Shown piece after piece: positions 1-32,000 of a stretch of DNA of 32,000 bases. Source of the DNA: an uncultured archaeon (GTDB lineage Archaea; Asgardarchaeota; Thorarchaeia; Thorarchaeales; Thorarchaeaceae); assembly GCA_964648855.1 (NCBI GenBank), contig CAZYLT010000009.1, positions 64,868 through 96,867 of the forward strand, in the 5' to 3' direction. A program made the position numbers and the translations under genes. Each line of letters starts with the position of its first letter. Within the stretch, counting starts at the first letter, position 1. The notes under the pieces are model-generated. The model had not been told where the DNA came from. It saw only the letters and a list, made by a program, of their open reading frames with translations, and ran no database searches.

Positions 1-239
1 TTCAGTACTCCCAGAATGATAATCTCACGTCTAGAAAAAATATCTCTGAGCAGTTCAATTGCATTCCCTTTTCTCTTGAGTATCAGTGCGGCAAGTAAAA
101 TGATGAAACCAAAAACGTTCTCCAAAAATGCTAGCGGTATCGGTTCCACAAATGCTACTGCCCACCTTCCAACAACAAATGAAGAGCCCCATATCATTGA
201 TGCCAAAATCATCAGTAGTTTGGCCCTGGCATTTTTCAC
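1..239 (-). CDS. EamA/DMT-family transporter, N-terminal part (runs off the left edge)
   Basis: Not in the ORF track. Manual translation from GTG at 239 gives MKNARAKLLMILASMIWGSSFVVGRWAVAFVEPIPLAFLENVFGFIILLAALILKRK..., with the typical EamA first-helix motif IWGSSF followed by P-x-x-L-A-F and hydrophobic helices. Confidence 0.85.
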   Translation of the reverse strand, partial: MKNARAKLLMILASMIWGSSFVVGRWAVAFVEPIPLAFLENVFGFIILLAALILKRKGNAIELLRDIFSRREIIILGVL

Positions 240-400
240 ATGATTGACCTCGTAAGATTCCAGTATCTAGGTGGCACCAAGTGCCCAAATATGAGCCTAT
301 AGGTTGAGTCATGAAGCTTTGTTCCTATCAAGTGTTATTTGGAAAGCCATAAATGATAATGCTATTAGTCTGCACAACCAAAAGTAGCAGGATGAGAAAA

Positions 401-523
401 ATGGCCAAAGAAGGAGCAACTTACGTCTGTGATATATGTCAACAAATTGTTGTTGTAAAGAAATCTGGCGCTGGAACATTGGTGTGTTGCGGCGAGCCAA
501 TGAGAATGTACGAGGGCGACTAA
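401..523 (+). CDS. Stand-alone desulforedoxin (Fe-Cys4 protein, 40 aa)
   Basis: Below the ORF-track length cutoff. Translation MAKEGATYVCDICQQIVVVKKSGAGTLVCCGEPMRMYEGD matches the desulforedoxin signature YxCxxC...G.G.LxCCGxPM. A purine-rich AGGATGA lies upstream; an alternative in-frame ATG is at 392. Confidence 0.92.
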   Translation: MAKEGATYVCDICQQIVVVKKSGAGTLVCCGEPMRMYEGD

Positions 524-603
524 TCCCAAATGCGCGCATAGCAGCATCATGATTGAGCTGCTGCAGTGACAATGTAGATGTCTTCACCGAACACTTGACA
601 AGC

Positions 604-610
604 CTTATAT
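604..610 (+). promoter_or_regulatory. Putative archaeal TATA box for rpo5
   Basis: CTTATAT about 45 nt upstream of the TTG start at 655, in intergenic sequence. Confidence 0.35.
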
Positions 611-654
611 GGTAATGAAAACGAACCAAAATCGTCTTCCGTGGGGTATTCAAC

Positions 655-1215
655 TTGGCAGAGCTTCCTGAAATTGTTATCAAAACAAGAGATTTGCTGA
701 ATCTTAGAGGATATCAGGCTGACGAGCTTTTGGAGTATGAAAACCGATTTCAGATGTACCCCCGCAAGCGTCTCGGCGAGGACATCCTCAAGAAAGCAGT
801 TTGGATCTACAAGGTGCCAAAGGTTGTTGGTATTGCCTTGGTTCGTGATGTAGTTCGCGATATGGCAGACCATAACGCCCAGGAAGGAATGATAGTTGGT
901 GGTGATCGCTTCACTCCGGCAGCCAAGAAACATGCTAGGGCCACCCGAGTGGAGTTAATTGAGGGAGGTTATCCGTCATTCGAGTTATTCGGGCACCAGC
1001 TAGTGCCTAAGCATACAATCGCGAGTAAGGATGAAGTTGACTTAGTTACTGGGCACTATGGAATAGATAAATCTCAGTTTCCACGAATCAGAAGGAATGA
1101 TCCCGCGGCAAGGGTACTCGGAGCCAAGGTTGGACAGGTCATTCGGATTGAGAGACAAAGTCCCACCGCAGGCAAGACCTTCTATTACCGAATTGTTGTT
1201 GAGCCTGGTCGCTAG
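655..1215 (+). CDS. rpo5: DNA-directed RNA polymerase subunit Rpo5 (RpoH) with an RPB5-like N-terminal domain
   Basis: The C-terminus HQLVPKH...FPRIRRNDPAARVLGAKVGQVIRIERQSPTAGKTFYYRIV is the RpoH/RPB5 C-domain. The roughly 105-aa N-terminal extension has RGY, KVVGI and TPAAK motifs like eukaryotic RPB5-N. Confidence 0.95.
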   Translation: MAELPEIVIKTRDLLNLRGYQADELLEYENRFQMYPRKRLGEDILKKAVWIYKVPKVVGIALVRDVVRDMADHNAQEGMIVGGDRFTPAAKKHARATRVELIEGGYPSFELFGHQLVPKHTIASKDEVDLVTGHYGIDKSQFPRIRRNDPAARVLGAKVGQVIRIERQSPTAGKTFYYRIVVEPGR

Positions 1216-1986
1216 TCAAAGAACAACTATTCCCATGGCTATTCCTACAACAAACATTACAACTGTGGAGACCATTGGAAGGGTCGTATTATCCGTCCCT
1301 TTTGGACTAACCAGTTCTGTAAGTGTAGCAGCAATTGATCCAACCAGTGCCAACACTATCATTTCAAGCCACAGAATAGATCCACCACTAATGAAGACGC
1401 CATAGTTCACAAAACCAAACCACCAGAATGCGAGAAGAGCTCCAAGAAATCCAAATACAAAAAGGGCTAGACAGCCATGAGTGCTCCGCTTTGAACCGAA
1501 GATTTCTCTTGTTGAATTAAGCCCATACTTCATTCCGACGGGAGCTGAAATTCCATCTCCGAACATCATGATATGAATGGCAGCAGCTGCTATGAAGTAG
1601 AGTCTAGCATATCCGGTAAATGTGAATATCCCCGTCAGAACCGTAATTGACACCGCATACCAGAAGGGACCTCTGACACTACCATGGTCAAGATCCTCCG
1701 GCCTGGCCATTGCAGAAAAGAAATTGCTGAACCTATCAATACTCGACATTCCTAGCATGAGGACGAACGTCAGGGCGACAAAGGTGGCAACCCATGGGTG
1801 AGGGTAGTATGGGACAGTCCAAATTGCTGCGCCCGCAAAGAGATGTATAATCTTTCTAGTAAAGTCAGAGCTCAGGTTCAGTCTTCTTCGACCGACGTCC
1901 CCAATCGTTAGCACTAATACAGCATAGAGAACGGCTATGAAGTATACAATGATGTCGTTTGTTTCAATGACCAACTCTACCTGCAT
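1216..1986 (-). CDS. CTP-dependent polyprenol/dolichol/phytol kinase family membrane protein
   Basis: Multi-TM protein with RKIIH, GDGISAPVG, KRSxxG and DNxxLP motifs of the SEC59/VTE5/DGK1 family. Confidence 0.85.
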   Translation of the reverse strand: MQVELVIETNDIIVYFIAVLYAVLVLTIGDVGRRRLNLSSDFTRKIIHLFAGAAIWTVPYYPHPWVATFVALTFVLMLGMSSIDRFSNFFSAMARPEDLDHGSVRGPFWYAVSITVLTGIFTFTGYARLYFIAAAAIHIMMFGDGISAPVGMKYGLNSTREIFGSKRSTHGCLALFVFGFLGALLAFWWFGFVNYGVFISGGSILWLEMIVLALVGSIAATLTELVSPKGTDNTTLPMVSTVVMFVVGIAMGIVVL

Positions 1987-2050
1987 TCAAGCCTCGCCTC
2001 TAGATTCTGGACTGGAGAACTGATGCATATACTTATCGGCGATTCCGGCA

Positions 2051-2881
2051 TCAGGACTCGACTCTTGTCGATTCTAGTCTAAGCTCTTTCTCCAGAGCCT
2101 CCAAAGCTCTCCGGACATTTTCTTCCGCCGTAGTTGAGTTCTGCGCTCTAGATGAGATCCAAACCCTGAGAACATTCGTTGTGCCATACTGCTTCGGCAT
2201 AGACTTGACCCAAATGTTATCTATTTCATTCATGACCTTCTGGCTATGAGGCACAAAAACCGTTTCATCCTTGATTGGAAACTCGACTATAATCATTTTA
2301 TAATTCCTTGGCATTCTCTCCTTAAGCCAAGGCTCTACCGATTGTGTCCATATGGATTTCAATTCTCCTGGCACTCCTGGCAAGCATAAAATCGTTGCGG
2401 AATCCGTAGTTATCTTCACACCTGGAGCCCCACCCACCTCATTGTTGAGTGGTTCAGAGCCTTCAGGTATTCTTGCCATCTTTCTTCTAGTTTCAGTAAT
2501 ATCAGGATTATCAACGACTCCCTCCTCGAACAGTTCCCGATACCTTTTCCTAACAATACGGAGTGCCTTTTTGTCCTCGTGAAGCTCTAGTTCAAGAGAG
2601 TTAGCTATCGCAAAGAGGGTCATATCATCGTGAGTTGGTCCCAGGCCTCCAGATGTTATAATCAAATTAGATTTCTCAAGTAGAAATTGTAAGCCTGCAT
2701 CTATCTCGGTCACATCATCTCTAACGGTGACTTGCCGTTGTATTGGAATTCCCATTTCTGAAAGGGTTTTCTCCATCCAATTTGAATTTGTATCCAGTAC
2801 TAAACCGCCCAGAATTTCGTTTCCGATAACAAGAATGCCGCCAATCAATTCATTTGGAAACCCACAATGAGAACCGGTCAT
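2051..2881 (-). CDS. cinA: CinA-like molybdopterin-binding-domain protein (no PncC domain)
   Basis: IGNEILGGLVLDTNS, SGGLGPTHDDMT, GGAPG and LPGVPGEL motifs. Confidence 0.88.
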   Translation of the reverse strand: MTGSHCGFPNELIGGILVIGNEILGGLVLDTNSNWMEKTLSEMGIPIQRQVTVRDDVTEIDAGLQFLLEKSNLIITSGGLGPTHDDMTLFAIANSLELELHEDKKALRIVRKRYRELFEEGVVDNPDITETRRKMARIPEGSEPLNNEVGGAPGVKITTDSATILCLPGVPGELKSIWTQSVEPWLKERMPRNYKMIIVEFPIKDETVFVPHSQKVMNEIDNIWVKSMPKQYGTTNVLRVWISSRAQNSTTAEENVRRALEALEKELRLESTRVES

Positions 2882-2885
2882 TTCA

Positions 2886-3539
2886 TTACTGCACCTCTAG
2901 TTCATTTTGAAGCATCTCACAAAACTGCTTTAAATTCTCAAAACGAACTTTTGCCATTTCAATTGCTCGATGTGTCCTCATGCTATTCTTAATCTTAGCC
3001 GCGAGAGGAATAAATTCATCCATCTTCTCTTGCAATGCATTGAGGTCAATTCCTGGATTCAGTCTGATTGAGTTTATAATAAAATGGATAGTGCCTACTA
3101 TGCCAAGTTTAGCTAGCTTATCAGCCTCCCACAATAATTGTGCTTCAAGTGGGGTTAATTCACTTTCTAGAGTGAGACCCACATGCTTTGGAATAATCGT
3201 TTGAACCAATCTGATTTTTGCCTTATCTATCCCAAGACCTGCGAGAATACGCCCAGCTTGTTTTGCGCTCTTCTCCCCATGGTTTTCGACTCCCCTCAAA
3301 TCTGGTTTTGCAATATCATGGAGCCAGGCCGCCATCATTAGAAGATCTTCATCAACGGTTTGGTTCCTAGCAAGCTCTCTTATGATTTCCACGACATGCT
3401 TCGTGTGGACATATCGATAATTATAGAGTGGAAATCTGGATGTCTTCTGATCTTTCATCCATCCTTCAATGGCAGACATCCTTGTTCTTCTTTCAATCAA
3501 AGCACGGAGGTGGTGTTCTTCTTCCAAGTTTATCAACAT
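2886..3539 (-). CDS. HD-domain metal-dependent phosphohydrolase
   Basis: H(TKHV)...AAWLHDIAK...HG...H...EADKL metal-binding pattern. Confidence 0.88.
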   Translation of the reverse strand: MLINLEEEHHLRALIERRTRMSAIEGWMKDQKTSRFPLYNYRYVHTKHVVEIIRELARNQTVDEDLLMMAAWLHDIAKPDLRGVENHGEKSAKQAGRILAGLGIDKAKIRLVQTIIPKHVGLTLESELTPLEAQLLWEADKLAKLGIVGTIHFIINSIRLNPGIDLNALQEKMDEFIPLAAKIKNSMRTHRAIEMAKVRFENLKQFCEMLQNELEVQ

Positions 3540-3877
3540 CTGTTTTTCAATTTTGATAATGCCGGTCCGAGTGTTTTTAGTATTCGTTATCTTCGTTAAC
3601 AGTTTAGTCCTAATACGTACCCGATACCAAACACAAGCAATTTCCGTATTATTCTGATCCGTTCGTGGAGGTGATTTCTAAACTAGGTGACCAAATCGTT
3701 CATTTATTGAAACAGGTCCATTATCCTTCCAAGGTCGCCTCGAAGATGAGATTCCGCTTAGCTTGTTGATTCTTAGAGCAATTGCTAAATATATGCTCTT
3801 CTTACGTAGGAAAGAATGGCTCATATAAGAGGTAAAAGACTCTGACAAAAAGCATCAAAGATCTATACAACAAGCTA

Positions 3878-5251
3878 GTGAAGCTGGAGCAAGACTATTA
3901 TCTGTTTTCCAGAAAAATCGATGGGGCATCACTTTGGCAGCTAATTAGATTTCCCGTTTTCAATAGAATCGCTTATCCAGACTCCTATACCTCCAAGCTG
4001 GGCAGAGATTCACCATCCTCCTTCGATAGATTTCGCTTTTTTCTGAGTGCCGCCTTGCGAATCGACCAAAATCCTATTTTCTCTGGGGAATCAGAAGCTC
4101 TTTTCTTGGCGCATCCCCGAAGAATGCTAATGCCTGACGAAAAATGGTGGGATTTGTACACAGACTATATTCTTGAGGAAATAGCTATTTCATTTGCTGT
4201 AATAGAGCGTCAGATGGATGCAAAGCATAGAAGACCAGCCAAAACAAGTAACCTCTTCTACCTCGATTCGCTTGATTTGTTAGAATACTTATCTTCCAAG
4301 TTTGATTTGGTCAATGTGACCTTGAGTGATGAAGAACAGCAGCTTATCTCGGACCTGGAAGGGGAGATATTGGAGCGATTTTCGCAGGCTATTGATCTCA
4401 GAAGCCTTGTTCTTAGTATTTTGAGAATAAGAAGAATACGCCGCCCATATTACAAAGCCATGCTGACAAGGATGAAGCCGAAAGTTGTAATTGTGATTAG
4501 TTCATATAATGAGTTGACTTTTATAGAGGTTGCCAAAGATATGGGTATTCCTGTAGTTGAGCTCCAACATGGTATGATAAGCATATATCATACTGGGTAT
4601 TCATTTCCTCAGGAGTTTCATGAATATGTCATTGCCCCTGATTATCTATTTACATTTGGCGAATACTGGAATAGTGCTGCGAATTATGCGATAGATGATG
4701 ATAGGATAATGAGTATGGGATTTCCCTTTGCTGAATCACAAATGAAGAAAATCAAAGCAAAGGCGAAAGATGAGATTCTATTCATTTCACAATGGACGAC
4801 AGGACAGGAAATAGCTAGTTATGCCGTTGAATTATCAAAAATGCCATCAGTGGAACAAGAAATAGTTCTGAAATTGCATCCTAGAGACTGCGACAATTGG
4901 CGCAAGCGTTATCCCCAGTTGGCTGAATCTGAAATAAGAGTTGTTGATGATGCTCGTGTATCTTTGTATGGCCTGTTTGCTGAATCGAGTTGTGTGGTAG
5001 GTGTATACTCTACTGCAGTAATAGAGGCCATCTTATTCGGCATGAACGCTTACTTGCTTGATATTCGCGGCATAGAGAATGTAAGTCATCTAATAGATGC
5101 TGGCCTGGCAAAGAAAGTTTCAACTCCGGAAGAACTACTGAATGCAATTGAGTGCCAAGATAGAACAACGTCATTAGACAAGAACCGCTTTCTCAGGCCA
5201 GGAGGATCAAAGAGGATTGCCAGGGAACTTGAGATGATTGCAAGTAGATGA
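3878..5251 (+). CDS. Surface polysaccharide biosynthesis protein, GT-B fold (CDP-glycerol glycerophosphotransferase/sialyltransferase-like)
   Basis: ELQHG, FTFGEYW, KLHPR and YSTAVIEA motifs. The true start may be an in-frame CTG at 3842. Confidence 0.7.
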   Translation: MKLEQDYYLFSRKIDGASLWQLIRFPVFNRIAYPDSYTSKLGRDSPSSFDRFRFFLSAALRIDQNPIFSGESEALFLAHPRRMLMPDEKWWDLYTDYILEEIAISFAVIERQMDAKHRRPAKTSNLFYLDSLDLLEYLSSKFDLVNVTLSDEEQQLISDLEGEILERFSQAIDLRSLVLSILRIRRIRRPYYKAMLTRMKPKVVIVISSYNELTFIEVAKDMGIPVVELQHGMISIYHTGYSFPQEFHEYVIAPDYLFTFGEYWNSAANYAIDDDRIMSMGFPFAESQMKKIKAKAKDEILFISQWTTGQEIASYAVELSKMPSVEQEIVLKLHPRDCDNWRKRYPQLAESEIRVVDDARVSLYGLFAESSCVVGVYSTAVIEAILFGMNAYLLDIRGIENVSHLIDAGLAKKVSTPEELLNAIECQDRTTSLDKNRFLRPGGSKRIARELEMIASR

Positions 5252-5417
5252 AGATAGAGCAATCCCGGTTAATGAAGCAAACACGATTCCTTCGAATATC
5301 CAAACCAATTTTTTATTGCTTAAACGATGCTCGACGCGTCAGAAACTGAATAGGGCTAGTCTTGCTTGAATAGAATCAATATCATCCTTGAAGAGTGAAC
5401 CTTGATTTCAAAAGAAA

Positions 5418-5927
5418 TCATTCTCTTTCTTTCAGAATATCGGCGAAAGAATGCTCCGAAACATATTCCTTCCTCAGTGAAATTGCCCTTTCGATATGGT
5501 TCTTATTCTCAGGCACAAGCTTTTGGAGTTCAGAATAGTACTGTTTAGTTTCCTCTATAATTGTAGTATCTACTCCAAAATGGCCCCCGAGTTTCTCCGC
5601 TGATTCGAGGAGAGTTGAAAACAAAGGAAACCAAAAAATGTGTTCCTTTGGGCTAGGTACGTATTGATATGGATTTCTTTCTTGCGTGACTTCTCCGGAT
5701 GGCGCCCACATGACCAGAACGCGATCATATACGTATCCCAGAATCAGGAATCCAACAAACGCCGCCATCATAAATGCGGCGGGCCCTAAGACGCCCAAAT
5801 CTGAGAAGAATGGAATATATACATAATAGGAGATTGCAAGAAGAGCAATGCTATAGAAGAGTCCCCATATGCCCCTAATTTGAACGATTCGCCATTGTTG
5901 TTTCATTAGCCACTTCTTAATTCTCAT
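5418..5927 (-). CDS. Unknown 2-TM membrane protein (one copy of the YD...W...ERNPY domain)
   Basis: Start reassigned to ATG 5927 (MRIKKWLMKQ...) by similarity to the N-terminus of the upstream paralog. It overlaps that gene's stop by 11 nt. Confidence 0.8.
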   Translation of the reverse strand: MRIKKWLMKQQWRIVQIRGIWGLFYSIALLAISYYVYIPFFSDLGVLGPAAFMMAAFVGFLILGYVYDRVLVMWAPSGEVTQERNPYQYVPSPKEHIFWFPLFSTLLESAEKLGGHFGVDTTIIEETKQYYSELQKLVPENKNHIERAISLRKEYVSEHSFADILKERE

Positions 5928-6978
5928 TTTGAATAGCCTCTTTTTGATAGCTTGCGAATACCCACTCCAAAGATGCTCTAAGTTGCTTTGCATGCTTCAA
6001 GTCATCCCTTCGCGCAGGGCTGAGTTTCGAGTATGCTGACAGGTATTCGAAAAACCGTTCTATATCCTCAACCCCTGTGTCAAGCTTCTCTCTTATTCTC
6101 ATTATGACTTCTAGATATGCTCTGAAAACTGGGAGAAAGAAAGCAATCAATCTTGGTTCCAAGACATAACTATATGGGTTTCTCTCAACTTTAACTGCGG
6201 CATCCACGGACCATATCTTCAGCTTTTTGTCATAGAACCACCCTAGAGCAATGATAACCAATGTGAGTGGTGGTGCAGTGAATAGGAGTCCTATTAAGAG
6301 ATAGTCTGTTGGCAGAGAGCTGTTTACGGCCACATCCGAAAAAATCACCAATGAGAAAAGTGCACCAAATATTAGTATCTCTTGAAAGATTCCGGTTATC
6401 GATTGAATCCAGTTAATTCTCAGGACCGAAACTTGAAATCCTAGTTTTAGTCGTTCAATTAAGCCCATTTTGTAATCTTTGGATTGCTGGTTATGACCGA
6501 AGGAATGGTTCTGCCAGAATTCATCTGAGATGGATTTTGCTCGCGAAATATCATCCTTAATTGGCTGAAGCGAGAAGTAGATGCTCATATATTCTATGAA
6601 ATCGTCCAAAGCCTCAGTTGAAAGCTCTAGTTGCTTCAGTGTCTTTCGCAAAATGAAGGTAAGAGAGTGAATAAAGGGCAAATTGCTTGCTAAATCTGCA
6701 AAGCTGGGTACATAACGGTATGGATTTCTTTCAACTTTCGCTTGAATATCTTGAGTCCAGAGCTTGGCCTTCTTATCATAGACCCACCCCAATCCCATGA
6801 ACGCAAAAGTAAGAATTGCTCCTAGAATTAGTGCACCAATAAGCCCGAGTGGTTCTAAGAGAGGTATGTAGGGATAGTACCATCGTCCCAAAACAAACAT
6901 GCCGGTTGCGAGGCTCAGTATTGCCCTCATCTCGCCAATACGCCAGTATTGCTTCATTAGCCACTTGGGAATATTCAT
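5917..6978 (-). CDS. Unknown membrane protein with two internal copies of the YD...W...ERNPY domain
   Basis: 353 aa. LGWVYDKKAKLW...VERNPYRYV and LGWFYDKKLKIW...VERNPYSYV each follow a pair of hydrophobic helices. Confidence 0.82.
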   Translation of the reverse strand: MNIPKWLMKQYWRIGEMRAILSLATGMFVLGRWYYPYIPLLEPLGLIGALILGAILTFAFMGLGWVYDKKAKLWTQDIQAKVERNPYRYVPSFADLASNLPFIHSLTFILRKTLKQLELSTEALDDFIEYMSIYFSLQPIKDDISRAKSISDEFWQNHSFGHNQQSKDYKMGLIERLKLGFQVSVLRINWIQSITGIFQEILIFGALFSLVIFSDVAVNSSLPTDYLLIGLLFTAPPLTLVIIALGWFYDKKLKIWSVDAAVKVERNPYSYVLEPRLIAFFLPVFRAYLEVIMRIREKLDTGVEDIERFFEYLSAYSKLSPARRDDLKHAKQLRASLEWVFASYQKEAIQNEN

Positions 6979-7164
6979 GTCTTGCTCAACTCCATTTAGA
7001 GTGCCTTTTTAAATTACTCTTCAATGTTTCATTAACTCGATGAAGTGAGTGATACGTTTTTATGTTTACCCTCGCAGAAACATCGTTTCTTTTTTTGGTC
7101 GCCTATGTAGTGCCTTAGAAATACAAATCCTCCTCATCAATCTACGGACTCGATTTGGCTGTGC

Positions 7165-8571
7165 TTAGACATATTGACCTGCAACATCTGATTTGACGAA
7201 GAATAGTTTTCCTGACCTGACCTGAGGCAATTCCGATTCGGCAATGCTACGAAATGTCACGAGCATATCCTCTCCTAAGAAACTCTTGATGTGTTTAGAA
7301 AGTGTATTAAGCTCGTTACGGTCGAAATTTTCATTTGGAACTATTCTCACTTCTAGCTCACCAATAGCTGGTTGATATGCATAGAATCTGTCAAAGCCCC
7401 TTGATTTTCTAAATAGATGGGGAATAAACACACCTGGGACAAGTCTTTCATCAGTTGAAACGAGGAAATCATAGGTTCTCCCCTTAATATGCTCGATTGT
7501 GGATAGCGATCTTCCACATGCACATTTTCTCTCACTAATTTCAAGTATGTCTCCTAAATCGTAACGAATCAAGGGCATTGCATAGTTGTCCAAGTCCGTT
7601 ATTATGGCTGGTACCATGCCGCTTCTGTTGAATCCCGTTTGAACACTCTCAACGAGTACGTGTTCATCATTGACATGGTAAAGATCTCTATACTCACATT
7701 GATTTGCAATAGAGTAGATTTCGCCTGATCCATATTGGTCATAAACATTCGCCCTCAATCCCTCTTCAATATCGTTGCGTTGAAAACCGAACAGTTTCTC
7801 GGCTGTAGTTATGCACTTCTCAATTTTTCCCAACTGAGTAGGATTTTCTTTTGAGAAATCTGCTAGAATACTCAATGCTGATGGATATCCTCTTGCGACC
7901 CGTATTCCTCTTGAGTGAACAACTTGAGATATCTTCATAATAGATTTCTTATCAAGCTCAAATGCTTGAATGAAGTATCTTCCTTCAACATCGTCTCTAA
8001 TGCGTGTCAATATACTTACCCTATCTTCATCTCTCAGAATTCCGCCTAATGATCCTCCACCAATTGTAATTCTTGGTTCCCCTAGCCTTAGTCCTATCCA
8101 TTCTTCAAATCGAAGCATGCATGCCGATGCCCACCCCGCTGAATTAGTATCTCGATAAAGCTGAATTGGCATTCCTGTTGAGCCCCCTGTATGTCCAAGA
8201 ATAAGCGAGTTTTTCGAGAATGCCCTAGAAACAAGGTCCTCTTTATGATGACGGACTTCCTCTTTTGTCAGTAGGGGAATCTGCTCAATATCCTCAGGTT
8301 TCTCTACATCGGAAGGCGTTATGGCTGCATCATCGAATCTTCTTCTATAGTATGGAACAGTAGCATAAGCATGGCTAAGAAGTCTTCTAAGCTTCTTCAC
8401 CTGTAACTTCCGAATCTTTTCCGGTGACCACCATTGGCTGCTTTTTAGCCTGGCATATTTCAAGAGCGTATTGGTTCCATGCATCATGTCGGATGCAAGA
8501 TTAAACATCAAAGATGCCAGAGTTCTCATCATGTGCATTGATATATGGATTAATGCAGATAAAAGTATCAC
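7165..8571 (-). CDS. Phenylacetate-CoA ligase family (CapK-like) adenylate-forming enzyme
   Basis: TGGSTG P-loop, GYPS, YGSGE, MPLIRYDLGD, CACGR, GR.D and SGK motifs. The exact start is uncertain (several Met codons). Confidence 0.85.
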   Translation of the reverse strand: MILLSALIHISMHMMRTLASLMFNLASDMMHGTNTLLKYARLKSSQWWSPEKIRKLQVKKLRRLLSHAYATVPYYRRRFDDAAITPSDVEKPEDIEQIPLLTKEEVRHHKEDLVSRAFSKNSLILGHTGGSTGMPIQLYRDTNSAGWASACMLRFEEWIGLRLGEPRITIGGGSLGGILRDEDRVSILTRIRDDVEGRYFIQAFELDKKSIMKISQVVHSRGIRVARGYPSALSILADFSKENPTQLGKIEKCITTAEKLFGFQRNDIEEGLRANVYDQYGSGEIYSIANQCEYRDLYHVNDEHVLVESVQTGFNRSGMVPAIITDLDNYAMPLIRYDLGDILEISERKCACGRSLSTIEHIKGRTYDFLVSTDERLVPGVFIPHLFRKSRGFDRFYAYQPAIGELEVRIVPNENFDRNELNTLSKHIKSFLGEDMLVTFRSIAESELPQVRSGKLFFVKSDVAGQYV

Positions 8572-8691
8572 AGTTATTCAGCATAATCACTTAAGTTGTT
8601 CCGCTCAGTTTCAACAGGGATTCAATACGAAACAGATTGGAAAAACAGGGAAACGTATAATTGGCTGTGCTCGACACCAATCACGATAAGC

Positions 8692-9861
8692 TTGCCGCGA
8701 CTACTGATAGTATCCTATGCATATCCACCGCTTGGTGGAATTGCCATTATTAGAGCTCTAACTCTGGCAAGAGAGGCTCAAAAGAAAGGATGGCAAACAG
8801 CATTTTTGGCAGTTGCTAATGACCCGCTGTATTTGAGAGATCCCTCAATTGAAACAGAATCTCCTCCCGTCTGGGCATACAGATACCCTATTTATCTAAT
8901 CATAAACAGATTCCTGAGACGAATACTCCCAGGAAAGCGTATTCTGTGGTCTTTTCTCGATGGCTTTTTTGACTGGGTACCAGATGCAAGATCAGTGGGT
9001 AAGATGCTCTTTGAGAAATGGCCTTATGATGCGATTTTTGCATCCGCTCCTCGATATTCATCATTGAGAGTGGCTGCAGAACTGAAGGAAAGCATCGGGG
9101 TCCCAGCCATAGCTGATCTGAGAGATTCTCTTCTGTACAACTTTGCAATAGACTATGTACACCCATGGATTCGAAGGTTTTATCATATCTATTACCACAA
9201 TTTGCTTTCCAAATTCGATATGATTACAGCAGTGGACCGAAACGCTGTCCGTGGCATTGATTTGCCCCATGAGATCATCCATAATGGGTATGATGAAGAG
9301 GAATTCAGGGGAAACTTATCGCGATACGATGAATTCACTATTAGCTATGTTGGAACCTATTATCCACAATTTAAGGTAAAAGGATTCCTTCGTGCATTGC
9401 AGAAACTACCGAAATCCACCCAAGATTCTATCCGCGTCCAATTCATAGGAGATGGTGCAGATATTTTCAGAAGTGAAGCAAAAGAATATGGGATTGATTG
9501 GATAGAAATCAAAAATCGTGTCCCTAGAAAAGAGGCTATCGAAATCATGCGGAAAAGCCATGCATTACTTGTTCTCTCCGGTGCTGTAACCAATGCATTG
9601 GGTGCAAAAATATTCGAGTGTGCTAGAAGCGGCGCCACCGTATTGAATCTGTGCCAGAGAGGAAATCTACCATGGAAGTTCGTGGAAGAAACCAATCTGG
9701 CAACTAATGTGCCCTATGACGATCCTGAGCAAATTAGAAATGAAATTTTGAATGCGATGAAAAGAGGGGAACATCGACCCCCAGAAGGTATCGAAGAATA
9801 TAGTCGCCAAGAGTCTGCTAAGAAGATTCTATCCATCCTAGAAGACGTCATTTCTGAATAG
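8692..9861 (+). CDS. Glycosyltransferase family 4
   Basis: LLIVSYAYPP, ADLRD, IHNGYD, YVGT and KIFEC motifs. Start placed at the in-frame TTG 8692, since the ORF-track N-terminus from 8596 looks like a spurious extension. Confidence 0.85.
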   Translation: MPRLLIVSYAYPPLGGIAIIRALTLAREAQKKGWQTAFLAVANDPLYLRDPSIETESPPVWAYRYPIYLIINRFLRRILPGKRILWSFLDGFFDWVPDARSVGKMLFEKWPYDAIFASAPRYSSLRVAAELKESIGVPAIADLRDSLLYNFAIDYVHPWIRRFYHIYYHNLLSKFDMITAVDRNAVRGIDLPHEIIHNGYDEEEFRGNLSRYDEFTISYVGTYYPQFKVKGFLRALQKLPKSTQDSIRVQFIGDGADIFRSEAKEYGIDWIEIKNRVPRKEAIEIMRKSHALLVLSGAVTNALGAKIFECARSGATVLNLCQRGNLPWKFVEETNLATNVPYDDPEQIRNEILNAMKRGEHRPPEGIEEYSRQESAKKILSILEDVISE

Positions 9862-9877
9862 CTGCATATTTCTCATT

Positions 9878-11359
9878 CTAATCTCTTTTCCAAACAATGA
9901 AAGATCCTTGACTGGTCGTTGCTTCAATAGAGAAACCATCCATTGTTGGATTCCACCATTCTTGTATGGATCTATTGCCTGAATGCTGAACAATAACGCT
10001 GAGCCCTTGTGAGAGTAGCAGTTCATATTCTGCTAATGTATCAGGAATTCTTTTCACCAAATCCCGACCGTACGGATATATGATAACAATCCAGTTCGTG
10101 ATCAAAGATGTTTCTTTATCCCACGTATTGTCCAGAATTTCTCTGACTTCGCCCAACTCTTGGTAATAGGTTGAGGTACGATATTCTGAAACAACGATCC
10201 CTGCAAATGAGCAATTTACGAGAACGATTGCTGCTGATACCACGAGGAATACCCTCTTTCTCTTCCTATACCTATGTAACTCCCTCGACGAAAGTATTAT
10301 TCCCCCTACAATCCAAGGAAGAGTCAAACGGACGAAAAGGCCGCCTGAGCCCAAATCGAAATATTCCATGCGGTAGTAGTCGATGCGGAGAAGTCCTTGA
10401 AGGAGCAGGGGTACCAAGAACCACAGAACTAGCATTATGCCTTTCGCATTCTTCTGTACTATAGCTCTAATTGTTCCTATGATGGAAAAGGGCAAGCCAG
10501 CTACGAGCAGGTACCCAGCTACTAATCCACTCATGAGAATTGGTTGCCACCATACAATCAAGGACATTGGGTCAATTCTATTTGCCTGAGAGTATTGAAT
10601 ATAGAAACCTAGCGGGCTTCCTGTATTTACAATGCTCAAAATAAAAAGGAAGCTAATGACTCCAAGAAATGACAAAATGGATAGAACAAGTCCTTTATTG
10701 AATTTTGGTTCTCTTCTCTTCGCTATCATTAACGTGATGATGGGTATCAGATAAAGAAATGAAGTATATCTCGCCAATGTCGCCAAGCCAAGTGAAACTC
10801 CAACGACAAGACCCTCTCTGATTGAGAGCTCAAAGGAGTTTTCATCATTCAATAACTTTGGCAGAACAGTCATCAGAAAAACATTACTCAGTAGGAGGAA
10901 CAACGATTCACTCATTACTCGGCCAGCGAGCTGAAGCCATATCACTGGAAGCGAAAGTGTCACCAACATACAGATATCTGCAGTCTTTTGGTCGAGAATT
11001 CGTTTATACAAAGGGAGGAAGGATAAGAGCAAAAACACACCCATCATCCATGAGAAAACTTCAATTACGAAGGGTGAACAGCCGGCGATACTAAAGACAA
11101 TTCCTAGGATTAAGGGCCATAATGGTGGCCGATATGGCTCAAATTGCACCAAAACGCCTTTTTCTACAAACTCCTTCGCCTGAGTGACATAGACTACTTC
11201 ATCCCACGATAGTAGATGAGGCTCTAGGAGAGTTAACCTCTTGAAAAGAGTGACAGTCATGATGACTAGAAAAAATATGTAAAGATAGTAACGCCGGGCA
11301 TACTCAGAAACGGAAGTCGATTCAGATTCGTTTTGGTCCTCAGCTTGCGCATCTCTCAT
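9878..11359 (-). CDS. Membrane glycosyltransferase, GT-C fold (PMT/ArnT-like)
   Basis: WDEVVY and YRPPLWP luminal-loop motifs, MSESL, LARY, and many TM helices. Confidence 0.82.
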   Translation of the reverse strand: MRDAQAEDQNESESTSVSEYARRYYLYIFFLVIMTVTLFKRLTLLEPHLLSWDEVVYVTQAKEFVEKGVLVQFEPYRPPLWPLILGIVFSIAGCSPFVIEVFSWMMGVFLLLSFLPLYKRILDQKTADICMLVTLSLPVIWLQLAGRVMSESLFLLLSNVFLMTVLPKLLNDENSFELSIREGLVVGVSLGLATLARYTSFLYLIPIITLMIAKRREPKFNKGLVLSILSFLGVISFLFILSIVNTGSPLGFYIQYSQANRIDPMSLIVWWQPILMSGLVAGYLLVAGLPFSIIGTIRAIVQKNAKGIMLVLWFLVPLLLQGLLRIDYYRMEYFDLGSGGLFVRLTLPWIVGGIILSSRELHRYRKRKRVFLVVSAAIVLVNCSFAGIVVSEYRTSTYYQELGEVREILDNTWDKETSLITNWIVIIYPYGRDLVKRIPDTLAEYELLLSQGLSVIVQHSGNRSIQEWWNPTMDGFSIEATTSQGSFIVWKRD

Positions 11360-11569
11360 AGGAATCGATTACTCTCCTTGATTGTATCGGATACCAAATC
11401 CTTGTGATATATATGTGATTCTCATTTTTCCATGCTTGATGGTGCGCTTGACTGATTTTGTACTCCTGATATGCACTCGAGCGTAACCGTTATTTTCCGT
11501 CTGATATTTACGGGATATGCATACTTTAGCGCAAGCAACAGTTAATGCCTTGGCGAGGAAATCCTGAAA

Positions 11570-12382
11570 ATGCTCAAATATGTAATGGCGATCAATATTT
11601 GGAATGAAAGTAGCAAAGTAGTGCCACTCTTTGACCAAATAGAAAATCAAACAAGGCCACCTGATCTATGGATTTGGATCGATGATGGAAGTACAGATGA
11701 CTCTGTGGACGTCATAACTCGGAGAGCCGCTAGTTCATCGATTCCTGTGATTATTCTTAAGGCACCACGGAAGGAAAAAGGAAACTATGATACCATTGGC
11801 AAGGCATGGAATCATGTACTAGATGACATCCAGAATCTACAAGGCTTTGATTACTTGATGATTACAGATGCTGATTGCCGCTTTCCTCAACAATATGCAG
11901 AACAAATGCTAGCCTTCATGGAATCTCATCCAGAAGTTGGTGTTGCTGCTGGTCAAGTGAGAGGCGAACTTAGACATCATATGCCAATGAATGCTGGAAA
12001 GTTTATTCGATGGAATATTGTGAAGAGCATAGACCGGTTTTGGGATATTGTACCCGACACATTCTGGAACATAACCGCAATTTCGATGGGATATACGATT
12101 GCTAATAGAAGAAACATCACTATTGATGCAGCTCCGTCGAGAGGATTCTCCAAACAGGGTAGGTTCAGATATGGACGACTCATGTATTATGTTGGCCGCG
12201 GCATTTTGCTTGTGCTTCTACAAGCCTTGAAGTTCCAGATACAGGATAGAACCGGAACGGATTTCATCAAGGGGTACATTACCGAATGGCTTCGAGGAAC
12301 GTGGAAATGCGATATTCAAATGGTTCGTAGGTTCTATTCTCTTCCAGGTACAATCATGTGGAGACTTTTTGACAGATTTTGA
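11570..12382 (+). CDS. Glycosyltransferase family 2
   Basis: WNE, IDDGSTD and DAD (DxD) motifs. Confidence 0.88.
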   Translation: MLKYVMAINIWNESSKVVPLFDQIENQTRPPDLWIWIDDGSTDDSVDVITRRAASSSIPVIILKAPRKEKGNYDTIGKAWNHVLDDIQNLQGFDYLMITDADCRFPQQYAEQMLAFMESHPEVGVAAGQVRGELRHHMPMNAGKFIRWNIVKSIDRFWDIVPDTFWNITAISMGYTIANRRNITIDAAPSRGFSKQGRFRYGRLMYYVGRGILLVLLQALKFQIQDRTGTDFIKGYITEWLRGTWKCDIQMVRRFYSLPGTIMWRLFDRF

Positions 12383-12403
12383 TACTCACCACAAACAAAG
12401 GGA

Positions 12404-13972
12404 TTAAATTAGCCCTGCTTTTTGAGCGAACTTTCTGTATCCCTTCATAAGAAGTTTGACAATATTTCTTCTCAGATTGAATTTAATCCATTCTTCCTCA
12501 GTTGGTTCCTTAAAGAACTGCCCAAACTGAGCCGCATACTCATCAACGGACTCAAACGAGATCAGTTTCTCAACAGCTTTCGCCGAGAATTTGAGCTCCA
12601 CATCTGGGTTCTCAGCTCTTACTGGGTTGACCTCAATCTCTCCCTTATCCACCACATGGACATGGAATCTACTGTCAGTGATTTCATAGTCAATAATCGC
12701 GCCGCCTTTCAGCCCGTCAAAAATCTTCGGGTGCTCTCTAAGATAATCCATGAACCGCCTCTTCAGAGGTGCTTCTTCTTTCCTCTTTTTCTTCTTAGAT
12801 TTGACGAATGGAAGAACGAACGTGGGCAGGTCAACCACAGGCAGTTTGCTTTCAATGAATTTCGCTCCATCCTCAAGTCCTCTATGACAGAAGGGGCATG
12901 CCGTGACAAGAATATCTGCCTGTGTGTTTTCAGCCTCTCGAATCCTATCTGCAGCCATCTTATCTGCCAATTCACCATAGGTTCCCTTCACCCCTCCGCC
13001 AGAACCGCAACAGTGAGCGTAGCGTTTGTTGGTCTCCATTTCCACAAGCTCTACATTGTCTATTGACTCTAGTACTCTGCGAGGAGCTTCGTACACCTCT
13101 GCATGCCGGCCCAAGTGGCAGGGGTCGTGGTAGGTCACCTTCATATTCCTCGGGGCCTCGAAAGCTGCTTTGTCTTCCATGACCAATCTGTCTAAGAATT
13201 CAGTGATGTGGAGAATCTCAAATGGAAAATCGAATCCGTTTTCTGTGACATCTAGCTTCCATGTTCTGAAACAACCCGCGCACGCCGTTACGACGGTTTT
13301 TGCTCCTGTCTTCCTAATTTCCGAGATATTGTGCCTTGTCAGGTTTTCGAAAGATTTCGTCCTGCCGACGCGCAGTAGGACTGAGCCACAGCACCTTTCG
13401 TCCTTCAGAACGGTGAAATTGACACCTAGTTTGTCTAGGAGCTCGACCGTAGTTCTGGCAATCTCTTTCTCTCGGTAGGCGCTTGTGCATCCAGCAAAAT
13501 AGACTACATCTGCCTTTTCAGGCCACTCCCGCTCCCCAAACAATTCTAGTCTTTTATCTGTAGGCTCATAATAGGGATTGTAATTATTGATGATCGATTC
13601 TTCGATTTTTTCATGTTTTGGTACCCCCAAACCGTGTTCAACCAGGTCTTGTCTTACTGCCTCCATCATCTCGGGAATTCGTATTCCATCAGCGGTAGCC
13701 GTACAGGTTTCTTGACAGTTCTTGCATGTGGTACACGTATATGCCCAATCCGTAATATCATTGGTAAGCTCTAGATTTCCTTCCATGAGGTCATTAAGAA
13801 TCATCACACGCCCCCTGGATGAATATGCCTCAAATCCGAGTACATTCTTGACTGCACATGGATGAAAGACATCGCGATCAGATGCAACTGTCTTATCAGC
13901 TAGCGAACAGTCTCCACATCGTCCACAGAGAAATAAATCCTCTTCATATTTTGATAGATGCTTCAACTCCAT
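12404..13972 (-). CDS. Fe-S oxidoreductase (GlpC/HdrD-like, two CCG domains) with a C-terminal SCP2-like domain
   Basis: CGRCGDC, CTTCKNCQETC, FAGC, CCG, ACAGC, YHDPCHLGR, CCGSGGG and ACPFC motifs. Start reassigned to ATG 13972, 1 nt after the upstream gene's stop. Confidence 0.88.
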   Translation of the reverse strand: MELKHLSKYEEDLFLCGRCGDCSLADKTVASDRDVFHPCAVKNVLGFEAYSSRGRVMILNDLMEGNLELTNDITDWAYTCTTCKNCQETCTATADGIRIPEMMEAVRQDLVEHGLGVPKHEKIEESIINNYNPYYEPTDKRLELFGEREWPEKADVVYFAGCTSAYREKEIARTTVELLDKLGVNFTVLKDERCCGSVLLRVGRTKSFENLTRHNISEIRKTGAKTVVTACAGCFRTWKLDVTENGFDFPFEILHITEFLDRLVMEDKAAFEAPRNMKVTYHDPCHLGRHAEVYEAPRRVLESIDNVELVEMETNKRYAHCCGSGGGVKGTYGELADKMAADRIREAENTQADILVTACPFCHRGLEDGAKFIESKLPVVDLPTFVLPFVKSKKKKRKEEAPLKRRFMDYLREHPKIFDGLKGGAIIDYEITDSRFHVHVVDKGEIEVNPVRAENPDVELKFSAKAVEKLISFESVDEYAAQFGQFFKEPTEEEWIKFNLRRNIVKLLMKGYRKFAQKAGLI

Positions 13973-13973
13973 T

Positions 13974-15398
13974 CTAATCAACTCCCTTGAAAACCTGAGG
14001 GCTGAAAACGCCTTCAGGATCCAGGGCATTCTTTATCTTCCAATATGTATTGAGAAACTCGTCATTCGTTTTCTTTAACGCTCTGTTTTCCCATAACAAT
14101 CCATTCCAATATGGACCGCCACCTGTTTGGATGACAGCATCAAGCAATTCATTCCAAGCCTTGAGTCCGAGATTCATCTTCTCTTTGTTTGGAGCAAACA
14201 AGGTGACCCACCCCGTGGCATAAGCTCTATCAGCTCCGAGGCAACTGGCTATCCATTTGATGCCATTGTCAAGCAACTTGTGTTTCTCAAAGATTCTCCA
14301 TGCCTTTTCCATCAAATCTGGAATTCTGTTTATCGGCCTAAGATGGCATGTATTCAACCAAAAGCCATTATTGTAGAGTGGCTGAACTAGATTGAACATT
14401 TCTCCCCAATGCATTTGAGACGCGAAGTTGCCAAGGTCTTTTCCTCCATGTTCCAGGGCAATATCCTTGATAATCTCCATTTTTCTTGATGCCAACTGCT
14501 CATCAGTTTCTTGAACAACCGATGCGAACATCGCATGAATCTCGGGATGCTTATCGAGAAATCCTGGGAAGAAGGTGTCAGTCGACTGCCTATCTGCGAG
14601 CAAATTGAGCTCTTCTGTAAGCCCTCTTTTTTGCACCTCGAGAAAGCCAGCAGTTGCATCTTGTAGCGTTTTGAATCCAAAGTCTCCGAAAGTGAGGTAT
14701 TCCGCCTTCGGGTAGATTTTCAGAGTGACTTTTGTCTTCACACCAAGCGTACCATGGTCCCCGAGAAAGACCCCTGTCAAGTCATTATAGGATGAGTATC
14801 TGCCGAAGATTTTTGCAGTTTCATTCCATCCAGTACCCGTTGTGATTATTGAACCGTCAGCTAAGACCACCTCAAGTGAAACAACCCCCTCTGGAGATGG
14901 TCCGAATTTTGATGCCGCATAGCCAATTGAGTTAATGCTCACTGACCCTCCAACAGTTCCGGCATTTCCACCGTAGGGTCCTCTGAAGCCAAGCTTGTAT
15001 CCCTTTTCGTCAAGTCTGTGGATCAGTTCTGCCCATCTCAGTCCCGCTTCTACTGTGACTGTCATGACATCTTCATCAATCGCAATGATGTCATCCATAT
15101 TGACGAGGTCCAGCATCACGGCATGCTCTACTCTCGGTAAGCAGGCACCACATATCCCGCTTCTCCCACCTGCAGGGACTATAGGCATTTCATTTTCCCG
15201 ACAAATCTCTACTATCTCTTGAATTTCCTCAATGGTCTCAGGCATTACAACCATGCCAGGTCTCTCCGCAGTTAGATGGCATGCATCTTTGCTATATGAT
15301 GAGATGATTACTTGGTTATCGCTAACTCTATCAGTACCAACCACAGCTGAAATGGATTCGTAGAGCGGATGATTCTTCGAAGACTTGACGATTGTCAT
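13974..15398 (-). CDS. FAD-binding oxidoreductase (VAO/GlcD/D-lactate dehydrogenase/ADHAP-synthase family)
   Basis: P.AGGRSG, VTVEAG, TVGG, LEVVLADG, G.HGTLGV and IKNALDPEGVFSP motifs. Start reassigned to ATG 15398 behind an AGAGG RBS. Confidence 0.88.
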   Translation of the reverse strand: MTIVKSSKNHPLYESISAVVGTDRVSDNQVIISSYSKDACHLTAERPGMVVMPETIEEIQEIVEICRENEMPIVPAGGRSGICGACLPRVEHAVMLDLVNMDDIIAIDEDVMTVTVEAGLRWAELIHRLDEKGYKLGFRGPYGGNAGTVGGSVSINSIGYAASKFGPSPEGVVSLEVVLADGSIITTGTGWNETAKIFGRYSSYNDLTGVFLGDHGTLGVKTKVTLKIYPKAEYLTFGDFGFKTLQDATAGFLEVQKRGLTEELNLLADRQSTDTFFPGFLDKHPEIHAMFASVVQETDEQLASRKMEIIKDIALEHGGKDLGNFASQMHWGEMFNLVQPLYNNGFWLNTCHLRPINRIPDLMEKAWRIFEKHKLLDNGIKWIASCLGADRAYATGWVTLFAPNKEKMNLGLKAWNELLDAVIQTGGGPYWNGLLWENRALKKTNDEFLNTYWKIKNALDPEGVFSPQVFKGVD

Positions 15399-15562
15399 GA
15401 AAACGCCTCTTGGTGTGGGGATTTGTTTGGCTATAAGTATTAAACGCTTGGTGAAATTCAGCAACTGATGTAATGTGCCCAACTCTACCACACTAGTATC
15501 ACAATTCATGAAAGAGAACAACTTATGAACGGGACATGAGTTGACTAAACTCGGGACCTATC

Positions 15563-16045
15563 ATGAAGCGAATTGGAGTGGTTTTGGGCAGAGGCGGTCA
15601 CACGGCCCAGACCTTTTCACTTGTAGATCTTCTTGGATCACAATTCCATTATATTTACCTGGTCGGACTTATGGATAAACTTACACCAACAAAGATCAAC
15701 CAGAAAGGTACTCTACTTCGGGTCTTAACTCCTCGGCTTCGCCCTGAAGATTCCAGGATGATGTCTGCGATAAGAACTATTACAACGCTACTTCTCTCAT
15801 TGCTCTATTTCGTTGTCTTCAGACCTTGTGTAGTGCTCAGTTGTGGTACGGGAATGACTGTTCCGGTGTTTTATTCAGCTCGGGTTCTCGGCATCAAAAC
15901 TGTGTTCATCGAGAGTATGTCCCGAGTGAAATCGTTATCAAAGACGGGTGAAATCCTGTTGGGCAATACCACGCTCTTCATGGTACAGTGGGAGTCGCTT
16001 GCAGAAAAACTGCCAGGGGTCATTTACGGAGGTCAACTTCTATGA
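15563..16045 (+). CDS. ALG14-like (PssD/CpsF) UDP-GlcNAc transferase acceptor subunit
   Basis: GRGGHT, SCGTG, FIESMSRV.SLS.TG and VQWESL motifs. Confidence 0.9.
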   Translation: MKRIGVVLGRGGHTAQTFSLVDLLGSQFHYIYLVGLMDKLTPTKINQKGTLLRVLTPRLRPEDSRMMSAIRTITTLLLSLLYFVVFRPCVVLSCGTGMTVPVFYSARVLGIKTVFIESMSRVKSLSKTGEILLGNTTLFMVQWESLAEKLPGVIYGGQLL

Positions 16046-16503
16046 TTTTTCTTACTGTGGGTACATCTCACTTTGATGCATTAATCAAAGAGATGGATGA
16101 CCTAGCCGAATCTGGAACAATCACCGAATCAATACTTGCGCAGATAGGCACTGGAACATATATCCCGAGAAATTTTAGATATGTTCGCCTCCTAAGGAAT
16201 CTCAATCGCGCGTATGCGATGGCAGATGTAATCGTCAGTGCGGGTGGTGCTGGAACCACTGTAGAATGTACAACAAGAGGACTGAAGCTTGTCGTGGTTG
16301 AGAACAAATCGGTCATGGAAGGTCATCAAAGAGAGCTTATTGAGGAACTAAATCGACGAGGTCATTTAGCTTGGTGTCGGAGTCTAGATGAGCTCCCCAG
16401 TTGCATTGAATATGCCAAGAAGACTGATTTTGAGCCTTTCGTAACAGATGCGTCACGAGCACATAAAATCATTCTAGATCTTCTTAGCCCAAGCAAGTGC
16501 TGA
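16042..16503 (+). CDS. ALG13-like (PssE/CpsG, GT28 C-terminal) nucleotide-sugar-binding subunit
   Basis: MIFLTVGT.HFD.LI, QIG, GGAGT and HQ.EL motifs. ATGA overlap with the ALG14-like stop. Confidence 0.9.
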   Translation: MIFLTVGTSHFDALIKEMDDLAESGTITESILAQIGTGTYIPRNFRYVRLLRNLNRAYAMADVIVSAGGAGTTVECTTRGLKLVVVENKSVMEGHQRELIEELNRRGHLAWCRSLDELPSCIEYAKKTDFEPFVTDASRAHKIILDLLSPSKC

Positions 16504-16665
16504 TGACGAACATGTTTGTTTTTTTAAATTGAGAAATCCCATTTCGCGCCAAATGGAAAATATGCGCGCGATTCTTGTGGCAATTGGACTGCGATTTGTT
16601 ATGTGAGGGCATATCTAGATAATACGCTCATGCATATGCCACTAATGCGTGGATTTGATGTATCA

Positions 16666-16676
16666 CTTATATTAAG
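16666..16676 (+). promoter_or_regulatory. Putative TATA box upstream of the RdgC-like gene
   Basis: CTTATATTAAG in the 255-nt intergenic region. Confidence 0.35.
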
Positions 16677-16758
16677 AAAAACACCCCTTTCCAGTGGAAG
16701 CAAAGGCTAGTTACATTCGCTATCTTTAGCCTAGAAAACCACCGAGAGATGAGTAACC

Positions 16759-17520
16759 GTGAGTAGAAAGAGAATTTCCAAAAGTGCAGCCCAGAAATCC
16801 AAACTCCTTCAGACAAGAGGAATGGCGATGGCAGTCAAACTATACAAGTACGAAGGACTGGGAATGTCTAGGTCACAGCTGTCAAAGGCTCTACGTGAGA
16901 TGCCTTACGAGCCCAAGAACAATAAAGATGTGACCTCTGGTTTTGCGTCAGCAAGGGCAAGTGGAGAAACAGTCGTTGGTGAATATGTGGCAGGATTTCG
17001 GGTGCCAATATTGACCTATGATGATGAAGGAAACTTGACGCCTGAGCATTACGTTAGTATGGATAAAGCAGATGCAATTGTCAAGCTTGACCGAGGAACA
17101 ATTGAAGTTCGTGGTTCACAGCGAATTGCGAACAAAGTTGTACGGGATATTGAAGAGGCTAGCGGCGCGACGATATCTCCTCTTAACCTAGATGGCGGGG
17201 CAAAGAAGCTCTATGATTCTGCTGCAGATATTGCTTCAGTTATGCTGACAGGAATCGAGAAGGATGTTGGGAATCTCAAGAAAGCCCAGTTCATCGGAGA
17301 TGGAATTCAAACTGAAGATGATATTCTAATGTATACTCGTAGGTACAAGGGTGCTATCAGCCGATTCAGGGGCACGTTTCCCTATCCAAGCGGCGCTTTC
17401 TTGACAACTAGTGTAAATACCGAAAAAGGGTCTCTGTTGATCTACAAGACTGGCGATGGGATTCGAGAAGCTGACCTCGACTGGATTGTAAGTCTAATGG
17501 AAGATTCTGCTGTTGGGTAA
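16759..17520 (+). CDS. Hypothetical protein, RdgC-like
   Basis: KLYKY...LSKALREMPYEP....DVTSGF and IVKLDRGTIEVRGSQRIANKVVRDIEEASGATISPL resemble conserved RdgC segments. The start could instead be ATG 16822 or 16828. Confidence 0.55.
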   Translation: MSRKRISKSAAQKSKLLQTRGMAMAVKLYKYEGLGMSRSQLSKALREMPYEPKNNKDVTSGFASARASGETVVGEYVAGFRVPILTYDDEGNLTPEHYVSMDKADAIVKLDRGTIEVRGSQRIANKVVRDIEEASGATISPLNLDGGAKKLYDSAADIASVMLTGIEKDVGNLKKAQFIGDGIQTEDDILMYTRRYKGAISRFRGTFPYPSGAFLTTSVNTEKGSLLIYKTGDGIREADLDWIVSLMEDSAVG

Positions 17521-17528
17521 AAACTGTA

Positions 17529-17573
17529 GAGGCCGTTTCGGTGGCCCTCCCAACAGCATCTTTTTCTCTCTTT
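17529..17573 (+). terminator. Possible terminator between convergent genes
   Basis: Imperfect GAGGCC...GGCCCTC stem followed by a pyrimidine run (TTTTTCTCTCTTT). Confidence 0.35.
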
Positions 17574-17578
17574 GACTC

Positions 17579-17890
17579 TCAAGCATCCTGAAGCCATTCA
17601 GTTGGACTTCTCTTAATTCCGATGACTGTTCTGGTATTATCTATATACCACCGGGTCTTCTCTCGAAATCGAGGCCAAAAATCAAAGAATAACTGGGGAT
17701 TTTCCGTTTCTAGAAATAGGAAGCCATTCCATTCAGTCCCCCAAGCAAACCTATAATCGCCCACTATGTGAAGTTCTTCCGGCCAGTCTTTCTGAGAAAA
17801 TTCTTGCCAGAATTCCTTTGCTTGATCTGCCTGTTCAGCAGTCATTTTCATGAAGCGATAGAATACGACAAATGAGAAAGTCACTCTCAA
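17579..17890 (-). CDS. Small dimeric alpha/beta-barrel protein (DUF3303/GYD-like)
   Basis: WP..L.IVGDY...WGT.WNGF.F.ET pattern. A GAGGT RBS favours a GTG start at 17884. Confidence 0.5.
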   Translation of the reverse strand: MRVTFSFVVFYRFMKMTAEQADQAKEFWQEFSQKDWPEELHIVGDYRFAWGTEWNGFLFLETENPQLFFDFWPRFREKTRWYIDNTRTVIGIKRSPTEWLQDA

Positions 17891-17957
17891 TACCTCTTGG
17901 TTTGCATGCTCTTCGGTGCATTAAAAAGATTGGCGCTTGACAACAAGTTGATTCGGC

Positions 17958-18689
17958 ATGAAGAATGGGTCGAATGATATTGTCCGATGTGATTTTCAAC
18001 ATGGCAAAATAGCGTATGCTTTCCACTGGAATCAATCACACCATCAAGACTTCGGAAAGAATCTCGGCGATTCAGCAGCCTTGTGGGCGCATTTCACGCA
18101 AATCATGAACGGAAATCTCCCGGAATCATTCTTTCGTGACCCTTTCTATCAGAGAGCCTCTTCCTTGCGGTTGAAGCGTAGACCTGCTCATGTGAAAGTT
18201 CGACTTCGCAAACGCCTTGAAAAAGCAGGTGCACTGGAAATATCTGTTGACGATGATTTAGTGGGGCGTATTCGTGAATTGCATCGAAACAGGGGCGATA
18301 GGTCATATCAATCCGATCATTCCATTGTAAAGGATTTTCTAACAACCGACCACAAATCTGTGGCAATTGAGGTACCTGTTTGGTCTGAACGTCTTCATCT
18401 AACGGGTCATGTTGACTTAGTGCGAATAGTCGATGGCGCGGTTCAGGTATGCGACTATAAGCCCGGGTCTCTGGACTCCACAACAAAACGGTTCATGGAG
18501 TCTCTTCCGCAAGTTGCCGCATACGGTGAAATGATGACACATCGCCTTGCTTCGACATTAAGATCCGCGCTAGATACACCTCTTCTTCCTAAGGTGAAGT
18601 GTTGCATTTTTGACACCCATTCATCTTGGCACTTTGGAGCTGAACTCCTTACAACTCTGCAGGAATCGGACGCGATGGAGCGGCTCTAG
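17958..18689 (+). CDS. PD-(D/E)XK nuclease superfamily protein (RecB/Cas4-like core without the Fe-S cysteines)
   Basis: EVPV...LTGHVDLV...CDYKPG...QVAAYG contains motifs II and III and the QxxxY motif. Confidence 0.82.
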   Translation: MKNGSNDIVRCDFQHGKIAYAFHWNQSHHQDFGKNLGDSAALWAHFTQIMNGNLPESFFRDPFYQRASSLRLKRRPAHVKVRLRKRLEKAGALEISVDDDLVGRIRELHRNRGDRSYQSDHSIVKDFLTTDHKSVAIEVPVWSERLHLTGHVDLVRIVDGAVQVCDYKPGSLDSTTKRFMESLPQVAAYGEMMTHRLASTLRSALDTPLLPKVKCCIFDTHSSWHFGAELLTTLQESDAMERL

Positions 18690-19522
18690 TCTTCCCCATT
18701 TCTCAAGACCCTCATTCTCACCTTCTCTTCAATAGCCACGGGGTTTGATGAGGAAGCTGACATTTTTAGTTGAATGGTTGGTCTCTCTGAAACCAGACCT
18801 TCTCTAACCCGTGAGAAATAGTCTTCAGTCAGGAGACCAAATTGACCTAACGCTGGGTCAACTGGAATCCAACCTTTGTCTTTTAGAAAAACTTCGCACC
18901 ATGCATGAGGCTCCGGTTCAGGATTCCCCCTGAAGAGGTGTCCGATAACTCTCCTAGAGGGGATTTTTACTGCGCGAGTTAGTGATATGAAGAGGTCTGC
19001 ATGTTCGTCGCAATCCCCTTCTCGCTCCAAAGCTGCTCGGGCGGCACCCAGACGGGTGTCAAGATGCGTCTTTAGCTTCATGTGTTCCCTAACTGCTTTC
19101 ATCGCAATCCGGGAATACGCTTCATCGCTTTTACTTTTCTCAGCTATTCTCTGAGACAGTTCCTGAACCGTGCCATCGTCAATTTCCCAATACCTCTGCA
19201 TCTTACAGTATCCTGATTGGATACGTTTTACAATCTCTGTGGGTGTTGCTTGTGGTTCCATCAGCCAATCCCTCGAAATAGTATCAATTCTCAGAATTAC
19301 TGTGGGAGAAAAACTCTCTCCAGGATTCAACTCTGGTACCTTCATGATGGCTACCATATTCTTCTCAGCCTTTTCTGAAACCCTTGCCGGTGGAAACACG
19401 TCAATAGTTTCGACGAATTGGTTATCCATATCTGTGAACATGTGCCAAACAAGTCTTCCATCTCTAATACGAACTGAGTCTCGATTCTCAATGTTCGCTT
19501 GCATCTCAATGAACAATCGCAA
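18686..19522 (-). CDS. Transglutaminase-like cysteine protease domain protein
   Basis: GDCDEHA, HAWCEV and GWIPVDP give the Cys-His-Asp triad. Confidence 0.88.
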   Translation of the reverse strand: MRLFIEMQANIENRDSVRIRDGRLVWHMFTDMDNQFVETIDVFPPARVSEKAEKNMVAIMKVPELNPGESFSPTVILRIDTISRDWLMEPQATPTEIVKRIQSGYCKMQRYWEIDDGTVQELSQRIAEKSKSDEAYSRIAMKAVREHMKLKTHLDTRLGAARAALEREGDCDEHADLFISLTRAVKIPSRRVIGHLFRGNPEPEPHAWCEVFLKDKGWIPVDPALGQFGLLTEDYFSRVREGLVSERPTIQLKMSASSSNPVAIEEKVRMRVLRNGED

Positions 19523-19628
19523 TGACGGGGCCTCAGAATACTAATTGAATGTCTAGCGAATAGATTTATGTGTTATTAGTTAATCATCATCTATTGCCCA
19601 CTCAGGGTGAGATTGTTGGGGTTCTGAG

Positions 19629-21083
19629 ATGCCAGAAGATAACGAAAGAAAGCGGTCAAAAAACGACCAAGACAGAATAGTCGATGACATGCTATCAGAA
19701 CTTGGCGTTGATGATGCAATGCGGCAAGAGCTTGTCGAATCGGGGCGAATGTCCAGTGATGTCGTAAAAGTTGCAACTGCAGAACAGATTCGCAGACAGA
19801 TGGAGATCGAAAAGAGCAGAGAACGACTCAGAGAGAATCTGAATGTTGTCGAACGCGATATGATGAAAATTGAGAATTTTATCGACCGCGTAGAAAGCGA
19901 TTTGGTACCAGTTGTACTGTCTTTCCTGGTGCGATTGAAAGGTGACCTTGTAGGTCTAAAGACTGACATCGTCGGAAGAAGCAAGCGACGCGCTAAAACA
20001 AATCTGCAGGCCAACTTTGTCGAAACCACGGTAAAATCCATTTGCGATGACGAGTTCTCGGATATTGAAGAAACTCTAACTTCAGGAATGTCTGCTCCGA
20101 TTTTGGAGAAGATACGTGATTTAACAGATATATTCAAAGAATCGGTTCGAACTCTTAATGAAGAGTTCTCCGATCTTAAGGCTTCTATTGATGACTTTGG
20201 GCAGAGAGCAGGAACAGAAATCGAGTTCCTCTCAAAAGAAGTGAGCATGAAGCCCAAGGTCGATGTTCCAAAAGAAGTGAAAGAGAGAATCGAAGAACAG
20301 CAGCGTCAATTGCGACGTCTGAGGAACGAAGTCGAATTGCTCAATGATAAGTTAGAAAATCGAGAAGCAGAAATTACTGCTCTTCAAACGAATCTTGCCG
20401 CAACTAAGGCAAGAAATGAGAATCTTGAAAATGCCATCCGGAAGGCGAAGGGGACACCAGCTGCGGATGTAGAAATGGTAGCTAATCTCCGTAAGGGCGT
20501 AAAGGCTCTGGAAACCGAAAAAGAACTACTTGATGATGAAATCGCCCAATTGACAGGAGCCCAGAAGCAGTCAGAGAAGACTATTTCTGATCTCAGGGAT
20601 AAACTTGCAAAATCAGAGCTGAGTGAACAGGAACTCCAAAATCAACTATCATCTGTTCAATCCGAGCTTGAAAAGGCATCTAAGAGATTCTCCGAGATTG
20701 ATGAGCTTCGGTCGATTGTCCGAGATTATGAATCAGGTGACACAATGCGAGAAGCTGAACGATTGAAGTCAGAGTTAGATCGAGAACAGTCGCGAAATCA
20801 ACGCTTGAGCGTGGAGTTGGAAAAGGCAGAAAATGAAGCTAAAACCACAGGTGCTCGTTTGAATGGATATTTGGACCTTATGGCTTCCTCAGAGAAGACC
20901 AAAGCATTCCTGATGGTCGAGGATAATAAAGAAATGGAAATTCGGGAGATTGCCCGTTCGCTTGGAGTTTCACCCGCTATCGTTTCACAGTGGGCTAACG
21001 ATTTTGTCGATATGGGTATAGCCCATATAAGAGACAACACAACATTAGTTCTGGCGGATGAACTGATCCAAGACTCGGAATAG
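19629..21083 (+). CDS. Long coiled-coil protein with a C-terminal winged-helix/HTH domain
   Basis: E/K/L-rich heptads over most of the length, no Walker A/B motif, C-terminal MEIREIARSLGVSPAIVSQWANDFVDMGIAHI. Confidence 0.75.
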   Translation: MPEDNERKRSKNDQDRIVDDMLSELGVDDAMRQELVESGRMSSDVVKVATAEQIRRQMEIEKSRERLRENLNVVERDMMKIENFIDRVESDLVPVVLSFLVRLKGDLVGLKTDIVGRSKRRAKTNLQANFVETTVKSICDDEFSDIEETLTSGMSAPILEKIRDLTDIFKESVRTLNEEFSDLKASIDDFGQRAGTEIEFLSKEVSMKPKVDVPKEVKERIEEQQRQLRRLRNEVELLNDKLENREAEITALQTNLAATKARNENLENAIRKAKGTPAADVEMVANLRKGVKALETEKELLDDEIAQLTGAQKQSEKTISDLRDKLAKSELSEQELQNQLSSVQSELEKASKRFSEIDELRSIVRDYESGDTMREAERLKSELDREQSRNQRLSVELEKAENEAKTTGARLNGYLDLMASSEKTKAFLMVEDNKEMEIREIARSLGVSPAIVSQWANDFVDMGIAHIRDNTTLVLADELIQDSE

Positions 21084-21096
21084 CATGCAGAGCTCC

Positions 21097-21540
21097 TTAT
21101 GTATTCTGGAGTTTGGCTATGAAGTCAAGTGTTTCTACTAGACCATCTAGCTGCAGGACGGATTCATAGAGGTTTTCAATTCTTTCTCTTGAAGGCCCAT
21201 TACCCGATAGATACTCTTTAACAGCTGGTCTAAGGACATCTTCGAAATAGGACGCTCTTAGATTCTGCATGACGTCCAAAAGAGATGTGTTCAGATAATC
21301 TGAATTTAGGTCATATCGAATTCTTTCGACGTATTTCAGGCAATTGTCGCTGCTACCAAAATTCTTCTCACTTTTTTCTATCAATTGCGTCGCCAGTGCT
21401 TTATACGATTGATGTGCCTGATTGGGATTTCTTACAGCCATGAGTTTTGTGTCAGCGCATTTGTCCAAAAATGAACGATTTGTAGAAGTGACGGATTCCA
21501 GCAGTCCACTTACTTTCCGCAGACCATCCGGATTATTCAT
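21097..21540 (-). CDS. Hypothetical all-helical protein
   Basis: 147-aa ORF that fills the gap, with protein-like composition and a GGCGGT RBS-like element. No motif recognised. Confidence 0.6.
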   Translation of the reverse strand: MNNPDGLRKVSGLLESVTSTNRSFLDKCADTKLMAVRNPNQAHQSYKALATQLIEKSEKNFGSSDNCLKYVERIRYDLNSDYLNTSLLDVMQNLRASYFEDVLRPAVKEYLSGNGPSRERIENLYESVLQLDGLVETLDFIAKLQNT

Positions 21541-21672
21541 TGATACCGCCGGAAAATAATTAGAATGGAATGCTTTTAATGATGTCTTTTGTTGTTTTGC
21601 TATCTAGTTCCTCTAGTTTCCACCTATCTGTACCAAAACAGGCATAAGAGCTATCGTGTACTGCATTGAAAG

Positions 21673-22719
21673 ATGAAGGAAGCACAGCTGTATTCGGAAA
21701 TACCTGGCGGAGTAAGATGTGACCTCTGTGCACGAAGATGTGTAATTCATGAAGGTGAAACGGGATTTTGCAGAGTGAGGCATCTAGATGATGGCATTCT
21801 CCGCACTGAAGTATATGGGCTAATTGATGGGATGGCAGCGGATCCCGTGGAGAAGAAGCCCCTATTTCATTTCGCACCTGGGTCTCATACTTTCTCAATC
21901 AGCACATCATCATGCAATTTCAGGTGCAAATTCTGCCTCAACTATCACAGCGCTCATCGAGAACACCCCATTGGTAGAAAGTTTTCACCCAAAGAAATTG
22001 TGAAGATGGCCAAAGACCATGACTGTCAGGGGATAACGTATACCTATACTGAACCGACAATCTTCATGGAAATAGCGCACGATACAGCAAAAATAGCTCA
22101 CAAAGAAGGAATGTACAATACATTTGTGACAAATGGATACCTAACACAGGAGGCTATCGACTACATATCTCCGTATCTAGACGCGGCATCTGTCAATTTC
22201 AAAGGTAGTGGCAACAAGGAATTCTATCAGAACTATATGGAAGTTCCAAAGGTTAAGCCCATTTTTGATGCCATGAACTACATGAAAGAAAAAGGCATCT
22301 TCATTGAGATAACAAATCTGATTATCCCCGAAATTGGCGACTTCAAAGAAGACACAAGAAGACTTGCAGCTTGGACAGCAAAGAATCTTGGTTCCAAGAC
22401 ACCATTTCATCTTACTGCTTTCTCTCCAACGTACAAGATAACCCACCTCCCCCGAACACCCGCTAACATGATAGAATCACACATTGACATTGTCAAAGAC
22501 GAAGGTTTGGAGTATGTCTACTCTGGCAATATTCCCGGCCATAATTATGAAAACACCATATGCCCCGGTTGTGGCTTTAAAGCCGTTGAGCGATATTCCG
22601 TATTTCTAAAAAGCAACAATTTGAACGATGACGGAAGATGTCCGAAATGCGACACAAATCTCGGTATCGCAGGAACAAAATGGATGCAGATTGGCCCTGG
22701 GTCATCTCGATTCTTTTGA
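21673..22719 (+). CDS. amrS: AmmeMemoRadiSam system radical SAM enzyme
   Basis: CDLCARRC...GFCRVR, DPVEKKPLFHF.PG, CNFRCKFC, YTYTEPTI, YVYSGN, CPGC and CPKC motifs. Confidence 0.92.
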   Translation: MKEAQLYSEIPGGVRCDLCARRCVIHEGETGFCRVRHLDDGILRTEVYGLIDGMAADPVEKKPLFHFAPGSHTFSISTSSCNFRCKFCLNYHSAHREHPIGRKFSPKEIVKMAKDHDCQGITYTYTEPTIFMEIAHDTAKIAHKEGMYNTFVTNGYLTQEAIDYISPYLDAASVNFKGSGNKEFYQNYMEVPKVKPIFDAMNYMKEKGIFIEITNLIIPEIGDFKEDTRRLAAWTAKNLGSKTPFHLTAFSPTYKITHLPRTPANMIESHIDIVKDEGLEYVYSGNIPGHNYENTICPGCGFKAVERYSVFLKSNNLNDDGRCPKCDTNLGIAGTKWMQIGPGSSRFF

Positions 22720-22729
22720 GGCTTCATAG

Positions 22730-23617
22730 ATGCATATTCTAGATATGGGTTGGCGTACCGATAATGGAGAATTCCAACCGTATCTATACTTGCAAAATAG
22801 TCATGGCAAACGAGAGGAGCTATCTCTTGAGCCAGGACGAGATATCCGTTGGAGATTCACAGGCCCTCGAAGATGCATTGGGTACTGGGATGATAATCAA
22901 TATCACCCCTGTCCAAATCATGCAGTTCTAAGAAAGAACCAAATTCGCTGCAGAACCTGTTCTACGCTCAGTAAATATTCTCCGTGTATTCAATGTCGAG
23001 GTAATACTTGTCTCGCTAACGAGAAACGAAGAAAGGAATGCATGGAAACTCCCTATGCCGTGTATCTCGCTCTATTTGGAAATGATTTCATCAAAGTGGG
23101 CGTTTCCACTCTCAGTAGGCTCTCACTGCGTTGGGTAGAACAGGGGGCAGATTACGGTGCGATGATTGCTGAAGTTGAAGGGGGACTGGATGCCCGAAAG
23201 ATTGAGAGAGTGGTAGCCAAGAGAGCTGACATTTCTGACTCAATTCACCAAACACGAAAACAGGCGATTATGGCGCGTAGATTGGCAGAAAAGGATGCAA
23301 AAGCTAAGATTCTTGAAGTGATGGACGATATAGGGATTCCTAATCTTGAGCAAAGTCCCGAGATAGTCGACCTATCGCCATACTATGGTTTTGAAACACC
23401 GCCCTCAGATCCACTGAGATGGCCGGAAAACAATGAAATGATACACAATTCAACTTTGGATGGAAAAATTCTCGGAGTGAAAGGAAGTAATATCTTGGTT
23501 GAGAGGGGAGCTATTCTCTTTGTTGCTGACCTGCGTCGAGTGCTAGGATACGATCTTGCTCGCGCACAGTTATCAGCTCAAAGCATCAAGCAATCAGGGT
23601 TGGAGAACTTCCTCTGA
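22730..23617 (+). CDS. DUF2797 domain protein
   Basis: RRCIGYW...CP...CxxC...CxxC, VYLA, IKVGVS, RWVEQGA and GVKG motifs. Confidence 0.82.
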   Translation: MHILDMGWRTDNGEFQPYLYLQNSHGKREELSLEPGRDIRWRFTGPRRCIGYWDDNQYHPCPNHAVLRKNQIRCRTCSTLSKYSPCIQCRGNTCLANEKRRKECMETPYAVYLALFGNDFIKVGVSTLSRLSLRWVEQGADYGAMIAEVEGGLDARKIERVVAKRADISDSIHQTRKQAIMARRLAEKDAKAKILEVMDDIGIPNLEQSPEIVDLSPYYGFETPPSDPLRWPENNEMIHNSTLDGKILGVKGSNILVERGAILFVADLRRVLGYDLARAQLSAQSIKQSGLENFL

Positions 23618-23620
23618 ATA

Positions 23621-23630
23621 TCTTATTATA
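23621..23630 (+). promoter_or_regulatory. Putative TATA box for the first longin-wH gene
   Basis: TCTTATTATA ending about 26 nt before ATG 23656, consistent with a leaderless transcript. Confidence 0.4.
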
Positions 23631-23655
23631 GAAGGCTGCATAGCCAAATAGTACT

Positions 23656-24501
23656 ATGGTTTCGCAGGAAGAAAGCGAGAAGGTGCGGTATATCAGCCTA
23701 GTAAGAAAGGCGGGAGGAGAGCCAATTTTGGGAATACCGTATCGCTCTATGAGTGTTGATCCCGACTTAGTAGCTAGCTTTGTCCTTGCCATTATCATCT
23801 TTGAGAATAGAGACCTCAAGACCTTCACAAAGGAAGGATATGTAGTAGTAATCGAAGAGGGGAAACATGTCGTTGGCTTACTGATTGTGGATAAAGTTGA
23901 AGATGATGAACCATATAGAAGAAACCTGAAGCGGATTATTGCAGAGTTCGAGGAGAAGTATAATGATCTTCTCAATAACTGGAAGGGTGATATACGACCA
24001 TTTAGGGAATATGCATTAGACATATTGAGCATCTACCCGTATTCTGATATTGACTTTGAGTTGGTTCCGCGTCTGTTGAAGCGTAGCAAAGCTACTCCTG
24101 ATCAGAAGGTAAAGATACCATGGAGTGTTGGCAAAACAGATGAGAAAGTCCAAGAAATTCTGGGCTTTATCAACGGAAAGAGGTCAATATTGGAGATAAT
24201 GGAGGCATCAAAATACGACCAAAATGAGATAGGAGCCATCTTCTCAATGCTCTATAGATACAAATGGATATCATTGAGTAGAAAATTGGAATCGGACTCC
24301 AAAATTGTCAAGGTTTCCGATCCACCCCGATTCCTGATAGGAGTCTATGGCAACCAGCTTGAACACATTGTTGAGTTGTGTGACGGAACTCGGAGTCTCT
24401 CAGATATCTGTGATGAGCTTCCCTACAGCATGGAAGTCGTCAAAACCCTCGCGAAAAACCTTATAGATGCAGGAGTCCTAAAAATCAATGGCACAAAGTA
24501 G
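23656..24501 (+). CDS. Longin-domain plus tandem winged-helix protein (NPRL2/NPRL3-like), paralog 1
   Basis: N-terminal longin pattern (YISLV..GG.PI...DPDLVASFVLAI..F...GYVVVIE.G..VVGLLIVD...L..I..EFE.KY...W.GD...F), then VP...W...D...EILGFINGKRSI.EI...LYRYKWI and LCDGTRSLSDIC winged helices. Confidence 0.75.
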   Translation: MVSQEESEKVRYISLVRKAGGEPILGIPYRSMSVDPDLVASFVLAIIIFENRDLKTFTKEGYVVVIEEGKHVVGLLIVDKVEDDEPYRRNLKRIIAEFEEKYNDLLNNWKGDIRPFREYALDILSIYPYSDIDFELVPRLLKRSKATPDQKVKIPWSVGKTDEKVQEILGFINGKRSILEIMEASKYDQNEIGAIFSMLYRYKWISLSRKLESDSKIVKVSDPPRFLIGVYGNQLEHIVELCDGTRSLSDICDELPYSMEVVKTLAKNLIDAGVLKINGTK

Positions 24502-24548
24502 GAAAGGGTCTTATACCCCGTCAGAGTTCTACATTGGAGCTGTATATC

Positions 24549-25412
24549 GTGGCAGATTCAAATACGCTTGCCCAGGAGGGAAATATCGAGATGGGACTTG
24601 ATGTTTCAAAGGTTCGATACATATCATTGATTAGACTAGAGGGTGGTGAATCTATCCTGAATTTGCCCTATGCTTCCATGACAGTGGATCCCGATCTGAT
24701 CGCTGGTTTTGTCACTGCTGTTATCATATTCGCCAAGACCCCCATCCGAACCATTCGAAAAGCAGCCTATGATATCTTGATAGAAGTGGGCGAAACTGTC
24801 CTAGTGTTGCTAGTTGCAGATCCTGTTGCGGATGAAAAACCCTATCGAAAGAAGCTGAAGCAGATATTGGAACTTGTTGAAGAAAAGCATGGTGCGAAAC
24901 TGGAGAAATTCGAAGGAGATGTACGCAGGTTCAGGGAATTTGCCCTCACCATTCTCAAAGAGTTTCCGTACGATAGACCAGATATATCTATGGTACCTTT
25001 CAAGAAAAAGGGAAAGACAATTCCTTTTCGGGTGGGAACAACCGACAAGGCTCTAGAAAAGATTGAGAACTTCATTAATGGCAAGCGTACTGTGTCAGAG
25101 ATTATGGACCTGATTGATCTTTCCGATGATGAAGTTGTTGCACTGCTTTCTGCTTTGGAAAAATATGGGTGGATTGGTTATAAGCGGAGAATGAGTGAAA
25201 CCGACATGCTTGTAACTGCTGATTGTTCGGATACTGCTCTCGAACGAATTCGGTCTCAATACGGGCCACCTGTCGACGATTTGCTTGCAGCATTTGAAAA
25301 CCCAACAAGAATAGACGAGGTTCTTACAGCACTGAAATATGACAAGAATGCACTCTGGTTCCTGTTGAACATGCTGACGGACGCTAATTGCCTTAAGATG
25401 GAATCACACTAA
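24549..25412 (+). CDS. Longin-domain plus tandem winged-helix protein (NPRL2/NPRL3-like), paralog 2
   Basis: Collinear with paralog 1 (KVRYISL, GGE.IL, VDPDL.A.FV.A.IIF, DE.PYR, GD.R.FRE.AL, FINGKR, L..Y.WI). Start uncertain: TTG 24534, GTG 24549 or ATG 24591. A TTATA box lies at 24511. Confidence 0.75.
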   Translation: MADSNTLAQEGNIEMGLDVSKVRYISLIRLEGGESILNLPYASMTVDPDLIAGFVTAVIIFAKTPIRTIRKAAYDILIEVGETVLVLLVADPVADEKPYRKKLKQILELVEEKHGAKLEKFEGDVRRFREFALTILKEFPYDRPDISMVPFKKKGKTIPFRVGTTDKALEKIENFINGKRTVSEIMDLIDLSDDEVVALLSALEKYGWIGYKRRMSETDMLVTADCSDTALERIRSQYGPPVDDLLAAFENPTRIDEVLTALKYDKNALWFLLNMLTDANCLKMESH

Positions 25413-26234
25413 CTAGAGAATGTCATCTTGACCGGGTATTCCTACTACATCGCTTCTACATTGATAACAGTGGTAGAATTGCGGAATGTGTTGTGATGCT
25501 TTTTTCCGAATATCGTTTAGTTGTTTTTTCGTTGGTGGCAAAAGGGACTTGAGACGTCCTGATGGAATCAGAGGTATTACGTTGTGAAGAGTTGCTCCAT
25601 GCTCTGAAATTCGTTTAGCTATTCGAACCATTTCATTCTCGTTTATTTGTGGAATGAGAACCGTATTTACCTTAACAAGAATCCCTGCTGCCGAGGCTTT
25701 CCTTATACCGATGAGTTGTTTGTTGAGAATATAGCTTCCTAGTTTCTTGTCAACTGCTACACGCCCATCCATCTCAATCCATTCGTAGATTCTACTTGCT
25801 GTGAGAGGTTTTGCTGCATGAATGCTTACGGAAATAGTTGAGGGCTCTATCTCCCGCAAAGCAGGCATATTTTCTTCTAACAGTGTCCCATTAGTACTCA
25901 GGCATATTTTGGCATCTTGATGTAGTTGCCTGATTCGATGTAACGTTTCCATTGCGTTCTTGCTTGCCAATGGATCTCCAGGTCCCGAAACTGCAATAAT
26001 GCGTAGATTCTTTCGCCTGCTTAGTTCCAGTTTGAGACGCGTGATAGCTTCTGATGGTTTCATTATCTGTGCTGCTGCCCCAGGGCGACCTGCTCCACAA
26101 CATCCAAAGTTTTGTTCACAGAAAATGCATTTTATGTTGCATCTATCCGCCACTGGAAGATGTATGCGCTGCCATAGATTTCCTCTAGAATTAGACCAAC
26201 AAGGATGATGTTCCACAATGGAAGATGAAGGCAT
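25413..26234 (-). CDS. NifB-like radical SAM protein (SAM domain only)
   Basis: HPC, RIHLPVA, CNIKCIFC, RPG, SGPGDPL, CLSTNG, VKVNTVLIP.IN and CYQCRSDVVG motifs. Confidence 0.85.
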   Translation of the reverse strand: MPSSSIVEHHPCWSNSRGNLWQRIHLPVADRCNIKCIFCEQNFGCCGAGRPGAAAQIMKPSEAITRLKLELSRRKNLRIIAVSGPGDPLASKNAMETLHRIRQLHQDAKICLSTNGTLLEENMPALREIEPSTISVSIHAAKPLTASRIYEWIEMDGRVAVDKKLGSYILNKQLIGIRKASAAGILVKVNTVLIPQINENEMVRIAKRISEHGATLHNVIPLIPSGRLKSLLPPTKKQLNDIRKKASQHIPQFYHCYQCRSDVVGIPGQDDIL

Positions 26235-26244
26235 AATCTAACTC

Positions 26245-26637
26245 TCAAACAAAGTGCTGAAGGAGCCTTCCTGCCTCTCTAGCAGTGATTTTGGCGTCAT
26301 TGAAGACCAGCCCAAGCATGGCGTTTTCCGGAGCTGTAACAGTCAACAGATACTCACCTGTTATGGCTATCGTAAGGGTCAGGCCCATGGTCCCCTGAAT
26401 TATTATGGATTTGAGTTTTCCCTGATTAAGTTCTCTGACTGTCTGTTCTCCAACTGCTTGTATGCTTGCCACCATAGCCGCAACGGAAACCTCTTCGACG
26501 CCTGCATGGAAATGGCTAACAAGGGGGAGCCCTTCCACCGAGAATATTGCTGCACCGAGAATAGGCGACCTGTTGTTCAGACCCCTGAGTAGCTGCTTAA
26601 GTTCCGCAAGTTCATCAGTCGCAGTTTGTGATTCCAA
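26245..26637 (-). CDS. Roadblock/LC7 (MglB/LAMTOR-like) domain protein
   Basis: L..L...SPILGAAIFSVEGLPL...VAAMVASI...GE....EL.QG.L..IIIQG..G.....A...LLTV......LGLVF pattern. Likely TTG start at 26637 behind GAGGGG. Confidence 0.92.
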   Translation of the reverse strand: MESQTATDELAELKQLLRGLNNRSPILGAAIFSVEGLPLVSHFHAGVEEVSVAAMVASIQAVGEQTVRELNQGKLKSIIIQGTMGLTLTIAITGEYLLTVTAPENAMLGLVFNDAKITAREAGRLLQHFV

Positions 26638-26729
26638 GTCAAGCCCCTCACTTAGGCACATGCAGACATGCATATCTGCTTATAATAATAGCTAGAATCA
26701 AAATCAAAGATAAATATACTTCACGAGTA

Positions 26730-27740
26730 CTACTCTATCAGTTTGACAGATATCACTTTATCGCTATGTAAGAGCTGAGTTGGAGACTTCATGACTTTGA
26801 GGACATCATCTGCCTGTCTCTCCAAACCGTTGTTTCGTAGCATGTCAACAAATTCGAAACCTGAAGTTATTGCCAAACCCTTGATGGGCGATCCGTTCTT
26901 GCATGATTCAACTATGTCTCGCGCAGGTACCAATTTGCATTTCAGGTTCTCGCCTTTCATCTTTCTCAGGTGTCTAATCCCCTTCCTGGCAATTGCTCTA
27001 CTTTCTTTCTGCTCCTTTGTGTAAGCTCTTCGCTTAGAAATTCGTCTAAGCCTTTTCGTTCCCTCTTCTATCAATTCTTCTGAATCTAGCATTCCATCAT
27101 AGATTGGTCTGACATTCTTTATAGAACTCGTCACTAGCCATGCTGTGCCAAAAGCTCTCTGATATCGCATAGCCTTCAATACCTCGGATTCACTTAGGAG
27201 CGTGAAGGACCGATAGCCCTTGTATTCTACCGATATTTCCCAGCCAGGATTGCTGCTCCTTATTAGGAGGTCTGGGGTCAATCCCTGTCCCGTGCTAGGT
27301 ACTGATGTTTCAACATTGTCAAACATAATATCGACCAATTTCAGAAATGCTTCATGGAATAAATTATGTCGTAGGTTCCGCGCCTCTTGGGGGTGCCTTA
27401 GTCCAGCATTCCGGTATAATAGTGGCATCTGAGGGCTTTGTCCGGTTCTCTTCTTGACTTCGCTCTTCGACGTTAGTCGTCCTCTACTATGATTCCTCTT
27501 CACAAGACGAATTGCAGCCTCATATCCCACCAAATCGTATACCATCTTCCCTAATGTTGGAAGACGTTCGCCCTTCTTCTCCATGTCTCTTCGTCTTCTC
27601 TTTGCCTCTCCTTGAGCCCAGTCTACTACTTGCTGTGCATCATCTCCTAATAGGGAGAGAACAGATCCCATCTTCTTATGGAGATTATATCTCCCTATGT
27701 GCTTCTTGAGATGTGGTCCATATCTGACTCGGGGTGACAC
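26730..27740 (-). CDS. Basic protein with a PD-(D/E)XK restriction-endonuclease-like domain
   Basis: TPDLLI...ISVEYKGY...KAMRY...AWLVT core and a very R/K-rich N-terminal region. Confidence 0.65.
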   Translation of the reverse strand: MSPRVRYGPHLKKHIGRYNLHKKMGSVLSLLGDDAQQVVDWAQGEAKRRRRDMEKKGERLPTLGKMVYDLVGYEAAIRLVKRNHSRGRLTSKSEVKKRTGQSPQMPLLYRNAGLRHPQEARNLRHNLFHEAFLKLVDIMFDNVETSVPSTGQGLTPDLLIRSSNPGWEISVEYKGYRSFTLLSESEVLKAMRYQRAFGTAWLVTSSIKNVRPIYDGMLDSEELIEEGTKRLRRISKRRAYTKEQKESRAIARKGIRHLRKMKGENLKCKLVPARDIVESCKNGSPIKGLAITSGFEFVDMLRNNGLERQADDVLKVMKSPTQLLHSDKVISVKLIE

Positions 27741-27790
27741 AGTTATTCCTCTATGGTCAAGTTACGTCAAAGGTCAGACACTCGGGAAAC

Positions 27791-28468
27791 TTATTCTCCG
27801 AAAATATCCTTCACCAATCTGACTTCTTGAGTTTCTTCGTCGTATTCAACCAAATCCTCATTTCTGAGGTCATGTATTGCTTTCGTAGCCAACGCCGGTA
27901 CAATTCCAGTGCTGTCCACAATGTGTTTTCTGGTAATACTGGCTCCCGTGTTATGGAGGGTGTAAAGAACCCTTGCATGTGGCTTTCCACCGAAGACGGT
28001 TTCAATCAAAGTAATGTAAATTGATAGCAGGTCACTCACGTCAACCTTCTCTTCAAGTTTCTCTTTTTCAGCAGCAGCATCTCTGTACAACTCAGAAACT
28101 CTCTGTAGTCTATCGGTTATCTGATCCATTTCTGCCTTGAGCTCATCACGTTCTTTGATGATGGCACCAATCTCATCTTGTTTCTCGGATTCAAGTGTCG
28201 AAATCTTCTCAGATTTCTCTTCCAGCTCGGCTTTCTTGCTCTGTAGGGATTGTTTAGTTTCTTGTAGTTCGGACCTGACAGTGCTTAGCTCTTCTTCTGT
28301 TTGTTCGAGTTTCTCCTGTAGATTCCACGTTTTTTCTTCTGCCTCTCTACGAGCTGTTCTGAGTTCTTCGCTCTTTTGAAGTAGTTCATCTCGCTCATCC
28401 AGAAGAGTGGTAGCTTTCTCTTTCAGCTCGTCAAGCTCAGAAAGAATTGTTTCCCGTTCTATTGACAA
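27791..28468 (-). CDS. Coiled-coil protein with a C-terminal winged-helix domain
   Basis: About 140 aa of E/K/L heptads, then KPHARVLYTLH...ITRKHIVDSTGIVPALATKAIHDLRNEDLVEYD. TTG start with a GGAGAG RBS. Confidence 0.8.
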   Translation of the reverse strand: MSIERETILSELDELKEKATTLLDERDELLQKSEELRTARREAEEKTWNLQEKLEQTEEELSTVRSELQETKQSLQSKKAELEEKSEKISTLESEKQDEIGAIIKERDELKAEMDQITDRLQRVSELYRDAAAEKEKLEEKVDVSDLLSIYITLIETVFGGKPHARVLYTLHNTGASITRKHIVDSTGIVPALATKAIHDLRNEDLVEYDEETQEVRLVKDIFGE

Positions 28469-28515
28469 TGTGAGTCTCTCCTAGTCTGTAAGGGTCTTTA
28501 CAACTTAAATTCCTT

Positions 28516-29664
28516 TCACATCAAGTTGATATCAAAAGCCGCAGCTTTTGTCTTGATATAACGGATATACATTTTCTTCAATTCTCTTAGCGGCAGCTCA
28601 AATGCCTTGAATGCCTCCAGCTCGCCCTTTCTCCTCTTCTTCAGAATTTCTTCATTTTCACGTGTTAAAATCGGATCCTCTCCAATTGCAGGAATGCTAC
28701 GGTTCTGCTTTGCACATCGGATGTCTGACTTGGACATTTTTTCTAGAGAATGCTCAACATCTCTTAGCATGCCATTCTTTGACCAGAAATCCTCTGAGGT
28801 CAATCCAATAAGCTTGGCATCTGGGGCAGATAGTCCGCGAATGTTTGAGAGTTCTATAGAATTACTCTTGATTGTTGAGAATATCCGCAACGACCAGGGG
28901 GACATATCAACAAGAACCAGAATAGGAACCTCTTGTTGAGATAGGCGTCTAATCCAGGCTCTCATATTACGACCTGGTTGACCAAAAAGTGCCCCCACAC
29001 CTATATCCAATTCTTCAGGGACGCCCAACTCTATTAGATTCCTTGCCATTGCTTCTTTTTCCACAAACACTGCTGCGTTAATGTTAAGATCATGGATTGT
29101 AACTTCAAACGGCCTGGATGAGATAAACCAACCATATTCCCCAGCTGCCGCGCAGTTGATTCTCTTCTTTGATAGGTCAGATAGGGTCACATCCCCATAA
29201 AATGTACCCTTCGGAGAACTGACTACTCCAAACTCCTCCCTTGGAACAGAGTCACCATCGACCCTTAATATTCTCTCACAAAGGTTCACAAGTCGGTTGG
29301 TTTCATTTTGGTCTTTGATATTGAAGACATCCTGTACTCGTTTCACTTTGTGCATGTAATAGAAATCACGTAATGACATTGACATGCCCTGATCCAAATG
29401 CTCTTTGAACCTTGAGAGGGCATAGATGAGAGACGCTATGGTCTTGGCGCTATCTACTCTTCTGCCATCCAGAAATGATGGTTTTTCATCAATAGGCAGA
29501 TATCCCTTCTCCTGTTCAAAACGAATATTCCTCTTCGAAGAACCAAAGTACCCGATCTCAGGAAACTCACCATCTTCAATGGTTTCTGCGATAACTTCGA
29601 GGACGTTGTCAATCAGGCTCCCAACCTTGTCAGTTGAAATACTTGTTCTAGAACCGGCTGCCAT
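28516..29664 (-). CDS. top6A: DNA topoisomerase VI subunit A (Spo11 family), divergent
   Basis: SLRDFYY (catalytic Tyr), Q.ET, REEFGV...PKG, FVEKEAM, GQP....R and KGELEAF motifs. The Toprim DxD reads DMS. The start overlaps the top6B stop by 1 nt. Confidence 0.88.
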   Translation of the reverse strand: MAAGSRTSISTDKVGSLIDNVLEVIAETIEDGEFPEIGYFGSSKRNIRFEQEKGYLPIDEKPSFLDGRRVDSAKTIASLIYALSRFKEHLDQGMSMSLRDFYYMHKVKRVQDVFNIKDQNETNRLVNLCERILRVDGDSVPREEFGVVSSPKGTFYGDVTLSDLSKKRINCAAAGEYGWFISSRPFEVTIHDLNINAAVFVEKEAMARNLIELGVPEELDIGVGALFGQPGRNMRAWIRRLSQQEVPILVLVDMSPWSLRIFSTIKSNSIELSNIRGLSAPDAKLIGLTSEDFWSKNGMLRDVEHSLEKMSKSDIRCAKQNRSIPAIGEDPILTRENEEILKKRRKGELEAFKAFELPLRELKKMYIRYIKTKAAAFDINLM

Positions 29665-31196
29665 CAGTTGCTCCCCCGGTCAAATCCTAACGCTGTCTGT
29701 ATATCTCTTCCGAGTGAACGTGAGAGCGTATTTGTTATGAACGTATAATATAGTGCCAGTTTGTTTTCTCTCTTCTTTTGTTTTCTCACTCTGTTTTTCC
29801 TTCGCACTTTGGTCGCGATGGTTCTAAGGCAGTCCTTGAATCCAAGTTCAATTTCCCTTCTCACGATATCCACATCGGCGATGTATTCCTTTCCGACCGT
29901 CTTGTACGGTATTTTGGTTGAGCAAATATGAACGAAGAAGGCAAGAGGATCGTCATTCGATAAGCCGTAGTGAGTCAAGTTCAGCTCCTTCAGAACCCTA
30001 CTCGAAACGTCAGCACTTTCATCGTATAAGAGGGGAATCCGATTTGCAAATCTATATAATCCAATTCCTCGTTCCAACTCCCCGCCATAGGCGACACCTG
30101 TTTCTATTATGAACGGATGCCCCTCATACGAATTCGGATTCCTAGTTGCAAGAGAAACATACTCAGGACCTAGTCGTTTCATACCGGCTCGCATGACATC
30201 TTCCTTTGCAGGTGAAAGGCAATCAGCGGATGGTGCATAGAATTCTCCGAAGGCAGAAATTCTTTCCATGAGTCTGACCAAATCATCATCATCAAGATCT
30301 TCTGGCCGCGTGTCATTTTCAAAGCCTGCGAACTGTAGAAATGACTCTGCAGTAGCTGGACCAACTCGCTGAAAGGAATTCTTCAGGAATGTTTCAATGC
30401 TATTAGACCTGGTTGATGTAATCATGGTTTTTAGCATTTCAACATCAATGCCTTTGGGATGAGGCTTCGTTTCTTTGGCGGCATCCGGCAAGATGTCGAT
30501 TATTCGATGATATGAAAGAATTTCGTCATCGGGTGTTGCAAAATCTATTGAAGCATATGGAACAATTAGACTCGTCTGATTGAAATACTCGTGAATTCTA
30601 CGTTTGCTTCTGAACCAGTCTCCTTGTAGAAAATAAGAGACTGTTGTGCCATGTTCACTCGCTTGTTTTGGTAGTCTTTTCTTTTCCAAAACAACCGGTT
30701 CATTTCTCTCTATGTCCAATTTCATTGTCAGCATATTGGAGTACGGCTTCCCTGCGATGGATGAGTTAACTGTGATGGGTTTCTGTGTTGTAATTTGACC
30801 ATAGAGCAGAGCTAGGCTGCCCCCAAGGCCAAATGTACCCCGACTCTGCTTCAGAACAAATTTTGTCCCCGTAAGCATCTTTCCAATAAGTTTGGGTACA
30901 TCTTCTAACTCAATTCCTCCACCATTGTCGCTGACAACTAACTTGAAGGCTCTGGGCGTGGAAGGAATTCCTGTGGAATCATCTTGATTGTCTGCATATG
31001 TCAGTGAAACACTAATTTCTGGAAGGACACCAATCTCTTCACATGCGTCTAGGCTGTTTTCCAGTAGCTCTCTTACTGAAACGTATAGAGACCGAGCAGG
31101 GTTATCAAACCCTGCAATAGCTCTGTTTCGATAGAACCACGCTGAAACTGAGAGCTCGACAATATCCTGCTTCGTTTCACCAATGTCTAGTGTCAT
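29664..31196 (-). CDS. top6B: DNA topoisomerase VI subunit B
   Basis: GHKL motifs ELLENSLDA, DNGGGI, QSRGTFGLG and HGT; also KPHPKG, H2TH RVG, RFANRIPLLY and KIPYKTVGKE. Start reassigned to ATG 31196. Confidence 0.95.
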   Translation of the reverse strand: MTLDIGETKQDIVELSVSAWFYRNRAIAGFDNPARSLYVSVRELLENSLDACEEIGVLPEISVSLTYADNQDDSTGIPSTPRAFKLVVSDNGGGIELEDVPKLIGKMLTGTKFVLKQSRGTFGLGGSLALLYGQITTQKPITVNSSIAGKPYSNMLTMKLDIERNEPVVLEKKRLPKQASEHGTTVSYFLQGDWFRSKRRIHEYFNQTSLIVPYASIDFATPDDEILSYHRIIDILPDAAKETKPHPKGIDVEMLKTMITSTRSNSIETFLKNSFQRVGPATAESFLQFAGFENDTRPEDLDDDDLVRLMERISAFGEFYAPSADCLSPAKEDVMRAGMKRLGPEYVSLATRNPNSYEGHPFIIETGVAYGGELERGIGLYRFANRIPLLYDESADVSSRVLKELNLTHYGLSNDDPLAFFVHICSTKIPYKTVGKEYIADVDIVRREIELGFKDCLRTIATKVRRKNRVRKQKKRENKLALYYTFITNTLSRSLGRDIQTALGFDRGSN

Positions 31197-31268
31197 CAAG
31201 AAACACCGTTCTTCAGCAAGAAGATAGCATGAAGTCACTATGAACACAAGTATTACGTCAACAACATT

Positions 31269-32000
31269 CTATAGGAGATTGCCCAGGATGTAAAGGGCAA
31301 CAAGAGCGACAGTAAGGACCGCCCACACCTTCTTGTTCCATGCCATTACAGTGGCACCATCAAAGGGTTGGAATGGTATCATATTGAAGAGCCCGAGCAT
31401 GGCATTTAGAATGATTGTGTATTTGAGAATGAATAACCACTGATAGATAACCCCTCCAAGAAGAAGCTGACTGAGGATCAATGTACTGAGAGCGATAAAT
31501 GCAAGTATGAAGTTGGAAGTTGGACCAGATGCATTCACTTTTCCTTTTTGTTCAAGAGACCTTGCCCCACTAGTGAATACAACACCAGTGCCAAATATTG
31601 GCACTGATAACAGAATTGCCATGGCAGACAATAGGTATCCTGACTGAGTCATCCTGAATTCAGACCACATGCCATAGTTTTGTGCAGCGAATTTATGTGC
31701 CATCTCATGAACCATGAATGATGTGAGGAAGATCAGAATTGTTCCTATTGGTACCCACCAGTATCCACTCGCGACCAATGAAGCAACGGTGACAACTCCT
31801 GCGATGATTCCGAAACCAGCCGAATACGCGGAGTGGAGTGATATTCCAACCAACACTACTAGAATGCACGAAATGAGTAAATCTCTAATTTCTTTTTGGG
31901 AAAACCTATTTGCTATTCTTTTTCTGCTTACTAGAGGAATAACTCGAGGAGATTTTCTTTTTTGCAGCATCACGTGCTTCTTGCATAGCAGGACATCCAT
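31269..32000 (-). CDS. M50-family (site-2) intramembrane zinc metalloprotease, probably 5'-truncated by the window edge
   Basis: HEMAH, GPTSN and FNMIPFQPFDG motifs with TM helices. The N-terminal CKKH may be the tail of a zinc finger. Confidence 0.88.
   Translation of the reverse strand: MDVLLCKKHVMLQKRKSPRVIPLVSRKRIANRFSQKEIRDLLISCILVVLVGISLHSAYSAGFGIIAGVVTVASLVASGYWWVPIGTILIFLTSFMVHEMAHKFAAQNYGMWSEFRMTQSGYLLSAMAILLSVPIFGTGVVFTSGARSLEQKGKVNASGPTSNFILAFIALSTLILSQLLLGGVIYQWLFILKYTIILNAMLGLFNMIPFQPFDGATVMAWNKKVWAVLTVALVALYILGNLL

Follow-up and report, generated by a model that had tools for sequence, protein, structure and literature searches.

A paralogous gene pair in a thorarchaeal genome

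The window, that is, the whole stretch of 32,000 nucleotides of thorarchaeal DNA analysed here, carries two adjacent genes on the same strand. The first (23656..24501, + strand), which is supported by its open reading frame, an AF2 model and orthologs, codes for an NPRL2-like protein of 281 aa, hereafter P1, made up of a longin domain (residues ~10-130; 23683-24045, + strand) and a C-terminal tandem winged-helix domain (residues 131-281; 24046-24498, + strand). The second, P2, lies in an open frame that runs from a TTG at 24534 to 25412 (292 aa); its orthologs are 273-275 aa long with starts corresponding to an ATG at 24591, and on this evidence we place the gene at 24591..25412 (+ strand), giving a protein of ~273 aa. 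P2 repeats the domain plan of P1, a longin followed by two winged helices, and the two proteins are 38% identical over 272 aa (BLASTP, E 8e-61), far beyond chance. The open reading frames, this alignment and the AF2 topology bear out a preliminary description of the locus as two neighbouring, collinear paralogs of that domain composition.

Orthologs of P1 (64-70% identity) are widespread in Thorarchaeota, among entries annotated as 'hypothetical proteins'. In many MAGs the orthologs of P1 and P2 have adjacent locus tags, and in one relative the stop and start codons overlap. Taken whole, P1 and P2 have an acidic pI of 5.4-5.5, and the C-terminal domain of P2 one of 5.1; in P1 the first winged helix has a basic pI of 9.0.

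The pair is located between an AmmeMemoRadiSam radical SAM gene plus a DUF2797 gene on one side and a NifB-like radical SAM gene on the other. The DUF2797 gene (22730..23617, + strand; Pfam E 7e-21) is separated from P1 by a gap of 38 nt and holds the same position in a relative that has one of the P1 orthologs, and in a sister family; judged from sequence, it is a conserved neighbour of P1 and at most a candidate for a functional link. A convergent Roadblock/LC7 gene (26245..26673, - strand; Pfam Robl_LC7 E 1.4e-11) lies 0.8 kb downstream of P2. It is kept as a neighbour in both the window's own family and the sister family, where it directly adjoins a single NPRL2-like gene. We considered the Roadblock protein as a partner of P1 and P2 and left this unproven, since synteny of the whole region is kept between the two families anyway and no Roadblock-family gene was called beside the more distant relatives examined.

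Duplication within one thorarchaeal family

We sampled 26 genomes from the window's own thorarchaeal family and one from its sister family. The tandem pair is present in 25 of the 26, and the sister genome has one standalone copy in the corresponding place, which shares 30-31% identity with each of P1 and P2 and lies in the same context (rSAM-DUF2797-X|Roadblock). This distribution suggests that the duplication is probably the lineage's own and not the split between NPRL2 and NPRL3. As it is apparently limited to one thorarchaeal family, P1 and P2 would not be the respective counterparts of NPRL2 and NPRL3, and the earlier proposal of an archaeal proto-GATOR1 heterodimer is, in this respect, not upheld. 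In a maximum-likelihood tree P1, P2 and a set of GTPase-fusion paralogs (see below) each form a strongly supported clade, the order of which the tree does not settle. A single clade of P1 plus P2 is compatible with the data under an AU test (p-AU 0.31), a value that is no proof of such a clade.

The longin domain is of a plain, short type

The AF2 model of P1 (pLDDT 84.8, pTM 0.77) shows the b-b-a-b-b-b-a-a topology of a longin over residues 10-126. When this domain is superposed rigidly on solved structures, the best matches are the SNARE-type longins Sec22b, VAMP7 and Ykt6 (Sec22b: Z 15.4, rmsd 2.5 A, 120 residues), and NPRL chains are absent from the top 50 rigid matches of the longin domain alone. 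As modelled, then, the longin of P1 is generic and of the plain short type, and not specifically of NPRL2 type.

Among the hairpins of this domain, the one between the first two strands, R17-[K/R]-E-G-G-E-P (23704..23742, + strand), is invariant by column counts across 17 orthologs of P1. Its counterpart in P2 reads R-[L/M/I]-E-G-G-E-S, with G-G-E-S invariant among P2 orthologs, so that proline in P1 versus serine in P2 is a fixed difference between the paralogs; in the wider family near-invariance is limited to glycine. The P1 hairpin sits where the longins of catalytic GAP subunits have a 'GP motif', which precedes longin strand 2 in catalytic subunits only (PMC12290439), but it reads G-E-P and has no contiguous GP. 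The second hairpin, between strands 4 and 5 (AF2 strands 62-68 and 72-79), is the equivalent of the one that bears the catalytic arginine finger, Arg78, in human NPRL2. In P1 it is G69-x-H/Y (23860..23868, + strand), and across the orthologs of P1 and P2 the loop is three residues long (G-x-H/Y/T). Residue 70 is K, E, D, R or N in orthologs of P1 and E, K, A or D in those of P2, and column counts reveal no conserved arginine at the R78-equivalent hairpin in either set. The caution voiced in the preliminary description, that an arginine hairpin of the YSRN type is missing, was therefore correct.

The winged-helix half resembles NPRL2 and NPRL3 in structure

In the model the winged helices of P1 occupy residues 159-219 and 225-277. 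A Foldseek search of the PDB with whole P1 places NPRL2, NPRL3, Npr2 and Npr3 at all of ranks 1-13 (E 1.4e-7 to 5e-5, 317-369 columns), followed by plain longins at 1e-4. The C-terminal domain modelled alone (pLDDT 89.8) behaves likewise, 12 of its 14 top Foldseek hits being NPRL2/3 (E 1.4e-4). Superposed with VIA on human NPRL2 (residues 168-329), NPRL3 (254-407) and yeast Npr2 (238-488), it gives Z 11.1-12.8 and rmsd 2.9-4.1 A over 139-142 of 151 residues; other PDB folds reach Z 9.3 at most (the best of them over 71 residues), and single winged helices cover ~70 residues, half the length. Comparison with the GATOR1 structures, the check proposed beforehand, thus comes out best on NPRL2/NPRL3/Npr2/Npr3 for the whole protein and for its C-terminal half. 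On the strength of these models, the winged helices of P1 are packed as in NPRL2/NPRL3, and it is supported that the combination of longin and double winged helix is, among solved structures, specifically NPRL2/NPRL3-like. A shape search of the ESM Atlas has a eukaryotic NPR2 cluster among its results, and a feature search of the same resource returned archaeal hypothetical clusters only.

Sequence comparison gives a different picture. A six-frame search of the genome, which is 94.6% complete, finds nothing at E <=10 for Pfam NPR2 (PF06218) or NPR3 (PF03666), nor a match to IML1 (PF12257; Iml1/DEPDC5). P1 itself matches none of NPR2, NPR3 and HTH_NPRL3 (PF24064); P2 scores 12.1 bits against HTH_NPRL3, below the cut-off of 27.2 bits, and NPR2 is matched by 2 of 23 family members (best E 0.038). 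Searches of PDB sequences with phmmer and with profiles yielded chance-level hits only, none of them an NPRL chain. With hhalign, a shallow, vertebrate-only NPRL2 alignment gives probabilities of 45% (E 2.2e-4) and 57.6% (E 1e-4) over one winged helix, and a narrow profile 0.9%; the pairing is of the archaeal second winged helix with the first of NPRL2.

Generic families score higher. HTH_47 (PF16221) is matched at E <=1 by 13 of the 23 family members (best 5.9e-10); the second winged helix of P1 falls just under its cut-off (26.6 against 27.1 bits) and one relative exceeds it (35.5 bits). The same winged helix scores 31.3 bits against PqqD TIGR03859 (E 1.4e-7; cut-off 46 bits). The preliminary description had itself named a preference of the winged helices for generic families as a result that would count against its reading; by sequence such a preference is seen, HTH_47, PqqD and DUF742 all outscoring NPR2 and HTH_NPRL3. 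The likeness to the NPRL2/NPRL3 core proposed at the outset thus holds for architecture and fold and is at best marginal in sequence, where the genome has no NPR2, NPR3 or Iml1 profile match and the winged helices look generic.

Of the motifs aligned in the preliminary description, the NPRL2 fragment agrees with human NPRL2 at every position (100% identity), and its first alignment is recovered marginally by BLASTP (P1 162-200 against NPRL2 190-229, 33% identity, E 0.024). The first winged helix opens with an IxGxR motif, on the equivalent helix in P1 and NPRL2. The second pairing, of LCDGTRSLSDIC with LYTGCHSYDEIC (NPRL2 344-355), falls outside the structurally aligned part of NPRL2 (168-329) and is probably not an equivalence. 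Ten longer relatives (360-509 aa) were considered as eukaryote-like NPRL forms and rejected: none matches NPR2 or NPR3, and the extra length is V4R or more wHTH.

Links to small GTPases

The window contains no GTPase gene, the nearest Arf-like gene being ~24 kb upstream of it. Elsewhere in the same genome, a paralog of 655 aa (in an open frame of 657 aa) begins with an extension, followed by a GTPase of Arf/Rag-like type (residues ~121-285; Arf 1.3e-17, Gtr1_RagA 22.7 bits), a longin and two winged helices. Most of the 26 genomes of the family, and the sister family as well, have long open frames (about 610-680 aa) that match at the C-terminus in the same way. GATOR1/SEACIT, assembled with DEPDC5/Iml1, acts on Rag/Gtr heterodimers that have C-terminal Roadblock domains; in this genome, profile hits to Gtr1_RagA are to the G domain only, and those over the cut-off are all in open frames of 182-197 aa, with the exception of the fusion frame. 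For the extension that precedes the GTPase in the fusion, hhalign against a longin domain gives a probability of 3.6% (E 0.012), though in register, and a longin there is doubtful.

A second association comes from a genome of another Asgard family (G007, family f8), in which a GTPase gene is found two genes away from a longin-winged helix gene, both within a series of genes on one strand with abutting or overlapping ORF ends. The GTPase of this cluster is 39% identical to that of the fusion paralog; of its other proteins (350, 179 and 156 aa), one is weakly winged-helix-like and the remainder have no assignable family. By analogy with these paralogs, the fusion and the cluster support a role for the longin-winged helix-winged helix family in regulating small GTPases. 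The suggestion of the preliminary description that the pair regulates small GTPases therefore gains indirect backing from a conserved paralog fusion and from the G007 cluster, the link being seen in paralogs and not in P1 and P2 themselves. Prediction of a P1+P2 complex, from alignments of 22 rows each, gave ipSAE values of 0.01 and 0.06, where the mark is 0.32; these speak neither for nor against binding. Conservation of the tandem arrangement, and the overlapping stop and start codons in a relative, lend indirect support to a putative heterodimer of the two paralogs.

Possible origin and function

The reading that we favour, with moderate confidence, is that P1 and P2 are Asgard NPRL2-like longin proteins with winged helices of NPRL2/3 type, putative joint regulators of an Arf/Rag-like GTPase, and products of the lineage's own duplication. 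As small cytosolic proteins they would act jointly, most likely as a longin-longin dimer like all eukaryotic longin GTPase regulators, and the resulting platform may bind and regulate a small Arf/Rag-like GTPase, as the paralog fusion and the gene cluster of another lineage suggest. Its role could be that of a scaffold, a GEF, or a GAP using another residue; given the lack of a conserved arginine where NPRL2 has Arg78, its chemistry would be unlike that of NPRL2, candidate replacements being the invariant R17 beside the first longin hairpin, or R88/R114. The duplication would have arisen inside the thorarchaeal family, parallel to, and not older than, that of eukaryotic NPRL2/NPRL3. A bolder version, which we think rather doubtful, holds that the two proteins are obligate partners in a longin heterodimer acting, without an arginine hairpin of NPRL2 type, as GAP or GEF on an Arf/Rag-like GTPase of the kind found in the paralog fusion, that the NPRL2/NPRL3 core of GATOR1 descends directly from this archaeal family, and that heterodimerisation was invented twice by independent duplications.

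Alternatively, the architecture may be the result of domain shuffling, a generic Asgard longin having independently joined two winged helices of PqqD/HTH_47 type; the resemblance would then be convergent, the family would not descend from an NPRL2/NPRL3 ancestor, and action on GTPases would still be possible. The preference of the longin for Sec22b, VAMP7 and Ykt6 over NPRL2 is in keeping with this, as is the sequence preference of the winged helices for HTH_47, PqqD and DUF742 over NPR2, together with the silence of NPR2/NPR3 in the genome and hhalign probabilities of 45-58% only, with winged helices paired out of register. Extensive shuffling among Asgard eukaryotic signature proteins is, moreover, stressed by Liu et al. 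(10.1101/2020.10.19.343400). However, it is the entire tandem unit that superposes on NPRL2/NPRL3/Npr2, to an extent unmatched by other PDB folds, while the domain order is identical and IxGxR stands at the equivalent helix. We consider shuffling unlikely.

Winged helices also invite a reading as transcription regulators, in which they would bind DNA and the longin-like domain would sense a ligand or partner, as in many archaeal wHTH regulators. Weak hits to HTH of TrmB, MarR, IclR, ArsR and AsnC type occur across the family, P1 has a basic first winged helix, and some relatives have V4R small-molecule-binding domains; but the HTH hits are under curated cut-offs, the proteins as a whole and the C-terminal domain of P2 are acidic, the best structural matches are to the non-DNA-binding C-terminal domains of NPRL2/3, and some paralogs are joined to a GTPase by fusion or by gene clustering, all of which makes this decidedly improbable in our view. 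Less probable still is that the pair are RRE/PqqD-like peptide-binding accessories that present substrate to a radical SAM enzyme and serve the adjacent radical SAM and DUF2797 genes. The position of the pair between two radical SAM genes, the retention of the rSAM-DUF2797-X order in the sister family, the PqqD match of the second winged helix of P1 and the superposition of its first on the RiPP recognition elements MccB, PbtF and TruD/LynD (Z 6.5-8) would fit such a role. Against it, the PqqD score is under the cut-off, the RRE matches span half of the domain and lie 3-6 Z units under those to NPRL2/3, distant relatives are without radical SAM or DUF2797 neighbours and are near or fused to GTPases, and synteny inside one order says little about linkage. 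Nor do we know of any longin domain in a known RiPP system.

Relationship to known regulators

As the GAP for Rag GTPases, GATOR1 links TORC1 to the supply of amino acids, and its origin bears on the rise of eukaryotic nutrient signalling and of GTPase control associated with the lysosome. P1 and P2 share with its NPRL2-NPRL3 core (yeast Npr2-Npr3, in SEACIT) a paralog pair, a longin followed by a tandem winged helix, and the IxGxR motif. They differ in being about 100-300 residues shorter, the match to human NPRL2 stopping at residue 329 of 380; in lacking a Pfam-level match, an arginine at the R78 hairpin and an Iml1/DEPDC5 gene in the genome; in the plain short longin of P1; and in a duplication that is probably independent.

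An Asgard NPRL2-like family, defined on the basis of asCOGs and found in most Thor MAGs, has been described previously (Liu et al. 2020/21, 10.1101/2020.10.19.343400, Nature 2021). It has in common with P1 and P2 a longin followed by a small C-terminal domain of NPRL2 type and a distribution across Thorarchaeota, and P1 and P2 are, on the modelled domains, members of it; with the family already in the literature, the window brings no new kind of system. The accessible text of that paper mentions longin-GTPase fusions, as well as fusions that involve two-component domains, and does not describe the tandem paralog pair or the limitation of the duplication to one family, the way in which the C-terminal domain superposes rigidly on structures of GATOR1/SEACIT, or the fusion and clustering of an Arf/Rag-like GTPase with a full longin-winged helix-winged helix module. 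What is added here is that the likeness to NPRL2/3 includes the C-terminal half and not the longin alone, that the canonical arginine finger is missing, that the paralog pair is probably a lineage-specific duplication, and that the fusion and the gene cluster point to a specific Arf/Rag-like GTPase as candidate partner.

The longin GAP complexes FLCN-FNIP and C9orf72-SMCR8, regulators of Rag/Arf GTPases, share with P1 and P2 a conserved glycine-rich hairpin before strand 2. The proline present in P1 only (G-E-P, against G-E-S in P2) recalls the restriction of GP to catalytic subunits in FLCN/SMCR8-type longins, which in Asgard archaea have a GP motif and an arginine finger (PMC12290439). The thorarchaeal pair nevertheless reads G-E-P and not G-P, is without a conserved arginine finger, and carries a tandem winged helix in place of DENN.

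A further parallel is seen in bacteria. The conservon CvnB/CvnC/CvnD and MglB-MglA comprise Roadblock, DUF742 winged-helix and small GTPase modules; winged helix, Roadblock/longin fold and Ras-like GTPase are thus common to them and to the present family, in which the winged helices are doubled and fused to the longin. Weak hits to DUF742 are found for P1 (E 0.0025), for 5 of the 23 family members and for a protein of the G007 cluster (26.7 bits), all below the cut-off of 27 bits.

Structure and sequence affinities of the tandem paralogs

P1 (23656-24501; 281 aa) and P2 (24534-25412) are open reading frames on the plus strand of the window, whose source genome is 3.1 Mb and 94.6% complete. The P2 frame opens with TTG; its orthologs are 273-275 aa long, and their first methionine is equivalent to that encoded at 24591. 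The two proteins share 38% identity across 272 residues (E 8e-61), in line with the adjacent, collinear paralogs given in a preliminary description, and their closest named protein relatives are nearly all from Candidatus Thorarchaeota. Both are acidic (pI 5.4-5.5), which counts against DNA binding.

AlphaFold2, supplied with a 31-row alignment, returns a confident model of P1 (pLDDT 84.8, pTM 0.77), in which residues 10-126 have a b-b-a-b-b-b-a-a topology and are followed by two winged helices (residues 159-219 and 225-277), the predicted fold being the one that had been proposed for each protein. Under rigid superposition the N-terminal domain is a classic longin, matched best by Sec22b (Z 15.4, rmsd 2.5 Å, 120 residues) and then by VAMP7, Ykt6, Fuzzy and sigma-adaptins, with no NPRL chain in the top 50. 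Foldseek, a local alignment that spans domains, gives NPRL2, NPRL3, Npr2 or Npr3 chains from GATOR1 and SEA-complex structures at all of ranks 1-13 for the whole of P1 (E 1.4e-7 to 5e-5, 317-369 columns), with plain longins behind at 1e-4.

The preliminary description made its reading depend on whether the winged helices match NPR2/NPR3 or only generic families, and as a test we folded the C-terminal half (residues 131-281) separately (pLDDT 89.8). NPRL2/3-type chains make up 12 of its 14 top Foldseek matches. Rigid alignment puts GATOR1/SEACIT entries in the first eight places (Z 11.1-12.8, rmsd 2.9-4.1 Å); they cover 139-142 of the 151 residues, over human NPRL2 168-329, NPRL3 254-407 and yeast Npr2 238-488. 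All other folds, RiPP recognition elements among them (Z 6.5-8), score at most Z 9.3 and, except for FAM91A1, match a single winged helix only. A shape search of the ESM Atlas also lists a eukaryotic NPR2 cluster. On the strength of these structural matches, the predicted NPRL2/NPRL3-like architecture is real at the level of structure.

At the level of sequence, however, support for membership is weak. P1 matches only HTH_47 (26.6 bits against a cut-off of 27.1) and DUF742 in Pfam, P2 matches HTH_NPRL3 at E 0.2, and a PqqD match from NCBIfam is sub-threshold. Across the family, HTH_47 is found in 13 of 23 members and NPR2 in two (best E 0.038), so that profiles favour the generic family where the modelled structure favours NPRL2/3. 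A six-frame search of the genome gave no match at E <=10 to Pfam NPR2, NPR3 or IML1 (DEPDC5). The 47-residue NPRL2 fragment quoted in the earlier comparison is 100% identical to human NPRL2 and, used as bait, retrieved vertebrate NPRL2 sequences; against the resulting shallow profile hhalign gives 45% and 57.6% probability over one winged helix, and 0.9% with a narrow profile. Of the two motif alignments offered, BLASTP recovers the first (E 0.024), while the second lies beyond the structurally aligned NPRL2 range.

In NPRL2, longin strands 4 and 5 are joined by a hairpin that bears Arg78. In P1, P2 and their orthologs this hairpin has a three-residue loop with a variable middle residue; the canonical arginine finger is thus absent, as had been noted. 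The strand 1-2 hairpin is invariant within each ortholog set: P1 orthologs read R-x-E-G-G-E-P and those of P2 R-x-E-G-G-E-S, though in the wider family its only near-invariant residue is Gly. The Pro/Ser asymmetry is reminiscent of the GP motif, a feature of catalytic GAP longins (PMC12290439), but the motif itself differs.

Distribution and origin of the duplication

An exhaustive profile search found 308 representative clusters. In a sample of 151 genomes from the phylum, 25 of the 26 that belong to the window's own family carry the tandem pair; the sister family, represented by one genome, has a single standalone copy. This copy shows 30-31% identity to P1 and to P2 alike and shares the window's context (radical SAM - DUF2797 - X, then Roadblock), an indication that the gene was duplicated within the thorarchaeal family and separately from the eukaryotic NPRL2/NPRL3 split. 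The tree does not settle the branching order, and an AU test leaves a P1+P2 clade unrejected (p 0.31).

The gene pair is as described, and its reading as a possible proto-GATOR1 heterodimer is partly supported: by the NPRL2/NPRL3-like structure, though not by NPR2/NPR3/IML1 profile matches or, probably, by a duplication equivalent to that of NPRL2/NPRL3. As a family, the NPRL2-like proteins are known from Liu et al. (bioRxiv 10.1101/2020.10.19.343400; Nature 2021), who describe them in most Thor MAGs, and later work lists an 'NPRL2-like longin domain' as a eukaryotic-signature-protein category; none of the papers found reports binding or activity. Our additions are modest: a C-terminal domain that matches NPRL2/3 structures on its own, the lack of an arginine finger, a duplication particular to the lineage and a candidate GTPase partner.

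Probable association with small GTPases

Regulation of small GTPases had also been proposed. The window contains no GTPase gene, but the genome encodes at least 24 Arf-profile GTPases, and the longin-module family is multi-copy there, with further paralogs of 207 aa (L004:1243-1866; longin plus one winged helix) and 397 aa (L005:610-1803; longin plus a helical/winged-helix extension), both on the minus strand. A 655-aa paralog in this genome (L003:190-2157) joins an N-terminal extension of ~120 aa, an Arf/Rag-like GTPase and an acidic linker to a longin of NPRL2-like type with two winged helices behind it. Its GTPase scores E 1.3e-17 against Arf and slightly over the cut-off for Gtr1_RagA, and carries the motifs GSGGVGKST, WDFAGQ and NKQD. 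Most of the genomes sampled from the window's family, and the sister family too, have long open frames of about 610-680 aa that share this C-terminal match.

In a genome from another Asgard family (G007), five genes on one strand with abutting or overlapping ends (L015:4091-7858) encode, in order, a protein of 350 aa showing a weak winged helix, a 275-aa Arf-like GTPase that carries the extension, a protein of 179 aa, a 302-aa NPRL2-like longin with two winged helices and a protein of 156 aa. The GTPase, two genes from the longin gene, is 39% identical to the fused GTPase, and the run resembles the thorarchaeal fusion in split form. Fusion in one lineage and separate genes in the other support a role for the family as a small-GTPase regulator, which by extension may apply to P1 and P2 themselves.

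A 639-aa paralog in the window's source genome (L017:640-2559) has the same 'MIHN...' extension as the fusion and carries the genome's best Arf-profile GTPase; in place of the longin and winged helices it has a highly acidic, probably disordered tail of ~350 residues. In two other relatives (P0279 and P0355) the core of longin and two winged helices is followed by a C-terminal V4R domain, which binds small molecules, a hint that some family members sense ligands.

Genomic neighbourhood

Directly upstream of the pair, on the same strand, lie radical SAM (AmmeMemoRadiSam-system enzyme TIGR04337, 291 bits) and DUF2797 genes (21673-23617), separated from each other and from P1 by 10 and 38 nt; their order is kept in the sister family, and they possibly form an operon with P1/P2. 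The Roadblock gene, 0.8 kb downstream of the pair, keeps this position only in these two families, where the synteny of the whole region is preserved anyway, none being called beside more distant relatives. The intervening minus-strand NifB-like radical SAM gene (25413-26234; TIGR01290, 226 bits, under the 343-bit cut-off) starts 10 nt past the Roadblock gene and is missing from the corresponding interval in the sister family. Two long coiled-coil proteins that end in a winged helix/HTH flank the region (19629-21083, plus strand; 27791-28468, minus strand), the first having a 482-aa counterpart at the same upstream position in the sister family (L014:1166-2614). The minus-strand genes for Topoisomerase VI subunits A and B (28516-31247) retain their synteny with the longin pair at the locus of a P1-ortholog relative (L007).
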